Source of the DNA: Escherichia phage vB_EcoM_F1
Direction: 5' to 3' (one strand)
Length of the DNA: 64,000 nucleotides
Sequence record: NC_054912.1
Part shown: positions 1 through 64,000 of the stretch, in pieces
Layout: every line of letters begins with the position of its first letter
Numbering within the stretch: position 1 is the stretch's first letter
Made by a program: the position numbers and the translations under genes
The notes under the pieces: model-generated
What the model was told of the DNA's origin: nothing
Databases searched by the model: none
What the model saw: the letters and a program-made list of their open reading frames with translations, nothing else

Positions 1-2178
1 TTAGGCCGCAAGGGCCTTCATAGTTTTAGCGATTTGGGAAACTTCATCATCACTTAAAGAACTGCGATATCCGATGAAGTCGGAAACAATACGGAATTTC
101 TTGGTAAACTCAGCAACCATTTTATCACTGTTTTTTGAAGCATTATTTGATAATACACCAAAAAGATTAGTTACTGTCCAGATGTCATGACCGATGGTAT
201 CTCTTCCACCATTAAAATATACACCCTGTAATGAACTAACCATATTAGCGAGTCGTGTATATTCTTCAGAAACTTCATCTACACTGAAGTACTTCATCAT
301 AAAATCTAGCTCAGGATACTTGATAATTTTATCAATATATCGTTTAGCTGAACTTGAATAACCTACATACTTATCATAATCTACATCATCAAAAGCATCT
401 ACATATAAATCACGCAAAGCTTCAAAAATACATTGGCACTGACCGAGTTCTTTTACCTTTTTCTGTAAAAGCGGACGAATAACATAAAATTCATTAATGC
501 CAATAAGATTAGCCATACGAATCAAAATATTCATAGATGGATGACAAAGAGATGTAGTACCATCCATAGAGAAAATATCAGAACGATGCATATACGCTAC
601 ATAACCAGTAATTTCATCTGCTTCTGATGTGAGCGTAAATAATTCCTCTTTTTCCCAGCGCCCGTCTTTAATTTCAAACTTAAATGCTGTAGCAGCTTTA
701 GGACGAGGAGCTTTACTTTTAACTACCTTTGGAATATAACTTTTAACTAAAGCTTCAATTTCTGACAAATAATGAATGTTAACTTCATCACTTTCAAACA
801 TCGCCATAATATCAGGAAGCAAATCAATCTGCGATTCTACTTCCGGATTAATAAACAGAAGACGCTCATTATGATGAATATTCAAAGTGTTATTAAATTC
901 ACTATCATCTAACGCACGTGCTAATCCACGGATAATATTAACACGATTTTTAATATTATCAATAACAATATTAATTTTTGTTGTATTAATACCAAACAGA
1001 CGATAACTTGATGCAACGGCTGAAGTTTCATGACTTTGCTTAATGCGTTTCAGTCGAGGGTCAAGATTTACTTCATACACAACTCCTGCATTGCATAACT
1101 TACTGTCAGGTTCAAACATGCTCTGCATCTTTTTATATGACAGATTTTTAGTCGTGAATTTGACTGAATTACTAATCATATAATCTCGAGCAGAATACCC
1201 CATCTTCATCAATTCACGATATGTGTGACGAGGAGATGTAGATTCTTTAAATCGTTTTACATCTTCATTAAATGCTTTCTCACTGAGTTCTTTAACTCGT
1301 TCAATAATATTTTTACGAGTACGATCATCCAGTGAAAGAGCTTCACGTGATGGAGCAATATCAAGTGAACCCATTGGAAACTTAATGTAATTCACTTCAT
1401 TGCGAATGCTTAGCCAGTTACGGTCTCTAATAACACCATCGATAGGATAAACAATACCACCATAGATAGCATATAATCCACCACGATCTGGCCAGTATCT
1501 TTCTGGATTTACACCGTAATAATCATCAAAATCCGGAAAATAATCAATTTCGCGGTCAAGACCATTAATGATAGCCAAATCTTTGAACGGTCGCATGATA
1601 TAAGAAACTTCATAAGCAAAGTTTCTAAAGTCTTTTTCTTCAACTGGAACTACGATTTCAATACCAGTTTTATCATCTGGACCCATTTCTTTTACGAATG
1701 TAGGTTTAATCTGTGGTCCATCACCATCCATGTAAGCTACATAACCACGAATTTCACCTTTATGATACGAAGTAATACTAAACGTATCAGTATAACTAAA
1801 CGGAGATTTAGAACCTAAACCAAATCCGCCAATGAAATCGTTAGATTCAGCCTTAGATGAACTGAAGTATGAATTATATAGACCAGGAGAATTATCATCA
1901 CCCTGAATATCAAAATCACTCATACCCGGACCAAAATCTCGACAAACAAATCGTGGATCTAAACGTCCAGGAACTTGTATGATAAATTTTTCAGGATTTC
2001 CATTGAGTGCATGGGCATCAATCATGTTAGTAATCAATTCACGGACTACTGCGCGAATCTTGTTTGTATACAAATCAGATGACAGAATTTTAAATACTTT
2101 AGGAGATGCTGTGATGCTAAATGCTTTTGATTTAGAACCATTACCAAGAATTGTTTCTTTTTCAGTGGTGATAATCAT
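1..2178 (-). CDS. rIIA: rIIA protein (rapid-lysis / exclusion locus, GHKL-ATPase-like N-terminal region)
   Basis: 725-aa ORF with stop at 1-3; sequence recognised as T-even rIIA; 725 aa is the T4 rIIA length as I recall it. Confidence 0.9.
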
Positions 2179-2188
2179 AATTTCCTCA

Positions 2189-2392
2189 TTAATTCATATT
2201 ACGCTTAATAACTTCAGCAACTTCTAGTAGTTCATCTTTAGTTGCAGTGTCGGATTGAATTTTATCTCTAATATCCTTAAAGCGGTTTTTAAATTCTTCG
2301 GCTTCTCCCATATCGAAAAAGCGTTGAATGATTCTATATTCTCGATGAACTGCTTTATCAAAAAGTTCTAAATTTACTTTATATGATTTCAT
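2189..2392 (-). CDS. small hypothetical protein (rIIA.1 position)
   Basis: 67-aa ORF directly upstream of rIIA on the same strand. Confidence 0.5.
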
Positions 2393-2417
2393 TTCAATAT
2401 CCTCATTTGCCCAATTA

Positions 2418-2447
2418 ATTATACCACATCCTTGTGGTAAAGTAAAC
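2418..2447 (-). promoter_or_regulatory. T4-type early promoter (GTTTAC -35, TGGTATAAT -10) reading toward rIIA.1/rIIA
   Basis: minus strand reads GTTTACtttaccacaaggatgTGGTATAAT. Confidence 0.5.
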
Positions 2448-2547
2448 TACTGGCTCATCCATTCTTTACGAAGGTCAGGATTAAATGGGACTGCACGAGA
2501 TGGGATAAACATAACTTTCATAATTAAGCCTTATTAAAATTAAAATG

Positions 2548-2565
2548 AAGCTCCCGAAGGAGCTT
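2548..2565 (-). terminator. stem-loop with UUCG tetraloop followed by U-rich tract (intrinsic terminator-like)
   Basis: aagctcc-cgaa-ggagctt inverted repeat; minus-strand RNA continues cauuuuaauuuu. Confidence 0.5.
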
Positions 2566-3361
2566 AGGACATCCAACACATTTTATAACCTTTGCAGGTT
2601 CTGTTAGGATTATTTAATGCTTTCAATATATTAGAAGACCCTATATCTAAATACTCCCTTAATTCATAAAGATAGTTAAAATCAATAGTTTCACCTGTTT
2701 TTACACTTGTGATTCTTATAGGCCTTCTTTCATATTTAGATTTATACAACTCTCTAGTCTTAGCTTTAGTTTCTTCTGACCTAGGAGTGTATGGTTTAAA
2801 TCCTTTTGTTTTAAATGTTTCCATTCTTGATTTAGTTATTTTATCCTGGTGTTCTTTTGTTTTTACAGGTGCTTTTCGCCCATTCTCCCAAGATAACTTG
2901 TTGGCCTGTATTATTTTATCTATTGCTTCTTGCGTATGAGTTTTACCATAAAATGGATTTAATTCGCCTATACGTTGTGAAGCAATATGTGACATTAATT
3001 CTCTTGTTGCTTTAGTATGTTTTTTACCTTTAAATGGGTTGCCATTTTTAGCAATCCATTCTTTCATAAATCTAGAGTGCTCTTTAGAGAATTCTTGTTT
3101 AAGCCAATCATAATCTCTAGAATTTCTAGCTCCCATGTAAAAAGCTCTAATAGCCATAAGCATAGAACGGTTCTTATGAATTTTATAAAGCAATAAATGG
3201 GCGATAAAATGCTCTCTAGGGGTCATTTTAACTAGATTTGATTTAGCATTACTCCCGCCCATAGATTTAGGCAAAATATGGTGAGTTTCAGTATAATTAG
3301 GAATAGTGCTGCGGTTTTTAGCCGCAGCGATAAGTTTATCATAAATTTTACGATAATTCAT
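2564..3361 (-). CDS. HNH-family homing endonuclease-like protein
   Basis: 265-aa ORF with HHILPKSMGG..N motif typical of HNH nucleases; ATG overlaps gene 39 stop (TAATG); track start at 3376 is a TTG. Confidence 0.7.
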   Translation of the reverse strand: MNYRKIYDKLIAAAKNRSTIPNYTETHHILPKSMGGSNAKSNLVKMTPREHFIAHLLLYKIHKNRSMLMAIRAFYMGARNSRDYDWLKQEFSKEHSRFMKEWIAKNGNPFKGKKHTKATRELMSHIASQRIGELNPFYGKTHTQEAIDKIIQANKLSWENGRKAPVKTKEHQDKITKSRMETFKTKGFKPYTPRSEETKAKTRELYKSKYERRPIRITSVKTGETIDFNYLYELREYLDIGSSNILKALNNPNRTCKGYKMCWMS

Positions 3362-5178
3362 TATCCTAGCATCCAATCTTTACGGAGTTCAGGGTCGTTA
3401 CCCATGAGCATTTCAAATAGTTCTTTCCAATTTTCAGGAAGTTTAACTACGTCGTACACAGGGTTTTGAATCATTTCTTTATATTCATCCCGCTGAAGTG
3501 AGCCCAATCCCTTGATGTATCGAATACTATGCTTAGGCAGTGTATCTTTAGCTTCTTCATACTCAGCTACAGTATAAAACCATTTTTGAGTTTTGCCAAT
3601 TTGTGCAATAATTACAGGCGTTTTAACAAAGCGAATACGTCCTTGTTCAAACAATTCAGGCCAATTACTAAAGAAAGCAAGCAAAGCCGGATAAATACTT
3701 CCAAGACCGTCGTGATCTGCGTCAGTCATAATTGCAATATTACGATAGTTCGTATTCTCTGCCTTTTCACCAAGAACTAGACCAGTGATTGCGCAAATAT
3801 CAAATAGTTCTTTGTTTTTAAGCATATCAGCATATGACATACCCCAACTGTTGAGAACTTTACCACGTAATGGATAACCACCATGAAGTTCTTTATCACG
3901 AACATCAATAAGATATCCGATAGCAGAATCACCCTCAGTCAAGAAAAGAGTAGTGTCAGCATCTTTACCACAAAGATTCGCTTTGATATGTTTATGAACC
4001 TTAGCTTTAGAAGCCTTTTTAGCTGCTTTAGTTTCTGCTGCTTTTTCTGCCGCCAATTTACGAGCCAAAGCAGCTTCAATAATCGGCATTAGAATTGCTT
4101 CATTATTTAGAATAGCGCGTGAAATCTTTTTAGCATCAAGTTGAATATGACTACGAATTTCGCCAAATGGAGAAGTCAAACGCTCTTTAGTTTGAGAATC
4201 AAATCGCATGTTTTTCATATCACGAACAAACATGACGATAGTCAAACATTCTTTGACACGTGCTTTAGTTACATCAATTTTGAACTTACGTTTGATTTGT
4301 GGAATAAGGTCTTCACAAATATCATCCATAACACAGTCAATGTGATGGCCACCATTCTTAGTGTGAATGTTATTCACATAAGTTAATTGACGAAAACCAT
4401 CCGGTGAACGACCAACTGCAATAGAACAATTTTCTTGTTCTTGAACGATAGCATGCTCATCATATTGGCGTGCATATTTCTTAAAATTACCCTGAACCTT
4501 TTTACCATTAAAGGTAAATTGAATATCAGGATAAACAACAGCAAGTGTCTGGAGACGATCTAGTGTAATGTCAAGATAAACTTGGGACAGCTCATTAGTT
4601 TCAAATGACATAAAATCAGGAATGAAAGTAACACGAGTTCCTTTCCATTTTCCTGGAATAGTTTCCCATGATTTATTTTCCATGCCATTTGAACAACGAA
4701 CTACAATATTATTTTGACCATCGCCAGTTTCACCAACAAACATCACAGAAAAAATGTTAGTTAAACTAGAACCAACACCATTCATACCGCCAGTGACGCG
4801 TTCTTTATCATCACCGAAGTTACCACCTGCTTTTGGAATAGTCCATGCAGCAACAGGACCAGGAATTTCTTCACCGGTAGGTGTTTTAACCATAGCCTGT
4901 GGAATACCACGACCGTTATCTTCAACTGTTACTTGATTGTTTTTAATAGTAACATTAATTTTATTTGCGAATTTAAACTTAGTACGAATACCTTCATCTA
5001 CTGAGTTATCGATAATTTCATCAATAAGCTTAACAAGACCAGGTACATACTGAACACTTTCCCATTTACCAAACAGAAAGCGCTCATGCATTTCATTAGC
5101 AGAAGAGCCAATATACATGCCGCTACGCTTTTTGATATGTTCAATATCGCTCAGAATTTTAATTTCATTCTTAATCAT
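3361..5178 (-). CDS. 39: DNA topoisomerase II large subunit, unsplit form (gene 39)
   Basis: 605-aa product from the ATG at 5178 (track ORF starts one codon upstream at a GTG); GHKL ATPase and TOPRIM-like motifs; N-terminus MIKNEIKILSDIEHIKKRSGMYIGSS recognised. Confidence 0.9.
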   Translation of the reverse strand: MIKNEIKILSDIEHIKKRSGMYIGSSANEMHERFLFGKWESVQYVPGLVKLIDEIIDNSVDEGIRTKFKFANKINVTIKNNQVTVEDNGRGIPQAMVKTPTGEEIPGPVAAWTIPKAGGNFGDDKERVTGGMNGVGSSLTNIFSVMFVGETGDGQNNIVVRCSNGMENKSWETIPGKWKGTRVTFIPDFMSFETNELSQVYLDITLDRLQTLAVVYPDIQFTFNGKKVQGNFKKYARQYDEHAIVQEQENCSIAVGRSPDGFRQLTYVNNIHTKNGGHHIDCVMDDICEDLIPQIKRKFKIDVTKARVKECLTIVMFVRDMKNMRFDSQTKERLTSPFGEIRSHIQLDAKKISRAILNNEAILMPIIEAALARKLAAEKAAETKAAKKASKAKVHKHIKANLCGKDADTTLFLTEGDSAIGYLIDVRDKELHGGYPLRGKVLNSWGMSYADMLKNKELFDICAITGLVLGEKAENTNYRNIAIMTDADHDGLGSIYPALLAFFSNWPELFEQGRIRFVKTPVIIAQIGKTQKWFYTVAEYEEAKDTLPKHSIRYIKGLGSLQRDEYKEMIQNPVYDVVKLPENWKELFEMLMGNDPELRKDWMLG

Positions 5179-5230
5179 CACTTATCCTCGTTTGGTTTCG
5201 GGAATATTATACTCCAATAATCATAAAGCT

Positions 5231-5248
5231 AAAGGCCCGAAGGCCTTT
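5231..5248 (-). terminator. GC stem-loop (aaaggcc-cgaa-ggccttt), T-rich on both sides
   Basis: perfect 7-bp stem with CGAA/UUCG loop between gene 39 start and upstream gene end. Confidence 0.45.
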
Positions 5249-5508
5249 TATTTAAAACGAATAGTCGAATCCTTGAAGAATAGTCCAGAACATACTGTTC
5301 CTTCTACTTTCTGCCCAGTAGGTCCAATAGCACGAAATCCAGTATGCTGGAAATCATTTTCAGAGCAACCAAACCAATTGTATCCAGTGATTTCAATATT
5401 AGTAAACCCACTTGAAGACAAAACTTTGGTTGCATTATCAGCATCAGTACATCCTACTAAAGACACTGCTAATACTAATGCTGCAATAGAACGATTAACA
5501 TATTTCAT
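5248..5508 (-). CDS. predicted lipoprotein (signal peptide with LVGC lipobox)
   Basis: 86-aa ORF, N-terminus MKYVNRSIAALVLAVSLVGC. Confidence 0.6.
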   Translation of the reverse strand: MKYVNRSIAALVLAVSLVGCTDADNATKVLSSSGFTNIEITGYNWFGCSENDFQHTGFRAIGPTGQKVEGTVCSGLFFKDSTIRFK

Positions 5509-5510
5509 AA

Positions 5511-5687
5511 TTACCCTTTAAGTAAGTCGTAAAATCCACCGTTCACATGCTTAGGAGCGGAAACTAACCGAATAGCAATCCGATGACAATCAGGACATAC
5601 ATCAGTATCCCTTTCAGAAATTTTCTTGATTTTTTCATATTCTTTTGCGCAGTCTTTGGATTGACATTTATAATCATAAAGAGGCAT
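5511..5687 (-). CDS. small zinc-ribbon protein (CxxC..CxxC, FmdB-like)
   Basis: 58-aa ORF MPLYDYKCQSKDCAKEYEKI...CPDCH found by manual translation; below the 60-aa track cutoff. Confidence 0.5.
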   Translation of the reverse strand: MPLYDYKCQSKDCAKEYEKIKKISERDTDVCPDCHRIAIRLVSAPKHVNGGFYDLLKG

Positions 5688-5689
5688 AA

Positions 5690-6103
5690 TTATTCCTTAA
5701 AGTGAGCTTTCAACATCTGATACAAGGACCATGCCTGTTCATTATTTTCAATAGTAACTTTCATGATCGGGAATTCAGATGGTTCAGTTACTGGTGCAGG
5801 GTCTTCCTGCTCTTCAGCAGCCTGATATGGATTTTCCACTTCATTAAAGAACTCGGCTTCGTTGCTAGAAAGCCAGATAAAGTTTTCGTCAATGACTGTA
5901 CCTCGTGATGAATATCCAACTATGCCAGTAGATGTCACAATTTTAGTAGGACGCCCGTAATAGTCAACATCTAAAATTTTAAAAGGTTCCATACCTAAAC
6001 GCCGCGCATAGATTCCGTTATCAGTATGGTCTTTAATAAAATTTTCTTGAGCTTGTTTATTTTTGAATTGATACCATTTATTAACTTCAAATTTAATAGC
6101 CAT
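5690..6103 (-). CDS. hypothetical protein
   Basis: track ORF 5690..6121 trimmed to ATG at 6103 (track start is TTG); ATG overlaps upstream stop. Confidence 0.5.
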
Positions 6104-6321
6104 TAATAAATTTCCTTCCAATAAGTTGTGCCATTTTCAGTAATTTCACGAAATACACCATAAATTGGTTGTTTATCACCGACTTTCTCATACACATAAA
6201 CAGAAGTCAAGTGAGTAAACTTGCTAGTATGTTCCTTTTGAACTACTACCAAATCTGGATCGAATAATACATCTTCAAATTCATCATTAGTGCAATTCTG
6301 AACAATTTTACGTTTCATCAT
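6103..6321 (-). CDS. hypothetical protein (72 aa)
   Basis: ORF with ATG start; same strand, tightly packed. Confidence 0.5.
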
Positions 6322-6418
6322 AATTTCCTCATTAATTGAACATTGGAGCGATGCGTTTCAGAAGAGTATCAGCGCACCTTTAACGAATTTCCATTTTATT
6401 CTTCAAGTTGTTTTCTGT

Positions 6419-6461
6419 ATCAGTAGTTGATATTGATATAGTACCATAATCAACTACTGAT
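6419..6461 (-). repeat. 13-bp perfect inverted repeat (atcagtagttgat / atcaactactgat) flanking a TGGTACTATA -10-like element
   Basis: seen directly; arm sequence also recurs downstream of other early promoters. Confidence 0.5.
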
Positions 6462-6491
6462 GTATATAGTTTTATGAAAAAATTTTAAACT

Positions 6492-6989
6492 TTATGCATA
6501 GAGAGCATTGCTATAGTGTTTAATCCAACTTTCAGGAATGACTTTGTATGTTCCTAAAAATACCACATTGTACAGCTTAACACCATCTTCTACCCATTGA
6601 TCGGTAATGTATGCACACATAGCGCGAGTACGATGTTTTTGAACAACCCCTTCCTCATCTTCGGTAAATTCGAATTCATAAGGAGCAACGAACTTGATAG
6701 CTTGACCGAGTTTCCACTTAAAGTCTACACCTACATGCGAAGTATCAATCGTTTCAATTCCTTTAGCAGGAACAGCTTTCAAAAACACAGATTCAAGAAA
6801 TTTCGCGCGAACATAACCAAACTGGGGTTTAGACTTTCCATCTTTAGGAATGATACGCACTTTTACTTCAGAATCTTCATCTTTAACGCCATGTTTAAGC
6901 TGAATGCTTACAATTTCGACCAATTTTCCTGCTGCTTTAGAACGGGATTTATCAGATACACGAGCAATTTCACCAATATTAATAATCAT
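6492..6989 (-). CDS. hypothetical protein (165 aa), paralog of 7066..7611
   Basis: shares TDQW[VI]EDGV.L.NVV motif with the neighbouring ORF. Confidence 0.55.
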   Translation of the reverse strand: MIINIGEIARVSDKSRSKAAGKLVEIVSIQLKHGVKDEDSEVKVRIIPKDGKSKPQFGYVRAKFLESVFLKAVPAKGIETIDTSHVGVDFKWKLGQAIKFVAPYEFEFTEDEEGVVQKHRTRAMCAYITDQWVEDGVKLYNVVFLGTYKVIPESWIKHYSNALYA

Positions 6990-7065
6990 AGTTATCTCTC
7001 ACCTGTTAAAAAGATTTTATACTCCACAGGACCATTATACTCTGGTCCCAAGAGTTTGTAAACTA

Positions 7066-7611
7066 TTAATTCAAAATAGCTACCACCGCACTACGAGGTA
7101 CTACACTAAAATCTCCTACATGGACAACGTTCAGAAGCTCAACACCATCTTCAATCCACTGGTCTGTTACCCAACCACAGATAGGATTATCAAAAGGACG
7201 ACGGATAGACACAGCAGCACACAACAGGTCTGTAGGGTCTTGTTCTTCAACTTCTTGGAACAGGATGAACTCATCTTCATAAACCAGGTTTTTCTTTATT
7301 TTGTTATTATCTAACCGGCGACCGTGGATGACGTAAGATTTGTCAAACCACTCACTTTTGGCAAATTCTTCAACAATAAATTCGCCTTCGCCAAAAACAT
7401 CAGTCAGAGTTTTATGACCAGAAATCAAGGCATTAGTTTTAATTTTAGGTTCAACCAGTTTGTAGGTTTTGCCGATTTCAATAGCGGTAGTCATAGTAGG
7501 TTCCTTAATTTCCAGTGGTTTAACAGGGCATACATAAGTGCTTACAACATCAAAATCAATCAGTTTAGCTACCGGATTTGGTATGTATTCAGGATTATAA
7601 TTAAATTTCAT
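7066..7611 (-). CDS. hypothetical protein (181 aa), paralog of 6492..6989
   Basis: shared C-terminal motif with neighbour. Confidence 0.55.
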   Translation of the reverse strand: MKFNYNPEYIPNPVAKLIDFDVVSTYVCPVKPLEIKEPTMTTAIEIGKTYKLVEPKIKTNALISGHKTLTDVFGEGEFIVEEFAKSEWFDKSYVIHGRRLDNNKIKKNLVYEDEFILFQEVEEQDPTDLLCAAVSIRRPFDNPICGWVTDQWIEDGVELLNVVHVGDFSVVPRSAVVAILN

Positions 7612-7613
7612 AA

Positions 7614-8114
7614 TTATCTCATTTCAATAAAATCTACGAGTTCAGCATGCGATTTGCGGAACATTACTTGGTGCCCACCAATGATAACTTCATCTTCAGG
7701 AACTTCGTATACAGCGAGATAAAATCCTTTAGAAGATAATTCTTCCCGCTCTTCTCGTGTGAACCATCTCATCATATCATATTCGCTAGCGAAAGCAAAA
7801 TGATAAAGACCTATAAACCATCCTGGAATATGATATTCTACTCCAACATAATCTTTCTTGAACTTAGTATTAATTACTATATTAGCGTTTTTAACTAATA
7901 GTTTATCTTCGTGTGGTAAAGGAATTCTTTTATTATTATCGCTATGATGCATAAAATTAGGTCTGTCATAACCTACGTGTAATAGCCACTCTTCGCTCCA
8001 TGAATCTATTATACTCCTGTACGGCGTTATTTGAACACAAAGATTTCGACGTATTGTTATAGCATCTTCATTATTAAGAATACTAAAAGATGATTCAACA
8101 CGATAAATTTTCAT
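7614..8114 (-). CDS. hypothetical protein (166 aa)
   Basis: ORF with ATG; early promoter immediately upstream. Confidence 0.5.
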   Translation of the reverse strand: MKIYRVESSFSILNNEDAITIRRNLCVQITPYRSIIDSWSEEWLLHVGYDRPNFMHHSDNNKRIPLPHEDKLLVKNANIVINTKFKKDYVGVEYHIPGWFIGLYHFAFASEYDMMRWFTREEREELSSKGFYLAVYEVPEDEVIIGGHQVMFRKSHAELVDFIEMR

Positions 8115-8138
8115 TTTATTATCCTCAGTAGCTATGGT

Positions 8139-8171
8139 GTTATAATACCATAACTAACCGAGGAAGTAAAC
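8139..8171 (-). promoter_or_regulatory. T4-type early promoter
   Basis: minus strand GTTTACttcctcggttagttaTGGTATTATAAC upstream of 7614..8114. Confidence 0.45.
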
Positions 8172-8177
8172 AACTTT

Positions 8178-8861
8178 TTATCGTTTTGTTGGAAGAGACA
8201 GAGGATCGCACTCTTCCTCTGACGGAGCATCTTCAAGACCCATAGCGTATCGCAAAGCATACTTCATCATCAGGATGTCTTTCGCACAGTCATGAATAGA
8301 ATTATGCGCAACGAATCCATCTAAAGTTCCTTTTGGAAGAGGACACGTGGTCATATCACGAACAAGGAGAAGTGCTTCAATTCTAGTACGAATATCACGC
8401 TGATTCCAGAATTTACATGGTTCTAACTTAAATGTGTCAAGCTCATTCTCAGAAACGCCGTTAAGACGTTGAATATCACGAATGAGATCGACTAAAATTG
8501 GAAAATCAAACGACATTCCACGGCACCAGCCTTGAGATTTCCAAGGATCGATATTATGTGCATTGATGTAATCATTAAATTTTGCAATACCATCAATGGT
8601 GCTTACATCTTCATCTGATGGTGCAATATTTTTTCTAGCTTCAGGTGATTGATTTTTCCACCATTCGATAGTGCTTTTAGTAAAAAGACGATGTCCTTTT
8701 TGGCTTTTTAAATCAAATTTGATTTTAATGCCACGTGAAACTAGTTCATCGAATGTTTCAACTACTTCTGGATTAGGGTCAAAAGCAATTACAGCCAAAT
8801 CAATAACCGCTGCTTTTTCACCACTTCCCATTGTTTCAAAATCTATAATAAAATCAAACAT
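8178..8861 (-). CDS. dexA: exonuclease A (3'-5' DEDD-type exonuclease)
   Basis: 227-aa ORF, N-terminus MFDFIIDFETMG recognised as T4 DexA; length matches. Confidence 0.85.
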   Translation of the reverse strand: MFDFIIDFETMGSGEKAAVIDLAVIAFDPNPEVVETFDELVSRGIKIKFDLKSQKGHRLFTKSTIEWWKNQSPEARKNIAPSDEDVSTIDGIAKFNDYINAHNIDPWKSQGWCRGMSFDFPILVDLIRDIQRLNGVSENELDTFKLEPCKFWNQRDIRTRIEALLLVRDMTTCPLPKGTLDGFVAHNSIHDCAKDILMMKYALRYAMGLEDAPSEEECDPLSLPTKR

Positions 8862-9103
8862 TAAATTTTCCTTGCTAAATCGCGAATTTGACCTACAGTA
8901 TAGTCTTGAATATAAACTTTATTAATGGGCTCATCAATAAATTTTGCCACAGATTCAATATCTTTTTGTATTTCTTCAAGACTGTATACTATCTTTGAAG
9001 CTTTTTCGCGAATAGTAATATTTTCAGGACCTGGATTTTCTTCAATGACATCTTTAACACTTGTCATAAGAGATTTAAACTGCCACCAACTTAATTCAAT
9101 CAT
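8861..9103 (-). CDS. hypothetical protein
   Basis: track ORF 8861..9136; internal ATG at 9103 avoids long overlap with upstream gene; start uncertain. Confidence 0.4.
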   Translation of the reverse strand: MIELSWWQFKSLMTSVKDVIEENPGPENITIREKASKIVYSLEEIQKDIESVAKFIDEPINKVYIQDYTVGQIRDLARKI

Positions 9104-9356
9104 TAATAACCGCCTTATAAAGATGGCTAATTTCACCTAAAATGTAATCACTGATTGTAACAGTTTTTACTTCACCACAAAAGAATTCTAACGCAATCAA
9201 ATCTCGTTCAATTTCTTCCAATTGAAGCATTAACTTACTAGATTCAATTTTTACAGTTTTGCGATTTTTGCTATAAGCTATTTCATAAATTTCGCTTACT
9301 TTATCTTGAAGAAGATAAAACTGATCTTTAGTTATTTCCACGAATAGCTTCCTCAA
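9096..9356 (-). CDS. hypothetical protein (86 aa)
   Basis: ORF in track. Confidence 0.45.
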   Translation of the reverse strand: MRKLFVEITKDQFYLLQDKVSEIYEIAYSKNRKTVKIESSKLMLQLEEIERDLIALEFFCGEVKTVTISDYILGEISHLYKAVIND

Positions 9357-9362
9357 ATTTAA

Positions 9363-10682
9363 TCATACATAAAATACATCATAACGACCACGGGTAACAC
9401 CAACATAAAGAAGTTGTTGGGCCAATTCAGCGTCTGCATAATGAATACAAGGCGTATAAATGAAAGCACGGTCTACAGACATACCCTGTGCTTTATGGAA
9501 TGTTGATGCAGGAAGTGCTTTCACTTTATTAAACTGTGATTTAGCATCCCAAAAATCACTCCATGGAGCTTTTCCACCTTTGTTCCAATTTTTATAAGTT
9601 TCTGCTGTTTTACCTAAAAATAGGTTAAACTTATACAGCTCTTCATCAGATGAAATTATTTTAATCTTTTCACGATAATATTCATCATCGCCGTAAGTTT
9701 CTACTGTTAAATCCCAATGACGAATTAGATATTCTCCAGAAACACCACGAGCTTTAACAAACGTCGATGTATACTCTGCTTCTATAATACGAACTAACTG
9801 TCCGTTATTAAAAATAATTTCTGACACAGGCTTTCCATCAATTTTATATGTTTTAATTAATGGTTCCTGCATTACAATAATTTCACCAACAATAAAATCT
9901 TTATCAGTTTCAAAAATCTTTTTACGAATAATGCTATTTAACTTATCAACAGATTTATTCGTAAATGCCATTACGCGATTTTCAAACAAATCATCTAAAG
10001 ATTTGACGATTGAAAAATAATTTACCATAAAATCGCGTAAAGCGGTATCACCAGTAAATCCACGTACTCCATGCCCGTCAACAACTTTATCATAAATCCA
10101 CTTACCGTTACGAACGTCAGTAGCTACATCAATAATAGGAGCATTACTGCGTTTAACTTCAGTGAGTTCGCACTGATAAAAATCTTTATGTGTAAAGAAT
10201 GGACTGATATAAGCAGTGTTTTCTCCTGGGTCAACAGGTCTAATTTGCTTATTATCCCCTATTCCAATTATAGTACACCAAGGTGGAATAGTTGAAAGCA
10301 GAATTTTAAATAGCTTTCTATCATACATTGACACTTCATCGCAGATTAATACTCTGCATTTAGCTAAATCTGGTACTTCCTTCTGCTCAAAGAGGACATT
10401 TTCTTCATATGTTACTGGGTTAATTTTAAGAATGCTGTGAATAGTACTCGCTTCTTTCCCCGACAGTTTTGAAAGAATCTTTTTAGCTGCATGTGTAGGA
10501 GCTGCTAAAATAATACCAGTTTCACCCGTAGATATTAAAGCTTCAATGATGAACTTAGTAAGAGTAGTCTTACCAGTACCAGCAGGTCCATTAATAGTCA
10601 CATGATGTTTCTTTTCTTTGATAGCCCTCATAACAATGTTAAAGGCATTTTTCTGACCTTCGGTCAAATCATCAAATGTCAT
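9363..10682 (-). CDS. dda: Dda SF1B DNA helicase
   Basis: 439 aa; Walker A GPAGTGKT; sequence recognised as T4 Dda. Confidence 0.9.
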   Translation of the reverse strand: MTFDDLTEGQKNAFNIVMRAIKEKKHHVTINGPAGTGKTTLTKFIIEALISTGETGIILAAPTHAAKKILSKLSGKEASTIHSILKINPVTYEENVLFEQKEVPDLAKCRVLICDEVSMYDRKLFKILLSTIPPWCTIIGIGDNKQIRPVDPGENTAYISPFFTHKDFYQCELTEVKRSNAPIIDVATDVRNGKWIYDKVVDGHGVRGFTGDTALRDFMVNYFSIVKSLDDLFENRVMAFTNKSVDKLNSIIRKKIFETDKDFIVGEIIVMQEPLIKTYKIDGKPVSEIIFNNGQLVRIIEAEYTSTFVKARGVSGEYLIRHWDLTVETYGDDEYYREKIKIISSDEELYKFNLFLGKTAETYKNWNKGGKAPWSDFWDAKSQFNKVKALPASTFHKAQGMSVDRAFIYTPCIHYADAELAQQLLYVGVTRGRYDVFYV

Positions 10683-10990
10683 CGTAAATTCCCTGCAATT
10701 GGTATACTAACAATACGCCCAGTATCTAAAATTCGCCGATATAATCTTTGTGTGTCTACATCAGGCTTAACATGTTTAACTTCTATTTTATTAAACCAAA
10801 ACTTGCGTGGAGTCTCAACTAATCTCGGAATTCCCATACCTAAAGCTAGTCGATACTGCTCTTTAAGAGTGGTAAATACTTTATCAGCAATCTCCCTTTC
10901 AAAAAATACAGCAGGGCGATGTTCATCAAGAGGAACTGGCGCCGTAAATCCATCTTTATCTCTATAAACTATCGCATATACATAAACCAT
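10679..10990 (-). CDS. hypothetical protein (103 aa)
   Basis: ORF with ATGA overlap to dda. Confidence 0.5.
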   Translation of the reverse strand: MVYVYAIVYRDKDGFTAPVPLDEHRPAVFFEREIADKVFTTLKEQYRLALGMGIPRLVETPRKFWFNKIEVKHVKPDVDTQRLYRRILDTGRIVSIPIAGNLR

Positions 10991-10991
10991 A

Positions 10992-11738
10992 TTATCCTCG
11001 GATAAGTTTAAAAATTGAACAATCTAGCGGGTATCCTCTTTTTAATTTGAGTTTATCAATAAATGACAAGTTTTGAAACCGCTCTACACCTTGAATAATT
11101 TTATCACACATATCATATTGCATTTCTGCTTCTGACAACTTTTTCACAGTTTTCCAATCCGAGCCTTTAAGAAGAACGTTCAGTTTAACAACTTCAGCGC
11201 CTTCTGCTATGCGAGAACCATCAATACGAGCTTTAAGTGCTATAATCGTTAGCTTAACGTCAGAAGTTTGTTTTGATTTAGAAAGCTGAGAAATGTGCTC
11301 AATTCGGTTTTCACGTTTTTTCTGTATAGCTTTAATTTGATTATAAGTCTTTTTGATTTTAGCCCATTTCTTTTCATCTAAATTTAGTTTATGAACTTTT
11401 TTCGCAGATGAACGACCAATTCGCAGAGCAAATAAATCACGCTTTTCAATCAACTCCTCTAAAGTATAATCAGAACGAAATGTATTATACTTTTTCTTTA
11501 CTGCAATAACATTCCCTTTAATGTATCCAACGTTATTATCAAAACGTTCTAATGATAATTTCTCTCCTTCAATACGATTATCAAAAGGTTCTCCCGAGTA
11601 AGCACAAACTTTTTGGTCTAAAATGTTCTTAATGTAATTGAAGTCTAAGTTAAAATCTTTAGAACGTCTTTTTGCAGATGCCTGAGTATGCTCTAGACGA
11701 CGTTTAATTTTACGAATTTGATTATTAGACAGCTTCAT
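10992..11738 (-). CDS. Srd-like protein (candidate)
   Basis: 248-aa ORF in the T4 srd position between dda and modA; identity by synteny only. Confidence 0.45.
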   Translation of the reverse strand: MKLSNNQIRKIKRRLEHTQASAKRRSKDFNLDFNYIKNILDQKVCAYSGEPFDNRIEGEKLSLERFDNNVGYIKGNVIAVKKKYNTFRSDYTLEELIEKRDLFALRIGRSSAKKVHKLNLDEKKWAKIKKTYNQIKAIQKKRENRIEHISQLSKSKQTSDVKLTIIALKARIDGSRIAEGAEVVKLNVLLKGSDWKTVKKLSEAEMQYDMCDKIIQGVERFQNLSFIDKLKLKRGYPLDCSIFKLIRG

Positions 11739-11773
11739 ATTTTTCTCACATCTTACGGACGATTTAATACTTT

Positions 11774-11806
11774 ATTACTATAACATTTTTACCTTAACTT
11801 GTAAAC
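11774..11806 (-). promoter_or_regulatory. T4-type early promoter
   Basis: minus strand GTTTACaagttaaggtaaaaatgTTATAGTAAT upstream of srd-like gene. Confidence 0.4.
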
Positions 11807-11863
11807 AACTTTATGTAAAAATGCTTTAAAAATTTCATGGTATAATGAATCTAAGTCCTTCCA

Positions 11864-12406
11864 TTATAGATTAAATCCTTCAAAATCAAGAGTATAGATA
11901 GTGTATGTTGAATACTTTTTGTACTCATATCTATCTGCAATTCTAAATACACTTCCAGCTGGTATCATTACTTCTTGTTCATCTGAAACTAATTCCATAT
12001 TACGATAACGATGACTATCCGGAAACTTAAAGTTTGGATTGTATTCTTTACAGCGTAGAGCTTTTATAGCATACTCCTGGAAATTGAATATCATAGGAGC
12101 TTTGAATTCAAAAATAACTTGTGTGTTATACTCTAAACCGGAAGCAAAATGTAGAGCTATATTTTTATCATATGAAGCTGATACTACTTTATCAAATGTA
12201 ATAATATCAATTCCTTGATTTAACACCTGCTTAGTCTCAGCTGGAACACCTCTCCAAAGAGGTTTATCGTTTGGTTCCAAACGAGATTTGATTATTTCAT
12301 TTAACCAAGTATGGTCATCTGGTTTATTAGTAATACAATGCAATTTCAGATAAATTAAACCCTTCAGAAAGTAATTCTTCACGAATAGAAGCACGCACCG
12401 ATGCAT
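11864..12406 (-). CDS. modA: ModA-like ADP-ribosyltransferase; N-terminus appears frameshifted
   Basis: R-S-E ART motifs (LWRGVPA, VVSASYD, EQEVMIPAG); a 42-codon ORF starting at ATG 12455 (ATGA with modB stop) lies in another frame and terminates at 12327. Confidence 0.6.
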   Translation of the reverse strand: MHRCVLLFVKNYFLKGLIYLKLHCITNKPDDHTWLNEIIKSRLEPNDKPLWRGVPAETKQVLNQGIDIITFDKVVSASYDKNIALHFASGLEYNTQVIFEFKAPMIFNFQEYAIKALRCKEYNPNFKFPDSHRYRNMELVSDEQEVMIPAGSVFRIADRYEYKKYSTYTIYTLDFEGFNL

Positions 12407-12451
12407 CCATTGATTTTATTTTAAAATCTTTTAGTTGCATTACTGAGTATT

Positions 12452-13075
12452 TCATTCAACTACCTCAATATCATAAACTTTAAATGTTCCAAACGAATCG
12501 TGTAATTTTTCTTTTGAAATAGAAGTTATTCTATACTTTCCAATTGGAATCATCCATTCTTGTTCACGCACAATCATCATTAAGTTATCAGTACGCTCTG
12601 AATCTAGCCCATCAGTATCTTCATACGTGTACTTAAACTCAGTATTAGGAGAAGAAAGTATAATATCGCTGATATGGTCAGAATAATTAAAAGCTTTATC
12701 AGTTTTTAAGCGAAATATTATTTCAGTGAAATACTCAACATAAGAAAAACCACATGCTGTGTGCAAACTAGTAGTAAATGAATCTACCCTGTTCGTTGAA
12801 AACACTTCTCCAACTTGTAAATCTTTAATGAGTTCTTTTGTCGATTTTGATATACCACGATATAACTGATATGGTGATTTAGTTAAATGCTTTTTAACGA
12901 TTTTATTCAACTGCCGATGAAGAGCTTCATTCTTTTTGGCTTCCATACATTGCCAAAGAACAGACTGCTCAAAATCAGTAAATTTTTCACAGACCTTTTT
13001 ATACATATCATATTGAAAATCAACGCTTTCAGCTTTTATAGATAACTGTTCAACATCTGCAAGATTAATAATCAT
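12452..13075 (-). CDS. modB: ModB ADP-ribosyltransferase
   Basis: 207 aa, ART motifs LYRGISK / FSTNR / EQEWMIP. Confidence 0.75.
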   Translation of the reverse strand: MIINLADVEQLSIKAESVDFQYDMYKKVCEKFTDFEQSVLWQCMEAKKNEALHRQLNKIVKKHLTKSPYQLYRGISKSTKELIKDLQVGEVFSTNRVDSFTTSLHTACGFSYVEYFTEIIFRLKTDKAFNYSDHISDIILSSPNTEFKYTYEDTDGLDSERTDNLMMIVREQEWMIPIGKYRITSISKEKLHDSFGTFKVYDIEVVE

Positions 13076-13099
13076 GATAGCCTCCGTATACTTCAGAAG

Positions 13100-13131
13100 C
13101 TATCATATCATCGTTAGAAAGGAAAGTAAAC
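13100..13131 (-). promoter_or_regulatory. T4-type early promoter
   Basis: minus strand GTTTACtttcctttctaacgatgATATGATAG upstream of modB. Confidence 0.4.
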
Positions 13132-13142
13132 AACTTTTTGAA

Positions 13143-13325
13143 TTATTTTGCCCAGGGAGCCCAGGGCGGAGGGTCAAGATGGTATGAAGCTAGTTCTTCT
13201 AGAAGAGCATCTGGGGCTTCAATTCCATAATTCTGTAATACTATACGGTACTCTTTCTTATAATCACTAGAATCATTCTGGTTATTCGTAGAATGATTAT
13301 CTTCTAACATCTCAAATAAATCCAT
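13143..13325 (-). CDS. hypothetical protein (60 aa)
   Basis: track ORF. Confidence 0.4.
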   Translation of the reverse strand: MDLFEMLEDNHSTNNQNDSSDYKKEYRIVLQNYGIEAPDALLEELASYHLDPPPWAPWAK

Positions 13326-13333
13326 ATTAATTC

Positions 13334-13804
13334 CTAGCGATAAAAACCAAAATGACGATTAGCTTCAGCAATCTTTCTTTCTTCTTCGGACATTCTCCAG
13401 CGTAGTCCAACATCAAAATGAGCCCAGACCATCCTAACAAATGCATTTATATCTTTAATATCTTCAATAATGAATGTTTTACTTTTAGAAGGTTGACTCG
13501 CTAATTTAACTTTATCGTCTTCAAACATGTCAAAAAGACCATATTCATGAGCTCTTTTATAGCCTTTAATAGTTAAAGCTTCAGAAGAAGAAAACGGTGA
13601 ATCAGTATTCTGCAAAATATCTTCAGTATGCTTTATAATTAGAATAATATTTTCTGGATATTTTCTTTCTTTTATATCTTTAATTAAAATATCCGGATTT
13701 TCTGCTAAAGGAATAATTAATGAGCATTCTTTATCAAGCGTATTTACTGATTTACCTTCTTTAGACATAAATTCTATTGAATAATGTTTTGCTACTTCAA
13801 TCAT
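13334..13804 (-). CDS. hypothetical protein (156 aa)
   Basis: track ORF. Confidence 0.5.
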
Positions 13805-13957
13805 GTGATTTCCTTTTGCCTACTAATGGACCATCGGGAATTTTGTTTTCCTGGATATATTTCTCATTTTCTTCCATCATTTTACTGCCGATTTTAAGAA
13901 GCAAATCCAGTGCTTCATTTGCTTTTGCTTTAGCCTCTTCTAATGTCATATCTTTGT

Positions 13958-14161
13958 TCATGATTTATCCCCATAGATGTCTCTCATCAATTTAAGCGCT
14001 GAGCGCTCTAATTTCTTTTCTTTCTCAGCGCTAATCATTGATTTCATCCATTCTTCCGATTCGTTCTGCATTTCTTTATTTGCTTGTTCAACCCAACCAT
14101 CATCAATATACATTGAGTTTGGTCTATTAAACCATTCAAGTATTTTCTTCAGAACTTTCAT
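13958..14161 (-). CDS. hypothetical protein (67 aa)
   Basis: track ORF. Confidence 0.4.
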
Positions 14162-14633
14162 TTGTTTTACCTAAAACGACAGTAGGAGCATCGTCAAATT
14201 CATGAATTTTTAGCAAATTTGGATGTAAACTATTCCATACAGAAGAAATAAAGTATGATAAAGCGTCTTCACTCGCAATTATAAATTTATTTCCTTTATC
14301 TATTTTCCAACTATATAATGAATCGTACGAATAGAAAGATAAAGGTTTATCATTATATTGTTCTGCGCTAACATTAATGTATTCGGATTTAGTAAATGCT
14401 TCAATTGCTCTAAACGGAATATTTGGCACAGTTTCAATAATACCAATCTTTTTAAGTTTTATTTCAGCATCTTCTGGAACTGGCATTGAAACGAAATTTT
14501 CTACGAGATACATTGGGTCACAATAACCCTTATCAATCATTACTGCTACTGTAATTGGAACATCTTTAGCAAACGACATACTATTACTGCTAATATACAT
14601 TTCAAACAAAATAGCTTCCATAATTTTCCTCAA
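14136..14633 (-). CDS. hypothetical protein (165 aa)
   Basis: track ORF, ATGA overlap with upstream gene. Confidence 0.5.
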
Positions 14634-14965
14634 TCACAAGACGTAGATGAACAACTAGAATCACAAGAACTTCCACATGAATCGCCTGCCCATACATGAA
14701 CAGGAACATTCGTATCATATGAATCAGAACTAGACTGTGTATTAGATGGTGCAGACGTAGGTACTGACCAGCGCCAAGGATTTTTATAATATTCTTGGGC
14801 TTCTTCATAAGTCATAGTAACTGCTTCTACTGTTCCATCTCCCATATAAACATACTCAACTACAGTTAAAGGAAGGTAGTCATTTGAAATAGGAACTACA
14901 CCTTCTCCAGGAGTTGTAGAGAAAAAATCTGTGAACAAACTTTTAAACCAATTAAAGATAAACAT
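14630..14965 (-). CDS. hypothetical protein with Cys/Ser-rich C-terminal tail
   Basis: 111 aa ending [18 protein letters not shown]. Confidence 0.5.
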
Positions 14966-15177
14966 TACAAAAAGCCTCTTTGAAATTCGACTCTTTGAAA
15001 TCCACCCCAGTCAGTATATCGCATTTCAGCATTGAACTCGACTGAACCATCTGCATGCATCATGAATGAATGCGTGACGATATCACAATCCCAGCTTTTC
15101 ATACCCCATTTATCAGAGATAGCTTTATCAAGAACCTTCTGGAGGTCTTCATTTGGTTTAATCCAACGATTTAACAT
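14965..15177 (-). CDS. hypothetical protein (70 aa)
   Basis: track ORF downstream of an early promoter. Confidence 0.5.
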   Translation of the reverse strand: MLNRWIKPNEDLQKVLDKAISDKWGMKSWDCDIVTHSFMMHADGSVEFNAEMRYTDWGGFQRVEFQRGFL

Positions 15178-15203
15178 AGTGCTCTCCTCTATAAGATAAT
15201 TCT

Positions 15204-15233
15204 ATTATACCACACTCATTTTGATATGTAAAC
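15204..15233 (-). promoter_or_regulatory. T4-type early promoter
   Basis: minus strand GTTTACatatcaaaatgagtgTGGTATAAT. Confidence 0.5.
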
Positions 15234-15247
15234 TGCAAAAACGAAAA

Positions 15248-15269
15248 AAGGAACCCCGAAGGATTCCTT
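15248..15269 (-). terminator. stem-loop with U-run, likely terminator after soc
   Basis: aaggaacc-ccgaa-ggattcctt (one bulge); minus RNA followed by uuuuuucguuuuu. Confidence 0.5.
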
Positions 15270-15276
15270 AAATTAT

Positions 15277-15534
15277 TTAACCACCTACACCTGATGCAGG
15301 TGTAACAGTCCAAAGACCTTCATTTGCAGTAATCCAATCAGCACGCTGATTTTCTTCATATACTGTTGAATACGCTGCTTTTTCTGAAGGAAATGTCTGA
15401 TAATGGGCCCCAGAAATTTTGTGAACATCAGAATAAAGAGGGAAAGCTACAGAAATTTCTTTACCCTGAATTTTACCACCATCAACTACTTGGTCAAATG
15501 TTTTGATATTAACATAACCGCGAGTACTAGCCAT
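15277..15534 (-). CDS. soc: small outer capsid protein Soc
   Basis: MASTRGYVNIKTF...SVAFPLYSDVHKISGAHYQTFPSEKAAYSTVYEENQR recognised as T4 Soc. Confidence 0.9.
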   Translation of the reverse strand: MASTRGYVNIKTFDQVVDGGKIQGKEISVAFPLYSDVHKISGAHYQTFPSEKAAYSTVYEENQRADWITANEGLWTVTPASGVGG

Positions 15535-15564
15535 GTAATTCTCCTTTTATTTAAATTACATGAT

Positions 15565-15572
15565 TATTTATA
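15565..15572 (-). promoter_or_regulatory. T4 late promoter (TATAAATA) for soc
   Basis: exact TATAAATA on minus strand about 31 nt upstream of soc ATG. Confidence 0.6.
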
Positions 15573-16257
15573 CATCTTCTTTTCTGAATAAATAAATTAA
15601 ATTCTTAAGAGCTGAACTTGTTACATCATATTTTCCTTTAAGCGCCTTTACAACCGGGCCTGTTGCTGGTTTACCTAAAGAAACCCATAACTCATGTATT
15701 TCGCTTTTAAGCGGTTCATGCCAATGCGGCGCTTTTCTTTGCGCCCTTGAAGTTCCTTCTGAAATCTTTTTATTTCCGCCATTCGAATAAAACTTTTTCA
15801 TTACTTCAGATTGCCGAGCTTTTCGTTCTGCTCTATTTTGGGCTATACGTTGTGAATTCTTCATCCGAGTTTTTGTTTCAGGATTGTTTAATCTAAGTTT
15901 ATGTTCTAATCGTTGTTGCTCAGTCCATTTTCTTCCTTCTCCACCCTGACCACCAGGAGAAATATTAATGCAAGTATCTGGGTGTTTACGTTTTAATGCA
16001 GATATTAGCTCGCGTTCAACTTCATATGATTTTTCTCTAGAACCATGGCATTTTGACCAACGTATTTTATAATTAAAACCATACTTACGATATATGTTCC
16101 ATAGTATTTTGCCTGACCCCGGATATTTATCATCATATGGATTTACAATAAATGATTCATGTTTCCCAGCGTACCAAAAGACGCCTTTCGGCGTCCTAAC
16201 TTTTACTATATATGTTCTATAAAATTTTTGTTTAATACCCATTATCTTGACGTTCAA
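15568..16257 (-). CDS. segF: GIY-YIG homing endonuclease-like protein (SegF-like position between 56 and soc)
   Basis: 229-aa ORF, N-terminal YIVKV...FWYAGKH GIY-YIG-like motif, basic C-terminal region; position as in T4. Confidence 0.55.
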   Translation of the reverse strand: MNVKIMGIKQKFYRTYIVKVRTPKGVFWYAGKHESFIVNPYDDKYPGSGKILWNIYRKYGFNYKIRWSKCHGSREKSYEVERELISALKRKHPDTCINISPGGQGGEGRKWTEQQRLEHKLRLNNPETKTRMKNSQRIAQNRAERKARQSEVMKKFYSNGGNKKISEGTSRAQRKAPHWHEPLKSEIHELWVSLGKPATGPVVKALKGKYDVTSSALKNLIYLFRKEDV

Positions 16258-16747
16258 AATTATGTTTATTTTTCAAATAATAAAGTTTAAAGATTTCTTC
16301 CGCATTCATTCCAAGGCCAGCAAACATATTTAATACGAAATGAAATATATCCACAAGCTCAAATTTAATTTCGAGCTGATCTTCTGGGGACATTTCATCA
16401 ATGCGTTTTTCTTGCGCTTCAATATAACGTGCTTTCCATTTTTTCCAAACTGCCGATGCATCTTTTTCACCACGTGACATTTCACCAAGAGAAGTCAGAA
16501 GTTCGCGGAATTCATCATCAATACAGTCTTTTTGTTCACGCATCCAAGAAACAACATCACCGGCAGTTTCTAATTTATCTGGATGATAACAGTATTCGCG
16601 GTCATTTGCTAAACGAATCTGCAGAGATTTCTGCATGTCAAGCATTACCTGCAGCGGGTCTTTTTCATCACCGAGAATATCCCAGTATTCATTTTGAGCT
16701 TTATCAGCGCCTTCGATCAGTTGACTACATTCGTTAAAGTAAGCCAT
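16232..16747 (-). CDS. 56: dCTP pyrophosphatase (gene 56)
   Basis: 171 aa from ATG at 16747 (track ORF begins at an upstream start); MAYFNECSQLIEGADKAQNEYWDILG recognised. Confidence 0.85.
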   Translation of the reverse strand: MAYFNECSQLIEGADKAQNEYWDILGDEKDPLQVMLDMQKSLQIRLANDREYCYHPDKLETAGDVVSWMREQKDCIDDEFRELLTSLGEMSRGEKDASAVWKKWKARYIEAQEKRIDEMSPEDQLEIKFELVDIFHFVLNMFAGLGMNAEEIFKLYYLKNKHNFERQDNGY

Positions 16748-16807
16748 TATTTTTCCTTTCAATTCATTAATAAGTTAAATAATTATATCATTTGAATATG
16801 TAAGCAA

Positions 16808-17596
<789 letters not shown>

Positions 17597-17698
17597 TCAT
17601 TTATTGCAGCAAAAAACGAATTATATAATTCTTCATCATATGTATTTGATAGTAATACTAACACGTTTTGCGATAAATATTAATTTAAAGGAGGACAT

Positions 17699-17899
17699 AT
17701 GGTACAAAAATTAATGGCACTTGTTAATGCCATAAAAGGTAATAAGAAACGTATAGCTTTTACTATTTCTGCTATGATAGGAATTTTACTTTGGAATTTT
17801 GTTTTATCGCCAGTTGCTATTGCTCATGGCGTTAGTATTCCAGTAGTTACTCTTGATACATTCGTAGATTTAGCATTTGCTTTAGTTGGGTTAATTTAA
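17699..17899 (+). CDS. candidate small membrane protein (66 aa, two hydrophobic segments) on the opposite strand
   Basis: AAAGGAGGA Shine-Dalgarno about 4 nt before ATG; lies in the dam-61 intergenic gap; stop overlaps gene 61 stop. Confidence 0.45.
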   Translation: MVQKLMALVNAIKGNKKRIAFTISAMIGILLWNFVLSPVAIAHGVSIPVVTLDTFVDLAFALVGLI

Positions 17900-18924
17900 A
17901 TCTTAGCATATTTAGATAACCGCATTTTAGCCATCAACCCCTGGGCAATATTATTTTTCATATATTCCATAATTTGTTCAGGGGTTGCACCTTCCTTTCT
18001 AATCATATCATTAACATCTTTTGATTTCCAGGGAGATTTATCCCAAAACATAACCCTTTCTCCTGCATCAACTAATTTAGTCATTCGTTTGATAGTGTCA
18101 GGGTGACGAGGTTCATTATCTAAAACCCACACTCGTCTATCTTTAAATGGAACAACTTCTAGGTCTAATTGACCACCCGTAATAGCTATACCATTTTCAA
18201 TAAAAAGTGAATCTATAGGTCCTTCTAGAACATATACATCACCATCTTTAACCCGTTCGACTCCATAGATTTTTGTTGCCTCAGGATAAGCTTTGATGGT
18301 GATATATTTTTGAGGAGCATCTTTCTTTAATGCACGTCCTTGAAAAGACTCAGCTTTTCCATTAGCATTATAAATTGGAATAACAAGACGAGGCTCAGAA
18401 ATTTCCTTTTTATATGTTCCCGGTGCTATGCTATTAACTAATTTAGGCCATTCGGTTGTAAACCAAAGATATTTCCATTTATCCTTTGGAATACAACGAG
18501 CTTTTACATATTTTATAATTGGATGGTCTTCCGACAGTTTATCTAATCTAACACATGACGGAAGAGATTTAATTATTTTCTTCTCAGGTTGTTTAGGAAG
18601 TTCTTTAGGTTTTTCTACTGGACGACTTTTACCTTTTTCTTTTCTTATTTCAAAGATATACTCACGATATAAATCAGGTTCAAACTCCTTTAAATATATT
18701 CCGATTGGTGCATGATAGTTACAGTTATAACAATGAATATTTCCTTCATTATTATCGCCATAATACCATCCACGGGCTTTATTTTGATCGGTTTTTGAAT
18801 CTCCACAAACGGGACATCTAAACCGTAATTTAAAAGTTGAACTATTATTTACTTGTGCGAATTTAGGTAAATGAGCCAATGCACGGTATGCAAACTCATT
18901 ATCAATCCAAGGTATTGATGACAT
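17896..18924 (-). CDS. 61: DNA primase (gene 61)
   Basis: 342 aa; N-terminal zinc ribbon CPVCGD...CYNC; TOPRIM region; recognised as T4 gp61. Confidence 0.9.
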   Translation of the reverse strand: MSSIPWIDNEFAYRALAHLPKFAQVNNSSTFKLRFRCPVCGDSKTDQNKARGWYYGDNNEGNIHCYNCNYHAPIGIYLKEFEPDLYREYIFEIRKEKGKSRPVEKPKELPKQPEKKIIKSLPSCVRLDKLSEDHPIIKYVKARCIPKDKWKYLWFTTEWPKLVNSIAPGTYKKEISEPRLVIPIYNANGKAESFQGRALKKDAPQKYITIKAYPEATKIYGVERVKDGDVYVLEGPIDSLFIENGIAITGGQLDLEVVPFKDRRVWVLDNEPRHPDTIKRMTKLVDAGERVMFWDKSPWKSKDVNDMIRKEGATPEQIMEYMKNNIAQGLMAKMRLSKYAKI

Positions 18925-18926
18925 TT

Positions 18927-19091
18927 TTACTCTTCTTTTTCTTTAGATTCCTCTTTTTTCTTTTTAGGAATCTGTTCAGGACCTTTATTTACTACAGCAC
19001 CTGATGTTGTTCCAGTAGAGATATTTTCAGGATTACCACCTGAATCTCCAGCAACCATATCTTCTTTAATAAATTCTTTATATGTTTTCAT
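18927..19091 (-). CDS. small Lys/Glu-rich hypothetical protein (54 aa)
   Basis: manually translated MKTYKEFIKEDMVAGDSGGNPENIS...KEKEE; fills the gap upstream of gene 61. Confidence 0.4.
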   Translation of the reverse strand: MKTYKEFIKEDMVAGDSGGNPENISTGTTSGAVVNKGPEQIPKKKKEESKEKEE

Positions 19092-19137
19092 ATTAACCTC
19101 TATTCATAAAAGCATTAAAAATTTGGTCATCAATAGA
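19089..19137 (-). repeat. 49-bp direct repeat, copy 1 (spans stop of 19093..19449 and start of downstream ORF)
   Basis: catattaacctctattcataaaagcattaaaaatttggtcatcaataga; 46/49 identical to copy 2. Confidence 0.6.
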
Positions 19138-19449
19138 TGGAATAGCAACCTTTTCGGCATCATTTAGCAAATCATTAATTTCATCAGATAGCATAACACA
19201 TGTGCCTTTATTTCCTGTAATTGTTACTGCACAATTACGAACGTTTTCTTTATCAAATTTTAGGTTAATATTTTCGTAGTGAAAATCCTTTAATGCCGAA
19301 TATATCTTTAAAATGAAATTGTCTTTTACTACAATAAACCCAACCTCACTATTAAAACGTGGTTCATGGAAACTGTAATAAACCTTTTCATCTATAAAAT
19401 CGTATGAAATTTTTTCCATTTTTAAATATGAAAATTCAGAACTATACAT
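19093..19449 (-). CDS. hypothetical protein (118 aa) with one G.IFV.KDN.I domain
   Basis: shares domain motif and C-terminal tail SIDDQIFNAFMN with the next ORF. Confidence 0.55.
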   Translation of the reverse strand: MYSSEFSYLKMEKISYDFIDEKVYYSFHEPRFNSEVGFIVVKDNFILKIYSALKDFHYENINLKFDKENVRNCAVTITGNKGTCVMLSDEINDLLNDAEKVAIPSIDDQIFNAFMNRG

Positions 19450-19495
19450 ATTAACCTTTATTCATAAAAGCATTAAAAATTTGATCGTCAATAGA
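19447..19495 (-). repeat. 49-bp direct repeat, copy 2
   Basis: catattaacctttattcataaaagcattaaaaatttgatcgtcaataga. Confidence 0.6.
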
Positions 19496-20083
19496 AACTT
19501 TTACTTTAGGCTGTTCTTCAAACGTTAATTCATATCCACATATTACAATTTTGTGATCGATACCAAAATACACAGAAGCAATATTATTAATATTATTTTC
19601 AGTGAAATCTAAATCAACATCAATATCTTTTTGACTAACGCTCAAAGGATAATTAATACGAATAATTCGATTATCTTTAACAAAGATTCCACCGACATAC
19701 TCTGTGCTGCGTTTAAAGTTTACACGTTTCCTAAATGAAAAATATTCAGGCTCTTTATGGGCTCGACTCATAGGGCTTAAAGTGTATTCCGAATATGAAA
19801 TATCAAATCCTACACCTTCAATATGAGCCAAAGTGTCATGATTAAACCAATTATAATCGTATGCCAAATCCATTAAATTGTAATATGTGAAAGGCACCGG
19901 ATTAACATCATATGTTGTACCTTTAAAATCTGCCCAGGCAACGATTTCGTTATCTTTAACAATTACAAAAATTGTGCCAATAAGATATCCACGGTTATTT
20001 TCATCAGGCGTTATATTATAACATTGTGCATCAGGAAATTTACCGTATTTAAACGGTGGATTTTTGTGCATATAATAAATCAT
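19451..20083 (-). CDS. hypothetical protein (210 aa) with two G.IFV.KDN.I domains
   Basis: internal duplication; same C-terminal tail as 19093..19449. Confidence 0.55.
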   Translation of the reverse strand: MIYYMHKNPPFKYGKFPDAQCYNITPDENNRGYLIGTIFVIVKDNEIVAWADFKGTTYDVNPVPFTYYNLMDLAYDYNWFNHDTLAHIEGVGFDISYSEYTLSPMSRAHKEPEYFSFRKRVNFKRSTEYVGGIFVKDNRIIRINYPLSVSQKDIDVDLDFTENNINNIASVYFGIDHKIVICGYELTFEEQPKVKVSIDDQIFNAFMNKG

Positions 20084-20084
20084 A

Positions 20085-20378
20085 TTATTCGCCTGTGATT
20101 TCGGTTACGGTATTTTTGTTATTAAAGTTTTTATCGCAATACAGAACATAATTATACTGCATTACACCGCCAGACTTAAGTTGTTTTTGAACTTCGGCTT
20201 TCATTTCAGGACGATCACGCTCAACGATATTCATAATATCTGCTTCAATTTGAGTTTCAACCTCAGTCTGATCTGCAGTCATAGACCATTCGCACAAATC
20301 TTTATCATAACCTGCCATAGCAGGCTGAGCAGCGCAAGAAGCTAAAGCAAAAATTGTAGCAAAGATAAATTTTTTCAT
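20085..20378 (-). CDS. sp: Spackle periplasmic protein (superinfection/lysozyme inhibitor)
   Basis: 97 aa from ATG 20378 with GAGGAG RBS; signal peptide MKKFIFATIFALASCAAQPAMA; recognised as T4 Sp. Confidence 0.8.
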   Translation of the reverse strand: MKKFIFATIFALASCAAQPAMAGYDKDLCEWSMTADQTEVETQIEADIMNIVERDRPEMKAEVQKQLKSGGVMQYNYVLYCDKNFNNKNTVTEITGE

Positions 20379-20404
20379 GATTAATCTCCTCAGTAGTTTA
20401 TGTT

Positions 20405-20437
20405 TATATAGTATCTCAATTTCCAATAAAAGTAAAC
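20405..20437 (-). promoter_or_regulatory. T4-type early promoter upstream of sp
   Basis: minus strand GTTTACttttattggaaattgagaTACTATATA. Confidence 0.45.
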
Positions 20438-20439
20438 AG

Positions 20440-20697
20440 TTATTTTAAAACTTTTGCGTAATCACATGTTACAAACTGTTTCTCTAGCTTAACGATCTTA
20501 CGAAAATACCTTTTACACTGACGAATCTGTCGCTTCGTAGGGCGCACAGCAAACTTAATAAATTCTACTCGACCAAATGGAGGGCTTTCTTCCGCTGGAA
20601 TATCTAACACCAATTCCCACGTATCCGCAATAAGTGCCTTGAATTGAGTATTTTTCCTGACGTTATACGGAGTAGGTTTAAATAAAACAATATGCAT
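20440..20697 (-). CDS. hypothetical 85-aa protein in the 61.4 position (possibly TifA-like)
   Basis: ATG at 20697 one nt after dmd stop; track ORF extends to 20739; identity by position and length only. Confidence 0.45.
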   Translation of the reverse strand: MHIVLFKPTPYNVRKNTQFKALIADTWELVLDIPAEESPPFGRVEFIKFAVRPTKRQIRQCKRYFRKIVKLEKQFVTCDYAKVLK

Positions 20698-20698
20698 A

Positions 20699-20881
20699 TT
20701 ATCCTCGGCAATCCACTTCGCACACTTTCTTGTCATCAATGAAAGCTTTAACTAATGCTTTATTAACTTCAGCATACTGAGTAGTAGCCCATTGAACGTC
20801 ATCTTTCATCATTGTGGTTTCTTTAGTAAACATGCTTTCATTCTTAAACCACCCCATAAAAACTACCTTTACCAATTCCAT
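20699..20881 (-). CDS. dmd: Dmd, antitoxin against RnlA/LsoA RNase toxins
   Basis: 60 aa MELVKVVFMGWFKNESMFTKE... recognised as T4 Dmd. Confidence 0.85.
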   Translation of the reverse strand: MELVKVVFMGWFKNESMFTKETTMMKDDVQWATTQYAEVNKALVKAFIDDKKVCEVDCRG

Positions 20882-20910
20882 AACAATCTCCTCATTTAAC
20901 CAACAAGACT

Positions 20911-20940
20911 ACTATACCATAGTCTTGTCAGCTTGTAAAC
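20911..20940 (-). promoter_or_regulatory. T4-type early promoter upstream of dmd
   Basis: minus strand GTTTACaagctgacaagactaTGGTATAGT. Confidence 0.5.
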
Positions 20941-22367
20941 TAAAATTTTAATTCATTTGCCAAAGCATCTAACTGAGCTCGAGTCGATTCGTTTCTTTGA
21001 TAGCGATTCTGCTCAGCTTGTATCTGTTGTGAACCTGCTACCTCACTCACTTCAGTTGGAGTAGAATCTTGTTCAATTTCTACCCATTTCTGATTTCCTT
21101 TTTGAACACCCATCAAAAACTTATTCCATTTATTCTTATCACCATATCGTGATTTGATTTGCTTAATAAGTTGTTGCTCAGCAGCTGCTAACTCCTCAGT
21201 TTCAATGACCGCAAGCATAAAATCAGCTGTTGCTGGAAGACCAGCAGATTCTGCAATATCGCTCATGTTAACATCAGAAGAATCCCAAGCTTGTTTACCA
21301 ACCTGTGCTGCAGTCCAAAGAACAGTTTCGGTTTCAACAGCCAGAGCACGCAATTCCTCTGCAATAGCTTTAACAGTTGTGTAACTATTTTCTGAATAAA
21401 CTCTAATGCGGCAAGATTTACAAATACCTAGATAGTCAACAATAATGATTGTTGGAACAAAATTCTTCTTGAGCTTCAATTCGTTTAAAAGTGATCGAAA
21501 TGTATTAGCATCTGCCCCACCAGTAGGATACTGTTTAACGATTAAACGACCGAGAGTAGATTTCTCACGCCATTTTTCCATTTTTCCTTTATACTCAGCG
21601 TAAGAAATATGTCCATCATCAATATCGTCAAGAGAAACATCGAGCATGTTAGCATCAATACGTTTAGCACAGACTTCTTCTGCCATTTCCATGGAAATGT
21701 AAAGAACATTATGTCCGAGCTGTAAATAATCTGCTGCCAATGAACACAGACCTAATGACTTACCAACGTTAACGCCAGCCATTAAAACGTTCAGTGTTCC
21801 AGTCTCAGCTCCGCCTTTAGTAATTTTGTTTAGAATTCTGAGTTTAAATGGAACCTTGCGAGCTTTATTCATATAAGATAGCCAACGTGCTTCGTAGTCA
21901 TCCATCCAATCATGACCAACGTAGCTATCAAATGAAATTGATAATGCTTGGCGCATGATGTCAGGAATAGCACCAACATCCGGCAATTTCTTATTTCGTT
22001 TTTCCGGAGGAAGTTCAGCATTAGTTTGAATTTCGATTATTTTAGACGTAGCATTAAACATCGCCCTTTGCTGAACATATTTTTCTGTTTCTTTTACTAA
22101 CCAACTGTGGTCTTCTGGAGAATCAGCTAGTTTTGAAATAAGTGTTTTTACACCAGAATATTCTGTTTCAGTAAATGAACTATTTTCTAATGCAACATTT
22201 AACGCATTAATAGATGGAACGCTATGATACTCATTAACATGGGATTTAATTAATTTGAATGTATTTTTAGCTGGACCACTTTCAAAATATTCTGAATCCA
22301 TATATGGCCAAACTTTTGAAAAATAAGCTTGATCAAATATGAGATGAGAAAGAATAATTTCTACCAC
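20940..22367 (-). CDS. 41: replicative DnaB-like helicase (gene 41)
   Basis: 475 aa; Walker A GVNVGKS; recognised as T4 gp41. Confidence 0.9.
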   Translation of the reverse strand: MVEIILSHLIFDQAYFSKVWPYMDSEYFESGPAKNTFKLIKSHVNEYHSVPSINALNVALENSSFTETEYSGVKTLISKLADSPEDHSWLVKETEKYVQQRAMFNATSKIIEIQTNAELPPEKRNKKLPDVGAIPDIMRQALSISFDSYVGHDWMDDYEARWLSYMNKARKVPFKLRILNKITKGGAETGTLNVLMAGVNVGKSLGLCSLAADYLQLGHNVLYISMEMAEEVCAKRIDANMLDVSLDDIDDGHISYAEYKGKMEKWREKSTLGRLIVKQYPTGGADANTFRSLLNELKLKKNFVPTIIIVDYLGICKSCRIRVYSENSYTTVKAIAEELRALAVETETVLWTAAQVGKQAWDSSDVNMSDIAESAGLPATADFMLAVIETEELAAAEQQLIKQIKSRYGDKNKWNKFLMGVQKGNQKWVEIEQDSTPTEVSEVAGSQQIQAEQNRYQRNESTRAQLDALANELKF

Positions 22368-22376
22368 ACTTACTCC

Positions 22377-22739
22377 TTAAAAGAATTTAAACTTTTTCTT
22401 TGATCTTTTATTAAATGCATCTTGTAGTTGCATTGTAATACATTTTTCTACATGAGGAGCTAACTCAGCTTTTCTTTCTTGGTCAAGAACAGCAAAGTCC
22501 ATTACGACTTTTCCATCAACCCAATCTAATTTTGTCACATACACAATGTGTGTAGAACCATCTTCTAGTTTAATAACAATCTCCTGGATAACATTTTCCA
22601 TGGCAGATTTAATTATCTTAAGAGATTCATTAAAAAGACGTTCTTTTCTTTCTTCTTCCCCCTCCGAAGAGGGGGATTCGTCGATAATTTCTAGATCTAA
22701 ATCTAAATCATCTTTATTCATTAAATTCTTCCATATCAC
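22377..22739 (-). CDS. 40: gene 40 head-assembly protein (candidate)
   Basis: 120-aa acidic protein between 41 and uvsX as in T4. Confidence 0.55.
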   Translation of the reverse strand: MIWKNLMNKDDLDLDLEIIDESPSSEGEEERKERLFNESLKIIKSAMENVIQEIVIKLEDGSTHIVYVTKLDWVDGKVVMDFAVLDQERKAELAPHVEKCITMQLQDAFNKRSKKKFKFF

Positions 22740-23895
22740 TTAGCTGATCTAGGTCAGTTTCTAAATCAGCCGCTGATTTACTTTTACTTTCTGGAGATTT
22801 AAATTTTTCAACCTTTGAGTTAATCAATTCATCAACTTCAGCTTCAACAATTTCATTACTATCAATAGCACCTAACTGATAAGCACGTTTAATAGCATCT
22901 CGGAATGGTTGATGCTTAAATAAAGGACCCCAGAATGTAGTGCAGTTGGTATCTTTTGCACGCCAAGATTTTTCTTCGCGAATCATCTCGCCGGTTTCTT
23001 CATCAAGAAATTCACGAGCATACCAGCCATTTTTTGGTTTTACTACAAATCCTAATTCTAGAGCCATATCTAACAATCCAGAATAAGGATCGATACCACC
23101 GTCAAATTTAACATCAATAAAGAATTTACTTTTTTCTTTAACGGTACGAGATTTTTCTACATTTAGAACAAATTGATACCCCTGAAGATCAGAACCATCT
23201 TTAATCTGACGTTTACCGATAATGAATACGGTATCAGCCGAATACATTACGCCTGTACCACCTGTCATCACGGTTTTACTAAACATTTCAATTGTTTCAA
23301 TTGTATGGTTAACCGCAACACATGGAATATTTTTAATGCTAAAATAAGGAGTAACAATACGGAATAATGACTTCAGTGATTTAGCACGAGTCATATCTGC
23401 CACAGATTTTTCATTCAAGGCATCTTCCGTTTCTTTCTTAGAAGCCATATTACCGATTGAGTCGATGAATACAATAACCTTTTCACCACGCTCAATAGCT
23501 TCAAGCTGGTTCACCATATCAATTTTCAGCTGTTCAACTGACTGGATTGGCGTATGAATTACTCGTTCCGGATCAACTCCCATGGATCGCAAATAAGCTG
23601 GAGTAATACCAAATTCGCTATCATAGAATAGACAAACCGCGTCAGGATATTTGTTCAAATATGCCGCAACCATAGTCAAAGACATATTTGATTTAAAGTG
23701 TTTAGAAGGCCCTGCAAAAATAGTTAAACCAGACTGCATACCGCCATCAATCGCACCAGAAATAGCGATATTAAGCATTGGAATTTTTGTACGAATTACA
23801 TCCTTTTCATTAAAGAATTTAGATGTAGTCAGTTCAGCAGTCATTTTAGAAGTGGAAGCTTTAATCAAACGGGATTTTAAATCTGCAATAGACAT
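22714..23895 (-). CDS. uvsX: UvsX RecA-like recombinase
   Basis: 393 aa; Walker A GPSKHFKS; recognised as T4 UvsX. Confidence 0.9.
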   Translation of the reverse strand: MSIADLKSRLIKASTSKMTAELTTSKFFNEKDVIRTKIPMLNIAISGAIDGGMQSGLTIFAGPSKHFKSNMSLTMVAAYLNKYPDAVCLFYDSEFGITPAYLRSMGVDPERVIHTPIQSVEQLKIDMVNQLEAIERGEKVIVFIDSIGNMASKKETEDALNEKSVADMTRAKSLKSLFRIVTPYFSIKNIPCVAVNHTIETIEMFSKTVMTGGTGVMYSADTVFIIGKRQIKDGSDLQGYQFVLNVEKSRTVKEKSKFFIDVKFDGGIDPYSGLLDMALELGFVVKPKNGWYAREFLDEETGEMIREEKSWRAKDTNCTTFWGPLFKHQPFRDAIKRAYQLGAIDSNEIVEAEVDELINSKVEKFKSPESKSKSAADLETDLDQLSDMEEFNE

Positions 23896-23972
23896 TCATT
23901 TTTTCCATAGGCATCATTATATTTTCCTCACTGGTTAAAGATAGAGTAATTATAACACAATAAATTTAGGCA

Positions 23973-24821
23973 TTAATCAACTGCTATTGGATGAATAGCA
24001 TTAAACTTATGAAATGCTTCTGATTTTTCTTTACGCGAAACACACATGCGAAGAACCTTTAATGGCTCGTCTTCTTCACCCAACGATTTTCGTTTTTCAA
24101 TATTCGATGTTTTCCAACGAGCTTGCTCTGGAAACTCTCTATTGATTTGCTCAAGCGCTCTATTGTGTTTAGAATTACTACGAATTGAACTACACCCACC
24201 GGGAGCGTGTGATTTTCCAGATACAACTAGATATTTGAACAAGGCCAAATGCGGATAACCTTGATTAATTAAATTGAGAAATGCATACATATCTTCGCAT
24301 AAATCAATTTTTCCATACCCAATTTGTTCTGTCGTAAGTTTTCCGAGGTCATACCACGTATTCGTGAATCCATATGAATTTTCACGATAATTACCCCAAG
24401 ATGAAGTAATTTTAAAAATTGGTAGACGAGCATGGCCATGATAATACCCACAATCCATGGCATCCTCAACGTATTGAATCAATTCATAGAACTGTTCACG
24501 AGTTAATTGATTAATTTTATCTACGCGCCGTTTATCGTCTCTCTTTCGTATTGAACTCATACGGATAGTAGTATCATCGTCAATCATCCAGATTCGTTGA
24601 CCTGCATACATATCAGTAATTGCTTTACGAGTTCCGGCAATTCCGTTTACATCATCAGGAATAGTTACAATTTTAGCTCTAGACCCATAAGCATCATAAT
24701 AAGCTTTTTCTTCGTGTTCACGCACTACAATATGGGGTTCATAATCAGTCGGAAACATATCAAGGGCAGAAACTGCCCCTACACGCTGATAACTTGGAAT
24801 TACGAATTGAATCATTTCCAC
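23973..24821 (-). CDS. predicted DNA-modifying glycosyltransferase (not T4 beta-gt; possibly T2/T6-type beta-alpha-gt)
   Basis: 282 aa at the beta-gt position between uvsX and 42; DxD-like IWMIDDDTTI motif; no resemblance to T4 beta-gt as I recall it. Confidence 0.5.
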   Translation of the reverse strand: MEMIQFVIPSYQRVGAVSALDMFPTDYEPHIVVREHEEKAYYDAYGSRAKIVTIPDDVNGIAGTRKAITDMYAGQRIWMIDDDTTIRMSSIRKRDDKRRVDKINQLTREQFYELIQYVEDAMDCGYYHGHARLPIFKITSSWGNYRENSYGFTNTWYDLGKLTTEQIGYGKIDLCEDMYAFLNLINQGYPHLALFKYLVVSGKSHAPGGCSSIRSNSKHNRALEQINREFPEQARWKTSNIEKRKSLGEEDEPLKVLRMCVSRKEKSEAFHKFNAIHPIAVD

Positions 24822-25552
24822 TCACCGTTATAATCTTTTTTCACAATATGAGTTTCGCCAGTATTCCACCAATGATCAACCAAGTAAAAATGACGAGAAT
24901 ATACATGAAGACTTCCAACATTCCATATAATAGAACCTGCTTTATACTGACGAGTTGAATCGCCTGCATTCAAATCAGATACTAATTTATCTAATACGTA
25001 TTTTTGCCATGCATAATCATTACGGAATCCGAAGACCACGTCATTTGAGCGCATGCTTACTACTGCATTGACTTTCTTATCACGAATCAGGTACTGTACT
25101 GTATTAGTACACATGAAATCTGACATACCATCTTTATTGTAGTCAAATTGCATGGATGGACGAGTATAAATCATGATACCACGTCGAGAATCAGGATTTT
25201 GACCAAGTTCAGCTAAACACATATCATACTGGGCATAGTTATCTTCTGACCAGATAGCCCAACCATAATTTGAGTTAATTTCACCTTTAGAAGATGCTAC
25301 TTGTTGCCAAATCTTTGGTGTTTCACCTGGAATATCTTTAACAAACAGACTTTGAGACTTATACCATTCAAGTTCACGCTGAATGTATTCATCATTAAGA
25401 GCGCCAAAAATAAACGGTTCATCTGCTACAAATGATGCGCCAATAATTTCAATAGTTTTAACGCCAGTTTTATCAACTACGAAATCTTTTTCTTTTAATG
25501 CAAGCCCCAAATGAAGACGGATTTCTTCAACTGTCATAGAATCACTAATCAT
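24812..25552 (-). CDS. 42: dCMP hydroxymethylase (gene 42)
   Basis: 246 aa; thymidylate-synthase-like fold motifs; recognised as T4 gp42. Confidence 0.9.
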   Translation of the reverse strand: MISDSMTVEEIRLHLGLALKEKDFVVDKTGVKTIEIIGASFVADEPFIFGALNDEYIQRELEWYKSQSLFVKDIPGETPKIWQQVASSKGEINSNYGWAIWSEDNYAQYDMCLAELGQNPDSRRGIMIYTRPSMQFDYNKDGMSDFMCTNTVQYLIRDKKVNAVVSMRSNDVVFGFRNDYAWQKYVLDKLVSDLNAGDSTRQYKAGSIIWNVGSLHVYSRHFYLVDHWWNTGETHIVKKDYNGEWK

Positions 25553-25705
25553 TTAAACCTCAATTGATACATTCATATTTAACTTGTAACAGTAATAAAC
25601 CCCAACCTAAAATAATAGTTGGAATCATAAGAGGAACCGTTACACTATAGTATATACTTATTATAATCATCAAGATTAAAAGCAATGCTGCTATAATTTT
25701 GCTTT

Positions 25706-25957
25706 TCATTCCTTCTCTCTGATGATAATTACTTGATTTGGCTGTGCAGACTTTTTAGTTTCACCCGCAATTGACCAAATAAATGTAATAAACCAACCAA
25801 TAATTGACCAGTTAAACAGTAAAGATGTGAAAAAGATTCCTACTGTCGATTTTGACCCACGCATCAAGGCGATAAACCATGGAAGCATGTATATAATAAT
25901 AGCCAACACGCCTGAAACTAAAACCATAAAAATTGAACCTGCTACTAAAGTTTCCAT
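25706..25957 (-). CDS. imm: immunity protein Imm (membrane, superinfection exclusion)
   Basis: 83 aa, two hydrophobic helices, downstream of 43 as in T4. Confidence 0.6.
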   Translation of the reverse strand: METLVAGSIFMVLVSGVLAIIIYMLPWFIALMRGSKSTVGIFFTSLLFNWSIIGWFITFIWSIAGETKKSAQPNQVIIIREKE

Positions 25958-25964
25958 GTTTTCC

Positions 25965-26345
25965 TCACTTAGTCAAATTTTTTACACATGAATTATAAGA
26001 ATTCACTACATACTCCATCGGAGCATTTTTACCTGTACGCCATTGGTAATTATTAGCCCAATTTGCCCAAAGTTCTGCACAGTAGTTTTCAATTTTTTCT
26101 TCGCGTGTAATTACATCCGAATTACGATATGCTTGAGCAGATTCATCTGGACGAATAGCTTCGTCAAAATTCGCCTGCATTTGTTCTACTGTCTGTTTTG
26201 GAGCTTCTTTATAACACTTGACATTAGGATTATAAAACTTGCTTGAACAGTTTACAATTTTTCCTACATCAGACTGATTTACTACCGGTCCTTGAGCTAC
26301 ACAACCAGTAAGACCTAATGCAATAACCAAAATAGCGATTTTCAT
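25965..26345 (-). CDS. predicted lipoprotein (126 aa)
   Basis: signal peptide MKIAILVIALGLTGC with lipobox. Confidence 0.55.
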   Translation of the reverse strand: MKIAILVIALGLTGCVAQGPVVNQSDVGKIVNCSSKFYNPNVKCYKEAPKQTVEQMQANFDEAIRPDESAQAYRNSDVITREEKIENYCAELWANWANNYQWRTGKNAPMEYVVNSYNSCVKNLTK

Positions 26346-26355
26346 AATAATTTCC

Positions 26356-26592
26356 TCAAATGCAAGTAGTAATTACTCCAGTAGTGCTTATGCAGGTATT
26401 ACCCATTTGCACACCTAAAGATCCATTTGTATTCACATGAAGATTATCATCAATTTTAACTGATATTTTACCATTAGTGTGAATAACGGTGCTAGATTTA
26501 ATCACAGGTTGAGTATCATTTTCAACACTAACAAATGGAACTGCTACTAATGCAACTAAACACACTGCTAAGCAACCATAAACAATTTTCAT
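26356..26592 (-). CDS. small secreted protein (78 aa)
   Basis: ATG at 26592 with GGAG RBS and signal peptide MKIVYGCLAVCLVALVAVPFVSV; track ORF extends upstream through a promoter. Confidence 0.5.
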   Translation of the reverse strand: MKIVYGCLAVCLVALVAVPFVSVENDTQPVIKSSTVIHTNGKISVKIDDNLHVNTNGSLGVQMGNTCISTTGVITTCI

Positions 26593-26627
26593 TTCATTCT
26601 CCAAATCCGTATCAGTAGTTGATAGTT

Positions 26628-26659
26628 GTATAGTACCATAGAAGAACAGGGATGTAAAC
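26628..26659 (-). promoter_or_regulatory. T4-type early promoter (TGGTACTATAC variant)
   Basis: minus strand GTTTACatccctgttcttctaTGGTACTATACaactatcaactac. Confidence 0.45.
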
Positions 26660-26748
26660 CGTTTTGTGAAAAAAATTTTTAGGGAATCCAAAGGGTCCAG
26701 AATCATCTCTTTTTCATAAGTATAGATTTATATTACTTGTATGAAAAA

Positions 26749-26764
26749 GGGACCTGGAGGTCCC
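26749..26764 (-). terminator. stem-loop plus U-run after gene 43
   Basis: gggacc-tgga-ggtccc; minus RNA followed by uuuuucau. Confidence 0.55.
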
Positions 26765-26777
26765 TAGATTTATTCTA

Positions 26778-29474
26778 TCAGCCAAACAGGAAGTCTAACG
26801 AAGCTTTTTCTTCATAGTCCATACCAGCCGATTCACACATGCCTGCAAGCGGTTTAACAAACGATTTTTGGAACAAAGTTGAGTGGTCAATCCAAGATAG
26901 TACGTCAGAACGAATTTCTTTTGGAAGTTCTGTACCCGATGGCCAAGCAATACACTTGTCACCAAATGGATTTCCTTCACGCAATGGAAGAACCATTACC
27001 TTATTTCCATCCAAAATTGGAGCTACACCCAGACCACTAACAGCTCGACGATAAGTTAGCACCCCACGAATGTGGAACGGGCATTTAAATCCTGGCCAAC
27101 CTTTATCATCATATTTCGCTATATCGTTCGCAGTTTTTACTTCAGCAATAACTTTATAGTCAAGTTGACGATATTCTTTCTCGAAGTTCTTGTAATATTC
27201 TTGGACAGACTCTTCACCTTCCTGAAGAATACGACGAATACTTTCTTCGAGAGCTTCTTGTACTGCTTTTGGTGTTGAACTCTGTTGAGTTTCCATACCC
27301 ATGATTTTTAGATGCGGTTCAGCAAATCGCTTATCTTCCATATCATAAACGTTCAGAGCATAACGCTTTTTCGCTTTCCAAAATCCACCAACACCCTTTG
27401 AACCAAGTGGAGGGCAAGAAATAGCTTCACGGTCCATATGCATCAGATGCTCGCGGTTATTCATATAATCACATAACTCACGATATGCAACATCAATCAT
27501 AGGTTCCATCTTTTTCTTACCGAACTGATTCATGAATTCAACCAAATCGTTCTGCTCTTTGAATCGGTCAAGACCAACTTTTTCAATAACTTTATCTACA
27601 CAAACATATACCGAATCAGTATCACCTGCTGCGATAAAATCTTCACCATTAGTTCCGCATACTTTATTCAGATATTCATTGATTTTACGAGCAATCCACT
27701 GAATACCGACTTGGCCAAAAATTGTGATAGCAGTAGCATTTCGCAAATCATAGTAACGGAAATGAATATTACCAAGAGCACCATAAAGACTGTTAATGAG
27801 AATTTTACGGTTCAGCTGATTTGTGTTAGCAAGTGTAGCAGCTTTTTCACATTCCTCAATCAGACTATTGAGAACAGATTCAGTATAATTCGACAGTTCA
27901 TTTAAGAAATCATCACTGAACTTAACATATCGTTCAACTTCTGGTTTAGTTGAACAAGACCCTGCGCCTTTCATAATAATCTTTTTAATAGCTTCGGCAT
28001 TCATTTCTTCAGCGAACATTTTCTTTTTCCAGTCTTTACGCTGGAAAAATACTTTAGCGATTTCCTTTGGAATGATACCTTCTTGATGCTTATCATACAT
28101 CCATCCATTCGGAGAACAAGAATATTCTTCACTTGGCTTAGGAGCTGTTCCTGCGATATATTCATGGATTGGATGAACTTTAAATTGTCCACGAATAGTC
28201 TCAGGACTAATGTTAACCTGACGAATAATGCTCGGATACAGAGACGTCAAGTCAAAACTCATAATATATCGACGAGCAATTGGTTTAGGTTCAAACACAA
28301 ATGCACCCGGAAAACTCTGTTTAACGTGCGAACCTTGTTGAGGAATAACCTTATGTTCACCTTTCAATGAGTTAAAAATAATAGCATCCCAAGTTTTAAT
28401 AGGACTCATTACACCAGAAAAAGGCATTTTAGCATAATAAGACATACTTAAAACTAGATCGATAAACCCGCGAATTTTATCAATTGCTTGAACTGATTCT
28501 ACGTCAATGATGTTATAACTAATGTATCGTTGATGATTAGTCTCACGAAGTTTATTAATAGGACCGTCGTATGGTAATTTACCTTTTTTGGTTTCATGTT
28601 GAGCAACTGATTCCAAAGAGAATGACGGCAAATTAGTAAATGCGAATTTCTTGTACAAATCTAAATAATCAAGAATAGATACGCCATCAATAGAATAAAT
28701 TTCTTTGCTACCGTACACATTTTGAATTAGTTTAGATTTTACCCGACCGATTGGAGAGAAACGTTTCATACTGCGTTCACCGAGAACCATTTTAACGCGA
28801 TTCATGATATATGGAACGTCAAACCCCTCAATATTCCAACCAGTAAAAATAGCAGGTCGTTTCTGTTCCCAGAGATTGATATATTCCATGAGCATATCAC
28901 GCTCATTATCGAATGGCATATAAATTACTCGGTCAAGAATTTCTTGAGGAACTTCATCACCACCTTCACAGTCAAGCTTAGCAGCTAACTTTGCATCCCA
29001 TTTTGATACTGAACCGTACATTGAATTCAAAAGGTCGAAAACATAAAAACGATCGTCAATTGAATCGTAATGAGTGATAGCATCAATTTCATATTCTGCT
29101 TTCATTGGGTCAGGAAATTTATCACCAGTAACCTCAATATCACAGTTAGCTATACGAACAAATTTTCGGTCATAAACAATTTCTGAACCATATGTATCAC
29201 TGATATAAGCGAGTTTAAAATCGTTCATACCGAGAGCTTCGAGACCGATGTCTTCCATTCGCTTCATCCAATCTCGAGCATCTTTCATTGATGGAAATTT
29301 TTGAGGAGCGCAGTTTTTACCGTAAATGTCTTTGTATTTTGATTCTTCCTTACAGTGTCTAAACATAGTTGGAAGATATTCTACTTCACGAGTACGTTCC
29401 TTTCCGTTTTCATCAATATAACGTTCAACAATGTTATTTCCGACTGTTTCGATAGAGATATAAAATTCTTTCAT
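26778..29474 (-). CDS. 43: family B DNA polymerase with 3'-5' exonuclease (gene 43)
   Basis: 898 aa; exo and polymerase motifs (FDIE, YGDTDS); recognised as T4 gp43. Confidence 0.95.
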   Translation of the reverse strand: MKEFYISIETVGNNIVERYIDENGKERTREVEYLPTMFRHCKEESKYKDIYGKNCAPQKFPSMKDARDWMKRMEDIGLEALGMNDFKLAYISDTYGSEIVYDRKFVRIANCDIEVTGDKFPDPMKAEYEIDAITHYDSIDDRFYVFDLLNSMYGSVSKWDAKLAAKLDCEGGDEVPQEILDRVIYMPFDNERDMLMEYINLWEQKRPAIFTGWNIEGFDVPYIMNRVKMVLGERSMKRFSPIGRVKSKLIQNVYGSKEIYSIDGVSILDYLDLYKKFAFTNLPSFSLESVAQHETKKGKLPYDGPINKLRETNHQRYISYNIIDVESVQAIDKIRGFIDLVLSMSYYAKMPFSGVMSPIKTWDAIIFNSLKGEHKVIPQQGSHVKQSFPGAFVFEPKPIARRYIMSFDLTSLYPSIIRQVNISPETIRGQFKVHPIHEYIAGTAPKPSEEYSCSPNGWMYDKHQEGIIPKEIAKVFFQRKDWKKKMFAEEMNAEAIKKIIMKGAGSCSTKPEVERYVKFSDDFLNELSNYTESVLNSLIEECEKAATLANTNQLNRKILINSLYGALGNIHFRYYDLRNATAITIFGQVGIQWIARKINEYLNKVCGTNGEDFIAAGDTDSVYVCVDKVIEKVGLDRFKEQNDLVEFMNQFGKKKMEPMIDVAYRELCDYMNNREHLMHMDREAISCPPLGSKGVGGFWKAKKRYALNVYDMEDKRFAEPHLKIMGMETQQSSTPKAVQEALEESIRRILQEGEESVQEYYKNFEKEYRQLDYKVIAEVKTANDIAKYDDKGWPGFKCPFHIRGVLTYRRAVSGLGVAPILDGNKVMVLPLREGNPFGDKCIAWPSGTELPKEIRSDVLSWIDHSTLFQKSFVKPLAGMCESAGMDYEEKASLDFLFG

Positions 29475-29532
29475 AGATATTCCTTAGTTTATAGCCCGAG
29501 TTATTAGGCTCTTGATATATTATACTCCAAAT

Positions 29533-29550
29533 AAGGGGCCGAAGCCCCTT
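29533..29550 (-). terminator. stem-loop aaggggc-cgaa-gcccctt downstream of regA
   Basis: perfect 7-bp GC stem with UUCG loop on minus RNA. Confidence 0.5.
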
Positions 29551-29552
29551 GC

Positions 29553-29921
29553 TTAATTACCAATCGTATATTTAGGAACGAGTTTCCATTCATGTTTTTG
29601 TTTAAAAGAAATAACTCGGAAGTTATTAGTTAAATCTTTCATAAAAGTTCTTTGACCAGGAACGATTTCAATCAGTCCCCAATCTTCTAATAGCCATGCA
29701 ATCGAATCGCGACGAACTTCATCTTCTTCTGTCATTTCAACTTGACGACCATCCATACGAAGCATTTCTTTAAAATGAACGATATAGTATAGTCCTTTTT
29801 TCTGAAGAATATGACAGGACTGATACAGAACTTTATCTTTATTATTAGCAATTCCCATACGAGTCAAAGTTTCTTTTACTTTCAGAAAATCTTCAGGTTT
29901 TTTAAGAGTAATTTCAATCAT
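29553..29921 (-). CDS. regA: translational repressor RegA
   Basis: 122 aa MIEITLKKPEDFLKVKETLTRMGIANN recognised as T4 RegA. Confidence 0.85.
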   Translation of the reverse strand: MIEITLKKPEDFLKVKETLTRMGIANNKDKVLYQSCHILQKKGLYYIVHFKEMLRMDGRQVEMTEEDEVRRDSIAWLLEDWGLIEIVPGQRTFMKDLTNNFRVISFKQKHEWKLVPKYTIGN

Positions 29922-29922
29922 T

Positions 29923-30486
29923 TTACCATTCCAATGCTAGTTTTTTGAGTTGTTTCTGTTCTTTTACGTTCTTAGTCACTTCTTTCAAAAAATCATCCGT
30001 GACTAAACCTTTTAGTTCTTTTAATACTAAAGGAAGTTTTCCATTTTTAGTAAGAATTGATTTATAGTTAATTGCATCATTTGTATTAACTTGATACCGC
30101 TTAGCAAGTAACTTAATAATCAATACTTCGGTAGAATCTTCAACCAGTTTTGCCCATTTACCATATCTTTTACCCCGAGGAACAGCAGCCATTAGATAAT
30201 TAAAATGAGCTTCATCACTTAATCCAGAACCGATTAAATTCATTGCATATACAGCTGGCATGCACTCTGGAAATTGTGATAATGCATTTTCAACCATGAA
30301 TTTTGAATAATCTTTTTGGGCAATTGAGCATTTAGTTTTATTATTAATAGCTCCAATTATTTCAAAAAACTCATTTTCAGCTTTTTCTTTAAAAGAATCA
30401 GCAGCGGATTGGACAGCTGTCCAATCTTTAGAATACCAAGCAACTTGATGCTCGTTTAATTGAATATCATCTTCAAATAAGCTCAT
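29923..30486 (-). CDS. 62: clamp-loader small subunit (gene 62)
   Basis: 187 aa from ATG 30486 ([14 protein letters not shown]); track start is further upstream. Confidence 0.85.
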
Positions 30487-30487
30487 A

Positions 30488-31447
30488 TCACTTCCACTGC
30501 ATTTCACATGCTAATTGAATGAAAAGATAAGCTAAATGTAATTCAGTATTAGCCGCAATTCCATGATACTGGTTATTTTCACCAACAATTTCGTACATAC
30601 GAATAATACTTTGCGGAGTTACACGTGAATAGATTTCTTCGGCAAGTTTACCCACGAACCACGAATAATCAGCTGCATATTTTGGTGCTAAAGCTCTGAG
30701 CTGTTTAACATCTTTATTTTTGAGAGACTCAAGAACATCATCAATAGCACCACGATCGTTAGTAACCAGTGATAAAATACCAGCATCCAAAACACCTTTA
30801 GATGAATAACTATCGAGCTCGCCAATAGTTTTACGAAAATCAGGAAAATTCTTTTTAACCAAAGCTGCTACAACTTTCATATCAGCTATAGCAATTCCTT
30901 CATGCTTACAGATTTCAGTCAATCGACGAATCATCTGCTTCATCATTTCAATTTTATCTTCATCGGTCGGTTGACCGAATGTAATAACTCGACAGCGTGA
31001 CTGAAGTGGTTTAATAATACCATCAATATTGTTAGCAGTAATAATAATACTACAGTTTGAACTATAAGCTTCCATAAAGGAACGAAGATGTCGCTGAGAC
31101 TCTGCTAACCCTGAGCGGTCAAATTCATCAATAACGATTACTTTTTGACGACCATCAAATGAAGCGGCGCTGGCAAAATTAGTCAAAGGACCACGAACGA
31201 AATCAATTTTACAATCTGACCCATTCACAAACATCATATCAGCATTTACATCATGACACAATGCTTTTGCTACAGTTGTTTTACCTGTTCCTGGAGAAGG
31301 AGAATGAAGAATAATATGTGGAATCTTACCTTTACTTGTAATAGATTTAAAGGTTTCTTTATCAAAGGCGGGAAGAATACATTCATCGATAGTAGATGGA
31401 CGATATTTCTGTTCAAGAATGTGTTCTTTTTCATTTACGGTAATCAT
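30488..31447 (-). CDS. 44: clamp-loader AAA+ ATPase subunit (gene 44)
   Basis: 319 aa from ATG 31447; Walker A GTGKTT, SRC motif. Confidence 0.9.
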
Positions 31448-31481
31448 AATTTCCTCATTCAAGTTTTAGTGTAAATTATAA

Positions 31482-31495
31482 AGGGCCGAAGCCCT
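31482..31495 (-). terminator. stem-loop agggc-cgaa-gccct downstream of gene 45
   Basis: GC hairpin with UUCG loop. Confidence 0.45.
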
Positions 31496-31498
31496 CTA

Positions 31499-32185
31499 TT
31501 AAAAATCGTGGGTGGAATCAGCTTCAAGAGCTACCACATAATTCGCGTGTTCACCTTCAAATTTAGCAGCACCTTGTTTACCTTTTGCCCAGAGCAGAAG
31601 TTTATAATTTCCTGGTTGCATTTTCATATTTGCCATGTTGATAATGAAATTAAATGTATTTTCACCATCATAATCACCAAGAGTCAAAGAATATTTAACA
31701 CGGGTCAGAGCAGAATCTTCTACTTTATTAAAACCGTTAATTACGATTTTACCTTCTTTTACCGTGATAGCAATTGTATCAATTTGCAGACCACGAGATA
31801 CACGCAACAGTTGTTGAAGGTCTTCAGCTTTAATTTCAGTAACAACAGATGCTACCGGGAATGGAATTGGTTTATTAGGAGCAACTACTGTACTCGGATC
31901 GGCTGCTGGCCAAAAAATTGTTGAGCGGGCATCAGCAATTTTAATATTTCCATCTTCTGACTGGGAAATTTCTGCATCATCATTAACTAGAGACAGAATA
32001 CCGAGAAAACCGTTCAAATCGTAAATTGCTACATCAAAATCAATAACGTCAGAAATATTTGCTTCCGCATAAGTTGTACCATTAACTGCGCGAGTCATAA
32101 TAAATTGACCTGATTTAAGCATAATACCGGAGTTAATGGTAGCGAAATTTTTCAAAATATTCAGTGTATCTTTAGACAGTTTCAT
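31499..32185 (-). CDS. 45: sliding clamp (gene 45)
   Basis: 228 aa MKLSKDTLNILKNFATINSGIMLK recognised as T4 gp45. Confidence 0.9.
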   Translation of the reverse strand: MKLSKDTLNILKNFATINSGIMLKSGQFIMTRAVNGTTYAEANISDVIDFDVAIYDLNGFLGILSLVNDDAEISQSEDGNIKIADARSTIFWPAADPSTVVAPNKPIPFPVASVVTEIKAEDLQQLLRVSRGLQIDTIAITVKEGKIVINGFNKVEDSALTRVKYSLTLGDYDGENTFNFIINMANMKMQPGNYKLLLWAKGKQGAAKFEGEHANYVVALEADSTHDF

Positions 32186-32240
32186 GTAATTTCCTTCAAT
32201 TCAAATGAGATTTAATTTTATAACTAATTTAATAAAGCAA

Positions 32241-32630
32241 TTAACGATTAAAATCAGCCGCAATTGTTTCCGCAATAATTTGAGCAGCAACAATTAGACG
32301 TTCATCTGCATTACCACAATAATCATCTTCAAGGCGTTCACCACATGAAGTCATAATAAATTTAGCACCGGCGTTTAGGGATTCTGCAGTATGTTTGCGC
32401 ATTAGTTCAATCCATTTATTACTTACTTCACGATCGATAGCTTCATAATACGCATGACGAGCAGGTGCAGATTTAATTTTGTTCTGAATAACTTCCATTG
32501 CGTTATCAGAAAGAGACAAAACCCATGCTCGGCGAATTTTATTTTGGTTTTGCGGATTTGAGTCAGAACGCACGTGTTTTGGCTGAATATCTTTTACATC
32601 AACAGTATAATTCACAGTAATTTTAGTCAT
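32241..32630 (-). CDS. rpbA: RpbA-like RNA polymerase-binding protein (candidate)
   Basis: 129 aa, position immediately upstream of 45 as in T4. Confidence 0.5.
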
Positions 32631-32639
32631 AATACACCT

Positions 32640-32828
32640 TTAGTCATAATAATCAGTAACAGTCCAAGCTTCATTTCTGTTGGACATTATTTTTGTATAT
32701 TCTGATTTAAATGCATTCTTAAGCATAGATTCAGTAACTATATGCTCTTCATTAGAAAAATTATTTCTCAGAATATATCGTTTTATTTCAGGAAAAGTTA
32801 ATAAATGCTGTCCAGTTGAATATTCCAT
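32640..32828 (-). CDS. hypothetical protein (62 aa)
   Basis: track ORF. Confidence 0.45.
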   Translation of the reverse strand: MEYSTGQHLLTFPEIKRYILRNNFSNEEHIVTESMLKNAFKSEYTKIMSNRNEAWTVTDYYD

Positions 32829-32883
32829 GTTTTTCCTCCATAGAGATTATACTCTAATAAATTAAAGCATAATCTCTTATAAA

Positions 32884-34566
32884 TTAAACCATTACAGTAA
32901 ATCGACCGACTTTCTTCATTTGAAGATGCTGACCATATTCTTGCGGGTCATGGTCTTTATGTGAAATTATAAAAACATTAGTGTTTTTCATTGAATTTAT
33001 AATATTAGCTACACCTTTAATACCTTCGGCATCAAATGACCCGTCAAACACTTCATCGAGTATTAATGTACTAATACTAACACCAGATACAATAGAAGCA
33101 ATATCACGCCAAGTAAATAAAAGAGCAATATCAATTCTTGCTTTTTCGCCTTCACTAAATGAAGCATAACTAAAATCTTCACGACCACGGGATTTAATTG
33201 TCTCATTAAATTCTTCATCTAATGTAAACACATAATCCGCTTCCATTATTTTAAGATAATGGTTAATCTGCTTATTAAATAATGGAATGTACTTTTTAAT
33301 AATAGCACCTTTAATACCAGAATCTTTGAGCATATCAGTCAAAATTCCTCGGTGATATTTTTCCATTACTAAATTAGTTTTTGTCTTAACAATTTTATCA
33401 AGTTCTTCTTGAAGCAGTGCTATTTCGTCAGCATGGTCAATAAACTCAGAAGATGCTTTTTCTATAGCCGCTTTAACCTTTTTAGCTTTATCTACCGTCG
33501 TGATTAGAGATTGCTTTTTATTGCGAATATCATTTGCCAACGACTGTTGGGTTTTAATATTATCTCGGTATTCATCAACAAGAACTTTTAAATTATCACG
33601 GTGTGTTGAAAGCTGTTCAAACGAATGCGTACATTCAGAAACTTTATCTTTAATTTTAGAAACAACTTTATCACCGGAACTCAATTGTGACAAACAGGTT
33701 GGACATAATCCACCTTCGTGATACATATTAATGACTTTATTATACGAGTCAATTTTTGATTTAATTAAAAATGCTTCTTGACCGATTTTATTAAATGCAT
33801 CAGTTGGGTCTTCGTCTAAAACAATATTAACTAATCTTTCATTAGCTTCTTCTATTTCCGATTTTAGCGTTCTAGCTTCTTTTGCCAAATCATCATACAT
33901 ATTTTGTAGACGAGTAAGGTTGTCACCAGTTAATTTTTTCTGGCGTTCAACGTTATCATTATATATTTTAATTTGTTGGATAATACTATCTTTTTTAACA
34001 TCAAGCACTTGGTTCTGCGAATTTAATTCACGTATTAGTGCTTTATTAAGCTTATCCATTTCAGCTAATGTTCCTACCTCAAGCAGGTCTTCCACAAGCT
34101 TTCTTCGTGCAGGGGTCGACAAACCCATGAAAGGGGTATACCCTGCTGTACCAAGGACAACAATCTGCTTGAAACTGGCATATGACATTCCGATAAGCTG
34201 TTCAAATTCTGCTTGGAAATCTTTACTGCTGGCAGATTCATTAAGACGTGTACCGTTAACGGTGATTTCGAAAACGTTTGGTTTTTGTCCTCTTTTGATA
34301 TAATACTTTTTCTCATCATATTCCATCCACAGTTCAACTAAAAGTTCTTTCTTATTTGTGCTGTTTATTAATTGACCTTTCTTTACATCACGAAATGGCT
34401 TGCCAAAAAGCCCAAACGTGATGGCTTCTAGCATAGTAGACTTACCACCGCCATTTCGTCCAGTAATAAGAGTTTTTTGAACCTTATCTAGTTGAATGTC
34501 AATAGGATTTCCACCTACTGACATTATATTTTGATACCTAACTCGGTTTAGTTTAAAATTCTTCAC
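32884..34566 (-). CDS. 46: Rad50-like recombination ATPase (gene 46)
   Basis: 560 aa; Walker A GRNGGGKST, zinc hook CPTC, Walker B/D-loop LILDEVFDGSFD; start codon is GTG. Confidence 0.9.
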   Translation of the reverse strand: MKNFKLNRVRYQNIMSVGGNPIDIQLDKVQKTLITGRNGGGKSTMLEAITFGLFGKPFRDVKKGQLINSTNKKELLVELWMEYDEKKYYIKRGQKPNVFEITVNGTRLNESASSKDFQAEFEQLIGMSYASFKQIVVLGTAGYTPFMGLSTPARRKLVEDLLEVGTLAEMDKLNKALIRELNSQNQVLDVKKDSIIQQIKIYNDNVERQKKLTGDNLTRLQNMYDDLAKEARTLKSEIEEANERLVNIVLDEDPTDAFNKIGQEAFLIKSKIDSYNKVINMYHEGGLCPTCLSQLSSGDKVVSKIKDKVSECTHSFEQLSTHRDNLKVLVDEYRDNIKTQQSLANDIRNKKQSLITTVDKAKKVKAAIEKASSEFIDHADEIALLQEELDKIVKTKTNLVMEKYHRGILTDMLKDSGIKGAIIKKYIPLFNKQINHYLKIMEADYVFTLDEEFNETIKSRGREDFSYASFSEGEKARIDIALLFTWRDIASIVSGVSISTLILDEVFDGSFDAEGIKGVANIINSMKNTNVFIISHKDHDPQEYGQHLQMKKVGRFTVMV

Positions 34567-34826
34567 AAAAGATTCCTTTTAATGTATCTTTTAGACCATT
34601 CTATCATATCATCATAATCTAAAAAGTATTCATCAAATTCAGCCATGCAAACAACACCTTGTGCTGCTTTTGATGTGATATAAATTATTCCAACATATCT
34701 AGAATCTTCTTCGGTATAATCAATATTTGCTATGAATTCATCATTAATGTCAAATGTCGAAAACTTCACAATACGCATCCTTAATACAAGATACAGCCAT
34801 ATCTCGTAATGATTTAGGTGTGTCAT
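34563..34826 (-). CDS. hypothetical protein (87 aa)
   Basis: track ORF; start uncertain (overlaps upstream ORF by 77 nt). Confidence 0.4.
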   Translation of the reverse strand: MTHLNHYEIWLYLVLRMRIVKFSTFDINDEFIANIDYTEEDSRYVGIIYITSKAAQGVVCMAEFDEYFLDYDDMIEWSKRYIKRNLL

Positions 34827-35013
34827 TATCTAAAATGTTGAAGTTAAAAGATACAGCCCAGTCAGTGCAGACAGTAACCTTTTTAATACAATTATCTTCA
34901 ACCTCTAACGGTTCAAACCAATATTCAATAATTTCTTTATGCCCAATATCATCTTTTACTTCGCATTCAAAATGCTGACTCATCATAACATTTTTAAATT
35001 CATCAAAAGTCAT
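34750..35013 (-). CDS. hypothetical protein (87 aa)
   Basis: ATGA overlap with gene 47 stop. Confidence 0.5.
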   Translation of the reverse strand: MTFDEFKNVMMSQHFECEVKDDIGHKEIIEYWFEPLEVEDNCIKKVTVCTDWAVSFNFNILDNDTPKSLRDMAVSCIKDAYCEVFDI

Positions 35014-36029
35014 TGTGTTGCCTCTACATATAGCTGATTTGCATATTGAATAAGTGCTTCACGGTCAGAATCAGTGATGTCTGGAATTGCATTAATATAC
35101 TCTTCCATCAACGTCTGAAGCGATTGAACTTCAACTTCTTCACTGTCATCTGACTCGACAGAGTTATCAATTTTTGACACAACTCGTAATGAATGCACAA
35201 CTTTTTCTAGTTCAGATTCGAACTTCGTTAGATTTTTGTCTACTTCAGTTACTATAACACGTACTGATAGATTTGTAAAATCTTTATAGTCAATTTTTCC
35301 TTTAAATGGATAATGAATTCTACGATGCCAGGTAGTATTGTTTGGAATAAATTCCATTCGTTCTGTTTCTGTATCAAACATCCAGAACCCACGAGGGTCA
35401 TTCTCGTCACCTGCAGTTAGTGTCCATGGTGTCCCAATATATCTGACGTTTGCAGCCTCAGAGATAGTATGGAAGTGACCAGACCACACTTCTTTATAAG
35501 TCTTAAGGAAATCAGGTTCAAGACCGTGAGATTTCATTCCTTTATAAAAATAAAATCCATTCAGTTCCCAGTGACCAACACAAAAAGAAGCAGATGAAGT
35601 TTTGATATGCTCAAGAATTTCACCAGTATTTTCTTCACACATCCAAGGAATTAAATCAATCAAACATCCGTCAAAATCTACTGTAGTAGGCTTATCATAT
35701 ACTTTAACATTAGGATATTTAGCCAAAAGCTCAGTAGAGGCATTTGGATGCATTACATTTTTATAGTGGAGATCGTGATTTCCTACAATAGTGTGTAATG
35801 TAATTCCAGCATCATCAAGCGTTTGAACTATTTCACGAGCGAACTCCATAGTTTTATGTGTGATTGCTTTTCGCACATCAAAAATATCACCGTATTGAAT
35901 CCAGGTAGTAATTCCATTTTTCTTAGAATATTCTATTGCTTGTTTAATTCCATCAATTTGAATACCGCGAATCCACTCATCATCGGCTTTAACGCCTAAA
36001 TGCCAATCACCTAAATTTAAAATTTTCAT
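35010..36029 (-). CDS. 47: Mre11-like recombination nuclease (gene 47)
   Basis: 339 aa; phosphoesterase motifs GDWH, GNHD, GHxH. Confidence 0.9.
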   Translation of the reverse strand: MKILNLGDWHLGVKADDEWIRGIQIDGIKQAIEYSKKNGITTWIQYGDIFDVRKAITHKTMEFAREIVQTLDDAGITLHTIVGNHDLHYKNVMHPNASTELLAKYPNVKVYDKPTTVDFDGCLIDLIPWMCEENTGEILEHIKTSSASFCVGHWELNGFYFYKGMKSHGLEPDFLKTYKEVWSGHFHTISEAANVRYIGTPWTLTAGDENDPRGFWMFDTETERMEFIPNNTTWHRRIHYPFKGKIDYKDFTNLSVRVIVTEVDKNLTKFESELEKVVHSLRVVSKIDNSVESDDSEEVEVQSLQTLMEEYINAIPDITDSDREALIQYANQLYVEATQ

Positions 36030-36166
36030 ATATCAAGAACCGTCATTGAAATGCAAAATAAAATTATTGAAATAAATCCATCTGGAGTGCTAAAGAACCC
36101 AATCCAACATGCTCTAGTGAATAGATAAAATGCAAGAAAAAGTATCACATATCCAAGAAATATCAT
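36026..36166 (-). CDS. small hydrophobic peptide (46 aa)
   Basis: manually translated MIFLGYVILFLAFYLFTRACWIGFF...; stop overlaps gene 47 ATG. Confidence 0.35.
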   Translation of the reverse strand: MIFLGYVILFLAFYLFTRACWIGFFSTPDGFISIILFCISMTVLDI

Positions 36167-36190
36167 TATATCAAACTCCGTATAAAGCTA

Positions 36191-36206
36191 AAGGGCCGAA
36201 GCCCTT
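36191..36206 (-). terminator. stem-loop aagggc-cgaa-gccctt at the 3' end of the alpha-gt gene
   Basis: GC hairpin with UUCG loop. Confidence 0.45.
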
Positions 36207-37408
36207 TATTTTGTAATAATGTCAAACTGTTCTTTAAAGCAGAAGCTTGAATCTTGATGCTGATACAAAAATTCATATGCTTTTTCACGTTCACGGTCAT
36301 AAAGAGCTCGGTCAGATGACAGTTCTTTAATACGCTCGAATGTTGATTCCATGTCATTTTCATCAAACCAAATGATACCGCTATCATGTGAGGTCAAAGG
36401 AGTATTATCAACACGGAATTTTAAATTTTCGCCAGTAGATTTCCAGAAAACAGGAATTGTTCCACATGCACCAAGCTCGAGATGAGTATATTCGAGTGAG
36501 CGTTGTAAGTATTTCTGGTTAAGTTTACTCAACTGATATCCAAAGCCAGATTTACTCATTCGTTCAAGCATTTCACTATTAATATAACAATCTAGGATTT
36601 GTGCCGGTTGATTCGGCGCGAGATTCATTTTATCAATCTCACGATTACCGTAATATTCATACGGAATACCTTTTTCCTTAATTGCAATAAAAGCAGGGGA
36701 ACGTTCAAGACCTTCCATTACAGTGGATTTACCAGCAGGTTTTAAGAATTTTTCATGAAAATCAAACATCTGATAAAAACCTTTCCATGTAGTCGTACGA
36801 CCAATCCAACGGTTGATGTTCATGTTAATTTCAGAAACATCTTTCCAATAAGTTGACCGAACCTTCGCAATATCCATAGGAGGCTGAAAATTATATACTG
36901 TTGGTGCTTCTTCAATATCATCAAACAGAGAAACAGTTTCTGGATACCATTCTTTCATCAGAACTTTATTAAAATCGCCATTATCAGAATGACTAAAAAT
37001 AACATCAGCTCGACGAACAGTTTCTTCTAATCCCAAATTTCGACGCAAAGAAAGAACAGAATGATCATGCTGATAAACTACAACACGAATAGAAGGTTTA
37101 ATATTATCTAAAAGTTTTTTATAGTTATTAATCGTGGCTTCTTGAACGGAAGTAGCAGGAACAGAATTAATAATTAGAATATCACAATCATTTACCAGCT
37201 TAAGTGTTTTATCGTATTCTTTAGCTAAAATAACTGGAATTGAAAATGATTTGTGGTCATGAGAACTTGTACGAGTAAATGATTTATCTTTAGCATAAAC
37301 CAAAGTTACTTCATGACCATTTTTAATAAACCAATCACGCTGCTCAAGAGAAAATTTAGTTACACCGCAACCTTCAAGACCCCGAGCCAGAAAAATGCAT
37401 ACTTTCAT
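36206..37408 (-). CDS. agt: DNA alpha-glucosyltransferase
   Basis: 400 aa, MKVCIFLARGLEGCGVTKFSLEQRDWFIKNGHEVTLVYAKDK recognised as T4 AGT. Confidence 0.85.
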   Translation of the reverse strand: MKVCIFLARGLEGCGVTKFSLEQRDWFIKNGHEVTLVYAKDKSFTRTSSHDHKSFSIPVILAKEYDKTLKLVNDCDILIINSVPATSVQEATINNYKKLLDNIKPSIRVVVYQHDHSVLSLRRNLGLEETVRRADVIFSHSDNGDFNKVLMKEWYPETVSLFDDIEEAPTVYNFQPPMDIAKVRSTYWKDVSEINMNINRWIGRTTTWKGFYQMFDFHEKFLKPAGKSTVMEGLERSPAFIAIKEKGIPYEYYGNREIDKMNLAPNQPAQILDCYINSEMLERMSKSGFGYQLSKLNQKYLQRSLEYTHLELGACGTIPVFWKSTGENLKFRVDNTPLTSHDSGIIWFDENDMESTFERIKELSSDRALYDREREKAYEFLYQHQDSSFCFKEQFDIITK

Positions 37409-37462
37409 TTAATATCCTCTTTGTTTTGGTTTATTTTATCAAAAAATTTATAAAGCAATATA

Positions 37463-37478
37463 GGAGCCGAAGCTCCTA
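37463..37478 (-). terminator. stem-loop aggagc-cgaa-gctcct
   Basis: GC hairpin with UUCG loop upstream of agt. Confidence 0.4.
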
Positions 37479-37515
37479 TCCACATAATACGCCATACAGA
37501 GGCTCATTAGAACTT

Positions 37516-37656
37516 TTAAATTTTTATGCGCCTATATGTTATAGTTCCTTCTGCTTTAGCGTTATCATGAGACTCTTTAAAGCGTCTCATCATTTCCTCT
37601 TTAGAGGAACGAATTTTATTATAATCTATTTCAGAAGTCTGGTGTTCATCTTTCAT
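37516..37656 (-). CDS. small hypothetical protein (46 aa)
   Basis: manually translated MKDEHQTSEIDYNKIRSSKEEMMRRFKESH...; ATGA overlap with upstream ORF. Confidence 0.35.
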   Translation of the reverse strand: MKDEHQTSEIDYNKIRSSKEEMMRRFKESHDNAKAEGTITYRRIKI

Positions 37657-37859
37657 AACTGCCACCATTTTTTGACTTGATAAGAATCAACCCACACTTT
37701 CATATTAGGGTCTGCTCTTACAATAGGAGGATTAACTTCTTTAATTGAACTATCATGGTATTCTTTTTCAGAAATTTTCACACAAAGATGACCATTCAAA
37801 GATTCAGTAAATCCTGCATTAATTTTAAGACGCTTGAATTTTACGTGTGTAAGCATCAA
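37653..37859 (-). CDS. hypothetical protein (68 aa)
   Basis: track ORF. Confidence 0.45.
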   Translation of the reverse strand: MMLTHVKFKRLKINAGFTESLNGHLCVKISEKEYHDSSIKEVNPPIVRADPNMKVWVDSYQVKKWWQL

Positions 37860-38142
37860 TCATATCCTCAATCTGCGATCTAGTAGTCTTCCAAAGAATA
37901 CTAATGAGTTCATCGTTATATGGCTGTTTTAGAATATCCCGACTTTTCTTGATAGCATATTCGTATTGAGCAAAATTATTATTTTCAGCCGCAATCTGAG
38001 CATGCTTATAAAGACGATTCAGTTCGCGTTTGTTTTTAGACAATAACTTATTTGCTTTTCTTTCTGCTTCAAGACGGTTCTTTTCTTCAATAGAAGAAAT
38101 AAGCTTTTCCACTTCATCATTAATTTCGGGTTTATCAGTCAT
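37825..38142 (-). CDS. hypothetical protein (105 aa)
   Basis: track ORF. Confidence 0.45.
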   Translation of the reverse strand: MTDKPEINDEVEKLISSIEEKNRLEAERKANKLLSKNKRELNRLYKHAQIAAENNNFAQYEYAIKKSRDILKQPYNDELISILWKTTRSQIEDMIDAYTRKIQAS

Positions 38143-38143
38143 A

Positions 38144-38362
38144 TTATTTCTCTAATATAAAATAAAAATCATCATCTGTTAAATGATACCGATAGTTTAA
38201 TTCTACACCATTAGATTTAAAAGCGGTATCATACGGATTTTCTGGGTCAATATCAATGTCAAGAGCTAAAACTTCCCTGAGATACATTTTAAGTAAATAG
38301 GGAATAGCTTCAACTTCAGGTATTTCTTCCAAGAATCCGGAGAGGTTAATCGTTAGCCTCAT
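38144..38362 (-). CDS. hypothetical protein (72 aa)
   Basis: track ORF. Confidence 0.45.
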
Positions 38363-38903
38363 ATAAAAAATCCAAACTAGGAGAATCGTCTACAACACTT
38401 TTCTTTTCAGCCCCCGGTGTTCTATAGGTTGATTCTTCGTAATGCGTCATTTTATCGTAGATGTCTTGAATAAAAGTTTCATCTACTAACGCAACCATAT
38501 CGTCGTCACGACTGTCATAGACATTGTGAACGAAGTAACTATATTTCTTTGCAACTTCCTTACGTTCTTTTTTAATACGTTGGACGAATGCATTAAAACA
38601 AGCTTGAGTTATATATGCATGTGGGTTTTTATATTTCGTTTCATCAAAATTATGAAGCCCCTTAATAGAAGCTTCTATACCATCTGCAATCATTTCTTGT
38701 TTCCAAGACTGGGTGTATCCTGAAAAGTTGAAACGTTTAGATAAGCCTTCTGCAATAAGCATAATGGCTAATCCGATAGTATCATTCTGACGAACTACTT
38801 TATTTGGGTCTTTATTATTTTCTAATTCTGTTTTCCAATCAATAATAGCTTGTAAAAGCTCTTTATTGTTTACGTAATTATATTTAGGCTTAGTTTCTGA
38901 CAT
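38346..38903 (-). CDS. 55: late-transcription sigma factor (gene 55)
   Basis: 185 aa from ATG 38903 ([23 protein letters not shown]); track start is GTG two codons upstream. Confidence 0.85.
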
Positions 38904-38981
38904 TTTCACCTCTTAGCTCAATTCATAGATCTATTATATCATAATATTTGAAGATCTATCTTAAAGCATAGAGGATATCAG

Positions 38982-39251
38982 TTATCTAAGTAAACAGTAT
39001 GCTTGGAATACTTTCTCCATCATCTTTTTAAATTCATGAATATCTATGTAATGACTAGTTAAATCAGCATGATATAAAAAGTCTAAAAACTTTTCATGTG
39101 TACTAACATATTCACTTTCATTTAATTCAGAAACATGACTTTCCCAATATCCAACACCAGTCTTATTTGGGAAAAATGAAATTTTCATGTATTGGTCAAC
39201 ATAGAAAATGCCATAATTTTCAATAGTAATAGAAATATTAATAAATTTCAT
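38982..39251 (-). CDS. hypothetical protein (89 aa)
   Basis: track ORF. Confidence 0.45.
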   Translation of the reverse strand: MKFINISITIENYGIFYVDQYMKISFFPNKTGVGYWESHVSELNESEYVSTHEKFLDFLYHADLTSHYIDIHEFKKMMEKVFQAYCLLR

Positions 39252-39463
39252 ACATTCATCAACTTAGCCGCTTCAAGAGCTGCATCTAGTGAATCAAATT
39301 GGTCAACATATTCAATCAATTCGCCGTAATTGGCATATAACCACCATTGGCTAAATTCATACTCAAGGATGAATCCATTTCCTTCAATTTGAGTTAAACC
39401 AATGCCATTTGTATTTACTTCATACCCAGCAAGACGTAAATCGTTAATAAGAGCTTCGTTCAT
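39248..39463 (-). CDS. hypothetical protein (71 aa)
   Basis: track ORF, ATGA overlap. Confidence 0.45.
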   Translation of the reverse strand: MNEALINDLRLAGYEVNTNGIGLTQIEGNGFILEYEFSQWWLYANYGELIEYVDQFDSLDAALEAAKLMNV

Positions 39464-39465
39464 AA

Positions 39466-39792
39466 TTATACCTTAGTAATTTTCAGGTCTGCAAATTTTT
39501 TCTTGCGTTGATTTTTCATGCGACGAATAGTTTTATCGGAAATTTCATGCTTTTGATAAGCTTTAGATTCTACACCAAAAGCTTTAACATCAAATTCTGA
39601 CAAGATATATTGAACCAACAATTCACGGACAGTATTGCGTCCAATCTTCTGATCATTCTGTTTCATCATCTGATGAAGCTCTTTTTCCCATTTATCCAAA
39701 ATTTGAGGAGTTACAATATCGCCTTTTTCTAGCAAAGAAACTACTTTATCATATGCGTAAGAATTAATGACGTTTTTAATCTGAATAGTCAT
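39466..39792 (-). CDS. hypothetical protein (108 aa)
   Basis: track ORF. Confidence 0.45.
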   Translation of the reverse strand: MTIQIKNVINSYAYDKVVSLLEKGDIVTPQILDKWEKELHQMMKQNDQKIGRNTVRELLVQYILSEFDVKAFGVESKAYQKHEISDKTIRRMKNQRKKKFADLKITKV

Positions 39793-39831
39793 ACATTATC
39801 CTCAATTACGTTAAAATTTTATTATCCAAAA

Positions 39832-39847
39832 AAGGGCCGAAGCCCTT
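39832..39847 (-). terminator. stem-loop aagggc-cgaa-gccctt
   Basis: GC hairpin with UUCG loop. Confidence 0.45.
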
Positions 39848-40046
39848 AGCTAAACTTTTTGGCACCCTTCCAGCCTTCGTACATCATTGCTACTGACAAT
39901 GACAAAGCTCCTTCACATGCTGCATACTTATTATTCCAGAACCAATTTAGAAAAACTTCATCCTCAATACCATTGTGTTTCATGTTCTGGAAAAATTTGG
40001 CGCGTTCTTCAGCAATTCGCTGCGATAATTTAGATTCAGGATTCAT
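39846..40046 (-). CDS. hypothetical protein (66 aa)
   Basis: track ORF. Confidence 0.45.
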   Translation of the reverse strand: MNPESKLSQRIAEERAKFFQNMKHNGIEDEVFLNWFWNNKYAACEGALSLSVAMMYEGWKGAKKFS

Positions 40047-40055
40047 TTAAATTTT

Positions 40056-40178
40056 TCAGTTACCGTTTTCATCAATAAATTTAATCCAGTCATTTACTGA
40101 CCACTTAGTTGTATCGCCTTTTGGAGTAACATTTAAAGTGTATAACCCTTGTTTAAAAAGCATTCGTTTGATATTCAT
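40056..40178 (-). CDS. small hypothetical protein (40 aa)
   Basis: track ORF 40056..40262 trimmed to ATG at 40178 preceded by GAGGAA RBS. Confidence 0.35.
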   Translation of the reverse strand: MNIKRMLFKQGLYTLNVTPKGDTTKWSVNDWIKFIDENGN

Positions 40179-40185
40179 ATTTTCC

Positions 40186-40479
40186 TCAGCTGTAACGATA
40201 GCACTCGTTTGATTTACGCTTAGCAACTCGTTGAGAAGTATTATAATCAAAATCATCGTCAATGTAAACTGATTTTTTCAACTTTCTTACTTCACCGCGT
40301 AATTGACGATTTAACTCATCTTTAACTTCTGAATCAATACCTTTCATTCTACGCCATTTATCTGAGCGAAAAATGTTTTCAACCATATCTTTATGATTTA
40401 CACCATCAGGAGCTTTACGCTTTCCGAAATAGTCATAATCACGCACTTTTAAGTCTTTACGACGATACGTTTTACCCAT
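40186..40479 (-). CDS. hypothetical basic protein
   Basis: track ORF 40186..40524; internal ATG at 40479 chosen to limit overlap; start uncertain. Confidence 0.4.
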   Translation of the reverse strand: MGKTYRRKDLKVRDYDYFGKRKAPDGVNHKDMVENIFRSDKWRRMKGIDSEVKDELNRQLRGEVRKLKKSVYIDDDFDYNTSQRVAKRKSNECYRYS

Positions 40480-40654
40480 GGAGTTTAATTTCCTTAGCAA
40501 CTGAACTAAATACAGCACGGTCACAAATCATCTGTTTATGTAACTTGAGTATAAGATAATAAACTTCAAAACCGTTTACATAAGTAACACGAACAACATT
40601 ACCATTAATAAAATAATACTGTCCCTTTTTAATTTCTTTATCAACCACAACCAT
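40472..40654 (-). CDS. hypothetical protein (60 aa)
   Basis: track ORF directly downstream of an early promoter. Confidence 0.45.
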   Translation of the reverse strand: MVVVDKEIKKGQYYFINGNVVRVTYVNGFEVYYLILKLHKQMICDRAVFSSVAKEIKLHG

Positions 40655-40684
40655 ATCAATTCCTCAAAGGCAATTCATATGTTA

Positions 40685-40714
40685 ATAATACCACAGTTTG
40701 AACTTCTTGTAAAC
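40685..40714 (-). promoter_or_regulatory. T4-type early promoter
   Basis: minus strand GTTTACaagaagttcaaactgTGGTATTAT. Confidence 0.45.
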
Positions 40715-40812
40715 AACTTTGTGAAAAATATTTTAGGGAATGACAAGAAGGGAACGATAGCTTAGAATGGTAATATACAGAATGTGAGAAAGAAAGGCCC
40801 AGAGGGCCCGCC

Positions 40813-41136
40813 TTAGTCTTCTATGATATCTCTATCATATCCAAGTGAAATGAGAGTTTCTTTGAAGTGTTTAATGTTCTTTTGTCTAGAATCATTGATG
40901 AAAATGACTGGATAACGAATGTTAAGAGATGTGAATCCAGCGCGTTTAGCAAGAGATACAATCAGTGGACGATCATACTCAATCTTACCATTATTTGTAA
41001 GAACTTTATAGAAAGTAAAAGGAGCATTAAGCTCCTTTAGAAGTTTTGTAACTGATTGACATCCAGGACAACGACCTACTTCATCTGGAATTCCATAGAC
41101 TTCAATCTTATTCTTTAAGTTCGAGTTTTGTTCCAC
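40813..41136 (-). CDS. nrdH: NrdH-like glutaredoxin
   Basis: CPGC redox motif; no in-frame ATG in the conserved region, so start is uncertain (GTG at 41136 proposed). Confidence 0.55.
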   Translation of the reverse strand: MEQNSNLKNKIEVYGIPDEVGRCPGCQSVTKLLKELNAPFTFYKVLTNNGKIEYDRPLIVSLAKRAGFTSLNIRYPVIFINDSRQKNIKHFKETLISLGYDRDIIED

Positions 41137-41419
41137 GAGAAATAATTCCTTGGTAAGCCCAATAAGGAGGATTAACAGAATCCTCACCAGAGTTTTCTTC
41201 AGGAAAATAAACCTGGATAACGAAACCGGATTCATCAAAGGTAAAATAAACCGTAGGCAGTTCACCTAACAAATCGGCACGAGCGTTGATTTCTTCGAGG
41301 TCTTGTTCACGTCCAGCCCAGAAGCTTGGGTTCAGACTACATTCATAGAAATAATAGTCATTACCGAACATATCAAAACCATTCCAACTCTCTACTACAT
41401 ATCGCTCAAAACTAATCAT
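41108..41419 (-). CDS. hypothetical protein (103 aa)
   Basis: track ORF. Confidence 0.45.
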   Translation of the reverse strand: MISFERYVVESWNGFDMFGNDYYFYECSLNPSFWAGREQDLEEINARADLLGELPTVYFTFDESGFVIQVYFPEENSGEDSVNPPYWAYQGIISRGTKLELKE

Positions 41420-41421
41420 AA

Positions 41422-41637
41422 TTATTCCTTTTTATCAAGAACCGCATTCAGCTTGTTAGTAATTTTATCCAGACGCTCACTGAACTCACTTGAAGATAAG
41501 CCCTTTTCTGGAGAAATTAAACTAATCACGAAAAATATAGCAATAAAAGGAATAAGGAAAATAGCTCCAACTGCCATAAACAGAAAGAATGTTACAGTTG
41601 TAAGAAAATCAGCTAAACCTTTACGAAATTTATACAT
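41422..41637 (-). CDS. small membrane protein (71 aa)
   Basis: hydrophobic core FLTTVTFFLFMAVGAIFLIPFIAIFFVISLI. Confidence 0.45.
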   Translation of the reverse strand: MYKFRKGLADFLTTVTFFLFMAVGAIFLIPFIAIFFVISLISPEKGLSSSEFSERLDKITNKLNAVLDKKE

Positions 41638-41752
41638 ATTTTACCCTTAATTGATTAACCAAGCATTGATAAGCACTAAACTATATTGCGAATAAAATTC
41701 TGGACCAAAATGAAAAATCATATCATTTATAGTATCCATAATATAATTCAAT

Positions 41753-42223
41753 TTAATCATGTTTCCACACCCCATCGGTATTTGACCAAAGTCGCTGATT
41801 ATCTGATCCTCGCCACAGCTTTTTAGTCGGAAGATTTTTCTCATACTTCCCATCAATAATAACATCAACATATTTAAGCATTTCTAGTTGTTTAATATCT
41901 TCAAACTTATATCCTGTCCACAACCAAATGCTTTTATTGGGATAAAGATTTTTTACTGTTTGAACGATGCAATGAATCACGTCTCTGTTATCAGGATAAA
42001 GAGGGTCACCTCCGGTTATAGTTAATCCTTCTATATAATCATTATTCAAACATTCAATTAATTGTTCTAGTGTTTCACCAGTGAATGGAATACCATTTCT
42101 AGCATTCCATGTTGATTTATTATAACACCCTTCGCATTTATGCAAACAACCTGTAACGAAAAGAACGGTCCTGCATCCAGGGCCATTCACAAAATCGCAA
42201 GGATAAAATCTATCATAATTCAT
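41753..42223 (-). CDS. nrdG: anaerobic ribonucleotide reductase activating protein (radical SAM)
   Basis: 156 aa; CxxxCxxC radical-SAM motif GCLHKCEGC. Confidence 0.85.
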   Translation of the reverse strand: MNYDRFYPCDFVNGPGCRTVLFVTGCLHKCEGCYNKSTWNARNGIPFTGETLEQLIECLNNDYIEGLTITGGDPLYPDNRDVIHCIVQTVKNLYPNKSIWLWTGYKFEDIKQLEMLKYVDVIIDGKYEKNLPTKKLWRGSDNQRLWSNTDGVWKHD

Positions 42224-43499
42224 TGGTGTTTAACCCTATGCATGATTTCTTTATTTTTACCGAGATTAAATCCGCGTTCGTTCGGATTTCCCAAATAACC
42301 ACATGTTCTTCTTATGGTATTCATCTTTTTAGGATCAGTTTCTCCACAAATAGAACAAACAAATCCGTTTTCAGTAGGAGTCATTTCATGGGTACTTCCA
42401 CATGTAAAACATTTATCTACTGGCATATTAACACCAAAATAATCTAAATGTTGTGCAGCATAATCCCACACGGCCTCAAGACCCTTTAAGTTATTTTTCA
42501 TATCAGGAAGTTCAACATAAGAAATGTGACCACCTGTCGCAATGAAATGATATGGCGCTTCACGAGAAATCTTTTCAAACGGAGTAATATTTTCTTCTAC
42601 TGAAACATGGAAACTGTTAGTGTACCAACCTTTATCAGTAACATCCTTTACACTTCCATATTTTTCTGTATCGAGTTTACAGAAGCGATAACAAAGGTTT
42701 TCAGCAGGAGTAGAATATAAACTAAAAGCAAAACCGGTTCTTTCAGTCCACTGTTTAAGATGAGCATTCATTTTAGTTAAAATTTCTCGTCCAATATCAC
42801 GACCGACAAGAATATTCAATTCGTGAATACCAATGTATCCTAGGGACACTGAACTTCTACCGTTTTTAAATAACTCAATTATGTCGTCATCAGGTTTAAG
42901 ACGAACCCCGAATGCACCTTCTTGGTAAAGAATAGGAGCAACAGTAGCTTTAACTCCTTTTAAGGAACTAATTCTACACATCAAGGCTTCAAAACATAAA
43001 TCCATTCGCTCATTGAATAATTCAGTAAATTTCTGTTCATTGAGCTGTGTTCCAATATAAGAATCTAACGCGATACGAGGAAGATTCAGTGTTACAACAC
43101 CAAGATTATTACGTCCATCAAGAATTTCATTACCAGTCGAATCTTTCCATACGCTCAAGAAACTACGGCAACCCATTGGAGAAACAGGAATAGATGAACC
43201 AGTGATAGCTTTATTGTTCTTAGCTGAAATAATATCAGGATACATTCTTTTGCTTGCACACTCTAGAGCAAGCTGCTTAATATCATAGTTCGGATCGTCT
43301 TTATAAAGATTAACACCTTCTTCAACAAACATAACAAGCTTAGGGAAAATAGGAGTTATCCCATCACGACCAAGACCTTTAATACGATTTTTCAGAATTG
43401 CTTTCTGAATCATTCGTTCAGTCCAGTCAGTTCCCGTACCAAATGTAATTGTTACAAAAGGCGTTTGCCCATTAGAGCTGAAAAGTGTATTTACTTCAT
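42220..43499 (-). CDS. nrdD: anaerobic ribonucleotide reductase NrdD, exon 2
   Basis: C-terminal glycyl-radical motif RRTCGYLG and Zn-ribbon CFTCG..CSICG; exon start inferred at 43499 (after intron terminal G). Confidence 0.75.
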
Positions 43500-43727
43500 C
43501 ATTATATTCAGCATGAGTCGCAAATTCATGCCCGTTTATATGAAACAACAAAATTTGGATAGTCCATAGATATGCAACGTTCTTTTATAGTGCTAGGATG
43601 AAAATTTAGCGCTTTAGCTGCTTCTATATAAGACGTATACTTAATACCGTCAACAACCACATATTCAGGAACTTTATGAATAGTAGTCTTAATACTCAAA
43701 ACAAGAGGATGAGTTTCGACTTCACTT

Positions 43728-44297
43728 TCAGTGCAATTTAAATATTCCGCTGCTTTTTTTAAAACTTCTAAAAGTTTTATTTTTAAGCTTTATCGATACT
43801 TGTTTTTTACTTTTTCGACTATTGATATTATTTTGCACATGTTCCTTAGATCTTCCGTTTTTAGCATAATATTCAGCTATAGAAGATTTTATATTGTTTT
43901 TATGAGATTCGGATAACACTTTACCCTTATGAGCATCTCTTAATTTTTGAATATGTTCTTCAGTATCCGGATGCTTATAAAACTTTTTACCGCCTATGGA
44001 TTTATTTAAACATTTTTTGCTATAAAAATGTTTACGTATGACCTCTTCTTCATGTTTTAATGCATCTTTATAACTATCAAATGTTTTTAAAATTATCCAT
44101 TTAGTAGGTGTATCAGTTTTTAAGCGTTCATTTATATACTTAGATGACGTTGTGTAAGTTTTCCAGTTTGTGGGCTTGTTTTTAATTGTTCTAAATTTTT
44201 TATAACCGATATAAATGTCGCCGTTAGAAAACTTAACTAAGTATGTAAATGCGTCTTTATCTTTTATTTTAGTACAACGTCTTTTTATCCATTTCAT
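43728..44297 (-). CDS. intron-encoded GIY-YIG homing endonuclease (I-TevII-like), apparently truncated by a frameshift
   Basis: 189-aa ORF with GDIYIGY motif; a further open stretch ending at 43526 in another frame encodes a NUMOD-like DNA-binding segment (YTSYIEAAKALNFHPSTIKERC); A7 run at 43754-43760. Confidence 0.65.
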   Translation of the reverse strand: MKWIKRRCTKIKDKDAFTYLVKFSNGDIYIGYKKFRTIKNKPTNWKTYTTSSKYINERLKTDTPTKWIILKTFDSYKDALKHEEEVIRKHFYSKKCLNKSIGGKKFYKHPDTEEHIQKLRDAHKGKVLSESHKNNIKSSIAEYYAKNGRSKEHVQNNINSRKSKKQVSIKLKNKTFRSFKKSSGIFKLH

Positions 44298-44326
44298 TGT
44301 TTCACCTCGTATTCATAAGATAATCT

Positions 44327-44334
44327 TATTTATA
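44327..44334 (-). promoter_or_regulatory. T4 late promoter (TATAAATA) inside the intron upstream of the endonuclease ORF
   Basis: exact TATAAATA on minus strand about 30 nt upstream of the ATG at 44297. Confidence 0.5.
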
Positions 44335-44545
44335 CAAGATGACTGCTGCATGTCGCCATGCAGATTAGACTATATCTTCATCTTTCGATGCCGGCCGTTT
44401 CGAATAGCATTAGCTTCTATTCTACACCGCTACATTCATCACGGTTAGTCGTTAGGCATTTAGTTCAAAAGAACATTTAGCACGGGATTGTCTACTAGAG
44501 AGGTTCCCCGTTTAGACCGGTTTTACATGAGCCTGAATTAAATTA

Positions 44546-45083
44546 ACTCATACGCCTGGAACGCGTCATAGACATCTTTTTCTGTTTTAGATTGAGCATA
44601 ATTCAATGCATCAGCGATTTGCCATTTTTCTGCATCCTCAATATGTTTTGCATAGGTGCGTTTAACATAAGGAGAAAGTACTTTATCTACATTCGCAAAA
44701 GTCGTTCCGCCATATTGATGGGAAGCAACCTGTGCAGTAATTTGTGCCATAATTGCAGTAGCAACACCGATTGATTTAGGAGTTTCAATCTGTGCATTAC
44801 CAAGCTTAAATCCATTCTCAAGCATTCCTTTTAAATCTACTAAACAGCAATTAGTAAATGGAAGAGCAGGGGAATAATCAATATCGTGGAAATGAATAAT
44901 TCCGCTTTCATGCGCTTTCATAATAAAAGACGGGACCATATTTTTGGCAATGTGTTTAGACACAATACCAGCCATAAGGTCCCGTTGAGTTGGAAAAACA
45001 CGAGAATCTTTATTAGCATTCTCGTTTAAAAGGTCTTTATTAGTTTTATGAATCAATCCTTCAATTTCTTTTTCAATTGTCAT
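44546..45083 (-). CDS. nrdD: anaerobic ribonucleotide reductase NrdD, exon 1
   Basis: N-terminal 179 codons; track ORF continues 2 codons into the intron before a stop at 44538. Confidence 0.75.
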
Positions 45084-45553
45084 TTTAAACTCTTTCTAAG
45101 CTGCTTCTTAAATGAAGCTATTAACTGTGTTTTGGTGTCAGATTCATTATATTCAAATCCTCTTTGAAGCATCTCAGCCATCATTTCCTCTTTTCCTAAA
45201 CGAGAAAATTCCTTTGATTTATCTCCAACAAAGTTAGGGTGAATATTATTTTGGGTGTAATCGGATTTTAAATAAGTAAGTAAATTTTCTAACCATTCAA
45301 GATAATCAACACCTTGTCCCTTTAAGCCAGAACGATTAAATTTATGCTTCATTTGACCTTCTGCAGCATTGCAGAGATTACAAAGCAATCCACGTACCTT
45401 TCCTGCTTTTGGTCCATTTAATTCATGGTCATGGTCGAGGTGATTAGCTTGAACATCAGGATTTAGTTCTCGTTGGCAAATTAAGCATTTACCGTTTTGT
45501 GCATCATAAAATTTCTGTTTTTCTTCTTTGTATAATTTGCCAGTCAATAACAT
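45080..45553 (-). CDS. 49: endonuclease VII, Holliday junction resolvase (gene 49)
   Basis: 157 aa; Cys-rich Zn site CLICQ...CNLC; recognised as T4 endo VII. Confidence 0.85.
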   Translation of the reverse strand: MLLTGKLYKEEKQKFYDAQNGKCLICQRELNPDVQANHLDHDHELNGPKAGKVRGLLCNLCNAAEGQMKHKFNRSGLKGQGVDYLEWLENLLTYLKSDYTQNNIHPNFVGDKSKEFSRLGKEEMMAEMLQRGFEYNESDTKTQLIASFKKQLRKSLK

Positions 45554-45595
45554 AATAAAACCCTTACCTTAAATAGATAAGGGTATTTATTATTT

Positions 45596-45772
45596 TTAAG
45601 TATTGTAAAACATTCGATGCAATCGTTTATACTGTCGAATCATCTTTTTAGTAGGACGAGAATAGGTTCCTACGCAAGTGGTCATATGAGGGTCCGTAGA
45701 ATGTCCTTTAATAAAAAGTTTCCAAACCTTACCGCCATTTAACTTTTCAGTATAAACCAATTCGGTTTTCAT
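45596..45772 (-). CDS. small hypothetical protein (58 aa) whose C-terminus duplicates the Pin C-terminus
   Basis: manually translated; ends KKMIRQYKRLHRMFYNT versus Pin QKIRQYKRLNQMFYNT. Confidence 0.4.
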   Translation of the reverse strand: MKTELVYTEKLNGGKVWKLFIKGHSTDPHMTTCVGTYSRPTKKMIRQYKRLHRMFYNT

Positions 45773-45807
45773 TAAAATGCCCTGTCAGAAAAAGAATTTT
45801 GAGTTTT

Positions 45808-46293
45808 TCAAGTATTATAAAACATTTGATTCAATCGCTTATATTGCCGAATCTTTTGGTCAGAAAAAGAAATTTGGGTTTCAAGCCATTCAATATATTC
45901 TGCCGCAGCTTGCATCAAATTTCCTTCATAGCCATCGTTATTTTCTTGTGCAGCTAATTTAGCTAATGCGTATGAAATACGTTCACCTTGAAAACCGGCT
46001 TTAGGTTTATGAATAGCTTGATCAACTCGTTCTACAACTTCTTCAATTTCGCCGTTTTCGACTGATTCAGTATTCCACAAACACCAATACGTAATTGGCT
46101 TATCATAGATGTTAATAATCTTTCCGTCGGAAAGTTCAATTTCAATAATTCCAGTATCAGGTTCTATATCATCTTCACATTCTTTTGCAAGTTCACGAAC
46201 TTTAAAGACAGTACCTGCACTAAGTTCCGGCCAGTAATTACATAGCCCTGTATCAGCACGATTAATTCTAAACCACTTATCTACTGTAATCAT
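45808..46293 (-). CDS. pin: Pin, inhibitor of host Lon protease
   Basis: 161 aa from ATG 46293 (MITVDKWFRINRADTGLCNYWPEL); recognised as T4 Pin. Confidence 0.7.
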   Translation of the reverse strand: MITVDKWFRINRADTGLCNYWPELSAGTVFKVRELAKECEDDIEPDTGIIEIELSDGKIINIYDKPITYWCLWNTESVENGEIEEVVERVDQAIHKPKAGFQGERISYALAKLAAQENNDGYEGNLMQAAAEYIEWLETQISFSDQKIRQYKRLNQMFYNT

Positions 46294-46415
46294 GTCCCAT
46301 CTCCATATCAATTAAGTCATTTATCGTTGGTTCATTATATACTGTTTCTTCATCAGTGTAAACCGGTTCTTCCGGCTCTGGCTCTACAGTTTCCCATCTA
46401 GCCGCCCACCAAGGT

Positions 46416-46586
46416 TTAACCCCGAAGCTTATTAAGTTCTTCATAACCAATCCAGGATTCTAATCCTGATGGCAGGTCACATTCAATTTCCCAAAGAAGT
46501 TCTTCAATTTTATGAAGACGATCTAATTCTTCAGCTGGAATAGTAACCATTGATGGAGTTATTGATACACTAATATCGTAAATCAT
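46416..46586 (-). CDS. small hypothetical protein (56 aa)
   Basis: track ORF 46416..46625 trimmed to ATG at 46586 just after upstream stop. Confidence 0.4.
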   Translation of the reverse strand: MIYDISVSITPSMVTIPAEELDRLHKIEELLWEIECDLPSGLESWIGYEELNKLRG

Positions 46587-46588
46587 AT

Positions 46589-46804
46589 TTACCCCAGTTT
46601 GACCATGCAATCGCCGTATTTCCACTTAGAAATAGACTTTTCGCCATTAGAATAATAAACTTCGAGTTTAGCACGATTATTTTTAATTTGAATAACCTTT
46701 GCTGTCATCAAAGTTCCATACCCATAATAAACTGCAACTTCATCACCTACATATACCGCGCTTCCGCGGTAATCGTGAATATAGTCAGTTCCTTCGATCA
46801 TCAT
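46589..46804 (-). CDS. hypothetical protein (71 aa)
   Basis: ATGA overlap with nrdC stop. Confidence 0.45.
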   Translation of the reverse strand: MMIEGTDYIHDYRGSAVYVGDEVAVYYGYGTLMTAKVIQIKNNRAKLEVYYSNGEKSISKWKYGDCMVKLG

Positions 46805-47064
46805 TTAAAATATTCTCGCAGTTGGTCAAATCCACCAATATGACTTCCATCAGGAGCAAATACCTGGGGCATTGTCAAGCCAATTTGAGTATCACGACCT
46901 AGTTTAGTCAGAATCTCAGCGATTTTCTCATCATCAAAAACACCTTTTTCCGGCATAATGTTGATAAATTCAAACGGCTGTTTCTTCACGGTCAAAAGAC
47001 GTTTTGCATTATCGCAATACACACATTTATGAATGTTGCTATCATAACCATATACTTTAAACAT
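46801..47064 (-). CDS. nrdC: glutaredoxin/thioredoxin NrdC
   Basis: 87 aa MFKVYGYDSNIHKCVYCDNAKRLL, CVYC redox motif; recognised as T4 NrdC. Confidence 0.85.
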   Translation of the reverse strand: MFKVYGYDSNIHKCVYCDNAKRLLTVKKQPFEFINIMPEKGVFDDEKIAEILTKLGRDTQIGLTMPQVFAPDGSHIGGFDQLREYFK

Positions 47065-47065
47065 A

Positions 47066-47308
47066 TTATTCCTTAATTCCTAGTACTTGTTTAAAAGTCT
47101 CGTCGTAATCAAGACTTTGGCCCGTTTGTTCTTTATGTTTGTATATAATATCACTTACTTCTGATAGCATATTTTTATATGAACGAGTTAAAGCAGATTT
47201 AAGCACGCTGTATCTATCAGGAAATTTACCATGTTCATTATAATAAGCTATTGCTAATTCACGGACTGCCTTTTCAGCAGCCTCCATATATTCTTTACGC
47301 TTGGTCAT
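47066..47308 (-). CDS. hypothetical protein
   Basis: track ORF 47066..47449 trimmed to internal ATG ([13 protein letters not shown]); start uncertain. Confidence 0.4.
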
Positions 47309-47609
47309 TTTCTTCTCGGTCAAATCGGTGTTTACAATGGCGACATTTATAACGAAGATTACTAGTCTGCCAATGGACCAATTGCACCTGTTCAGTTCCA
47401 CATTCAGGGCAATTAGGAACGTTTTTAGAAGCCCTTTCACGACGTTCAACCATGACCATTACAGAATCCCAATTAATAGGAGGGCTATAATCATCACAAC
47501 CATGAATCTTTCCACGCATTTCCAAATCGTCTTCTTCACCAGCCATAATAATTTTAATTAGACTAGAATTACTTGAAGCTGCAATGTCTTCTAATAAACG
47601 CTTTTTCAT
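47295..47609 (-). CDS. zinc-ribbon protein (104 aa)
   Basis: CPECG...CRHCKH four-Cys motif. Confidence 0.5.
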
Positions 47610-48532
47610 TTCAATACCTCAATAGCATTACGTAAACCATTTGCTTTGGAGGTTAAAGCCTTAAGAACTTTAGTATGCTCTTCAATTTGTTTTTCAACTT
47701 CAGCCAAACGGGCATTGAGATATTCGCGTTCTTCTTTCATAGTATCATTCCCATGATTGGGTTTTGGTGCAGATTTAAATTCACTAGGGTCCTTTAACTT
47801 AATAACAAATTTAGTTTCAAACAGTGAAAGACCATAATTCGTATTATCATCAAAGGATTTAACTACATCCATATTAGATAATAACTCATGCAAATTATAA
47901 GACAAAGAACTAATAGTTTCATTGTGTTTATTAGCTTCGCGTGGTTTCATATACGGAAGATTTTTATATATCTCATGCGGAGCGCAAACGATAATTGACA
48001 ATTCAAATTGTCCATTCTGGGACGATGGAATGAATTTAGCCGTAACCCAGTCTTTTACATTCACATTAATAGTACGGTTATCACCATGACAAAACAGTCT
48101 ACGAGAATGCTTAAAAAGCATATTCACGTTATTATTGAATTCGTGTGAAAATTCACTAGCAAATTTTTCTTTACTATCTTTAGAAAACCATTCTTCTAAA
48201 TAAGTTCTTTTCACGTCGTTAATAATATTAAATGTAACAACACTAGCATTTGATACATTAGTCTCAATGTAGCTTGGATACATAAATTTTTTAACATTAT
48301 TAACAGCTATCACAGAAGATAGTAATCGGGAACGTTTGAACCACTCGAGCAAAGAACCAAGAGAATGTGAATACGCATTTTGTGTATCTTTACAAATATG
48401 GTTTTCCCATCCAATATAGTCTAAAAAATCACGAAGAATATTATTGATTACTGCTCTGTGTCCGATCTGATAATTACGGTGTTTAGTAATAAGACTGTCA
48501 AAATAATCAATATAATGTTTACGAGTTTTCAT
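47606..48532 (-). CDS. coiled-coil family protein, paralog 1 of 4 (308 aa)
   Basis: C-terminal heptad-rich segment; W..F...Q.L..AS+L core motif shared with the next three genes. Confidence 0.6.
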   Translation of the reverse strand: MKTRKHYIDYFDSLITKHRNYQIGHRAVINNILRDFLDYIGWENHICKDTQNAYSHSLGSLLEWFKRSRLLSSVIAVNNVKKFMYPSYIETNVSNASVVTFNIINDVKRTYLEEWFSKDSKEKFASEFSHEFNNNVNMLFKHSRRLFCHGDNRTINVNVKDWVTAKFIPSSQNGQFELSIIVCAPHEIYKNLPYMKPREANKHNETISSLSYNLHELLSNMDVVKSFDDNTNYGLSLFETKFVIKLKDPSEFKSAPKPNHGNDTMKEEREYLNARLAEVEKQIEEHTKVLKALTSKANGLRNAIEVLK

Positions 48533-48586
48533 GTTCTTCTCACTTGGTTAATGATTTATGCTCCGAGCCATCCTTGGCTTTAAATT

Positions 48587-49588
48587 TTACTTAATTAACT
48601 GTAAAGCTTGTTCAAGACGATCAAGGCGATTAACAGATTCTTCCCAAATCCTTTTAGCCTGCTCATATTCTTTGTGCGCTTTATTAGAAATTTCTAGAAC
48701 TTCTTTATAAGCTTTTTCTAATGCAATAACTTCTGGACGAATTTCTACCGGTTCAGGTGAATCATCAAGATTATCCATTAGTTCCTCAAGAGTAGTTTCT
48801 TCTTTAGGAGTATTCACAATTTCATCACATTTTTGTTGATAAATTTCTTTACTAGTAGGTGAATAAGTACATTTCACTTCACGAAGACTAACTACAATTT
48901 TATATCCTTCCCAACCACACAGATTTTTGAAAGGATATGTATGAATACTTTTTACAGTTTTCATACAGCCCAAAGCCGCCTCTAATTGATGAGTTGTGGT
49001 TCTAGCAATTGAGAAAAATTTATTAATATTCTTTTGGTTAGTTTCTGGTGTAAAAAATCTGTAATTAATAAAAATAGCTACTTTGTTTTTATCAAGCTCA
49101 TATTCTTCTGCTATAATCATATCATCAGCTAAGGGATGAATTTGACGATAATCGCCATAACATAATTTAGAAGCTGATTTTAGAATTTGCTTCGTAAAAC
49201 TCCTAAATTCACTAACCCAACGACGAGTAAAAATATTCTCAGGGTCTTCTTTATTATTAAGATGATAAGAATTAACATCACCGAACCAATTATATCCTAC
49301 TACATCTTTGGTTCGTTTAATTTCTTTCCCAAAATTACCAAGAATATCCCGATTAACCAAATATGAAAGAAGACGAGACTCTTTAAAAGTTTTCTTGATA
49401 ACATCTTTATCTACACGGCTAGAAATTTTACGAATTTCATGAATAAATTTAGTAGAAGAAACAATACTTGCATCAACACTATTGAGCCATTGATTGATAA
49501 TAGAAAGAACGATATTTTGACCAAACATCGGTATAGCTTTATCATCAATAACTCTATTGAATGATTTGATATATTCGTTACGAGTCAT
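48587..49588 (-). CDS. coiled-coil family protein, paralog 2 of 4 (333 aa)
   Basis: ATG at 49588 with GAGGAG RBS directly downstream of an early promoter; track ORF extends to 49639. Confidence 0.6.
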   Translation of the reverse strand: MTRNEYIKSFNRVIDDKAIPMFGQNIVLSIINQWLNSVDASIVSSTKFIHEIRKISSRVDKDVIKKTFKESRLLSYLVNRDILGNFGKEIKRTKDVVGYNWFGDVNSYHLNNKEDPENIFTRRWVSEFRSFTKQILKSASKLCYGDYRQIHPLADDMIIAEEYELDKNKVAIFINYRFFTPETNQKNINKFFSIARTTTHQLEAALGCMKTVKSIHTYPFKNLCGWEGYKIVVSLREVKCTYSPTSKEIYQQKCDEIVNTPKEETTLEELMDNLDDSPEPVEIRPEVIALEKAYKEVLEISNKAHKEYEQAKRIWEESVNRLDRLEQALQLIK

Positions 49589-49616
49589 AATAATCTCCTC
49601 AGTAGAAAGTAAGAAC

Positions 49617-49646
49617 ATTATACCACATCCTTGTGGCAAAGTAAAC
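49617..49646 (-). promoter_or_regulatory. T4-type early promoter
   Basis: minus strand GTTTACtttgccacaaggatgTGGTATAAT. Confidence 0.5.
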
Positions 49647-50671
49647 TAGTTCAGTGCATTTAGTGCATTGTTCAGTTTAGAACGTTGCTTTGTCAGATTT
49701 TGAACCCTTGACTGAGCTTGTTCTAACGCCTTTTCAGCTTCTAGCACTTCATTGGTCGCTTTAACGAGTTCATCATCTACTGCCTTAAGAGACTTCTCAA
49801 TCGCGTCAGCGTGCCATTTTTCTACAGGTTTAAAATTTGAATTTTCAGTAGGAAGAAAACTCACTTTATTAAGTTTACATGCATCTATATTGCTTGAGCT
49901 ATACATCCAAAATTTAGGATCGTTTGATAAGTAATTGGATAAATTTAAATTTAAGTTATCTTGTACTTCCTGCTTTTTCTCTTGCGTGACTTCGTCCTTT
50001 CTCAAAAAATCGTATTTAAATGAAACGATCATATCAAGTTCATACGTTGTTGTGTCTAACTTAAATCGTTCAAAACGAGGTAAAATCTTAGATTGAACAG
50101 CAGCAACAACATCCATATACTTAAATGCTTCTGTCAACTGTGATTTAAGGCATTCACAAATTGAAAGAGAATTTTTTGTATTAGGTTTAAAGCTAATTCG
50201 CGCAGTTCTATTATTTTCTTTTAATGGTCTTACTTCCATTTGAAGAGTATAACCATCAAATTTCAGATTCTTTAAGTTAATATCAGAACCTTTTAATCGA
50301 CTAGCAGTAGACAAAATTTGCTTTAATTGTCTACGGAACAGAGCAATAAATCTCCATTCAATACGATAATGATTTGGATTGAAAAATCCAGATGATAAAT
50401 CGACCTTACTCTGACCAACGCCTTGAACAAATAGAGGATTTTTATAATCAATAGTTTTACAGAAATCGGTGAGCTGTTCACGAGCAGTCATTTGTGTAAT
50501 ATATCCAGCTTTATCAAAATGACGTAACCATTCACTGCTATTCATATACTTAAAGTGAATATCACGATTAACTTTATCAGGGTCTAAATTATTTTGGCAC
50601 AAAAATGTCATAACATCACGAGTATAGCTGGCATTACGAACCATATCTTCAATTTGAGAACGAGTTTTCAT
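49646..50671 (-). CDS. coiled-coil family protein, paralog 3 of 4 (341 aa)
   Basis: motif YRIEWRFIALFRRQLKQILSTASRL aligns with paralog 2 RRWVSEFRSFTKQILKSASKL. Confidence 0.6.
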   Translation of the reverse strand: MKTRSQIEDMVRNASYTRDVMTFLCQNNLDPDKVNRDIHFKYMNSSEWLRHFDKAGYITQMTAREQLTDFCKTIDYKNPLFVQGVGQSKVDLSSGFFNPNHYRIEWRFIALFRRQLKQILSTASRLKGSDINLKNLKFDGYTLQMEVRPLKENNRTARISFKPNTKNSLSICECLKSQLTEAFKYMDVVAAVQSKILPRFERFKLDTTTYELDMIVSFKYDFLRKDEVTQEKKQEVQDNLNLNLSNYLSNDPKFWMYSSSNIDACKLNKVSFLPTENSNFKPVEKWHADAIEKSLKAVDDELVKATNEVLEAEKALEQAQSRVQNLTKQRSKLNNALNALN

Positions 50672-50679
50672 AGTGTTCC

Positions 50680-51588
50680 TTAAGATTTAAGTAAATCAAC
50701 AATTTTAATTAATTTTTCACGCTCAGATTTAGCTTTACTACTCAATCCAGATAGTCTGAAAATTTCATCGTCATACTGTTGAATAGAAATATTCAGCTCT
50801 TCAATTTGCTTATTAAAATAATCAATTTGTTCAGAATGTTTTTCGTTACTACGAACTGGTACAGGTTTTGTAGGTAATTTAGATGAACTGGATTCATCCG
50901 GGCGATAAATTAAAATACAACTTGAACCAATAGGGCATTTTGCACCAGATGAATATTCTAATGTTCCGGCTTCTTTTAAAACTTCAAAAGCTAAACAGAG
51001 ATGATGCCCCATATTAACATAATCAGTAGAGCGAGCTCTGATATAATAATCATCGCCGCGAATACTAAATTTAAAGCATTTAAGGTCTTCTGTATTATTG
51101 GTCTTAAAAATCATTTGTTTATCTAGACCTTTAGCTAATCGAGCGCCTAATGCTAATAATCGTCGTTGATTTTCCCACAAATCCGCAATCATTTGATCAA
51201 ATGATAATTTCGGCATTAGTCGACCATAAAGGTCGTATCCTTTATTATAATTGCGAAGGATTTCACTCGCATTAATACGAGACAATGCTCCAATTTTATT
51301 AAGGGCTTTCATGATGCGATTAGATAAACCCATTCCAGACCCATTTGTTCGTTGTAAATGTTTATCTAATCCAAACCCAATATCAACTTTAAATTTATCT
51401 AAAATTTCAGCATGAACATCTCTGTCAATAACATTCAAATCCAAAGTTGGGTTAAATCTATGAAAAAATTTATCTGGCTCTCCACGACGAAGTACAGTCC
51501 ATTCATTCAATTTTTTATTAACTAAAGATTTAATTACTGCATTGACATTATTAATTACGACTGACATATTTTCCTCACTCAATTTCAA
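50680..51588 (-). CDS. coiled-coil family protein, paralog 4 of 4 (302 aa)
   Basis: more divergent; retains W.NQRRLLALGARLAKGL core and C-terminal coiled coil. Confidence 0.55.
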   Translation of the reverse strand: MKLSEENMSVVINNVNAVIKSLVNKKLNEWTVLRRGEPDKFFHRFNPTLDLNVIDRDVHAEILDKFKVDIGFGLDKHLQRTNGSGMGLSNRIMKALNKIGALSRINASEILRNYNKGYDLYGRLMPKLSFDQMIADLWENQRRLLALGARLAKGLDKQMIFKTNNTEDLKCFKFSIRGDDYYIRARSTDYVNMGHHLCLAFEVLKEAGTLEYSSGAKCPIGSSCILIYRPDESSSSKLPTKPVPVRSNEKHSEQIDYFNKQIEELNISIQQYDDEIFRLSGLSSKAKSEREKLIKIVDLLKS

Positions 51589-51982
51589 TTTTACTAAATA
51601 CGCAGAATATGATGGAAAAGACTATATAAGCACCACACACAGATTGAACTAATACCATTCCAAAGAACCAAACAATATTATCAAACAATGTCTGTTTTAC
51701 GTCGAAAGGACGTAAACTTACAGTAATATTATCGCCTTTTTCTATTGATGAATACATCTCTGGGGAAATATATTCGCTAAATCTATAACCGTCATTGAGT
51801 TCATATACAGCAATAAACGATAAACTAGATCCCTTTCCTTGAGTTCCTGTAAGGGTATTAACTACAGTAACATCATAATCTTTATAATGCATATAATCAT
51901 TAATTGCGTAATAACCATATGCAATTACTATACATAAACAACATATCAATAAATTCAATCTTTTAATTATCAACTGTTTCAT
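51575..51982 (-). CDS. membrane protein (135 aa, N- and C-terminal hydrophobic helices)
   Basis: LLICCLCIVIAYGYYAI and IVWFFGMVLVQSVCGAYIVFSIIFCVF segments. Confidence 0.5.
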   Translation of the reverse strand: MKQLIIKRLNLLICCLCIVIAYGYYAINDYMHYKDYDVTVVNTLTGTQGKGSSLSFIAVYELNDGYRFSEYISPEMYSSIEKGDNITVSLRPFDVKQTLFDNIVWFFGMVLVQSVCGAYIVFSIIFCVFSKIEIE

Positions 51983-52037
51983 AATAATCTCAGTTAAAAG
52001 GGCTTAGAACCATTATACCATCCTTGGTATAAAGCGG

Positions 52038-52565
52038 TTATGCGAGTACCGTCTTTAACCGTTCTTCAAACTTCCGAAGAGTATTCTGGCGTTCAGCTCT
52101 TTGCTTTTTGTAAGTTTCAATACGCTCTGAAATGAGAGTGTATCGTTCATTTACTGATTCTTTCATAAAATCAGGAATTTCACGAGAAGATTTAATCTCG
52201 TCAAATTTATCAATAACAGCTTGCTCTTCAGCAATTAAGTTATCATACATCAAAATATCTTTCTTGATGAACTCAATATCTTCTTGAGTTACACGAGATA
52301 ATTTAGATGCTTTATCCTTTTTGTACTGTTCATTAGTATCACGAGACCAGTGTAATGTACGATTTTTATTCGTATTTTTGTAAATTTCTACAATACCGAT
52401 CTCATCAATAATAACGATCCAATTCCAACGAGATTTGTAAATTTGCCCTCCATCAACCGTGATTTCACCTCCGATTGAGATGTCATTAAAGAACTTGCTT
52501 TGTGCTTCAGATTTAAATTTACCATCATTGTAGTTTACCAAGTTGAAAATATCTTTAGCATTCAT
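52038..52565 (-). CDS. hypothetical protein (175 aa)
   Basis: ATG at 52565 with GGAGGA RBS downstream of an early promoter; track ORF extends through the promoter. Confidence 0.5.
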   Translation of the reverse strand: MNAKDIFNLVNYNDGKFKSEAQSKFFNDISIGGEITVDGGQIYKSRWNWIVIIDEIGIVEIYKNTNKNRTLHWSRDTNEQYKKDKASKLSRVTQEDIEFIKKDILMYDNLIAEEQAVIDKFDEIKSSREIPDFMKESVNERYTLISERIETYKKQRAERQNTLRKFEERLKTVLA

Positions 52566-52591
52566 TTTCTGTTCCTCCGTAGTTGATAGTT

Positions 52592-52623
52592 GTATAGTAC
52601 CACAGAGGAACGGTCTTGTAAAC
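52592..52623 (-). promoter_or_regulatory. T4-type early promoter (TGGTACTATAC variant)
   Basis: minus strand GTTTACaagaccgttcctctgTGGTACTATACaactatcaactac. Confidence 0.45.
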
Positions 52624-52625
52624 AA

Positions 52626-52940
52626 CTAAAAGAAACTTCTTTCACAATTTTTTCCACTGAACCACGCGCTCACTGCTTTCTTAGTCTCAGGAGCAGTGTT
52701 ATCCATAAACCATTCAAAGGCAGCCTTTTTATGATTCTGGAGAGCTTCTCGGGCTTTAATCTGCTCACGGTCTATTAACACTAACATATGAGCCTTTCTT
52801 GTCACCAAGGGCTTCTTATGATTCTTGGAGTATTCCCAGTCATTTGTCCAACGCATTGTCGTTGCGAACTGAAATACTGCTTCTTTAATTTTAGTTTCGT
52901 AAATTTCACGAGCCTTTGAGTATAACATCATTACCTCCAT
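52626..52940 (-). CDS. hypothetical protein (104 aa)
   Basis: track ORF. Confidence 0.45.
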   Translation of the reverse strand: MEVMMLYSKAREIYETKIKEAVFQFATTMRWTNDWEYSKNHKKPLVTRKAHMLVLIDREQIKAREALQNHKKAAFEWFMDNTAPETKKAVSAWFSGKNCERSFF

Positions 52941-53029
52941 TTACCAGTTTAATTCTAGTCATCTTTTTGATGGCAGTCCATATAATCTATTTCTGAACTG
53001 CCTTTTTGTCATAGAAGGCCTCTTATGAA

Positions 53030-53998
53030 TTATTTCAGAAGAGTAACCTCAGCAATTTCTTCCCAACCATTTTTGTCGGTCATAATAAAGTCAGCAAGAT
53101 AAAGAGCAGTACGCAGTGAAACATTGCGTAAACGATTAACATTGACTTTCATCCATGATAATGCTTTATAAGTTTCTTCATCAGAAAGACCGCGCTTTTG
53201 CATCATGTCAGTTGAAAGAATAACATCTTCAACCCTGACCATAATTTCTTCATTAGTGTGAACACCCAAATCCAAATAAACCGAGCGGGACACTAATGCT
53301 TGTAAATGTGGAGCAAGTTTAGTACCACGGTCTAATTCGCGGTCAATGTCAACGTTTGTGATAAAAACAATCGTTCCTTTAAATTCAAACTCACGCTCAA
53401 TGCCTTTTTCTTCTAAGTAAGAAGATGCAGTGCTCCAGCAGACTTTACGGGTCTCTCCAGTGTCCAGAGCAGCTTTCAGAAGATTAAGAATGTCCATATC
53501 AGAGAAAACATCCACATCATCAATCAAAAGGACAGAATTCTCTTCACGATTATTCCAAAGCTGTTCATAAAGACCGATACCAGAGATTTTACCATTAATG
53601 CTTTTATACTCAATGTATCCAATGTCATTTGCTTTATTTAAAGCTTTATCTAAAGAATACGTTTTACCAATACCCGCCGCACCAGAGATAATTAATGAAC
53701 GAATGTTTCCGTTAATAATACCATTCGTCATCATTCCCATAACATTAAATCTTTTATTAATGCGGGTTTTCATATCTTCATATGATTCTTTAACTTCTTC
53801 AACTTTTACACCATCATATGAAATGTCTGATTTGTAAACCCAAACACCGCGACGCTTACCGTCAATTTCAACAAAAACTTTACCATCTCCTTGTGCATCT
53901 ACCGGAGCATTATCTGGGAACCATTCACCTAAGAGCTCAAAAGTTCCAGAGATTTCTTTACCGAAGTAGATACCCTTATTGATAGTTACAGTTTTCAT
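53030..53998 (-). CDS. P-loop AAA+-type ATPase (322 aa)
   Basis: Walker A GAAGIGKT, Walker B LLIDDVD, sensor-like FITN; ATG at 53998 with GGAGAA RBS (track start is GTG). Confidence 0.6.
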   Translation of the reverse strand: MKTVTINKGIYFGKEISGTFELLGEWFPDNAPVDAQGDGKVFVEIDGKRRGVWVYKSDISYDGVKVEEVKESYEDMKTRINKRFNVMGMMTNGIINGNIRSLIISGAAGIGKTYSLDKALNKANDIGYIEYKSINGKISGIGLYEQLWNNREENSVLLIDDVDVFSDMDILNLLKAALDTGETRKVCWSTASSYLEEKGIEREFEFKGTIVFITNVDIDRELDRGTKLAPHLQALVSRSVYLDLGVHTNEEIMVRVEDVILSTDMMQKRGLSDEETYKALSWMKVNVNRLRNVSLRTALYLADFIMTDKNGWEEIAEVTLLK

Positions 53999-54033
53999 TT
54001 TATTCTCCAATCTCACATTTGTTTTGATAGGGT

Positions 54034-54064
54034 AATAGTATCACACTACTACCCTTCTGTAAAC
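54034..54064 (-). promoter_or_regulatory. T4-type early promoter
   Basis: minus strand GTTTACagaagggtagtagtgTGATACTATTACC. Confidence 0.4.
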
Positions 54065-54067
54065 AAT

Positions 54068-54331
54068 TTATTTTAACGTTCGCCAAATTTTTACTGCTTC
54101 ACGGCGAGATACTTCTACAGCTCCAAGTTCTACAGCTTTTTGGCGTCGCCGAGCGTGTAAGTCATAATGTTTAATGCGTTTATCTTGAAACCAAGAACGT
54201 TTCATTCCTATTGCTTCTGCCATTTCGTGAAGCTCTTCAATATCTCCATCAGTGAACATATGACAATTTTTAGTTGGATGACCGCGAAGTTTCCATCCAT
54301 GATTCATTAAAACATCTACGTAAACTGTCAT
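54068..54331 (-). CDS. hypothetical protein (87 aa)
   Basis: track ORF. Confidence 0.45.
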   Translation of the reverse strand: MTVYVDVLMNHGWKLRGHPTKNCHMFTDGDIEELHEMAEAIGMKRSWFQDKRIKHYDLHARRRQKAVELGAVEVSRREAVKIWRTLK

Positions 54332-54477
54332 TGATTCTTCTCCAAATAAGTTTCGATAATTTTCTGGGCGAGATAAACCGCGTTATCTTCAGTTGCGTCT
54401 TCTAAGAAACTTTCAAAACACTCTGAAATTTCTTCTGTATCAATCAACTTTTTTACTTCAATTGGTGTAATTTTCAT
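54328..54477 (-). CDS. small acidic hypothetical protein (49 aa)
   Basis: manually translated MKITPIEVKKLIDTEEISECFESFLEDATEDNAVYLAQKIIETYLEKNQ; ATGA overlap with downstream gene. Confidence 0.35.
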   Translation of the reverse strand: MKITPIEVKKLIDTEEISECFESFLEDATEDNAVYLAQKIIETYLEKNQ

Positions 54478-54511
54478 TTTGTTTTCCGTTTAAGTGTTTG
54501 TTTTGATAGTT

Positions 54512-54543
54512 GTATAGTACCATAAAGCTTTATGCTTGTAAAC
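54512..54543 (-). promoter_or_regulatory. T4-type early promoter (TGGTACTATAC variant)
   Basis: minus strand GTTTACaagcataaagctttaTGGTACTATACaactatcaaaac. Confidence 0.45.
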
Positions 54544-54573
54544 AACTTTGTGAAAAATTTTTGAAATAAAAAA

Positions 54574-54591
54574 GGGAGCCCGAAGGCTCCC
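54574..54591 (-). terminator. strong stem-loop gggagcc-cgaa-ggctccc with U-run
   Basis: 7-bp GC stem, UUCG loop, minus RNA followed by uuuuuuauuuc. Confidence 0.6.
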
Positions 54592-54593
54592 TA

Positions 54594-55607
54594 TCATTTA
54601 TAATAACTTCGGTGGTTTTCAAGATAGACCTTCTCAAGGAAGTCATCCCAGAAACCCATGTCTACTTTTTGCTGCATACCGTTCTTAGAAGCTTCAGTAG
54701 ATGCTGCTTCTACTTGATCGACCACATCTTCCAAAAACTCTTGAACTGTTTTAAATGGATGCTTACCCAACTTCACGTCGAGAATAAATGGAGCATCTTG
54801 GAGTGGATAAACCAAGTCACCAGTTTTGTAAATTTCCAATAGTTGGAGTCCACCACGGCAAGCATGACTCAGAGCTTTCCAGTCAATACCTTCATTGGCT
54901 TCGGCCTTACGAGCGCGTTCACCATATTCAGCATCTAATTTGTTCAGTGACTGCTTAAGCTCAATAAGAGAAAGAGTTGTCTGATATTTACGACCCAACA
55001 CTGTGTAAAACGTCTGTGGGCCTGTTTTCTCATGATTATGGAACACCCATTCACAGAATTCGTTTTCTGGAAGACGATGCTTAATATCTTCAACTTTAGT
55101 ACGACGCTGCTTAATGGAACCGTCTTCTTGGTAATCAACCCATTGCTCAGGGATTTGATTAACTACTTTCAATACATCGCGTAATGCAGCCAAACGAGAA
55201 CCCTTAACGCCGTATTTAGAAGCTTGCTTACGGACATATCCTAAATATGATTTCATGTTAGTCGTATAAAAACGAGAACGGTTGTCTTGAATAAACTTCC
55301 ATACATCAGGCAAATCAGATTTAACCACTAGTTCAGGCGGAGTGTGAAGCATATCCAATGCTACAGTTTCACCATCTGCCGCTAATTTAAAGAAATACTT
55401 AAGACTGTATAGTTCATGGTCAATATCATCTTTAGTGTTTTTAGATGATGTGTTGTTAGTGTTTTTGCTCATATGCTCTTTAACATTTCCGATAAGAATA
55501 TCGCGAGCAGGAGGAACAAAAATTTCTTTAAAATCTACATCAGATTCTGGAGTAGAAGTTCCATAAAGATGACTACCAAAATAGCTTTTCATTACTGTTT
55601 TCATCAT
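54594..55607 (-). CDS. Pol-beta-superfamily nucleotidyltransferase-fold protein (337 aa)
   Basis: GS(x10)DVD motif FGSHLYGTSTPESDVDF plus downstream acidic residue (ALDML), followed by helical C-terminal domain. Confidence 0.55.
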   Translation of the reverse strand: MMKTVMKSYFGSHLYGTSTPESDVDFKEIFVPPARDILIGNVKEHMSKNTNNTSSKNTKDDIDHELYSLKYFFKLAADGETVALDMLHTPPELVVKSDLPDVWKFIQDNRSRFYTTNMKSYLGYVRKQASKYGVKGSRLAALRDVLKVVNQIPEQWVDYQEDGSIKQRRTKVEDIKHRLPENEFCEWVFHNHEKTGPQTFYTVLGRKYQTTLSLIELKQSLNKLDAEYGERARKAEANEGIDWKALSHACRGGLQLLEIYKTGDLVYPLQDAPFILDVKLGKHPFKTVQEFLEDVVDQVEAASTEASKNGMQQKVDMGFWDDFLEKVYLENHRSYYK

Positions 55608-56065
55608 TCAGCCTTATATTCAATAACAGGACATACTTTAGCTTTACGAGCTTTTAAAAATTCAACGATAATCGATTTCTTGGGTTGAATAGGAGGTAAA
55701 CCTTTATTTTTCCTATCAATGTTTTCTACGTGTAAAGCATAATCCTTTTTCCATTTATAATCTTTATATTTTTCACGCAAATGTACAGGAATAACAAATG
55801 AACCAATAATAAGTAAAACAAGCAAAATGGCAAGTATAAATGCTGATGGAAGCAAAGTCCATAAACTACCGAAAATAAGCCATCGTTGTAAGCTTTCTGC
55901 ACAAATAATTGTTAGCCCTACGAGTATAGCACACCCAAAAATAGAAACGAAAAATGTAGGGATAACAATAGACCAAAAATATGCGCATAGTGTCTTAGGT
56001 CGTTGCCATTCATCGTTAAACAATTTGAATAATTTATAGTGCCAAGAGTTTTCATTAATAATCAT
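55604..56065 (-). CDS. polytopic membrane protein (153 aa)
   Basis: three to four hydrophobic helices; ATGA overlap with upstream stop. Confidence 0.5.
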   Translation of the reverse strand: MIINENSWHYKLFKLFNDEWQRPKTLCAYFWSIVIPTFFVSIFGCAILVGLTIICAESLQRWLIFGSLWTLLPSAFILAILLVLLIIGSFVIPVHLREKYKDYKWKKDYALHVENIDRKNKGLPPIQPKKSIIVEFLKARKAKVCPVIEYKAE

Positions 56066-56067
56066 AA

Positions 56068-56589
56068 CTATCCTTTCATTGAAGGCGTAACAGTTGTTAA
56101 ATACTTAATCATAGCTTCAGCTTCTGATTTTGATAGTGAAATTTCTCCATTGTTTTGACGAATAGAAATAAAATCCGGATGACGGTCACCACCAGCTTTT
56201 AAAACACACATATAAGTATCAGTTTCATCTTCAATATCTGAAATGATTGAAGCAGTTCCACATGAATGTGGTTTTTGATAAATCAATACAGCTTTTCTTC
56301 CACCGTTTGACTGTTCATAAACTTTTAACACATCAAACAAATCGCTTCTTTTATCAATAGCTAAGATGTTGTTTTCATCTTCAATATTAAATCCTTCGGA
56401 TACTTCATAAAGTGTCACCCATAAATCACCAATATCAATAACAGCGTTCACTTTTCCATGACTTTCAAGAGCATTACAAATTTTCTTAATTTCATCATAA
56501 CTCATTTTAATAATATCATCTCCTTGAATAAGGAAGATGTCATTTTTAAATTCAACACGAATTAAACCACTTCCACTTGAAATAAACAT
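56068..56589 (-). CDS. hypothetical protein (173 aa), paralog of 56596..57129
   Basis: shared C-terminal segment (EAEAMIKYLTTVTPSM vs DEAIALKTYLDSVIPTM). Confidence 0.5.
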   Translation of the reverse strand: MFISSGSGLIRVEFKNDIFLIQGDDIIKMSYDEIKKICNALESHGKVNAVIDIGDLWVTLYEVSEGFNIEDENNILAIDKRSDLFDVLKVYEQSNGGRKAVLIYQKPHSCGTASIISDIEDETDTYMCVLKAGGDRHPDFISIRQNNGEISLSKSEAEAMIKYLTTVTPSMKG

Positions 56590-56595
56590 ATTTCC

Positions 56596-57129
56596 TCACT
56601 TTGAAATCATAGTTGGAATGACAGAATCGAGATAAGTCTTTAGCGCAATAGCTTCGTCTTTGGTAAATGTGACAATATACGATCGAAAATCATCAATTTG
56701 ACGAATAGTTAAGACATCACCATCTTCATAGCATTTTGATACGTTTAAAACAGTTTCATCATTCTGATTGCAAGCGTTAGTAATAATAGCATTGCAATTT
56801 TTGAGCCATTTTAAACTATGTTTTCTTTCATTAGAATAATAAAAATATTTAATCTTATCTATAAAACTATCCCAATGGATAACTGATAAACACATTGACT
56901 CACTTTTAATATTAAATCCTGGGCATGAAGAATAAAAATGAATTTTGTGCTCATCATTGATGCTTACTATTTTATCAGTATAAGGATATTCAATTTGGGT
57001 TAAATGAATGATTTCACTAGGCGTAAAATATAGCATATCGTCTTCTTGTGTCAAACGATACATATTATTTACTTTTTCTATAGCTAATTCACCAAAAAGC
57101 GGACTAACTTCTAATACTAATCGTTTCAT
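56596..57129 (-). CDS. hypothetical protein (177 aa), paralog of 56068..56589
   Basis: ATG at 57129 with AAGGA RBS; track ORF extends to 57150. Confidence 0.5.
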   Translation of the reverse strand: MKRLVLEVSPLFGELAIEKVNNMYRLTQEDDMLYFTPSEIIHLTQIEYPYTDKIVSINDEHKIHFYSSCPGFNIKSESMCLSVIHWDSFIDKIKYFYYSNERKHSLKWLKNCNAIITNACNQNDETVLNVSKCYEDGDVLTIRQIDDFRSYIVTFTKDEAIALKTYLDSVIPTMISK

Positions 57130-57130
57130 A

Positions 57131-57397
57131 TTAATCCTTTTTATTGGCACGAATTTGTTCTAAAATTTTAGAATATTCCTTTGTATCAGATTTACGTACA
57201 ATTGATACACTATAAGGCATACTATCGGTGTCTTTTATAAAGCGTTCCAAATGACACTCTAACAAAATTTCTGGATTATAAATCGTGTACATCAAATTAC
57301 CTGTTGCTCCACGATATTGGCAGATTTCTACTGATTGAACACCATTCCATAATTTTGTTAAAACTAAATCACCTACTTCTAATTTAGGAAAGCCCAT
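57131..57397 (-). CDS. hypothetical protein (88 aa)
   Basis: track ORF 57131..57409 trimmed to ATG at 57397. Confidence 0.4.
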   Translation of the reverse strand: MGFPKLEVGDLVLTKLWNGVQSVEICQYRGATGNLMYTIYNPEILLECHLERFIKDTDSMPYSVSIVRKSDTKEYSKILEQIRANKKD

Positions 57398-57398
57398 G

Positions 57399-57584
57399 TT
57401 ATTCACCAATTAAAGTTTCAATATAAGAATCAAGATTTACTTTAGCTTCTTCCATAAGAGTTTTGTATTTAATCTTGTTAGCATGTCCGGAGAAAGCTGA
57501 TTCATCAATAACTGTTGCTGTATGAACAGCTTTGCTATATGTTTCAATTAATTCTTTTAATTTAAAAGCCTGCTCACTTGTCAT
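57399..57584 (-). CDS. small helical protein (61 aa), member of a short-protein family
   Basis: N-terminus MTSEQAFKLKELIETY resembles 57912..58106, 58109..58300 and 60108..60293. Confidence 0.45.
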   Translation of the reverse strand: MTSEQAFKLKELIETYSKAVHTATVIDESAFSGHANKIKYKTLMEEAKVNLDSYIETLIGE

Positions 57585-57713
57585 TACATACTCCTTTGAA
57601 TAATATCAATAATGTTGTTCACCAGATTATAAGTAAACATTGGGTAATTATATTGAATCATCACATACACAACAAACAAAACTTTCATTCTCTTCTCCTT
57701 GGCAGTTGACAAG

Positions 57714-57746
57714 ATTACTATACCATAACCTTGCCAACTTGTAAAC
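57714..57746 (-). promoter_or_regulatory. T4-type early promoter
   Basis: minus strand GTTTACaagttggcaaggttaTGGTATAGTAAT. Confidence 0.45.
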
Positions 57747-57911
57747 CATTAAATGACGTTTTCAATAAAATTCTGAAGCTTTGTATGAGCATCAACCATG
57801 ATTTTCAATTCTTCTTTAGCGAAAGCTGTACCTCTTTCACGAGAAGAACATTCATAGTCAGAAACTGCATTAGCATATTCTTCAATTAGCTTCATTAAAA
57901 ACATCTGCTTT

Positions 57912-58106
57912 TCAGTTTTCATTATTCCACCTAATCATTTCAAGATATTGAACTAACTTAGCTTTGGATTTATCCAAATCCTTTTTAGCTGCTTCTATAC
58001 CGTCGTATGAATATCCTTCACAATGCTCAACTGCTAATTGGTATGAATCTATTTCAATATCACGTGCTAATTTAATGATTTTTTCAAACTGTTCACGTGT
58101 TAGCAT
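57912..58106 (-). CDS. small helical protein (64 aa)
   Basis: MLTREQFEKIIKLARDIEID... Confidence 0.45.
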   Translation of the reverse strand: MLTREQFEKIIKLARDIEIDSYQLAVEHCEGYSYDGIEAAKKDLDKSKAKLVQYLEMIRWNNEN

Positions 58107-58108
58107 AC

Positions 58109-58300
58109 TTACACTCTCGTATTATGATCGATAATTTCATCAAGAAACATATCTAACGCTTCTACAGCATTATTAAATTTAGCTTCAAATTCTTCAATAC
58201 CTGATAAACCTGATAAGGCAAAGTTAATGCGTTCCTCATCTGCTTTACGAATTGAAGCCACTAATTCCTTGATTTTATCCGCTTGCTCTACACTAATCAT
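58109..58300 (-). CDS. small helical protein (63 aa)
   Basis: ATG at 58300 ([17 protein letters not shown]); track ORF extends to 58336. Confidence 0.45.
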   Translation of the reverse strand: MISVEQADKIKELVASIRKADEERINFALSGLSGIEEFEAKFNNAVEALDMFLDEIIDHNTRV

Positions 58301-58488
58301 TATTCCACCACATATGAAAGAGAGAATATTGCACACGCCATGTGAGTTGCAACTTCATCACACATATCATAACGTTTCTTAAGAAGTTCTACAAGTTCTT
58401 CACTAGTGACTTCATCCATGTCGACGAAAAAATCACCATTAATGATGACATAGATATTTCCTTCTTGATTAAGTGCTTCAATTTTCAT
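58300..58488 (-). CDS. small hypothetical protein (62 aa)
   Basis: ATG at 58488 with GAGGAG RBS downstream of an early promoter; track start is TTG at 58533. Confidence 0.45.
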
Positions 58489-58514
58489 GATGTTCTCCTC
58501 TTTATCCGATGGTT

Positions 58515-58546
58515 GTATAGTATCACAGCTCAAATGGAAAGTAAAC
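58515..58546 (-). promoter_or_regulatory. T4-type early promoter
   Basis: minus strand GTTTACtttccatttgagctgTGATACTATAC. Confidence 0.45.
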
Positions 58547-58561
58547 CGGTAAAATGAAAAA

Positions 58562-58579
58562 AGTCTCCCGAAGGAGACT
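58562..58579 (-). terminator. stem-loop agtctcc-cgaa-ggagact with U-run
   Basis: 7-bp stem, UUCG loop, minus RNA followed by uuuuucauuuu. Confidence 0.55.
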
Positions 58580-58583
58580 AATG

Positions 58584-58859
58584 TTATTCGAGGGAAAGAA
58601 GATACTTACTCTGGTAAAACATTCCAGTAATATCATCTATCGTGCTTTGGATGGCTGGAGGCATTTCTTTATAAATGCTGTTAGATTGGTCTAGTATGCG
58701 ATCAATCATTTTAATTGTGTCGGTAGGAAGTTTACTAGCATCTGGAATTGAAGGTGTGTATTTTCTACCAGAATACCCCAAATATTGCTCACCAAATTTA
58801 TCAATCAAATCTGGCAACTCGGAGAAAATAAAATCGTCTAGCATAACTTTTAGTTTCAA
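58584..58859 (-). CDS. hypothetical protein (91 aa)
   Basis: track ORF. Confidence 0.45.
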
Positions 58860-58955
58860 AATGCGCAGAATGAAAATAAGCTTGTGCAGCCATTAATAAA
58901 CCTAAGTATTCATCTGCCTTTGAAGGTTTTCCACTTTGTGAAAAGTCGCTGAATT

Positions 58956-59249
58956 TCATTCAGTCTCCAATTTAATGTTCATAATTCTAGCGTATGATTG
59001 TGCCATCTCCGCGCCTCGCTCTATACATTCAAAATCGGAAGAGCACGGGTCATTTTTATAAGTCGTTCGCATAAAACTATAGAACTGTTCAGATGATTCT
59101 ACGCTTTTATTTTCAAAAAGCATATAAACGTGTCTAATACCAGATTCCATAAATTTATCAAAATGAGGATCGACATTCGCTTCAATTGGTGGAGATAAAG
59201 CAAACGCTAATCCTAGCATGGCAAATAGTGCCGTTGCTTTTAAGGCCAT
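58956..59249 (-). CDS. rI: lysis-inhibition regulator rI (periplasmic antiholin)
   Basis: 97 aa with N-terminal signal-anchor MALKATALFAMLGLAFALSP; recognised as T4 RI. Confidence 0.8.
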   Translation of the reverse strand: MALKATALFAMLGLAFALSPPIEANVDPHFDKFMESGIRHVYMLFENKSVESSEQFYSFMRTTYKNDPCSSDFECIERGAEMAQSYARIMNIKLETE

Positions 59250-59261
59250 AAAGGCCTCCTA

Positions 59262-59474
59262 TCATTTTTGTCCTGTATTTACTTTATGCCGATGCACGGC
59301 CTTAACTTTATCAAGGTATTTTTCAAAATTTCGCAATCTAGTATAGTCTGCCGGAGATTGGTTGAGTGATACTTCTCGACGCAAAGCTGAAATGATATTT
59401 CCAACTTCCCTACGAATTTCATCTAATTGAAGAACAGTAAGATTGCAAAGTTGCTTTTCAGTTAATTGTAGCAT
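59262..59474 (-). CDS. hypothetical protein (70 aa)
   Basis: track ORF. Confidence 0.45.
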
Positions 59475-59516
59475 ATATACCCCTTTAGTTAGATAAACCT
59501 ATTTATAACTTTTGCA

Positions 59517-60098
59517 CTAACCGAGCTTTTTAGTTAATTCGTTCCAATGTTTTCTACACAAAGAAACATAAATTTCATCACCAATACAGATTTGATTACC
59601 TTCTTTAACTGGTGTTCCATCTTCCATTAATCGAGCTGTCATAATAGCTTTTTTACCACAATGACAAACTGCCTTTAGTTCAATAAGTTTATCTGCAATC
59701 GCCAAAAGTTCTTTAGAACCTTCAAATAATTTTCCAGCGAAATCAGTCCTTAATCCATAAGCCATAACAGGAACATTATATGTATCAACAATTCGGCTTA
59801 ATTGATGCACTTGTTCAGTTTTTAAAAACTGAGCTTCATCTACAAATACGCAATGAATATCTTTTTGTGCTTCAGCCCATTTATAGAACTCGAAAATATC
59901 CATATCATCTGTAATAATATTCGCTTCCTGCTTAATTCCAATGCGAGAAACGACTTCACAGACAGAATCGCGAGTATCAATAGCGGGTTTAAGAACTAAT
60001 ACACTCATTCCACGTTCTTTATAATTATGTGCGGCAGTCAAAAGAGAAGCAGATTTTCCAGCATTCATTGCTGCATAAGTAAAAATTAAACTCGCCAT
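59517..60098 (-). CDS. tk: thymidine kinase
   Basis: 193 aa; P-loop AAMNAGKS; C-terminal Zn site CHCG...C; recognised as T4 Tk. Confidence 0.9.
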   Translation of the reverse strand: MASLIFTYAAMNAGKSASLLTAAHNYKERGMSVLVLKPAIDTRDSVCEVVSRIGIKQEANIITDDMDIFEFYKWAEAQKDIHCVFVDEAQFLKTEQVHQLSRIVDTYNVPVMAYGLRTDFAGKLFEGSKELLAIADKLIELKAVCHCGKKAIMTARLMEDGTPVKEGNQICIGDEIYVSLCRKHWNELTKKLG

Positions 60099-60107
60099 AT
60101 CACCTTC

Positions 60108-60293
60108 TTAAAGCGTATTCACATAAGCTATTAATTCATTTTCTTTCTTATCAAACCGATCAGCAAATTCTTCCTGCTGTTCGGGAGATAACGGGCCGTA
60201 TTCATCATAAAAGGTGTTTGCTTCTGTATGCTCATCTAGAAGTTCATGGATAAGCTCAAATAATTTATCTTTTTGTTCTTTACTCAGACTCAT
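60108..60293 (-). CDS. small helical protein (61 aa)
   Basis: MSLSKEQKDKLFELIHELL..., same short-protein family as 57399..58300. Confidence 0.45.
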   Translation of the reverse strand: MSLSKEQKDKLFELIHELLDEHTEANTFYDEYGPLSPEQQEEFADRFDKKENELIAYVNTL

Positions 60294-60459
60294 ATATTAA
60301 TTTCCAGGAGTTTTAAAATAATTCGCTTTTGCTTAAATATTTCCATAGTTAAATGACCAGTATCTTTTTGACCGATTCCAATGGCAAAACCTTTATTAAC
60401 AGCGAGTTCAATTAAATTATCAAGCTCACGTAACACTTCGTATTGTAACTCAAAACTAT

Positions 60460-60666
60460 TCATTTTGGTTTACCTTCTTTAACGAAATCTGGATAAGGAT
60501 AAAATCCCGAATAAAATCCTTCACCTTTATGATTGATACATCCTTTATTAGAACAATAGCACCAATAATCGAAATCACAAGCCATTTCATCGTTGCATAA
60601 AGCAAAAACAACCGGCCACTTACACTTTTCACAATGGGCATTTTTAAGAATACTAGTTTGGCTCAT
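60460..60666 (-). CDS. Cys-rich small protein (probable Zn-binding)
   Basis: CEKC...C...C.C..C motif; ATG at 60666 overlapping upstream stop (ATGA); track ORF extends to 60687. Confidence 0.45.
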   Translation of the reverse strand: MSQTSILKNAHCEKCKWPVVFALCNDEMACDFDYWCYCSNKGCINHKGEGFYSGFYPYPDFVKEGKPK

Positions 60667-60875
60667 AACCATGTCACCTTCAAGCAATATTCTTCTACGT
60701 GCTGTTTGCGACCTTTCTTATCAATAAAGGTATATTCAACGAATGTTCCAATGTAGTCTTTATCTACATCATGTAGACTATTAATTGGGCATTTAGTACG
60801 GCAAATGCGTTCCCATTGACGAATAATTTCTGCTTTGTTTTTAGGATCAAACGGATGCGGGTAATGCACTTTCAT
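60663..60875 (-). CDS. hypothetical protein (70 aa)
   Basis: track ORF. Confidence 0.45.
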   Translation of the reverse strand: MKVHYPHPFDPKNKAEIIRQWERICRTKCPINSLHDVDKDYIGTFVEYTFIDKKGRKQHVEEYCLKVTWL

Positions 60876-61326
60876 AATCCACCACTATTAAATCAATATC
60901 AGGAGTAAACATGTCGATTAATTTAGAAACCTTATCCCAATCACCGCCAGCAATACCACAACCTATGCGTGGAATGTAAATTACTGGTTTAAACAAAAGG
61001 GTTTCTGCCTGTAGATTTAATTCTATCATGCAGTTTACTAAAGCACCATAATCAAGATTAGGACCTGGTTCGTATTGCGTATACAAGTTATAACATATGC
61101 CAAAACCATTAGGTTTATGTTTAAAAACAATAGACATATCACCGAGTTTTTCACGCGAACCATATTCAGTAGTAGTTTTATCTATTTCTAAAATTTTAGG
61201 ATAGGCCCTTGCTAATTGACCAGCTACACCACTGCCCATTGTATGAAAACAATTGCATCCATGCGCAATATTTTTACCTTCAGCGAAAAGGGCGACAATA
61301 TCGCCCTTGATATATTTTACAATCAT
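60847..61326 (-). CDS. macro-domain protein (predicted ADP-ribose binding/hydrolase)
   Basis: 159 aa with HGCNC...GSGVAG and GCGIAGGDW glycine-rich loops typical of macro domains. Confidence 0.6.
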   Translation of the reverse strand: MIVKYIKGDIVALFAEGKNIAHGCNCFHTMGSGVAGQLARAYPKILEIDKTTTEYGSREKLGDMSIVFKHKPNGFGICYNLYTQYEPGPNLDYGALVNCMIELNLQAETLLFKPVIYIPRIGCGIAGGDWDKVSKLIDMFTPDIDLIVVDYESALPASV

Positions 61327-61670
61327 CTAGTACTCAATCCTCGATTATAAGAATCTACCAAACGGTCAACCATTGAATGACAAGCGGCTTTATCTTTCTC
61401 CTCCGCAACTGAACATTCTAAGGTATTCCACTTTTTAGCATATCGTTTTAATAATGTATCGTTTTTGTATCTGCTTGATTTATCTCTTTCTCCGTCTTTA
61501 TATGCATATATTAATTTCTGTGCAAATTCAGCTTGGCATGCTTTATTTTTCCCACAATAATCTGCCGCAGTGCGGTTTACATATTCTCTAATTTCAGTAT
61601 ATGATGTATCTGCTGACGCAGAAGCAGAAAATGAAATTAATCCTATACATAAAACCAAAATTTTAGTCAT
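61323..61670 (-). CDS. secreted Cys-containing protein (115 aa)
   Basis: signal peptide MTKILVLCIGLISFSASASA. Confidence 0.5.
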   Translation of the reverse strand: MTKILVLCIGLISFSASASADTSYTEIREYVNRTAADYCGKNKACQAEFAQKLIYAYKDGERDKSSRYKNDTLLKRYAKKWNTLECSVAEEKDKAACHSMVDRLVDSYNRGLSTR

Positions 61671-62208
61671 TTACTATTTCCAAAAGTTTATTATTTTTAA
61701 GGTAATTAGCCTTTTCTAGGACTTCAGAAGCATATTTAGAACCTGCTTTAACATTCCATCCCGAATTATAAGAGGATATTGCTTTTCTTATATCGCCCTT
61801 ATGTATATTTAACCAATAAGAAAGTTCAATGTACGCCCAGGAAGCTGAATTGGATCGTTTATTCAACATTCTTTTTATTTCAGCATCGGTCATATTATAA
61901 CCAAGTTCCTTAACTCTTGCTCGCATAGTAGGCAAATAATTTTGGAACATTCCATAAGCGTGATGCTTTGGTTTAGATTTTAAATTAACTCCGCCAGAGC
62001 TTTCTTGCCATAAAATAGCAGCCATTATATGACCTAATCCGCTCTTGTGGATATTTTTATGTGTTTTATATTTTCCATCCTTAGAAAATTGTTCCCCGAA
62101 TTGATACGCGTAACGCATGTTATCGAGTTGGACATTACTGAAAGTATGCTCGGAGCTATGTGCCATCATTGAAATGGCCAATAGACCAGCGAGTAGTGCT
62201 TTTCTCAT
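61663..62208 (-). CDS. secreted lytic-transglycosylase-like (SLT domain) protein
   Basis: signal peptide MRKALLAGLLAISMMAHS; ILWQESSGG and SSYNSGWN motifs. Confidence 0.55.
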   Translation of the reverse strand: MRKALLAGLLAISMMAHSSEHTFSNVQLDNMRYAYQFGEQFSKDGKYKTHKNIHKSGLGHIMAAILWQESSGGVNLKSKPKHHAYGMFQNYLPTMRARVKELGYNMTDAEIKRMLNKRSNSASWAYIELSYWLNIHKGDIRKAISSYNSGWNVKAGSKYASEVLEKANYLKNNKLLEIVND

Positions 62209-62215
62209 GCTTACC

Positions 62216-62677
62216 TCATTGAGTTTTAATTACTGCTTTAGAAGCCTTTCCTGGTAAACGACGACTGTTAATAATTGCCATCCTACATTGAAGTGACGGG
62301 TCTTTGAACTTCGCATTAGGTTTACAAACTGTAAATCCAAGCCAAAGATTTCCATCTGTGATTTCTAAACGTCCAGGACGATATTCAACCCCATCAATAA
62401 AATCCTCGTCAATGTCAGGACGCGGAGGCATACTCAGGAATTCATTAACTTCTAAAACATGGTCTTTTATTTTATGGAATAATTCAAAAACGTATGTCTC
62501 ATCAATCTCCCGTTGAATTGCGCGATCAAGAAGATGTTGAGAATATTTTAGATGAAACGATGAGACCCCTGCTGCTTTTGATGCCTCACGAATCTCATTG
62601 TTAATTTGACGAAACTCCGACTCAAAGTGACGACGAAGCTTATTTCGACGGATAAAAACTTCTGTATTGATAGTCAT
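62216..62677 (-). CDS. regB: RegB sequence-specific endoribonuclease
   Basis: 153 aa MTINTEVFIRRNKLRRHFESEF; recognised as T4 RegB; early promoter upstream. Confidence 0.75.
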   Translation of the reverse strand: MTINTEVFIRRNKLRRHFESEFRQINNEIREASKAAGVSSFHLKYSQHLLDRAIQREIDETYVFELFHKIKDHVLEVNEFLSMPPRPDIDEDFIDGVEYRPGRLEITDGNLWLGFTVCKPNAKFKDPSLQCRMAIINSRRLPGKASKAVIKTQ

Positions 62678-62704
62678 GTTATTCTCCTCTTAACTGATAG
62701 AAAA

Positions 62705-62734
62705 ATTATACCACAGTCAAGAGGAAAAGTAAAC
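62705..62734 (-). promoter_or_regulatory. T4-type early promoter upstream of regB
   Basis: minus strand GTTTACttttcctcttgactgTGGTATAAT. Confidence 0.5.
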
Positions 62735-62736
62735 AG

Positions 62737-63015
62737 TTATTCTTTAAATCTAATCAATTTATTCATAGACTTTGAAACTTCTGCACGAACCTCATGTAGA
62801 TTTTTGAGCTGTTCAAGACGCTGCTCATAGTAAGCAATTTCATCTTCTTCGAGACAGTCCTGTGAATCTTCTTTAAGATAACGTGCATAGTCCTGAAAAG
62901 CGTTACGAACTACTTCCTGGAAATCATCAAGACTTTGAATTTTCTTAGGAGCAGCAGATACACGACGAGGGGCAGTATAATACTCATAACCAAACCCTGC
63001 GCTTAATTGAGCCAT
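62737..63015 (-). CDS. hypothetical protein (92 aa)
   Basis: ATG at 63015 with GAGGAA RBS; track ORF extends to 63057. Confidence 0.45.
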
Positions 63016-63281
63016 TAGTATTTTTCCTCTGGTTGGAACACAGCACGGCAAGCCCACATACTGGCTTCTTTGAGTTTCGTTTTAGCAATAGTTAACTGAT
63101 CGAGGCTTTCGGCGTAATTCTTCGCGAGTTCATCATCTTCACAGCTATCAAATGCTTCCCAAAATTCATCGTATAAAGCATCAAAGATAAGTCCTAAACG
63201 AACTTCAGCGTCTTTGATAGCATTCACTTTACCGATTTTCTCTTCAGTATGTGGTTTATAACCTTTAATATCTTCAATCAT
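63015..63281 (-). CDS. hypothetical protein (88 aa)
   Basis: ATG at 63281 with GAGGAA RBS; track ORF extends to 63317. Confidence 0.4.
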
Positions 63282-63495
63282 ATTTGACTTCCTCACCAGT
63301 ACATAAATCATATTCAACTAAACGAATAGGTTCATGAATGCCATATCCTTGAACAGAAATTTCTGTAGTAGGATAAATTCCATTAATATCACCCATGTTC
63401 CATGCTTCGTTAAATTGCTGTTCGCCTGAATTACTAAACCATTCGGCGAAAGCATTTAACACATCTTCAGAACCTTCAATAATTATCTTTGCCAT
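63274..63495 (-). CDS. hypothetical protein (73 aa)
   Basis: track ORF. Confidence 0.45.
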   Translation of the reverse strand: MAKIIIEGSEDVLNAFAEWFSNSGEQQFNEAWNMGDINGIYPTTEISVQGYGIHEPIRLVEYDLCTGEEVKYD

Positions 63496-63857
63496 TACAA
63501 ACTCTCGGTAAAGGTACGAGCGATAACGTCGCGCTGCTGTTCCGGAGTCAGAGAGTTAAAGCGAACTGCATAACCGGATACACGGATGGTCAGCTGTGGA
63601 TATTTTTCCGGATGCTTAACTGCATCTTCCAGAGTTTCACGACGCAGAACGTTAACGTTCAGGTGTTGACCACCTTCAATTTTAACTGTAGGCTGTTGCT
63701 CAATTTCAATTTCACGGGCATGCAAACCATAGAAAATTTCTGGGTCTACAAAAGAGTCCTCTTTAAAGGTTTTAGAGACAATAATTCGCGCTTGAATACC
63801 ATCTTCAAAATAAATAGTACCTTTATGTGTGCCTTCAAGAATTTGATATGCTTTCAT
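63495..63857 (-). CDS. autonomous glycyl-radical cofactor (GrcA/YfiD-like)
   Basis: 120 aa ending with glycyl-radical signature [17 protein letters not shown]. Confidence 0.75.
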
Positions 63858-64000
63858 ATAAACCTCAATTAGAAAATAAATTTATCCAAGATTGTTCTTT
63901 AATTAAAAATGGCTCAGAATCATATGCCATTAAACTCTGTGTGATTAGTCCTTTAAAAGGCCCATCAATAAATTCCATGGTAAAATATGGAATTTTATTC

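What the first reader, a model, noticed from the sequence alone, without database searches (positions are those of the whole stretch)
53030..56065. Cluster of AAA+-type ATPase, nucleotidyltransferase-fold protein and polytopic membrane protein
Within about 3 kb: a P-loop ATPase (Walker A GAAGIGKT, Walker B LLIDDVD), an 87-aa protein, a 49-aa acidic peptide, a 337-aa protein with a Pol-beta-type nucleotidyltransferase signature (GS-x10-DVD plus downstream Asp) and a multi-pass membrane protein. Each gene junction is an ATGA overlap, suggesting translational coupling. Nucleotidyltransferase plus membrane or ATPase partners is a recurring architecture in nucleotide-signalling defence and counter-defence modules; that interpretation is speculative.
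Basis: partly seen in the sequence, partly recalled or inferred. Interest (0 to 1): 0.6.

Follow-up and report, generated by a model that had tools for sequence, protein, structure and literature searches.

The report
T4 nrdC.10–nrdC.11 accessory gene patch
This stretch is the already catalogued nrdC.10–nrdC.11 region of a T4-like coliphage: an RNA-repair-type nucleotidyltransferase, an unrelated AAA+ ATPase and small swappable gene cassettes that sit side by side but are not one machine.

Summary
The window is a Tequatrovirus, 100% identical to Escherichia phage vB_EcoM_FN. All five ORFs and their motifs are real. The claim that every junction is an ATGA overlap holds for only 2 of 4. A strong terminator and two T4 early promoters split the region into at least three transcription units.

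- **337-aa protein:** this is T4 NrdC.11. It belongs to the RlaP nucleotidyltransferase family (PF10127), whose characterised members add 1–2 nucleotides to RNA 3'-OH ends. Bacterial homologues sit beside RtcB, Pnkp ligase, Ro60 and a second RlaP. It shows no CD-NTase, OAS or CCA-adding-enzyme similarity.
- **ATPase:** this is T4 NrdC.10, a true AAA+ protein of unknown function. It lies near the NTase in 34 of 78 viral loci and in 0 of 80 bacterial loci.
- **49-aa + DUF4031 pair:** this is a promoter-flanked portable cassette. T4 lacks it, and it has been exchanged between phage lineages.
- **Membrane protein:** it has two predicted TM segments, and T4 has the mobD homing endonuclease in its place.

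The most likely role of NrdC.11 is to restore nucleotides trimmed from damaged tRNA before Pnk/Rnl1 ligation. The genes are already known and of low interest. The nucleotide-signalling module reading is not supported.

The parts
55604..56065 (-). 153-aa membrane protein with two predicted TM segments and a basic C-terminal tail. Its stop overlaps the NTase start (ATGA).
   Evidence: ORF and hydropathy. phrog_944 'membrane protein', E 3e-51. T4 has the mobD HNH homing endonuclease at this position. Homologues lie within 10 kb upstream of the NTase in 44-46 of 78 viral loci and in 0 of 80 bacterial loci.
54594..55607 (-). NrdC.11, an RlaP-family (PF10127) Pol-beta nucleotidyltransferase. Layout: NTase domain (1 to about 115), long helix (119-151), beta insert (155-209), helical C-domain (214-336).
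   Evidence: 98% identical to T4 NrdC.11. Pfam RlaP E 2.5e-11, 44.2 bits against cut-off 23; 40/40 relatives hit RlaP. G11, S12, D23, D25 and D63 are invariant. AF2 pLDDT 93.5. Structural neighbours are HalB, 3c18 and KNTase. hhalign against canonical RlaP gives 92.8% probability.
54567..54592 (-). Intrinsic terminator directly after the NTase stop: GGGAGCC-TTCG-GGCTCCC followed by T6.
   Evidence: Terminator scan. RNA fold -17.7 kcal/mol, z = -4.4 against shuffles. The hairpin is identical in T4.
54514..54543 (-). T4-type early (sigma-70) promoter, GTTTACA-N17-TACTAT with a TG extension. It drives orf49 and DUF4031. Together with the hairpin it forms a PeSL-type element.
   Evidence: The motif occurs 6 times in the window, all on the gene strand, against 0.02 expected. 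The PeSL concept comes from PMC2839356 and PMC4122927.
54328..54477 (-). orf49, an acidic 49-aa protein (pI 4.2). It is the first gene of a portable two-gene cassette, and its stop overlaps the DUF4031 start (ATGA).
   Evidence: phrog_6888 E 5.5e-31. Absent from T4. A 44-45% identical homologue stays immediately upstream of DUF4031 at a different genomic position in Klebsiella and Citrobacter-type phages.
54068..54331 (-). DUF4031 protein, 87 aa, basic (pI 9.7), function unknown. It is the second gene of the cassette.
   Evidence: Pfam PF13223 E 8e-22. Invariant D6, H24, Q49 and H55-Y56-D57 in 31 sequences. Found in 325 phage records. Cassette DNA is 89-90% identical to loci L037, L038 and L047, whose NTase and ATPase DNA is only 68-71% identical.
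54035..54064 (-). Second early promoter, GTTTACA-N17-TACTAT, driving the ATPase. It forms the right-hand repeat that bounds the cassette.
   Evidence: The T4-window alignment places both insertion breakpoints in the promoter -10 / CTATCAAAAC repeats.
53030..53998 (-). NrdC.10, an AAA+ ATPase (322 aa from the ATG). Layout: N-terminal beta domain (1-61), linker helix, AAA+ core and helical lid.
   Evidence: 99% identical to T4 NrdC.10. phrog_1250 E 1e-166. Walker A, Walker B, N215, R184 and R238 are invariant in 27 sequences. AF2 pLDDT 88.5. Foldseek returns only generic AAA+ hits: RuvB, dynein, NSF, sigma-54 activators, RFC, ORC and Hda, at 12-17% identity.

Best explanation
The region is a piece of the hyperplastic early-gene region of a T4-like phage. 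Several independent accessory genes lie next to each other there. It is not one functional module.

**Three transcription units (inferred from sequence):**
1. The membrane protein and NrdC.11, ending at a strong terminator.
2. An early promoter driving orf49 and DUF4031. This is a promoter-flanked, horizontally exchanged cassette.
3. An early promoter driving the NrdC.10 AAA+ ATPase.

**The NTase.** NrdC.11 is an RlaP-family nucleotidyltransferase. [quoted passage not shown] The probable substrate is the 5' half of a tRNA whose anticodon loop was cut and trimmed by a host anticodon nuclease of the RloC type. The phage's own Pnk and Rnl1, encoded about 80 kb away, could then heal and seal a full-length tRNA.

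**The ATPase.** NrdC.10 is an early-expressed AAA+ protein with an unknown substrate. I see no evidence that it needs NrdC.11.

**Shown versus inferred.** Shown: gene identities, family membership, catalytic residues, folds, the promoter/terminator sequences and the presence/absence patterns. Inferred: the enzymatic activity, the RNA substrate and the anti-RloC role.
For: **Identity.** The window is 100% identical to vB_EcoM_FN and 97-98% identical to many Tequatroviruses. The ORFs map to T4 nrdC.10 and nrdC.11.

**RlaP membership.**
- Pfam PF10127 scores above its gathering threshold, and 40/40 diverse relatives match it.
- hhalign against canonical RlaP gives 92.8% probability, E 4e-7, over 169 columns.
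- G11, S12, D23, D25 and D63 are invariant.
- The preprint PMC12776372 names T4 NrdC.11 as RlaP cluster 5. It shows that Pseudomonas RlaP adds 1-2 NMP to RNA 3'-OH, prefers Mn2+, and restores aminoacylation of a tRNA missing one nucleotide.

**RNA-repair context.** Of 80 bacterial and archaeal loci with a full-length NrdC.11 homologue, 30 carry an RNA-repair neighbour within 6 kb. A canonical RlaP is present in 20, RtcB in 10, Pnkp ligase in 5 and Ro60 in 4.

**Repair partners in the same phage.** The genome encodes Pnk and Rnl1. RloC excises the wobble nucleotide, which was proposed to defeat T4 Pnk/Rnl1 repair (PMC2610378).

**Not a module.**
- A terminator and two early promoters cut the region.
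- T4 lacks orf49, DUF4031 and the membrane protein.
- ACG-C40 carries an extra ModB-like gene at the same spot.
- The ATPase is near the NTase in 34/78 viral loci and 0/80 bacterial loci.
- The ATPase occurs with no NTase in the 12-13 kb loci fetched from a Vibrio phage and an Asteriusvirus.
- Cassette DNA is 89-90% identical where the flanks are 68-71%.

**Dispensability.** nrdC.11-mobD.3 can be deleted from T4 (PMC9825161).
Against: - No experiment on NrdC.11 itself is known to me or was found.
- The Pfam match covers only residues 7-135. The C-terminal 200 residues, including a beta insert, do not align to canonical RlaP, so substrate or product could differ.
- In this phage the NTase is not next to an RNA ligase.
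- Wherever the ATPase is present in T4-like phages, it lies downstream on the same strand (34 loci). A lineage-specific functional link therefore cannot be excluded.
- The promoters and the terminator are sequence predictions only.
Confidence: 0.7

Rival explanations
1. NrdC.10 and NrdC.11 form a T4-lineage-specific functional pair. The AAA+ ATPase would remodel or deliver damaged RNA or RNP substrates, or regulate the NTase.
For: When present, the ATPase is always downstream of the NTase on the same strand, 112-2290 bp away. This holds in 34 viral loci, including Acinetobacter phages whose NTase is only about 51-54% identical. Both genes carry early-promoter signals.
Against: - The two genes are separated by a terminator and an independent promoter.
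- Variable unrelated cassettes are inserted between them.
- Close relatives with an 82% identical NTase lack the ATPase: L021, L023 and L054.
- RB43- and KVP40-type phages have the NTase with no ATPase in the 13-kb loci fetched.
- A Vibrio phage and jumbo Asteriusviruses have the ATPase with no NTase in the loci fetched.
- 0 of 80 bacterial NTase loci have the ATPase.
- T4-like genomes are broadly syntenic, so adjacency alone is weak evidence.
Confidence: 0.12
2. NrdC.11 is a nucleotidyltransferase with a different substrate or product from RlaP-type repair. Possibilities include tRNA 3'-CCA end mending, tailing of host or phage RNAs, or nucleotidylation of a small molecule or protein, as KNTase/ANT and MNT enzymes do.
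For: Only the N-terminal 130-180 residues align to RlaP. The C-terminal domain has its own invariant residues, R231, K244, H248 and R251. It resembles HEPN-type helical domains, as in KNTase. Structural neighbours include aminoglycoside and lincosamide NTases.
Against: The neighbourhoods of bacterial homologues are enriched for RNA ligases and RNA quality-control genes, not resistance or toxin-antitoxin genes. Pfam places all 40 relatives in RlaP and in no other family at E <= 0.001. The match to the MntA antitoxin is negligible (E 0.06).
Confidence: 0.12
3. One reading: the membrane protein, NTase and ATPase form a nucleotide-signalling defence or counter-defence module. It would be CBASS-, OAS- or Hailong-like, for example a HalA/HalB-type membrane-effector-plus-NTase pair.
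Against: - No PADLOC hit for any of the five proteins.
- No cGAS, CD-NTase or OAS structural similarity.
- There is no sequence-level link to HalB.
- The membrane protein is only 153 aa. It is absent from the T4 locus and from all 80 bacterial NTase loci, and is often separated from the NTase by 1-3 genes.
- Bacterial homologues sit in RNA-repair contexts.
Confidence: 0.05

Closest known systems
Phage T4 genes nrdC.10 and nrdC.11 (NC_000866: NP_049708, NP_049709)
   Same: The window proteins are 98-99% identical to these T4 proteins, in the same order and orientation. The terminator and early promoter after nrdC.11 are also the same.
   Different: The window phage has a roughly 480-bp orf49 + DUF4031 + promoter insertion between the two genes. 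It also has a 2-TM membrane protein and a second y05I-like paralogue where T4 has the mobD homing endonuclease.
RlaP family (PF10127), e.g. Pseudomonas fluorescens and P. aeruginosa RlaP (Carruthers, Fatma & Huang 2025, PMC12776372)
   Same: NrdC.11 scores above the Pfam threshold and keeps the GS...DxD...D catalytic set. It has an N-terminal NTase domain plus a helical C-domain. Its bacterial relatives lie next to RtcB or Pnkp. The preprint explicitly names NrdC.11 as an RlaP.
   Different: NrdC.11 is about 80 residues longer than the canonical RlaPs aligned here (about 250-277 aa), with a beta insert (155-209). Only about 170 columns align, and the C-terminal domain was not aligned by hhalign. 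It is not next to a ligase in the phage. In bacteria this long form often sits beside a canonical RlaP rather than replacing it. Its activity has not been tested.
T4 Pnk-Rnl1 tRNA repair against the PrrC anticodon nuclease
   Same: Both are phage-encoded counter-defences that restore cleaved tRNA. Pnk and Rnl1 are present in this same phage genome.
   Different: Pnk and Rnl1 heal and seal a simple nick. The proposed NrdC.11 step would first replace nucleotides removed by an RloC-type nuclease. That step is an inference and has not been demonstrated.
Hailong HalB/HalA (Tan et al. 2025, as summarised in PMC13434031)
   Different: Identity is 16% and no sequence-profile link exists. HalB is about 220 aa and makes protein-primed oligo-dA. 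The membrane partner here is small, dispensable and not conserved with the NTase outside T4-like phages.
PeSL (promoter-early stem-loop) ORFan cassettes of T4-type phages (Arbiol et al. 2010, PMC2839356; Comeau et al. 2014, PMC4122927)
   Same: A stem-loop terminator plus a sigma-70-like early promoter flanks small variable ORFs in a hyperplastic region. The indel breakpoints lie in the repeated promoter sequence.
   Different: The second repeat (54035-54064) has the promoter but only a weak, imperfect stem. Minicircle formation was not tested.
CD-NTases, cGAS and OAS (CBASS-type signalling)
   Same: They share only the Pol-beta superfamily core motif.
   Different: No profile or structural match was found, and there is no cyclic-nucleotide effector domain nearby.

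Membership tests
RlaP (PF10127) nucleotidyltransferases | Scores above the curated Pfam gathering threshold | tested here: met
   44.2 bits against a cut-off of 23, E 2.5e-11. All 40 relatives at 34-54% identity also match, with best E 2e-19. PF10127 is also the precomputed family for all 120 close homologues.
RlaP (PF10127) nucleotidyltransferases | Three strictly conserved catalytic carboxylates of the Pol-beta NTase motif | tested here: met
   D23, D25 and D63 are present in 40/40 sequences, as are G11 and S12. They align to GS...SDYD...D of canonical RlaP.
RlaP (PF10127) nucleotidyltransferases | N-terminal NTase domain plus C-terminal helical domain, homologous over the full length | tested here: inconclusive
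   The AF2 model shows an NTase domain and a helical C-domain, but with an extra beta insert at 155-209. hhalign covers only NrdC.11 residues 6-182 (92.8% probability). No RlaP structure was available to superpose.
RlaP (PF10127) nucleotidyltransferases | Genomic association with RNA ligase or RNA repair genes | tested here: met
   Not met locally: Pnk and Rnl1 lie about 80 kb away in the same phage. Met for homologues: 30 of 80 bacterial or archaeal loci have RtcB (10), Pnkp ligase (5), Ro60 (4) or a canonical RlaP (20) within 6 kb. Rnl1, Pnk or RtcB lies within 10 kb in 6 of 78 viral loci.
RlaP (PF10127) nucleotidyltransferases | Adds 1-2 NMP to RNA 3'-OH and prefers Mn2+ | not testable with these tools
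   This activity was shown only for the Pseudomonas enzymes.
CD-NTase / cGAS / OAS signalling enzymes (CBASS-like) | Profile or structural similarity to the CD-NTase, OAS or cGAS catalytic domain | tested here: not met
   [not shown]
CD-NTase / cGAS / OAS signalling enzymes (CBASS-like) | An adjacent effector with a nucleotide-sensing domain, conserved with the NTase | tested here: not met
   The neighbours have no such domains. Their co-occurrence with the NTase is variable.
Hailong (HalA/HalB) | A HalB-like NTase | tested here: inconclusive
   [not shown]
Hailong (HalA/HalB) | A conserved tyrosine that primes oligo-dA synthesis | tested here: inconclusive
   Y328 is present in 33/40 relatives but lies inside the predicted last helix (317-336). 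The terminal Y335/Y336 are not conserved.
Hailong (HalA/HalB) | An obligate partner membrane channel with a cytoplasmic DNA-binding crown | tested here: not met
   The membrane protein is 153 aa with 2 TM segments. It is absent from the T4 locus and from all 80 bacterial NTase loci. It is often 350-1840 bp away from the NTase.
AAA+ ATPases (NrdC.10) | Walker A, Walker B, a sensor-1 polar residue, conserved arginines and a C-terminal helical lid | tested here: met
   GxxGxGKT, hhhhDD, N215, R184 and R238 are invariant in 27 sequences. The AF2 model shows an alpha/beta core plus a lid. Foldseek probability is about 1.0 to RuvB, NSF, PspF, RFC and others. No specific clade could be assigned.
Single translationally coupled operon or module | Overlapping or tightly coupled junctions with no internal transcription signals | tested here: not met
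   Only 2 of 4 junctions overlap. There is a terminator at 54573-54592 (dG -17.7, z -4.4) and early promoters at 54514-54543 and 54035-54064.
Single translationally coupled operon or module | Components co-occur across relatives | tested here: not met
   All tested presence/absence combinations occur among close relatives. None of the partners accompanies the NTase in bacteria.
PeSL-flanked ORFan cassette (orf49 + DUF4031) | Flanked by repeated early-promoter (+/- stem-loop) elements, and polymorphic between close relatives with breakpoints in the repeats | tested here: met
   The T4-window alignment places both breakpoints in the repeats. The pair occupies two different positions in different phages. 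Cassette DNA identity is 89-90% against 68-71% for the flanks.

The most novel reading that the evidence does not exclude
NrdC.11 might not be a tRNA-mending enzyme. It could be a HalB-like polymerase that makes short (deoxy)oligonucleotides, with the co-translated 2-TM protein as its partner. One version is a phage-borne decoy that supplies oligo-dA to keep host Hailong-type channels closed, or a phage-carried Hailong-like exclusion system. A milder version is that the long NrdC.11-type RlaP works as an obligate pair with a canonical RlaP in bacteria. That would define a two-enzyme nucleotide-restoration step that phages have reduced to a single protein.
Probability: 0.05. Interest if true: 0.75.

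Novelty: already known. Interest (0 to 1): 0.2.

Why it matters
T4's Pnk/Rnl1 tRNA repair is the classic example of phage counter-defence. Whether T4 also carries an answer to nucleotide-excising anticodon nucleases such as RloC has been an open but already stated question (PMC2610378; PMC12776372). NrdC.11 is the obvious candidate, and a deletion-plus-plating experiment could test it directly. Others have already made this proposal, and the genes are catalogued T4 genes. What this analysis adds is mainly negative: the neighbouring ATPase, membrane protein and DUF4031 cassette should not be read as partners of the NTase. One modest new observation is that long NrdC.11-type RlaPs in bacteria often sit in tandem with a canonical RlaP next to RtcB, Pnkp or Ro60.

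Tried and rejected
- **PDB sequence searches** found no relative for the NTase alone, the ATPase alone, the NrdC.11-family profile or the canonical RlaP profile. The PfRlaP crystal structure is not in the PDB copy.
- **PADLOC** gave no hit for any of the five proteins. **NCBIfam** gave only sub-threshold noise. **Rfam** found nothing in the whole window.
- **Foldseek on the ATPase** gave only generic AAA+ matches, so no clade or function could be assigned.
- **DUF4031:** there is essentially no literature. All homologues found are small standalone proteins. Three distant genomic contexts (a mycobacterial genome locus next to DUF5131 and an ADP-ribosylating-toxin-domain gene, and two metagenomic contigs) showed no recurrent partner. 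A toxin-antitoxin reading of orf49 + DUF4031 (acidic upstream, basic downstream, 4-bp overlap) therefore remains unsupported speculation, and I dropped it as an explanation.
- **Papers not held:** the primary Burroughs & Aravind 2016 and Tan et al. 2025 (Hailong) papers. RlaP naming and Hailong details come from secondary sources.
- **Literature searches** for nrdC10/nrdC11 spellings found nothing further. One paper search failed on a term that was too short.
- **CBASS-, OAS- and CCA-type readings** of the NTase were considered and rejected on profile and structure evidence.

Full report
**What the window is.** The sequence has about 34% GC and nearly all genes lie on the minus strand. The 3.8-kb stretch around the finding is 100% identical to Escherichia phage vB_EcoM_FN. 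It is 97-98% identical to many other Tequatroviruses, and 745 phage records match it. Comparison with T4's own annotation maps the P-loop protein to T4 nrdC.10 and the 337-aa protein to T4 nrdC.11, at 98-99% amino-acid identity.

**Checking the observation.** All five ORFs exist at the stated coordinates on the minus strand.
- The Walker A motif (GAAGIGKT), the Walker B motif (VLLIDDVD) and the GS-x10-DVD motif are present.
- The downstream catalytic Asp is D63. G11, S12, D23, D25 and D63 are invariant in 40 relatives that share only 34-54% identity with the window protein.
- The 49-aa protein is acidic (pI 4.2) and the 87-aa protein is basic (pI 9.7).
- All five are conserved proteins found in 161 to 1516 phage records, so they are real genes.

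Three points need correcting.
1. Only two of the four junctions are ATGA overlaps: membrane/NTase and orf49/DUF4031.
2. The ATPase most likely begins at the ATG at 53998, which has a GGAG Shine-Dalgarno 7 nt upstream, giving 322 aa.
3. The membrane protein has two long hydrophobic segments and a basic tail. It is not clearly polytopic.

**Transcription signals split the cluster.**
- Directly after the NTase stop lies GGGAGCC-TTCG-GGCTCCC followed by T6. It folds at -17.7 kcal/mol, z = -4.4 against shuffles.
- Next comes a T4-type early promoter, GTTTACA-N17-TACTAT with a TG extension, at 54514-54543.
- A second copy of the same promoter lies at 54035-54064, just before the ATPase.
- The pattern GTTTAC-N17-19-TACTAT occurs six times in the window, always on the gene strand, against 0.02 expected.

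By sequence, the region therefore contains at least three transcription units. This has not been checked by transcript mapping.

**The small ORFs are a portable cassette.**
- T4 has only 114 nt between nrdC.11 and nrdC.10. Aligning T4 with the window shows a clean insertion of about 480 bp. It consists of orf49, DUF4031 and the second promoter, and both breakpoints lie in the repeated promoter -10/CTATCAAAAC sequence.
- This is the architecture described for PeSL cassettes: an early promoter plus a stem-loop flanking variable ORFs in the hyperplastic regions of T4-type phages (PMC2839356, PMC4122927).
- In phage ACG-C40 an additional ModB-like ADP-ribosyltransferase gene occupies the same spot.
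- In Klebsiella-type phages a 44-45% identical orf49 homologue remains immediately upstream of DUF4031, but the pair lies 2-3 kb beyond the ATPase.
- In loci L037, L038 and L047 (probably Enterobacter phages of the CC31 type, judging from contig size and), cassette DNA is 89-90% identical to the window. The flanking NTase and ATPase DNA is only 68-71% identical. This indicates horizontal exchange.
- DUF4031 itself has no known function. Homologues are small standalone proteins with invariant D6, H24, Q49 and H55-Y56-D57 and no consistent neighbours.

**The nucleotidyltransferase: family.**
- Pfam places the protein in RlaP (PF10127, 'RNA repair pathway DNA polymerase beta family') at 44.2 bits against a threshold of 23.
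- All 40 diverse relatives match RlaP and no other family at E <= 0.001.
- A profile-profile comparison with 11 canonical RlaPs gives 92.8% probability (E 4e-7) over 169 columns and aligns the catalytic motifs.

**The nucleotidyltransferase: structure.**
- The AlphaFold model (pLDDT 93.5) has an NTase domain, a long helix, a beta insert (155-209) and a helical C-domain.
- No cGAS, CD-NTase, OAS or CCA-adding enzyme appears among the top 50-60 hits.
- PADLOC finds nothing.

**The nucleotidyltransferase: literature.**
- A 2025 preprint on RlaP (PMC12776372) explicitly lists T4 NrdC.11 as an RlaP (its cluster 5).
- It shows that two Pseudomonas RlaPs add one or two NMPs to RNA 3'-OH ends, prefer Mn2+ and prefer nicked-tRNA mimics.
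- They also restore aminoacylation of a tRNA that had lost one anticodon-loop nucleotide. The authors propose RlaP as the antidote to nucleotide-excising ribotoxins such as RloC.
- The same idea appears in a comparative study of jumbo phages (PMC7824862).
- The RloC paper had proposed that excision of the wobble nucleotide would defeat T4's Pnk/Rnl1 repair (PMC2610378).

**Independent context test.** I fetched 80 bacterial and archaeal loci that encode full-length NrdC.11-like proteins at 31-54% identity.
- Thirty have an RNA-repair gene within 6 kb. A canonical RlaP (252 bits to PF10127) lies directly downstream in 20, RtcB is present in 10, Pnkp kinase-phosphatase-ligase in 5 and Ro60 in 4.
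- None has a homologue of the ATPase, the membrane protein, orf49 or DUF4031.
- The window phage itself encodes Pnk and Rnl1, about 80 kb from nrdC.11.

This supports an RNA-repair role for the NrdC.11 clade and argues against the proposed partners.

**The ATPase.**
- NrdC.10 is well conserved (53-100% identity among the 120 best homologues).
- Walker A, Walker B, N215 and several arginines are invariant.
- The model (pLDDT 88.5) shows a small N-terminal beta domain, a linker helix, an AAA+ core and a helical lid.
- Foldseek gives only generic AAA+ matches at 12-17% identity: RuvB, dynein, NSF/Sec18, sigma-54 activators, RFC/Rad24, ORC and Hda. Its function therefore stays unknown.

Distribution of the ATPase relative to the NTase:
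- Among 78 viral loci with an NrdC.11 homologue, the ATPase lies within 10 kb in 34. It is always downstream on the same strand, with a 112-2290 bp spacer filled by varying small ORFs.
- It is missing from some close relatives (82% identical NTase) and from every locus where the NTase is below 50% identity.
- RB43 and a KVP40-like vibriophage have the NTase with no ATPase in the fetched loci. A Vibrio phage and Asteriusvirus jumbo phages have the ATPase with no NTase in the fetched loci.

The adjacency is therefore lineage synteny, not a conserved pairing. A T4-specific functional link cannot be ruled out.

**The membrane protein.**
- It belongs to phrog_944.
- It is directly adjacent to the NTase only in close relatives and is separated by 1-3 genes in others.
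- The T4 locus lacks it and has mobD there instead.
- A membrane protein gene coupled to a gene for a HalB-like fold recalls the Hailong defence system, so I treated that as a rival explanation. The similarity to HalB is no stronger than to other minimal NTases. There is no sequence link. The partner is small and dispensable. The bacterial homologues point to RNA repair.

**Conclusion.**
- The finding is the known nrdC.10-nrdC.11 segment of a T4-like phage, plus variable cassettes.
- The NTase-fold call was correct.
- The family is RlaP, already named in the literature for T4.
- The likely function is nucleotide restoration on damaged tRNA ahead of Pnk/Rnl1 ligation. That is a counter-defence role, but not a signalling one.
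- The 'cluster' is a mosaic of independently transcribed and independently inherited genes.
- nrdC.11-mobD.3 can be deleted from T4 (PMC9825161), which fits an accessory role.
- Novelty: already known. Interest: low.

Noticed in passing
L148:6001-7814 and 19 other bacterial loci (e.g. L099, L113, L125, L128, L147, L152, L162, L164, L172, L174): In bacteria, the long NrdC.11-type RlaP is often followed directly on the same strand by a canonical ~255-aa RlaP (PF10127, 252 bits). RtcB, Pnkp ligase or Ro60 sometimes lie nearby. A tandem pair of two different RlaPs suggests a division of labour or a heterodimer. I did not find this described in the papers I could read.
   Followed up: partly
window 54068-54477; L037, L038, L047: The orf49 + DUF4031 cassette is 89-90% identical at DNA level to loci whose flanking NTase and ATPase genes are only 68-71% identical. 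This indicates recent horizontal exchange of the cassette between T4-like lineages.
   Followed up: yes
L175:2735-3220 (Escherichia phage vB_EcoM_ACG-C40): A 161-aa ModB-like ADP-ribosyltransferase gene is inserted at the same nrdC.11/nrdC.10 intergenic hotspot, upstream of the orf49 + DUF4031 cassette. Near-identical phages therefore carry 0, 2 or 3 extra genes at this spot.
   Followed up: partly
window 56068-56589 and 56596-57150: Two tandem paralogues of the T4 y05I/MobD.1-like 'putative transcription factor' (Pfam T4_y05I_N and T4_y05I_C) lie just upstream of the membrane protein. The T4 stretch examined (55000-61000) has one copy (mobD.1) plus the mobD HNH homing endonuclease.
   Followed up: partly
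window 54068-54331: DUF4031 has invariant D6, H24, Q49 and an H55-Y56-D57 motif across 31 sequences down to 43% identity. This looks like an active site, but no function or structure is known.
   Followed up: partly
window 20408-20437, 26630-26659, 52594-52623, 54035-54064, 54514-54543, 58517-58546 (all minus strand): There are six exact matches to the T4 early-promoter pattern GTTTAC-N17-19-TACTAT, against 0.02 expected by chance. All lie on the gene strand.
   Followed up: partly
[not shown]
   Followed up: no
L008:6001-6741 (Asteriusvirus UE-S1) and similar jumbo coliphages: NrdC.10 homologues in roughly 360-kb jumbo phages match only from residue 79 onward. They lack the N-terminal beta domain, and no NrdC.11 homologue lies within the 12.7-kb locus fetched.
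   Followed up: no
Database records seen: Annotation errors have propagated. Many nrdC.x genes, including the NTase and the ATPase, are labelled 'thioredoxin'. RefSeq also names T4 mobD.4 and the y05I-like genes 'molybdopterin-guanine dinucleotide biosynthesis protein MobD', apparently because of the gene-symbol clash.
   Followed up: no

Follow-up and report, generated by a model that had tools for sequence, protein, structure and literature searches.

Five paralogs of DUF7438, a family of predicted helical-hairpin proteins, in the mobD and tk regions of a T-even phage

The mobD and tk regions of phage T4 contain several very small genes whose products belong to a family that is already known. 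The T4 genes in question are mobD.2a, mobD.3, mobD.4, tk.1 and tk.2, and the family is held in public resources as Pfam PF24219 (DUF7438) and as PHROGs 653, 2758 and 4859. Both Tk.2 and Tk.1 of T4 match PF24219, and phrog_653 groups T4 MobD.3, MobD.4, Tk.1 and Tk.2 (PMC11879866 supplement). With these Pfam, PHROG and T4 entries, the paralogy is already on record. The terms 'DUF7438', 'mobD.3', 'mobD.4' and 'mobD.2a' were not found in the main texts of the literature, the genes being mentioned in supplementary tables only.

Data on the T4 genes bear on both their timing and their importance. For MobD.3 and MobD.4 both RNA and protein are classed as early; for Tk.1 and Tk.2 the RNA is early and the protein middle, and for MobD.2a the RNA is early and protein was undetected (PMC9697503 supplement). 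Knock-down of mobD.2a, mobD.3, mobD.4, tk.1 and tk.2 with dCas13d (CRISPRi-ART) was scored as 'Not Fit', meaning no fitness effect (PMC11879866 supplement), and the T4 interval from nrdC.11 to mobD.3 can be deleted (PMC9825161). The missing knock-down phenotype may be due to redundancy between paralogs, or the proteins may truly have no function in laboratory E. coli.

The window analysed here, a stretch of 64,000 nucleotides, matches the Tequatrovirus Escherichia phage vB_EcoM_FN (MZ170041.1) with 100% identity and at unchanged coordinates. The region of interest is matched by about 570 phage records, mostly at 95-99% identity, and comparison with the T4 annotation identifies it as the mobD.1-mobD.5 / rI / tk block, with all genes on the minus strand. 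A first-pass annotation of this DNA had described the span 57131-58488 as a family of short alpha-helical proteins of unknown function, encoded by consecutive ORFs with a shared N-terminus, and had placed a further copy near tk. The N-termini of the proteins called A, C, D and E below read exactly as quoted there, and the copy near tk is present as paralog E. All four copies noted are real, but a fifth, paralog B, had been overlooked, and the span itself is mixed: A, B, C and D are members, and three other ORFs within it (Phage_tudor, MobD.2 and MobD.5) are not. In all, the window encodes five DUF7438 paralogs of 57-64 aa on the minus strand (Table 1). Four lie in the mobD.2-mobD.5 cluster and one beside tk, an arrangement that was aptly called dispersed.

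Along the minus strand from 5' to 3' one finds, in turn, tk.4, tk.3, a Zn-binding ORF, a phrog_3452 ORF (60290-60463), paralog E, tk, rI.1, rI, rI.-1, a terminator-like hairpin, mobD.5, paralogs D, C and B, a spacer with a promoter-like site, mobD.2, paralog A, the Phage_tudor ORF and two y05I-like ORFs. Spacing between ORFs within the clusters is -11 to +2 nt, with starts that overlap or abut the preceding gene, and is compatible with coupled translation. The start of B overlaps the end of C by 11 nt, the start of D shares one base (58300) with the MobD.5 stop codon, and the start of E, directly upstream of tk, overlaps the stop of the gene before it (ATGA). The start of D was taken as the ATG at 58300; the automatic ORF listing reaches to an upstream GTG. 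No RNA family was found by Rfam within 56000-61500.

Table 1. DUF7438 paralogs, non-member ORFs in the span first described, and putative expression signals
Feature	Coordinates	Strand	Length and sequence	PF24219 match	PHROG, other match or signal
Paralog A	57399-57584	-	61 aa; starts MTSEQAFKLKELIETY	E=1.1e-15, 58.1 bits	phrog_4859, E=4e-38
Paralog B	57749-57922	-	57 aa; MKTEKQMFLMKLIEEY	E=1.9e-14, 54.2 bits	phrog_2758, E=4e-35
Paralog C	57912-58106	-	64 aa; starts MLTREQFEKIIKLARD	E=1.5e-17, 64.1 bits	phrog_653, 2e-25
Paralog D	58109-58300	-	63 aa	E=3.3e-14, 53.4 bits	phrog_653, 3e-17
Paralog E	60108-60293	-	61 aa; starts MSLSKEQKDKLFELIHELL	E=2.9e-19, 69.6 bits	phrog_653, 1e-26
Non-member ORF, Phage_tudor	57131-57397	-			PF24144
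Non-member ORF, MobD.2	57584-57688	-	34 aa		
Non-member ORF, MobD.5	58300-58488	-			phrog_3024
Putative early promoter, mobD.5-D-C-B transcription unit	58517-58546	-			GTTTAC, 18 nt, TACTAT; TG two bases upstream of -10
Promoter-like site, B-A spacer	57717-57745	-			TTTACA, 17 nt, TATAGT, with TG; consensus scan 10/12
Terminator-like GC-rich hairpin followed by T run	58562-58579	-			between rI.-1 and the mobD.5 promoter; terminator scan

Each of the five proteins covers positions 1-56 or 1-57 of the 57-position PF24219 model, with scores of 53-70 bits (E 3e-14 to 3e-19) against a gathering score of 25 bits. PF24219 proteins consist of a single domain of about 55-67 aa with two long helices, and this description agrees with the lengths of the five paralogs and with the AlphaFold2 models of C and E (see below). 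One could nevertheless imagine that the resemblance is a matter of chance or composition among Lys/Glu-rich, AT-driven short ORFs of T4-like DNA, the ORFs being neither homologous nor even coding. Identity between paralogs is merely 14-27%, and when Smith-Waterman scores were compared with those of shuffled sequences, just four of ten pairs reached a z of at least 3.3, with the other six falling within 2.5 sd. With pairwise similarity this weak, the family shows at the level of the profile and not of the pair. When profiles were built from four members, the fifth always ranked first among the non-training ORFs of the window (931 ORFs in all; E 1.7e-5 to 0.16). The N-terminal motif was found 3-4 times among these 931 ORFs, against an expectation of 0.000-0.095 from 200 within-ORF residue shuffles. 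The Pfam scores, the pN/pS values well below 1, the detection of T4 orthologs as proteins, and the confident AlphaFold2 models with the same fold for two paralogs all argue in the same direction, and a chance origin of the resemblance is refuted. All five ORFs are genuine, expressed members of Pfam DUF7438 and paralogs of one another, and the N-terminal similarity on which the first-pass annotation had proposed a paralog family goes beyond composition.

Within the family, the best PHROG differs between paralogs, being phrog_653 for C, D and E but another for A and for B, so PHROGs splits what Pfam unites. Weaker cross-matches run between these groups: A and B each match the other's PHROG, A also matches phrog_653, and D and E also match phrog_4859. 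A search of the 931 ORFs with the family HMM found no further members in the 64-kb window (next best E=0.2). Two neighbours, rI.1 (59262-59474) and the ORF at 60290-60463, proved unrelated, with profile-profile probabilities of 0.6% and 1.1%. The rest of the FN genome contains one weak candidate, a 76-aa ORF beside pseT (L005:20438-20665; E=0.085), which lacks a Pfam match and was not counted.

The relationship to the T4 genes is straightforward. T4 MobD.3, MobD.4 and Tk.2 have paralogs C, D and E, respectively, as their 1:1 orthologs, and B is the intact form of MobD.2a, whose T4 copy is split into two frames. The T4 members of the family are thus MobD.2a (frameshifted), MobD.3, MobD.4, Tk.2 and Tk.1. 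The two phages also differ in the types they carry: paralog A and the tudor gene next to it are absent from T4, whereas a sixth type, F, represented by T4 Tk.1, is absent from the window.

Two product names in public records are wrong, and their propagation should be avoided. The label 'helicase loader' is attached to phrog_4859 and to RefSeq records of paralog A. This label is spurious: the best BLASTP match of A to the phage's own gp59 (L005:33118-33771), a helicase-loading protein of about 217 aa, has an E of 0.46 over 8 residues, and none of the helicase-loader Pfam models matches A. Orthologs of C and D carry the RefSeq name 'molybdopterin-guanine dinucleotide biosynthesis protein MobD', and yet no MobA/MobB-type match was found in Pfam or NCBIfam at E<=1. 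The name presumably derives from the T4 gene symbol mobD, which stands for a mobile homing endonuclease.

The short alpha-helical character of these proteins, noted at first reading, is borne out by two AlphaFold2 models built from the family alignment. The model of C (pLDDT 95.1) has helices at 4-30 and 34-63, and that of E (pLDDT 92) at 5-32 and 37-60. On the basis of these models, DUF7438 members, which are about 60 aa long and mostly acidic, are predicted to fold as a single antiparallel coiled-coil hairpin. Among the five paralogs of the window, pI is 4.3-5.3 and net charge -2 to -10, and the wider family is mostly acidic as well. Column statistics reveal a hydrophobic heptad (a/d) pattern in both helices, at positions 11/14/15/18/A21/25/29 in helix 1 and 40/43/47/(A/S)50/54/57/58/61 in helix 2, with small residues (Ala21 and Ala/Ser50) in mid-helix. 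The near-invariant L14 and L54 face each other.

The conserved positions cluster at the open end of the hairpin, where additional hydrophobic positions (12, 15 and 58) broaden the apolar face, and the loop-proximal half is variable. The N-terminal motif can be written M-[IL]-[TS]-x-E-Q-x-x-K-[LI]-x-x-L-[IV], and a C-terminal motif, L-x-x-[FY]-[ILV]-x-x-[LI], is also conserved. From general knowledge of helix capping, we take [ST]-x-E-Q to be a helix N-cap, so that the N-terminal motif looks like an N-cap plus the first a/d core positions of helix 1. It presumably packs against the C-terminal motif at the open end. The conserved motifs may be purely structural in this sense, an N-cap and a hydrophobic core. 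The conserved polar residues E6, Q7 and K10 lie on one face of helix 1.

Few small early genes of T-even phages are as widespread as those of DUF7438, at least one type of which is found in 740 of 50,697 phage records. Counted by tblastn in the phage collection, paralog A occurs in 191 records, B in 490, C in 584, D in 503 and E in 740. Copy number and conservation among relatives, which the first-pass annotation had suggested examining, were followed across 16 related phage loci (7 found by a search with protein C, supplemented with annotated phage records). Each tk/mobD region has 2-5 intact copies: C and E are found at all 16 loci, D at 14, intact B at 10, and A and F at 4 each. Paralog B is frameshifted or truncated in T4 and in JE01. 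For paralog D, 399 of the 503 records are only 60-80% identical despite flanking DNA that is 95-99% identical, and its central loop differs in length between phages by indels of 4-7 aa.

The family appears narrow, judging from sequence searches. Every one of the 120 clusters (90% identity) retrieved by a word-indexed search came from a T4-like phage or a phage-sized contig. When 1.84 billion representatives were searched exhaustively with HMMER, 35 matched, 33 of them short (29-76 aa), and no bacterial-chromosome homolog was apparent among the 35. The long matches P0121 (a TPR-STAND NTPase) and P0133 (a repeat protein) were rejected as repeat-driven false positives. DUF7438 also occurs in Kanagawavirus, Gaprivervirus and Karamvirus-like phages, and single copies above the Pfam cut-off were found beyond the Straboviridae in the N4-like Gamaleyavirus IME11, where the copy sits in the left-end region beside a gp1-like gene, and in Jedunavirus KLPPOU148.

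Purifying selection acts on these genes and is relaxed in the centre of the proteins. Pooled pN/pS over the N-terminal 22 residues is 0.00-0.22 for A-E and 0.57 for the Tk.1-type F (4 sequences); it is 0.21-0.71 in the middle of the protein, and the C-terminal helix gives 0.06-0.50. The possibility that the loop diversifies under selection was considered and is unsupported, because pN/pS is raised there and yet stays below 1. This finding bears on an elaborate view of the family as modular early inhibitors, in which the open end would oligomerise, the hypervariable half would give each paralog its own host target among defence or stress-response proteins, and the gain, loss and frameshifting of copies among T4-like phages that are nearly identical, together with the spread to N4-like phages and Jedunavirus, would be the marks of a continuing arms race between host and phage. 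A pN/pS below 1 in the variable middle speaks for relaxed constraint and does not demonstrate diversifying selection, so that the idea of an arms race loses ground, and we consider the scheme as a whole improbable.

The expression signals around the cluster resemble those mapped in T4. A putative early promoter precedes mobD.5 and would serve the mobD.5-D-C-B transcription unit. Its sequence falls below the threshold of the consensus scan, so the assignment is inferential. In T4, primer extension has located an early promoter of mobD.5, whose transcript RegB leaves unaffected (PMC1702504). A second promoter-like site, in the spacer between B and A, lies upstream of the MobD.2 ORF and paralog A. 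The T4 early promoters Pe57954/Pe57.9 sit in the MobD.2/2a spacer (PMC6024815), in agreement with the position of this site. The terminator-like hairpin delimits the transcription unit of the cluster on its upstream side, and a terminator is annotated at the corresponding place in phage NBG2. Taken together, the T4 data and the promoter sequences argue for transcription of the genes from sigma-70 early promoters shortly after infection.

Searches for a known function brought nothing informative. The best match in a PDB sequence profile search was a coiled-coil kinetochore protein, DASH complex subunit Spc19, at E=0.011. A PDB 'anti-CRISPR protein' (23aa_A, E=0.013) was discarded, since the match consists of two fragments, each non-significant (i-E ~3.5). 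Foldseek against the PDB gave histidine-kinase DHp hairpins as best match (E=0.14), BFVD returned uncharacterised small phage proteins only, and NCBIfam gave nothing informative. No significant defence or anti-defence match was found in PADLOC-DB, where the best E was 0.008 (12 bits, a methyltransferase). No DUF7438 member is named among the hits of a toxicity screen that covered 45 early proteins of Mosigvirus AV110. In agreement with the first-pass annotation, PDB sequences and folds, NCBIfam and PADLOC gave no match of known function, and the literature searched contained no functional study.

That the five proteins belong to a real paralogous family of early hairpin proteins is, in our judgement, close to certain. 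What they do can only be proposed. They would be expressed soon after infection from sigma-70 promoters, probably assemble into homo- or hetero-oligomeric helical bundles, and act as accessory early proteins solely through binding other proteins. The variable half of the hairpin would set the host or phage partner of each paralog, and the role would lie in host takeover or counter-defence, with no essential step of replication involved. The parts of this proposal differ in strength. An accessory, non-essential binding role is somewhat favoured; the oligomeric bundle, for which the widened apolar face at the open end is an indirect argument, has about an even chance of being right; and counter-defence in particular is a rather unlikely specification. 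The explanation as a whole, that early hairpin proteins oligomerise and bind host or phage partners, is a low-confidence best guess that could equally well fail. Expression within minutes, several copies per genome and the dispensability of each copy in laboratory hosts make up the usual profile of accessory genes for host range or counter-defence, and nothing about the locus is unusual when set against the accessory early regions of T-even phages.

The partners might instead be exclusively the phage's own proteins, with DUF7438 members serving as adaptors or chaperone-like subunits for Tk, for enzymes of nucleotide metabolism, or for the y05I-like or tudor neighbours, and with the host not targeted at all. 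A DUF7438 gene lies directly upstream of tk in Tequatrovirus, Gaprivervirus and Kanagawavirus, the overlapping or abutting arrangement of members with their neighbours would allow coupled translation, and C and E are present at all 16 loci, all of which speaks for such helpers. The copies in N4-like phages and Jedunavirus, however, occur in unrelated contexts with no tk nearby, tk is itself dispensable, and knock-downs of the family cause no defect. The turnover in copy number also fits accessory genes better than fixed subunits, and we judge this alternative to be unlikely. The present finding amounts to the rediscovery of a catalogued domain of unknown function, which would matter only if a function were found.

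Among the structures of the same size that match over the whole chain are Rop and several oligomers of de novo designed helical hairpins (5j0j, 8d06, 6dlm). They lend indirect support to the idea that a lone hairpin of 60 aa depends on partners to cover its apolar stripe. Rop (also called Rom) of ColE1 plasmids is a 63-aa helical hairpin that forms a homodimeric four-helix bundle and binds RNA; it stabilises an RNA kissing complex. By analogy, DUF7438 proteins might be nucleic-acid regulators, dimeric four-helix bundles that bind RNA or DNA, such as phage early transcripts or host RNAs, and thereby tune expression. Their early expression and the polar E6, Q7 and K10 on one face of helix 1 would suit such a function. 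On the other hand, neither Pfam (E<=1) nor the profile search of the PDB (E<=10) linked the proteins to Rop by sequence, and they are acidic (net -2 to -10) with no basic patch conserved across the family. A Rop-like regulator is accordingly quite unlikely.

The DHp domain of sensor histidine kinases such as HK853 offers a second comparison. It too is a helical hairpin, and it dimerises to a four-helix bundle. The likeness to DUF7438 is loose, with E values of 0.14 or worse and TM-scores of 0.48-0.56, and DUF7438 proteins have no attached catalytic domain. No His is conserved across the DUF7438 alignment, and hence no phospho-acceptor His box is apparent.

With respect to biological role, the nearest comparison for accessory proteins that act by binding is with T4 AsiA, T4 Alc and lambda Kil. 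No sequence similarity or specific structural similarity was found between these three proteins and DUF7438. AsiA, Alc and Kil are small early proteins that are mostly unneeded for plaque formation in the laboratory, and their action consists in binding a host protein, not in catalysis. DUF7438 proteins resemble them in being small, early and mostly dispensable in the laboratory, a likeness that constitutes a functional analogy only.

The tk-proximal module is mosaic, as is seen when T4 (L001) and two related phage loci (L010 and L014) are compared with window 60108-60463. In phages whose Tk.2 is the T4-type allele, Tk.1 (type F) lies between Tk.2 and tk. Where the allele is the window-type E, F is missing, and a Zn-binding ORF (PF23895) and a phrog_3452 ORF are present upstream of E instead. 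Paralog A, with the Phage_tudor gene directly downstream of it, looks like an insertion or deletion module, because T4 lacks both of these genes while the window phage has both.

The 76-aa ORF adjoining pseT may be an extra, very divergent member of the DUF7438 family. It begins MISWHQFEHLKGLIYE and finishes DLHDYIQSLVEKNK; its two ends weakly match both terminal motifs of the family HMM, with a longer middle between them, and a Pfam search with this ORF returned no match. Edwardsiella phage PEi20 has similar twilight candidates at L009:14534-14707 and L009:11826-12011, the first of which matches PF24219 with E=1.7e-4, under the cut-off.

Features of the mobD/rI/tk region and of the pseT-adjoining locus
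Feature	Location	Strand	Description
y05I-like tandem paralogs (two)	window 56068-56589 and 56596-57129	(-)	T4_y05I_N + T4_y05I_C domains
Phage_tudor protein	window 57131-57397	(-)	88 aa; full-length Phage_tudor domain PF24144, E=3e-40
MobD.2 ORF	window 57584-57688	(-)	34 aa, hydrophobic, MKVLFVVYVMIQYNYPMFTYNLVNNIIDIIQRSM; counterpart of T4 MobD.2
Terminator-like hairpin	window 58562-58579	both	perfect 7-bp GC-rich stem, AGTCTCC-TTCG-GGAGACT
76-aa ORF adjoining pseT	L005:20438-20665 (remainder of phage FN genome, outside window) = MZ170041.1 134234-134464	(-)	family HMM E=0.085

The MobD.2 ORF is flanked by paralogs B and A. The promoter-like site is immediately upstream of this ORF, and paralog A has its Shine-Dalgarno sequence inside the ORF's 3' end. 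In the metagenomic protein P0013, the MobD.2 ORF is fused to B as one protein, with a precomputed match to Pfam PF26864. The hairpin, which has rI.-1 on one side and the putative mobD.5 early promoter on the other, receives a terminator score on each strand and is followed by a T run on the minus strand.

In the window, rI.-1 is present as two overlapping minus-strand ORFs (58584-58859 and 58801-58959, together spanning 58584-58959), while in T4 and Yersinia phage PYPS2T it is a single gene of 128 aa. The split results from an 11-bp deletion near 58837 relative to these two phages, and reflects either a true phage FN pseudogene or an assembly error.

Spurious product names have spread through T4-like genomes (RefSeq/GenBank records of related phages: L002, L017 and the hits H54-H63 and H83). 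MobD.1, MobD.3 and MobD.4 are labelled 'molybdopterin-guanine dinucleotide biosynthesis protein MobD'; paralog A is called 'helicase loader', a 70-aa Tk.3-like protein 'ABC transporter ATP-binding protein', NrdC.11 'thioredoxin' and rI.-1 'starvation-inducible transcriptional regulator'.

Both y05I domains are found in each of the tandem paralogs, which resemble MobD.1 ('putative transcription factor'). In T4 there is a single y05I-like copy plus the MobD homing endonuclease, whereas the window phage has two copies and lacks the endonuclease.

What the first reader, a model, noticed from the sequence alone, without database searches (positions are those of the whole stretch)
60847..61326. Macro-domain protein in a genome that also encodes ADP-ribosyltransferases
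The phage carries ModA/ModB ARTs and, near tk, a macro-domain protein with glycine-rich ADP-ribose-binding loops. Macro domains read or remove ADP-ribose, so the two may form a writer/eraser pair or target host signalling.
Basis: partly seen in the sequence, partly recalled or inferred. Interest (0 to 1): 0.35.

Follow-up and report, generated by a model that had tools for sequence, protein, structure and literature searches.

The report
T4 Tk.4/AdfM macrodomain, divergent allele
This gene is a T4-type phage's copy of tk.4, a small ADP-ribose-removing enzyme that recent work on T4 showed protects the phage from the bacterial DarTG2 defence, so it is a real but already described counter-defence gene rather than a partner of the phage's own ADP-ribosyltransferases.

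Summary
The ORF at 60847..61326 (- strand, 159 aa) is real and is a macrodomain: Pfam Macro E=2.4e-8, AlphaFold2 pLDDT 93.6, and best Foldseek hits to TARG1, BT1257, Poa1p and DarG. The window is Escherichia phage vB_EcoM_FN (a Tequatrovirus), positions 1-64000. By synteny (regB-vs.1-vs-[tk.4]-tk.3...tk) the gene is the ortholog of T4 tk.4.

T4 tk.4 has been annotated with an 'A1pp phosphatase' motif for about 20 years. A November 2025 preprint made it the single T4 gene needed to plate on DarTG2 hosts and renamed it adfM. The writer/eraser idea with ModA/ModB is not supported. The family occurs in about 2,770 phage records against about 1,010 with ModB-like ARTs. In this record modA carries an 11-bp frameshifting deletion while tk.4 is intact.

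Two details go beyond the literature I read:
- This allele is only 60% identical to T4/T2 Tk.4, although the flanking genes are 93-100% identical. That points to an internal allele swap.
- The position of the DarG/TARG1 catalytic lysine holds a glutamine, invariant across the family, as in SCO6735, a proven thymidine-ADPr DNA hydrolase. The protein therefore works like DarG but is not a DarG-type member.

Anti-DarT2 activity of this allele is inferred, not shown. Interest is low.

The parts
60847..61326 (-). tk.4 / adfM-like CDS, 159-aa stand-alone macrodomain (FN/RB3-type allele)
   Evidence: ORF; Pfam Macro; synteny and the 'tk.4' note in RB3 and T4; structure.
61219..61263 (-). aa 22-36, HGCNCFHTMGSGVAG: loop 1 with invariant H22, G23, N25, C26, G33, A35. 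N25 aligns with SCO6735 N27, the DarG Asn and PhiKZ AdfM N23.
   Evidence: Mutagenesis of the equivalent Asn is reported.
61075..61089 (-). aa 80-84, NLYTQ. Q84 occupies the position of TARG1 K84, DarG K80 and SCO6735 Q85.
   Evidence: HMM alignment; MAFFT alignments. Invariant in 43 family members and present in 8 of 8 distant phage homologs.
60937..60972 (-). aa 119-130, PRIGCGIAGGDW: diphosphate-binding loop 2. G122 and G124 align with SCO6735 G126 and G128. A126 sits where TARG1 has D125.
60857..61250 (.). Segment of tk.4 that is only about 40-77% identical in DNA to T4, between flanks that are 93-100% identical (allele swap or mosaic).
   Evidence: 60-nt sliding identity; protein identities (tk 99.5, tk.3 92.9, tk.4 58.5, vs 100, vs.1 100, regB 99.3%).
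61323..61670 (-). vs (valyl-tRNA synthetase modifier). Its TGA stop overlaps the tk.4 ATG (ATGA), suggesting translational coupling.
60663..60875 (-). tk.3 homolog. Its start overlaps the last 29 nt of tk.4.
11864..12455 (-). modA, disrupted by an 11-bp deletion relative to T4 (42-aa and 180-aa ORFs).
19451..20083 (-). adfA (T4 61.2 homolog), another anti-DarT factor in the same window.
   Evidence: Pfam PF23813 AdfA E=4.7e-138; 72% identical to T4 gp61.2.

Best explanation
The gene encodes a stand-alone ADP-ribosylglycohydrolase of the TARG1/ALC1-like macrodomain class, orthologous by position to T4 Tk.4 (AdfM). It is made from the co-directional regB-vs.1-vs-tk.4-tk.3 gene block; that block is early or middle in T4 (my own knowledge, not tested here). 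It most likely removes the ADP-ribose that the host toxin DarT2 attaches to thymidines in single-stranded phage DNA. This would restore replicable DNA and make the phage resistant to DarTG2 defence. Catalysis is predicted to follow the SCO6735 route: Gln84, held by Asn25, positions the distal ribose; Gly122 and Gly124 bind the diphosphate; the water is activated through the backbone. It is not predicted to follow the DarG/TARG1 lysine route. Shown here: macrodomain identity, fold, orthology, and conservation of the SCO6735-type residues. Shown by others for T4's own allele: the genetic requirement on DarTG2 hosts. Inferred: that this 60%-identical allele has the same activity, and the chemical mechanism.
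For: Macro fold and motifs. Synteny with T4 and RB3 tk.4. T4 tk.4 was the only gene depleted on DarTG2 hosts, and a clean knockout sensitised T4 (bioRxiv 10.1101/2025.11.20.689424). T4 and T2 lacking adfA and adfN remain DarTG2-resistant, so a further factor was expected (PMC11825919). SCO6735 is a sequence relative (E=9.7e-8; E=2.8e-16) with Gln in place of the catalytic Lys. It hydrolyses thymidine-linked ADPr-DNA, and Q85A, N27S and G128E abolish or strongly reduce that activity (PMC9411070). The equivalents Q84, N25 and G124 are invariant in 43 family members, and Q84 is kept in phage homologs down to 29% identity. An unrelated-branch phage macrodomain, PhiKZ gp104, removes DarT2 marks in vitro, so the strategy is established in phages (PMC13309987). 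The same window also encodes AdfA, so this phage stacks anti-DarT factors.
Against: The genetic evidence is for the T4/T2-type allele, which is only 60% identical and differs in loop 2 (GAGIGKGNW against GCGIAGGDW). No biochemistry exists for any Tk.4 allele in the papers read. The protein is acidic (pI 5.3) and lacks the extended lysine-bearing 'mobile loop' that SCO6735 uses for DNA binding. PhiKZ AdfM, however, is equally acidic (pI 5.05). It shares H22 and T29 with Poa1p H23 and S30, so activity on small-molecule ADPr derivatives cannot be excluded. In other phages, family members sit beside NAMPT or Pnk genes, which hints at other roles for some members.
Confidence: 0.72

Rival explanations
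1. Eraser for the phage's own ADP-ribosyltransferases: Tk.4 reverses or limits Alt/ModA/ModB arginine-ADP-ribosylation (or ModB RNAylation) of host proteins, forming a writer/eraser pair.
For: An ART (ModB) and a macrodomain co-occur in the same genome. Arginine-specific macrodomains are known to exist (MavL, cited).
Against: Family distribution: 2,769 phage records against 1,009 with ModB-like ARTs, and the family occurs in many phage groups without a ModB-like ART detectable at E<=1e-5. modA is broken here while tk.4 is intact. tk.4 was a DarTG2-specific hit in the T4 screen. The closest characterised relatives act on thymine/uracil-, phosphate- or acidic-residue-linked ADPr. No MavL-like hit appears.
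Confidence: 0.04
2. Small-molecule ADP-ribose-derivative hydrolase, the historical 'A1pp phosphatase' annotation. It would dephosphorylate ADP-ribose-1''-phosphate or deacylate O-acyl-ADP-ribose as metabolic clean-up linked to RNA repair or NAD turnover.
For: Poa1p is among the best sequence and fold hits. H22 and T29 align with the Poa1p residues H23 and S30 that its depositors mutated. Databases name the family 'phosphatase' or 'Poa1p_like'. Homologs lie beside NAMPT in PAK_P2 and Pnk in Vibrio phage K571. Some bacterial homologs have NADAR or NUDIX neighbours.
Against: The T4 RNA-repair route (Pnk plus Rnl1) does not produce Appr>p or Appr-1''-p (established knowledge). The T4 knockout has a specific DarTG2 phenotype. 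Matches to MacroD/YmdB-type deacetylase models are negligible (14.5 bits against a cut-off of 291).
Confidence: 0.1
3. Broad nucleic-acid de-ADP-ribosylase. It would protect phage DNA and RNA from several host ART toxins (DarT2 variants, uracil-ADPr on RNA, phosphate-end ADPr), with DarTG2 being only the first phenotype found. The two deep alleles would differ in spectrum.
For: SCO6735 and TARG1 act on T-ADPr DNA and U-ADPr RNA, and TARG1 also acts on phosphate-linked ADPr. There is strong local allelic divergence (60% against 93-100% in flanking genes), with both alleles common (307 and 224 records at >=90% identity).
Against: No data exist on any substrate for Tk.4. T4 is sensitive to the mRNA ADP-ribosylase CmdTAC (abstract), so protection is not universal.
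Confidence: 0.12

Closest known systems
T4 Tk.4 = AdfM (anti-DarT factor Macrodomain), bioRxiv 10.1101/2025.11.20.689424
   Same: Same genomic slot between vs and tk.3. Same size class (159 aa against 155 aa). The first 38 residues are identical. Same N25 and Q84 motifs.
   Different: Only 60% identical overall. Loop 2 has the family consensus GCGIAGGDW here, against the atypical GAGIGKGNW in T4 and T2. Four extra C-terminal residues. The DarTG2 phenotype was shown only for the T4 allele.
SCO6735 (PDB 5E3B) and BT1257 (2AFC/2FG1): Gln-type members of the ALC1/TARG1-like macrodomain class
   Same: Gln at the catalytic-Lys position, the conserved Asn, and the GCG-x-AGG loop. SCO6735 hydrolyses thymidine-linked ADPr-DNA through these residues.
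   Different: About 26% identity. The loop after the Gln is 5-6 residues shorter and lacks the equivalent of Lys89. The protein is acidic rather than basic (pI 5.3 against 9.5). It has H-T in loop 1 where SCO6735 has G-G.
DarG antitoxin macrodomain (PDB 5M3I, 5M31, 7OMU) and PhiKZ gp104 'AdfM' (PMC13309987)
   Same: Same fold (Foldseek E about 1e-7 to 4e-8, TM 0.73-0.78). Conserved Asn. Same proposed reaction, removal of DarT2's thymidine-ADPr. Short post-strand loop.
   Different: Catalytic Lys80 is replaced by Gln. No C-terminal DarT-binding domain. No adjacent darT. NCBIfam DarG score is 27.8 against a cut-off of 250. PhiKZ gp104 is a true DarG-like Lys-type protein (E=9e-25 to Mtb DarG) with only marginal similarity to this protein.
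Human TARG1/OARD1 (PDB 4J5R/4J5S)
   Same: Best structural match (E=3.5e-10, TM 0.72/0.82). TARG1 also removes T-ADPr from DNA.
   Different: Both residues of the TARG1 catalytic dyad, K84 and D125, are replaced (by Q84 and A126).
Yeast Poa1p (PDB 6LFQ-6LFU), ADP-ribose-1''-phosphate phosphatase
   Same: N-terminal half aligns without gaps. H22 and T29 correspond to Poa1p H23 and S30. This is the source of the 'phosphatase' annotation.
   Different: Weaker match over the C-terminal half. No known source of the Poa1p substrate in T4 infection.

Membership tests
Macrodomain superfamily (Pfam PF01661) | Score above the curated Pfam cut-off over the whole domain | tested here: met
   34.4 bits against 22, profile positions 2-117 of 118.
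Macrodomain superfamily (Pfam PF01661) | Three-layer alpha/beta/alpha fold matching solved macrodomains | tested here: met
   AF2 pLDDT 93.6. All 50 listed Foldseek PDB hits have probability 1.00; they are macrodomains or designed enzymes built on one.
Macrodomain superfamily (Pfam PF01661) | Conserved Asn plus two Gly-rich ADP-ribose-binding loops | tested here: met
   N25, G31, G33, G122 and G124 are invariant.
T4 Tk.4 / AdfM orthologous group | Position between vs and tk.3 in a Tequatrovirus genome | tested here: met
T4 Tk.4 / AdfM orthologous group | Confers resistance to DarTG2 | not testable with these tools
   Shown only for the T4 allele. This allele is 60% identical.
DarG antitoxin (NCBIfam NF048014) | Score above the equivalog cut-off | tested here: not met
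   27.8 bits against 250.
DarG antitoxin (NCBIfam NF048014) | Catalytic lysine (TaqDarG K80) | tested here: not met
   Q84 aligns with it.
DarG antitoxin (NCBIfam NF048014) | C-terminal DarT-binding domain and an adjacent darT gene | tested here: not met
   159 aa, macrodomain only. Neighbours are vs and tk.3. No DarT2 beside the 80 closest bacterial homologs by tblastn, and DarT is not among the 25 (of 97) neighbour Pfam families the output lists.
SCO6735/BT1257 Gln-type ALC1-like macrodomains | Gln at the TARG1-K84 position, stabilised by the conserved Asn; Gly128 equivalent | tested here: met
   Q84, N25 and G124. Their roles are described.
SCO6735/BT1257 Gln-type ALC1-like macrodomains | Extended, lysine-bearing mobile loop after the Gln (SCO6735 K89) | tested here: not met
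   The loop is 5-6 residues shorter and has no Lys.
SCO6735/BT1257 Gln-type ALC1-like macrodomains | Hydrolysis of thymidine-linked ADPr-DNA | not testable with these tools
   Needs an enzyme assay.
TARG1 | Lys84/Asp125 catalytic dyad | tested here: not met
   Q84 and A126 occupy those positions.
MacroD/YmdB O-acetyl-ADP-ribose deacetylases | Match to the family models | tested here: not met
   14.5 bits against 291, and 12.4 against 252.
Poa1p-like ADP-ribose-1''-phosphate phosphatases | Equivalents of Poa1p H23 and S30 | tested here: met
   H22 (invariant) and T29 (conservative change) in a gap-free alignment. Activity was not tested.

The most novel reading that the evidence does not exclude
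T-even phages maintain at least two deeply diverged, recombining tk.4 alleles: the FN/RB3 type and the T4/T2 type. They are 60% identical inside otherwise near-identical genomes and differ in the diphosphate loop. The alleles could have different substrate or DarT-variant spectra. Both would use a lysine-independent (Gln-type) mechanism, so phages would have recruited two separate macrodomain branches against DarT2: the Gln-type Tk.4 family, present in about 5% of phage genome records, and the Lys-type PhiKZ gp104.
Probability: 0.2. Interest if true: 0.45.

Novelty: already known. Interest (0 to 1): 0.2.

Why it matters
The gene belongs to a layered anti-DarTG toolkit in T-even phages. AdfA is in this window and AdfM is here; AdfN lies elsewhere in T4. 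Showing that the common FN/RB3-type allele keeps every SCO6735-type catalytic residue but lacks the DarG lysine gives a concrete, testable mechanistic prediction for AdfM. It also warns that 'DarG-like' and 'AdfM' currently cover two different macrodomain branches. For genome annotation, the widespread label 'phosphatase' for this family (about 2,770 phage records) is probably misleading. None of this changes the main picture, which is already published.

Tried and rejected
1. I looked for DarT next to the closest cellular homologs to test an 'orphan antitoxin' origin. I took 80 bacterial loci, ran tblastn with P. aeruginosa DarT2 (nothing better than E=0.8), and ran a Pfam scan of 125 flanking ORFs plus 6 long ones. 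Neighbours are heterogeneous: aminoacyl-tRNA synthetase, RpoC, four NADAR, three NUDIX, two TIR. No DarT appeared among the listed families. This is limited by single-query tblastn and by only the top 25 of 97 families being shown.

2. The promoter/terminator scan of 59400..63200 found nothing above shuffled expectation. It is not informative for T4 middle or late promoters.

3. I first mislabelled T4 61.2 as AdfN. Pfam and the paper show it is AdfA, and AdfN is gene 30.3, outside the window.

4. I first assumed that no macrodomain cleaves Arg-ADPr. That is wrong, because MavL is arginine-specific (reference seen), so the argument was softened.

5. The MacroD/YmdB reading ('O-acetyl-ADP-ribose deacetylase, regulator of RNase III', the JGI name) was rejected on NCBIfam scores.

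6. I checked T2 as a possible experimental proxy for this allele. T2 carries the T4-type allele, so it gives no help.

Full report
**Identity of the window and the ORF.** Megablast places the window on Escherichia phage vB_EcoM_FN (MZ170041.1) at identical coordinates and 100% identity. About 470 other Tequatrovirus records are 95-99% identical over 59500..62700. The finding's coordinates are exactly an ATG-to-stop ORF of 159 aa on the - strand. In RB3 the same slot is annotated 'phosphatase, tk.4'. In T4 it is 'tk.4, contains A1pp phosphatase motif'. The A1pp match in tk.4 orthologs was already tabulated in 2006 (PMC1524935). Gene order is regB - vs.1 - vs - tk.4 - tk.3 - three small ORFs - tk, all on the - strand. 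The vs stop overlaps the tk.4 start (ATGA), and tk.4 overlaps tk.3 by 29 nt.

**Is it a macrodomain?** Yes, well beyond chance.
- Pfam Macro scores 34.4 bits against a gathering score of 22, over the full profile.
- PHROG 335 matches at 1.4e-70.
- Sequence hits to solved macrodomains: BT1257 3e-11, Poa1p 4.5e-9, SCO6735 1e-7, Mtb DarG 6e-6, TARG1 4e-3.
- A 43-sequence family profile (A1) gives BT1257 2.6e-20, TARG1 7e-18, SCO6735 2.8e-16, Poa1p 2.9e-15 and DarG 1.9e-12.
- AlphaFold2 with that alignment gives mean pLDDT 93.6 and pTM 0.88.
- The best Foldseek PDB matches are TARG1 (E=3.5e-10), BT1257, Poa1p and the DarG macrodomains. The coronavirus and alphavirus MacroD-like domains score clearly lower.

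The protein therefore belongs to the TARG1/ALC1-like class, not the MacroD class. NCBIfam MacroD/YmdB models give only 12-15 bits against cut-offs above 250.

**What is known about the ortholog.** A bioRxiv preprint of November 2025 (HIDEN-SEQ, 10.1101/2025.11.20.689424) screened a T4 transposon library on a DarTG2-expressing host. It found tk.4 as the single significant hit, and a clean knockout sensitised T4 to DarTG2. The authors renamed the gene adfM and proposed enzymatic removal of ADP-ribose from DNA. No enzyme assay was reported. This fits the earlier observation that T4 and T2 lacking adfA and adfN remain DarTG2-resistant (PMC11825919). Independently, a chimallivirus macrodomain (PhiKZ gp104, also named AdfM) removes DarT2 marks from a TNTC oligonucleotide in vitro and rescues DarT2 toxicity (PMC13309987).

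**How this copy compares with T4's.** It is only 60% identical to T4 Tk.4 and to the identical T2 protein. The first 38 residues are identical; the rest is about half identical. A 60-nt sliding comparison with T4 shows about 100% identity through regB, vs.1 and vs. Identity falls to 40-77% between about 61250 and 60857, and returns to 93-97% in tk.3. Protein identities are tk 99.5%, tk.3 92.9%, tk.4 58.5%, vs 100%, vs.1 100% and regB 99.3%. This is an allele swap with one breakpoint inside the gene, just after loop 1.

Both alleles are common. 307 phage records carry a protein at least 90% identical to this one. 224 records carry one at least 90% identical to T4's, and 159 more fall at 80-90%. 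The experimental evidence therefore applies to the other allele. This allele has the family-consensus loop 2 (IGCGIAGGDW), whereas T4's is atypical (IGAGIGKGNW).

**Catalytic residues.** I recovered the sequences of BT1257, SCO6735, TARG1, Mtb and Taq DarG from the PDB alignments and PhiKZ gp104 from the paper, and aligned them. The HMM alignment and the MAFFT alignments agree on four points:
- N25 aligns with SCO6735 N27, the DarG Asn and PhiKZ N23.
- Q84 aligns with SCO6735 Q85, TARG1 K84, DarG K80 and the PhiKZ Lys.
- A126 aligns with TARG1 D125.
- G122 and G124 align with SCO6735 G126 and G128.

H22, G23, N25, C26, G33, N80, Y82, Q84, P119, G122, G124 and W130 are invariant in the 43-member alignment. 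Q84 is also kept in homologs from Suspvirus, Pakpunavirus, Kuttervirus, a Bacillus phage, a Vibrio phage and an Acinetobacter phage at 29-42% identity.

SCO6735 has been shown to cleave thymidine-linked ADPr-DNA. Q85A/E abolishes that activity, and N27S and G128E strongly reduce it. Its authors proposed a lysine-independent, water- and backbone-mediated mechanism (PMC9411070). It also acts on U-ADPr RNA.

The window protein therefore has the active-site signature of a proven T-ADPr hydrolase, but not that of DarG. It differs from SCO6735 in having the short post-Gln loop of DarG and TARG1, without the DNA-binding Lys89, and in being acidic (pI 5.3 against 9.5). PhiKZ AdfM is equally acidic (pI 5.05).

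PhiKZ gp104 is a genuine Lys-type DarG relative (E=9e-25 to Mtb DarG) with only marginal BLASTP similarity to this protein. The name AdfM now covers two macrodomain branches.

**Origin.** The 80 closest bacterial loci encode mostly stand-alone proteins of about 150-175 aa. tblastn with a DarT2 query finds nothing next to them. Their neighbours are heterogeneous. The NCBIfam DarG model scores 27.8 against a cut-off of 250. I see no sign that Tk.4 is a recently captured DarG antitoxin. It resembles the free-standing BT1257/SCO6735-like enzymes.

**The writer/eraser idea.**
- ModB is intact (12452..13075, 95.7% identical to T4).
- modA carries an 11-bp deletion relative to T4 (nt 116-126), which splits it into 42-aa and 180-aa ORFs. 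None of 497 other records shares this deletion, so it is either a private mutation or an assembly error.
- ModB-like proteins occur in 1,009 phage records, nearly all enterobacterial T4-likes. The Tk.4 family occurs in 2,769 records, including hundreds of Pseudomonas, Vibrio, Acinetobacter and Aeromonas phages.
- Alt, ModA and ModB are arginine-specific. The characterised relatives of Tk.4 act on other linkages.
- Arginine-specific macrodomains do exist (MavL, reference), so the idea is not chemically impossible. Nothing here points to it.

**Other rivals.** The historical 'phosphatase' reading has some support: Poa1p similarity, H22 and T29 aligning with Poa1p H23 and S30, and NAMPT or Pnk neighbours in other phages. 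However, T4 infection has no known source of ADP-ribose-1''-phosphate, and the T4 knockout phenotype is DarTG2-specific. A broader nucleic-acid de-ADP-ribosylase role, with allele-specific spectra, remains open.

**Verdict.** The ModA/ModB pairing is wrong as far as the evidence goes. The gene is an ortholog of an already named counter-defence gene, so novelty is low. The modest additions are the Gln-type active site, which makes it SCO6735-like rather than DarG-like, and the sharply localised allelic divergence from T4.

Noticed in passing
window 11864..12455 (-): modA has an 11-bp deletion relative to T4 (nt 116-126 of the gene). This gives a 42-aa ORF (12327..12455) and a 180-aa ORF (11864..12406) in another frame. 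The deletion is unique to this record among 498 phage records, so it is either a real loss of ModA or an assembly error.
   Followed up: yes
window 19093..20083 (-): An AdfA (T4 61.2) homolog lies at 19451..20083 (Pfam AdfA E=4.7e-138). It is followed directly by a 118-aa ORF (19093..19449) that matches only the C-terminal half of AdfA (E=2.3e-8) and ends in the same SIDDQIFNAFMN[KR]G motif. T4 has the 54-aa gene 61.1 at that position. This may be a partial duplication of an anti-DarT factor.
   Followed up: partly
window 60093..60676: The tk.1/tk.2 region is not alignable with T4 (23-57% identity with many gaps). It holds three small ORFs (61, 57 and 75 aa). The 75-aa ORF (60460..60687) is cysteine-rich (CEKC...C..C.C...C..H), like a small zinc-binding protein. 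This is a second replaced cassette, separated from the tk.4 swap by the conserved tk.3.
   Followed up: no
literature; PhiKZ gp104 against T4 Tk.4: Two papers use the name AdfM for proteins from different macrodomain branches. PhiKZ gp104 is Lys-type and DarG-like (E=9e-25 to Mtb DarG). T4 Tk.4 is Gln-type. The two are barely similar by BLASTP (E=0.001 over 23 residues).
   Followed up: yes
L086 (PAK_P2), L089 (Vibrio phage K571), L085 (EcSzw_1): Distant phage homologs sit in different contexts. In PAK_P2 the gene is beside nicotinamide phosphoribosyltransferase; in K571 it is beside polynucleotide kinase. In EcSzw_1 the macrodomain carries a C-terminal extension of about 100 aa (260 aa in total).
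   Followed up: no
L007, L046, L070 and other bacterial loci; A2: In three bacterial loci tested (L007, L046, L070; Hyphomicrobiaceae, Rhizobiales and Jannaschia) the homolog lies immediately downstream of a class I aminoacyl-tRNA synthetase gene. This is probably a coincidence with T4's vs neighbour. Among 125 flanking ORFs, 4 are NADAR, 3 NUDIX and 2 TIR.
   Followed up: partly
window 61663..62208 (-): vs.1 (181 aa, 100% identical to T4) has a signal-peptide-like N-terminus and weak PHROG matches to lytic transglycosylase or endolysin domains (E about 1e-5 to 5e-4). This agrees with the old SLT annotation.
   Followed up: no
window 61288..61308 (+): A terminator-like hairpin plus T-run lies on the + strand, antisense to the 5' end of tk.4. 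Three such sites were found in the region against 2.1 expected by chance, so it is probably meaningless.
   Followed up: no

Follow-up and report, generated by a model that had tools for sequence, protein, structure and literature searches.

The vs.6 orthologue of a T4-type Escherichia phage: a GrcA-like glycyl-radical cofactor gene with a host-identical tract in its radical domain

The T4 protein Y06I, the product of vs.6, has been a textbook glycyl-radical "spare part" since 2001. Only two spare parts for PFL have been validated, namely YfiD and T4 Y06I (PMC8683613). As described in the passages of that paper that cite Wagner et al. 2001 (BBRC 285:456), YfiD (GrcA) and Y06I are small proteins that restore PFL after its cleavage by O2; in vitro, PFL-AE puts the radical on Y06I, which forms a complex with O2-cleaved PFL (PMC8683613). 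Residues 61–127 of GrcA have the fold of PFL residues 693–759, and residues 1–60, although disordered, are needed both for binding to cleaved PFL and for efficient installation of the radical (PMC8683613). The radical on G102 of GrcA acts by intermolecular hydrogen abstraction from C419 of PflB (PMC12338860). On the phage side, vs.6 is among the few ORFs conserved in all six of the T4-like genomes compared by Nolan et al. (2006, PMC1524935), who guessed at a role in nucleotide metabolism, since NrdD has the same Pfam domain. Here we describe the vs.6 gene of a T4-type Escherichia phage, its probable partner enzyme, and a mosaic structure at the DNA level that ties its radical domain to the host gene grcA.

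The vs.6 orthologue and its radical domain

We analyzed 64,000 nucleotides of Escherichia phage vB_EcoM_F1 (NC_054912.1), referred to as the window. Positions 62500–64000 of the window match the same coordinates of Escherichia phage vB_EcoM_FN (MZ170041.1, Tequatrovirus) with 100% identity, and "FN" below denotes the window sequence; about 500 T4-type genomes are at least 95% identical to this segment. It contains an ORF with an ATG start on the minus strand at 63495..63857, which encodes a small protein of 120 aa that stands alone instead of being one domain within a large enzyme; it has its own Shine-Dalgarno sequence (GAGG, 63863..63866, minus strand, 5 nt upstream of the ATG) and its own stop codon. 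The genes vs.8-vs.7-vs.6-vs.5-vs.4-vs.3-regB lie on the early-gene strand with the same order and sizes in the FN record and in T4. The stop codon of vs.6 shares bases with the ATG of the next gene (TAATG), and the gap that separates it from the upstream gene, vs.7, is only 7 nt, which makes vs.6 part of a co-directional early/middle gene array. A promoter and terminator scan around the gene returned as many promoter-like sites as expected from shuffled sequence, with none upstream of vs.6 on its own strand, and three terminator-like hits, all on the plus strand, opposite to the gene.

The window ORF is the orthologue of T4 vs.6 (Y06I). Both proteins have 120 residues, are encoded between vs.7 and vs.5, and share 98% amino-acid identity, with Q54P and R73H in the T4 protein (NP_049730). 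The two genes also have the same mosaic structure, described below, and differ in the codons at the 3' end. The T4 reference annotates NP_049730 as "autonomous glycyl radical cofactor GrcA", and as a gene the locus is thus already known, being both annotated and biochemically characterized in T4. The preliminary description of this DNA did not recognize the ORF as a known, annotated T4 gene; its coordinates, its length of 120 aa and the RVSGYAVRF motif are all as that description had given them from the ORF list and the sequence.

Profile and structure searches likewise bear out the earlier reading of the protein as a GrcA-like spare glycyl-radical domain. Pfam Gly_radical (PF01228) matches the ORF with 67 bits (E 2.5e-18; cut-off 22.2), and phrog_1209 matches it over its full length, residues 1–120 on profile positions 1–121 (E 5.7e-63). 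For the GrcA/YfiD family we used the identifiers TIGR04365 and IPR011140. TIGR04365 (spare_glycyl / GrcA) is the top NCBIfam model with 154.9 bits, a score that lies under the equivalog cut-off of 170 bits because the N-terminal half of the phage protein is divergent, with 29% identity to that of GrcA. The structure of E. coli GrcA (6OWR) is matched with E 9e-42, the final 63 residues being 100% identical, and the C-terminal segment 697–759 of PflB with E 5e-26. The glycyl-radical signature RVSGYAVRF (aa 92–100; 63558..63584, minus strand) is identical in the phage protein and PflB. An alignment with E. coli GrcA, proposed earlier as a check on the conserved glycine, places Gly95 (codon GGT, 63573–63575, minus strand) on G102 of GrcA and G734 of PflB; the residue whose absence would have refuted the earlier reading is therefore present. 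The radical domain of vs.6 is of the PFL type, not the NrdD type.

Comparison with described relatives shows where the phage protein stands apart. It shares with E. coli GrcA (YfiD, 6OWR) its stand-alone form and the identical C-terminal residues, radical glycine included, while its N-terminal half, a distant homologue of that of GrcA along its full length, is seven residues shorter; the phage gene also lies in an early/middle array rather than next to ung. The C-terminal glycyl-radical domain of PflB (693–759) is the fold element that such proteins replace; it belongs, however, to an enzyme of 759 residues, whereas the phage protein is a detachable radical module joined to a recognition head. 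The short forms GrcA2 and GrcA3 (NF008341, NF038360) match in the radical domain (E 4e-27 to 6e-31) but are only about 78–80 aa long and have almost no N-terminal extension, unlike the phage protein with its 59-residue head.

The probable partner enzyme of the phage protein

We consider it highly probable that the window ORF encodes a phage autonomous glycyl-radical cofactor of the GrcA/YfiD type, which serves as a replacement radical domain for host PFL and is armed by the host activase PflA. The biochemistry behind this assignment comes from the literature on the 98%-identical T4 protein; orthology and the PFL-type radical domain come from the present analysis, and the benefit during infection is our inference. 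The preliminary description had offered two roles, one of them service to a host glycyl-radical enzyme. This option agrees with what the passages of PMC8683613 on the T4 orthologue report, namely that Y06I is activated by host PFL-AE and rescues O2-cleaved PFL.

We propose that, at traces of O2 in a facultatively anaerobic host, the Gly734 radical of PflB would react, the chain would be cut at Gly734, and the enzyme would become inactive. The phage protein would then bind the cleaved PflB, and its C-terminal domain (residues ~60–120, identical to E. coli GrcA 67–127 and apparently a copy of PflB 697–759) would take the place of the lost radical domain. The host radical-SAM activase PflA would place the radical on Gly95, the Gly95 radical would take a hydrogen from Cys419 of PflB, and pyruvate would again be converted into acetyl-CoA plus formate. 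By this route the phage copy may keep up the fermentative supply of acetyl-CoA and ATP when infection takes place under micro-oxic or anaerobic conditions. T4 brings the gene expression of its host to a stop while it still depends on host fermentation under anaerobic or micro-oxic conditions. Host GrcA would not be replenished because of this shut-off, and a spare part encoded by the phage would be useful because T4 halts host expression yet needs host fermentation for its energy under these conditions. No in vivo infection phenotype of vs.6 was found in the literature searched, and to our knowledge the in vivo value of the gene in a gut-like micro-oxic infection has never been measured.

Whether PflB is the only client is a separate matter. 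It seems unlikely that vs.6 serves other PFL-family host enzymes besides or instead of PflB, such as TdcE, the 2-ketobutyrate/pyruvate formate-lyase with a PFL-like C-terminus. The DNA of the tail is about 76–79% identical to tdcE in E. coli, and the GrcA family has been speculated to repair other glycyl-radical enzymes (PMC8683613); however, experimental evidence exists for PFL only (PMC8683613), and the tail is far nearer to grcA and pflB than to YbiW, PflD or CutC, which it matches with E values of 1e-12 and weaker.

The other role offered earlier was that of a replacement radical domain for the anaerobic ribonucleotide reductase of the phage, said to be encoded alongside. Both nrdD and nrdG are indeed present in the window. 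The nrdG gene lies at 41753–42223 (minus strand; Pfam Fer4_12/Radical_SAM), and nrdD comprises two ORF pieces at 42220–43551 and 44538–45083 (minus strand; Pfam NRDD and Gly_radical), split by a GIY-YIG endonuclease ORF at 43728–44297 (minus strand; Pfam SegE_GIY-YIG), an arrangement that resembles T4 nrdD with its I-TevII intron as annotated in T4. The two genes are not, however, alongside vs.6: a distance of 18–22 kb separates them from it, both here and in every other T4-type genome examined. Under the reading in question, NrdG would activate the small protein, which would replace the O2-cleaved C-terminus of NrdD. Its appeal lies in the shared window, in the Gly_radical domain that NrdD also has, in the earlier proposal of a role in nucleotide metabolism (PMC1524935), and in two jumbo phages with a GrcA-like gene between nrdD and nrdG: Salmonella phage PHA46, with a contiguous nrdD-grcA-nrdG, and Yersinia phage fHe-Yen9-04, with nrdD-g131-grcA-g133-MTase-nrdG. 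Against this, BLASTP of vs.6 with the NrdD of the window gave no significant similarity (E=1.6, the weak alignment lying off the radical site), and the vs.6 tail, 100% identical to GrcA and close to PflB 697–759, is shaped for the PFL barrel; the jumbo-phage copies, too, have PFL-type tails. On the missing similarity and the distance we reject a spare-part role for NrdD, which we regard as very improbable.

We take the grouping in the jumbo phages for an "anaerobic module" and not for evidence of NrdD repair. A GrcA-like gene inside the nrdD-nrdG cluster of two such phages makes a regulatory or activase link possible in some phages; a bolder and weaker suggestion is that their GrcA-like protein might be armed by phage NrdG rather than by host PflA.

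A host-identical tract within an older phage gene

An alignment of FN and T4 vs.6 with E. coli grcA divides the gene sharply at nt 179. Upstream of this point, no DNA similarity to host grcA is found; from it to the stop codon the gene is grcA-like, with 97.3% identity in FN and 98.4% in T4, synonymous sites included. The head (gene nt 1–178, codons 1–59 and one base of codon 60; 63680..63857, minus strand), delimited by GC content and an ungapped identity profile, has a GC content of 0.34, the phage average. The tail (gene nt 179–363; 63495..63679, minus strand), which encodes the structured glycyl-radical domain, has a GC content of 0.48 and lies inside the 185-nt stretch where GC content peaks in the 64 kb. 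When the window was compared by megablast, in three overlapping pieces, with E. coli genomes, the tail was its only host-identical DNA. Each of the 5,426 complete E. coli genomes shows the grcA match, which is restricted to nt 179–363.

Within the tail, a core tract (gene nt 181–350; 63508..63677, minus strand) is identical to E. coli grcA at 169 of 170 positions in FN and in T4 and at 170/170 in phage OES_C-2; the sole difference of FN is a G>A at nt 261. Identity of the core tract to grcA of other genera falls to 0.918 in Citrobacter, 0.876 in K. pneumoniae and 0.824 in Salmonella. A wider comparison with grcA from 80 other species gave the same picture for the complete FN and T4 tails, which are 97–98% identical to E. 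coli, 96–97% to another Escherichia and at most 91% to any other genus (82–83% to Salmonella). Since the tails are nearest to Escherichia and no other genus exceeds 91%, these identities identify Escherichia as the donor of the tract.

Other sources of the match were considered and rejected. Neither pflB (77%) nor tdcE (about 76%) can have donated the tail DNA, given the 97–100% identity to grcA. Transfer in the opposite direction, from phage to host, is rejected because divergence among the tails of host grcA genes parallels that among their heads and follows taxonomy, and because the tract has a host-like GC content (0.49, against 0.34 for the phage) and substitutions that are mostly GC>AT. 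Summed over six E. coli phages, the tract shows nine differences, of which eight are GC>AT, none AT>GC and one of another kind; such a bias is expected when host DNA undergoes amelioration in an AT-rich phage. Nor can the DNA identity be put down to protein constraint or codon bias: Slopekvirus and Pseudotevenvirus encode an identical 60-residue protein tail with 24–27 DNA differences in 170 nt, and at that rate the probability of at most one difference is about 6e-12. The match specific to the host genus argues against constraint as well.

The head has a history of its own. Alone, it gives no match to TIGR04365 or any other NCBIfam model; a profile built from nine phage heads, however, when aligned by hhalign with one built from the N-terminal halves of twelve bacterial GrcA proteins, matches GrcA residues 2–66 over all 59 columns with 95.8% probability (E 6.7e-9, 29% identity). 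This supports the view of the head as a very distant GrcA homologue and of vs.6 as an old phage gene. A fusion in which an unrelated phage domain was joined to a piece of captured host DNA is disfavored, both by the remote homology of the head to GrcA and by the phage-type codons that remain at the end of the gene. The head corresponds to the disordered region of GrcA to which binding of cleaved PFL and activation are ascribed (PMC8683613), and because the counterpart half of E. coli GrcA mediates these functions, its divergence in the phage protein might alter partner recognition or regulation.

At the other end, the phage genes keep phage-type synonymous codons in their final two to four positions, the form common to Slopekvirus, Pseudotevenvirus and Jiaodavirus being ACA GAG AGT CTA. 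E. coli grcA ends with ACT GAA AGC CTG; the corresponding codons are ACT GAA AGT TTG in T4, ACC GAG AGT TTG (partly phage-type) in FN, ACT GAG AGC CTG in OES_C-2 and Shfl2, and ACT GAG AGT CTA in Mosigvirus. The point at which host sequence switches back to phage sequence thus varies among phages. An internal host patch with variable endpoints inside an older phage homologue is the signature of gene conversion, and we propose that the radical-domain part of an old phage grcA homologue was overwritten by homologous recombination with the chromosomal grcA of the host. The tract covers the structured domain almost exactly (GrcA residues 67–127 of 61–127), and the head evolves freely.

Recurrence of the tract and probable host tracking

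The host grcA tails were used as queries against 50,697 phage records. The E. coli tail matched 637 records at 95% identity or more, nearly all of them Escherichia or Shigella phages, and eight more at 90–95%; its top match stood at 99.5% and the next large group, of 298 records, at 80–90%. With the K. pneumoniae tail, 77 records were recovered at 95% or above, mostly Klebsiella T4-like phages, and 61 at 90–95%. No Salmonella-type tract was found at or above 95% in the same set, in which the Salmonella tail matched three records at 90–95%. In an IMG/VR survey both tract types came up again and no other tracked host genus was added, within an 82-species grcA panel that leaves out Aeromonas and Vibrio. 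T5-like, jumbo and other T4-like lineages have phage-type tails, to which none of the 82 host grcA genes is more than 86% identical.

The Klebsiella examples KPV15 and Nispero are Jiaodaviruses. Their core tracts are 0.976 identical to K. pneumoniae grcA and that of KP179 is 0.918 identical, as against 0.86–0.88 to E. coli; in all three phages the residues TLLDAVEH, of Klebsiella type, stand in place of the TLEDAVKH of E. coli. Because the E. coli and K. pneumoniae tails are themselves only about 88% identical, at least two independent transfers are required. Heads and tracts also give incongruent relationships among the phages. KP179 and Nispero have heads that are 99% identical and tracts that are 93% identical. 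Between Tequatrovirus and Mosigvirus, the E. coli T-even phages whose tracts are 97.6–100% identical to E. coli grcA, the heads are 89% identical and the tracts 97–99%, so the tracts are younger than the phage lineages that carry them, which points to repeated or ongoing exchange.

Repeated gene conversion with host grcA during infection, which may still be going on, is thus likely to keep the radical-domain part of vs.6 matched to its present host. The matching itself has two explanations: it may reflect selection for compatibility with host PFL and PflA, or it may simply follow from a 170-bp stretch of homology in a phage that recombines very readily. Slopekviruses that infect Klebsiella keep an E. 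coli-type protein tail with diverged DNA, which argues against a strict functional need for matching at the DNA or residue level.

On a further reading, the host-identical tail would be a by-product, neutral to selection, that arose when the phage recombined with host DNA already degraded, and the gene would have no selected function in the phage. The tract, as the only host-identical DNA of the window, does have the look of a recombination patch. Homologues of vs.6, however, were found in 1,590 phage records, and more than 1,500 phage genomes, from several families, carry the ORF intact; lineages that were not converted retain the identical protein tail at about 15% DNA divergence, the gene is conserved in 6/6 T4-like genomes (PMC1524935), and biochemical activity is reported in the parts of PMC8683613 that deal with the T4 protein. 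We give neutrality almost no credence. Purifying selection on vs.6, listed here in support of a role in PFL repair, is read from the 1,590 records, the six T4-like genomes and the tails that are identical despite divergence of their DNA.

Exchange of segments with host alleles also occurs in cyanophage psbA and in other auxiliary metabolic genes. Like vs.6, such a gene provides a phage version of a host metabolic protein that suffers damage under infection conditions, and it has intragenic patches of host-phage recombination. The patch in vs.6 differs in covering only a single structural domain, that of a repair cofactor, in reaching up to 100% host identity over 170 nt, and in occurring in hmC-containing T-even phages, which degrade host DNA. 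The full-text literature searched contains no description of the vs.6 mosaic or of its DNA-level identity to grcA; key older papers (Wagner 2001, the Miller 2003 T4 genome review, Bowman 2019) lie outside that search. The host-tracking mosaic is the sole observation here that goes beyond what was known of the gene; it is evolutionary in nature and modestly surprising.

For the biology of these phages, vs.6 is a good example of an auxiliary metabolic gene that repairs a host energy enzyme after the shut-off of host expression. The mosaic indicates that T-even phages, though they destroy host DNA, are able to copy a specific host segment repeatedly into a homologous gene. It also splits a recognition head that is free to evolve from a catalytic tail that is locked to the host, a division relevant to efforts to engineer spare parts for other O2-sensitive glycyl-radical enzymes. 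With its host-specific synonymous markers, the 170-nt tract offers a natural and easily scored system for measuring host-to-phage recombination. If repeated gene conversion does keep it matched to the host, the ~170-nt tract would record in molecular form the genus of the recent host and would be a rare documented case of DNA flow from host to T-even phage, one that possibly keeps the spare part compatible with the PFL and PflA of the host.

A host-derived patch in vs.6

The 3' half of vs.6 (63495-63679, minus strand) consists of E. coli grcA DNA, the core of which (63508-63677) matches E. coli grcA at 169 of 170 positions. This half gave the sole megablast-level E. coli match in the whole 64-kb window against 5,426 E. 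coli genomes and sits inside the window's highest-GC 185-nt stretch; DNA similarity to the host was absent from the 5' half. In the record of Escherichia phage vB_EcoM_FN (MZ170041.1), vs.6 (63495-63857) is annotated as 'pyruvate formate-lyase', and 'thioredoxin' is given to seven unrelated ORFs (record 49646-55604) that correspond positionally to the T4 nrdC.4-nrdC.11 region. Both labels look like propagated mis-annotations.

Klebsiella-type tracts and variant copies

A second tract type, occupying the same gene position as the E. coli-type patch, was recovered from Klebsiella phages. Among these Jiaodaviruses, the tracts of KPV15 (L094) and Nispero (L095) are 0.976 identical to K. pneumoniae grcA (L093:400-783) and that of KP179 (L084) reaches 0.918 identity to the same gene; all three encode the Klebsiella-type residues TLLDAVEH. 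This Klebsiella-type tract with its residues, together with the comparison of KP179 with Nispero, in which the heads are 99% identical and the tracts 93%, indicates that host-to-phage conversions happened independently. Several PLSDB entries labelled as plasmids (CP125156.1, 5.37 Mb, H87; H90-H92) are in fact complete chromosomes or parts of one; here they served as a source of K. pneumoniae grcA, but they are a trap for inferences drawn from plasmids.

Individual copies also vary. In the KPV15 record (L094:525-886), a frameshift within the head breaks the gene up into two CDSs, reflecting either a pseudogene or a sequencing error, and OES_C-2 (L096:529-885), which has the most host-like tract (170/170), carries a 6-nt in-frame deletion immediately 5' of the head/tract junction. 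Some T4-like phages, represented by IMG/VR contigs of 102-173 kb (L108-L112), retain an 'unconverted' tail with a GC content of ~0.42, at most 83.5% identity to any host grcA and the residues L[TS]KETLE[DE]AVQH; this is probably a picture of the tail before conversion.

The nrdD/nrdG neighborhoods

In two jumbo phages, the GrcA-like gene lies within an nrdD...nrdG cluster (Salmonella phage PHA46, L087:1177-3824; Yersinia phage fHe-Yen9-04, L100:1279-5543), directly flanked by nrdD and nrdG in PHA46, and its tail remains PFL-type. Such clustering may constitute an anaerobic expression module; alternatively, NrdG might activate the GrcA-like protein. In the window, nrdD comprises two ORF pieces (42220-45083, minus strand) interrupted by a GIY-YIG endonuclease ORF (43728-44297). 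This interruption corresponds to the T4 nrdD group I intron containing I-TevII, although the window ORF, at 189 aa, is shorter than I-TevII (~258 aa).

Tract type and named host

Phages named after Salmonella, Yersinia or Hafnia carry either Klebsiella-type tracts, as in Salmonella phage PSE-D1 (H165, 97.1%), or E. coli-type tracts; those concerned are PSE-D1, Yersinia phages PST and fPS-2 (H29, H12) and a Hafnia phage (H182). The tract may therefore be a better guide to a phage's natural host than its isolation host is.
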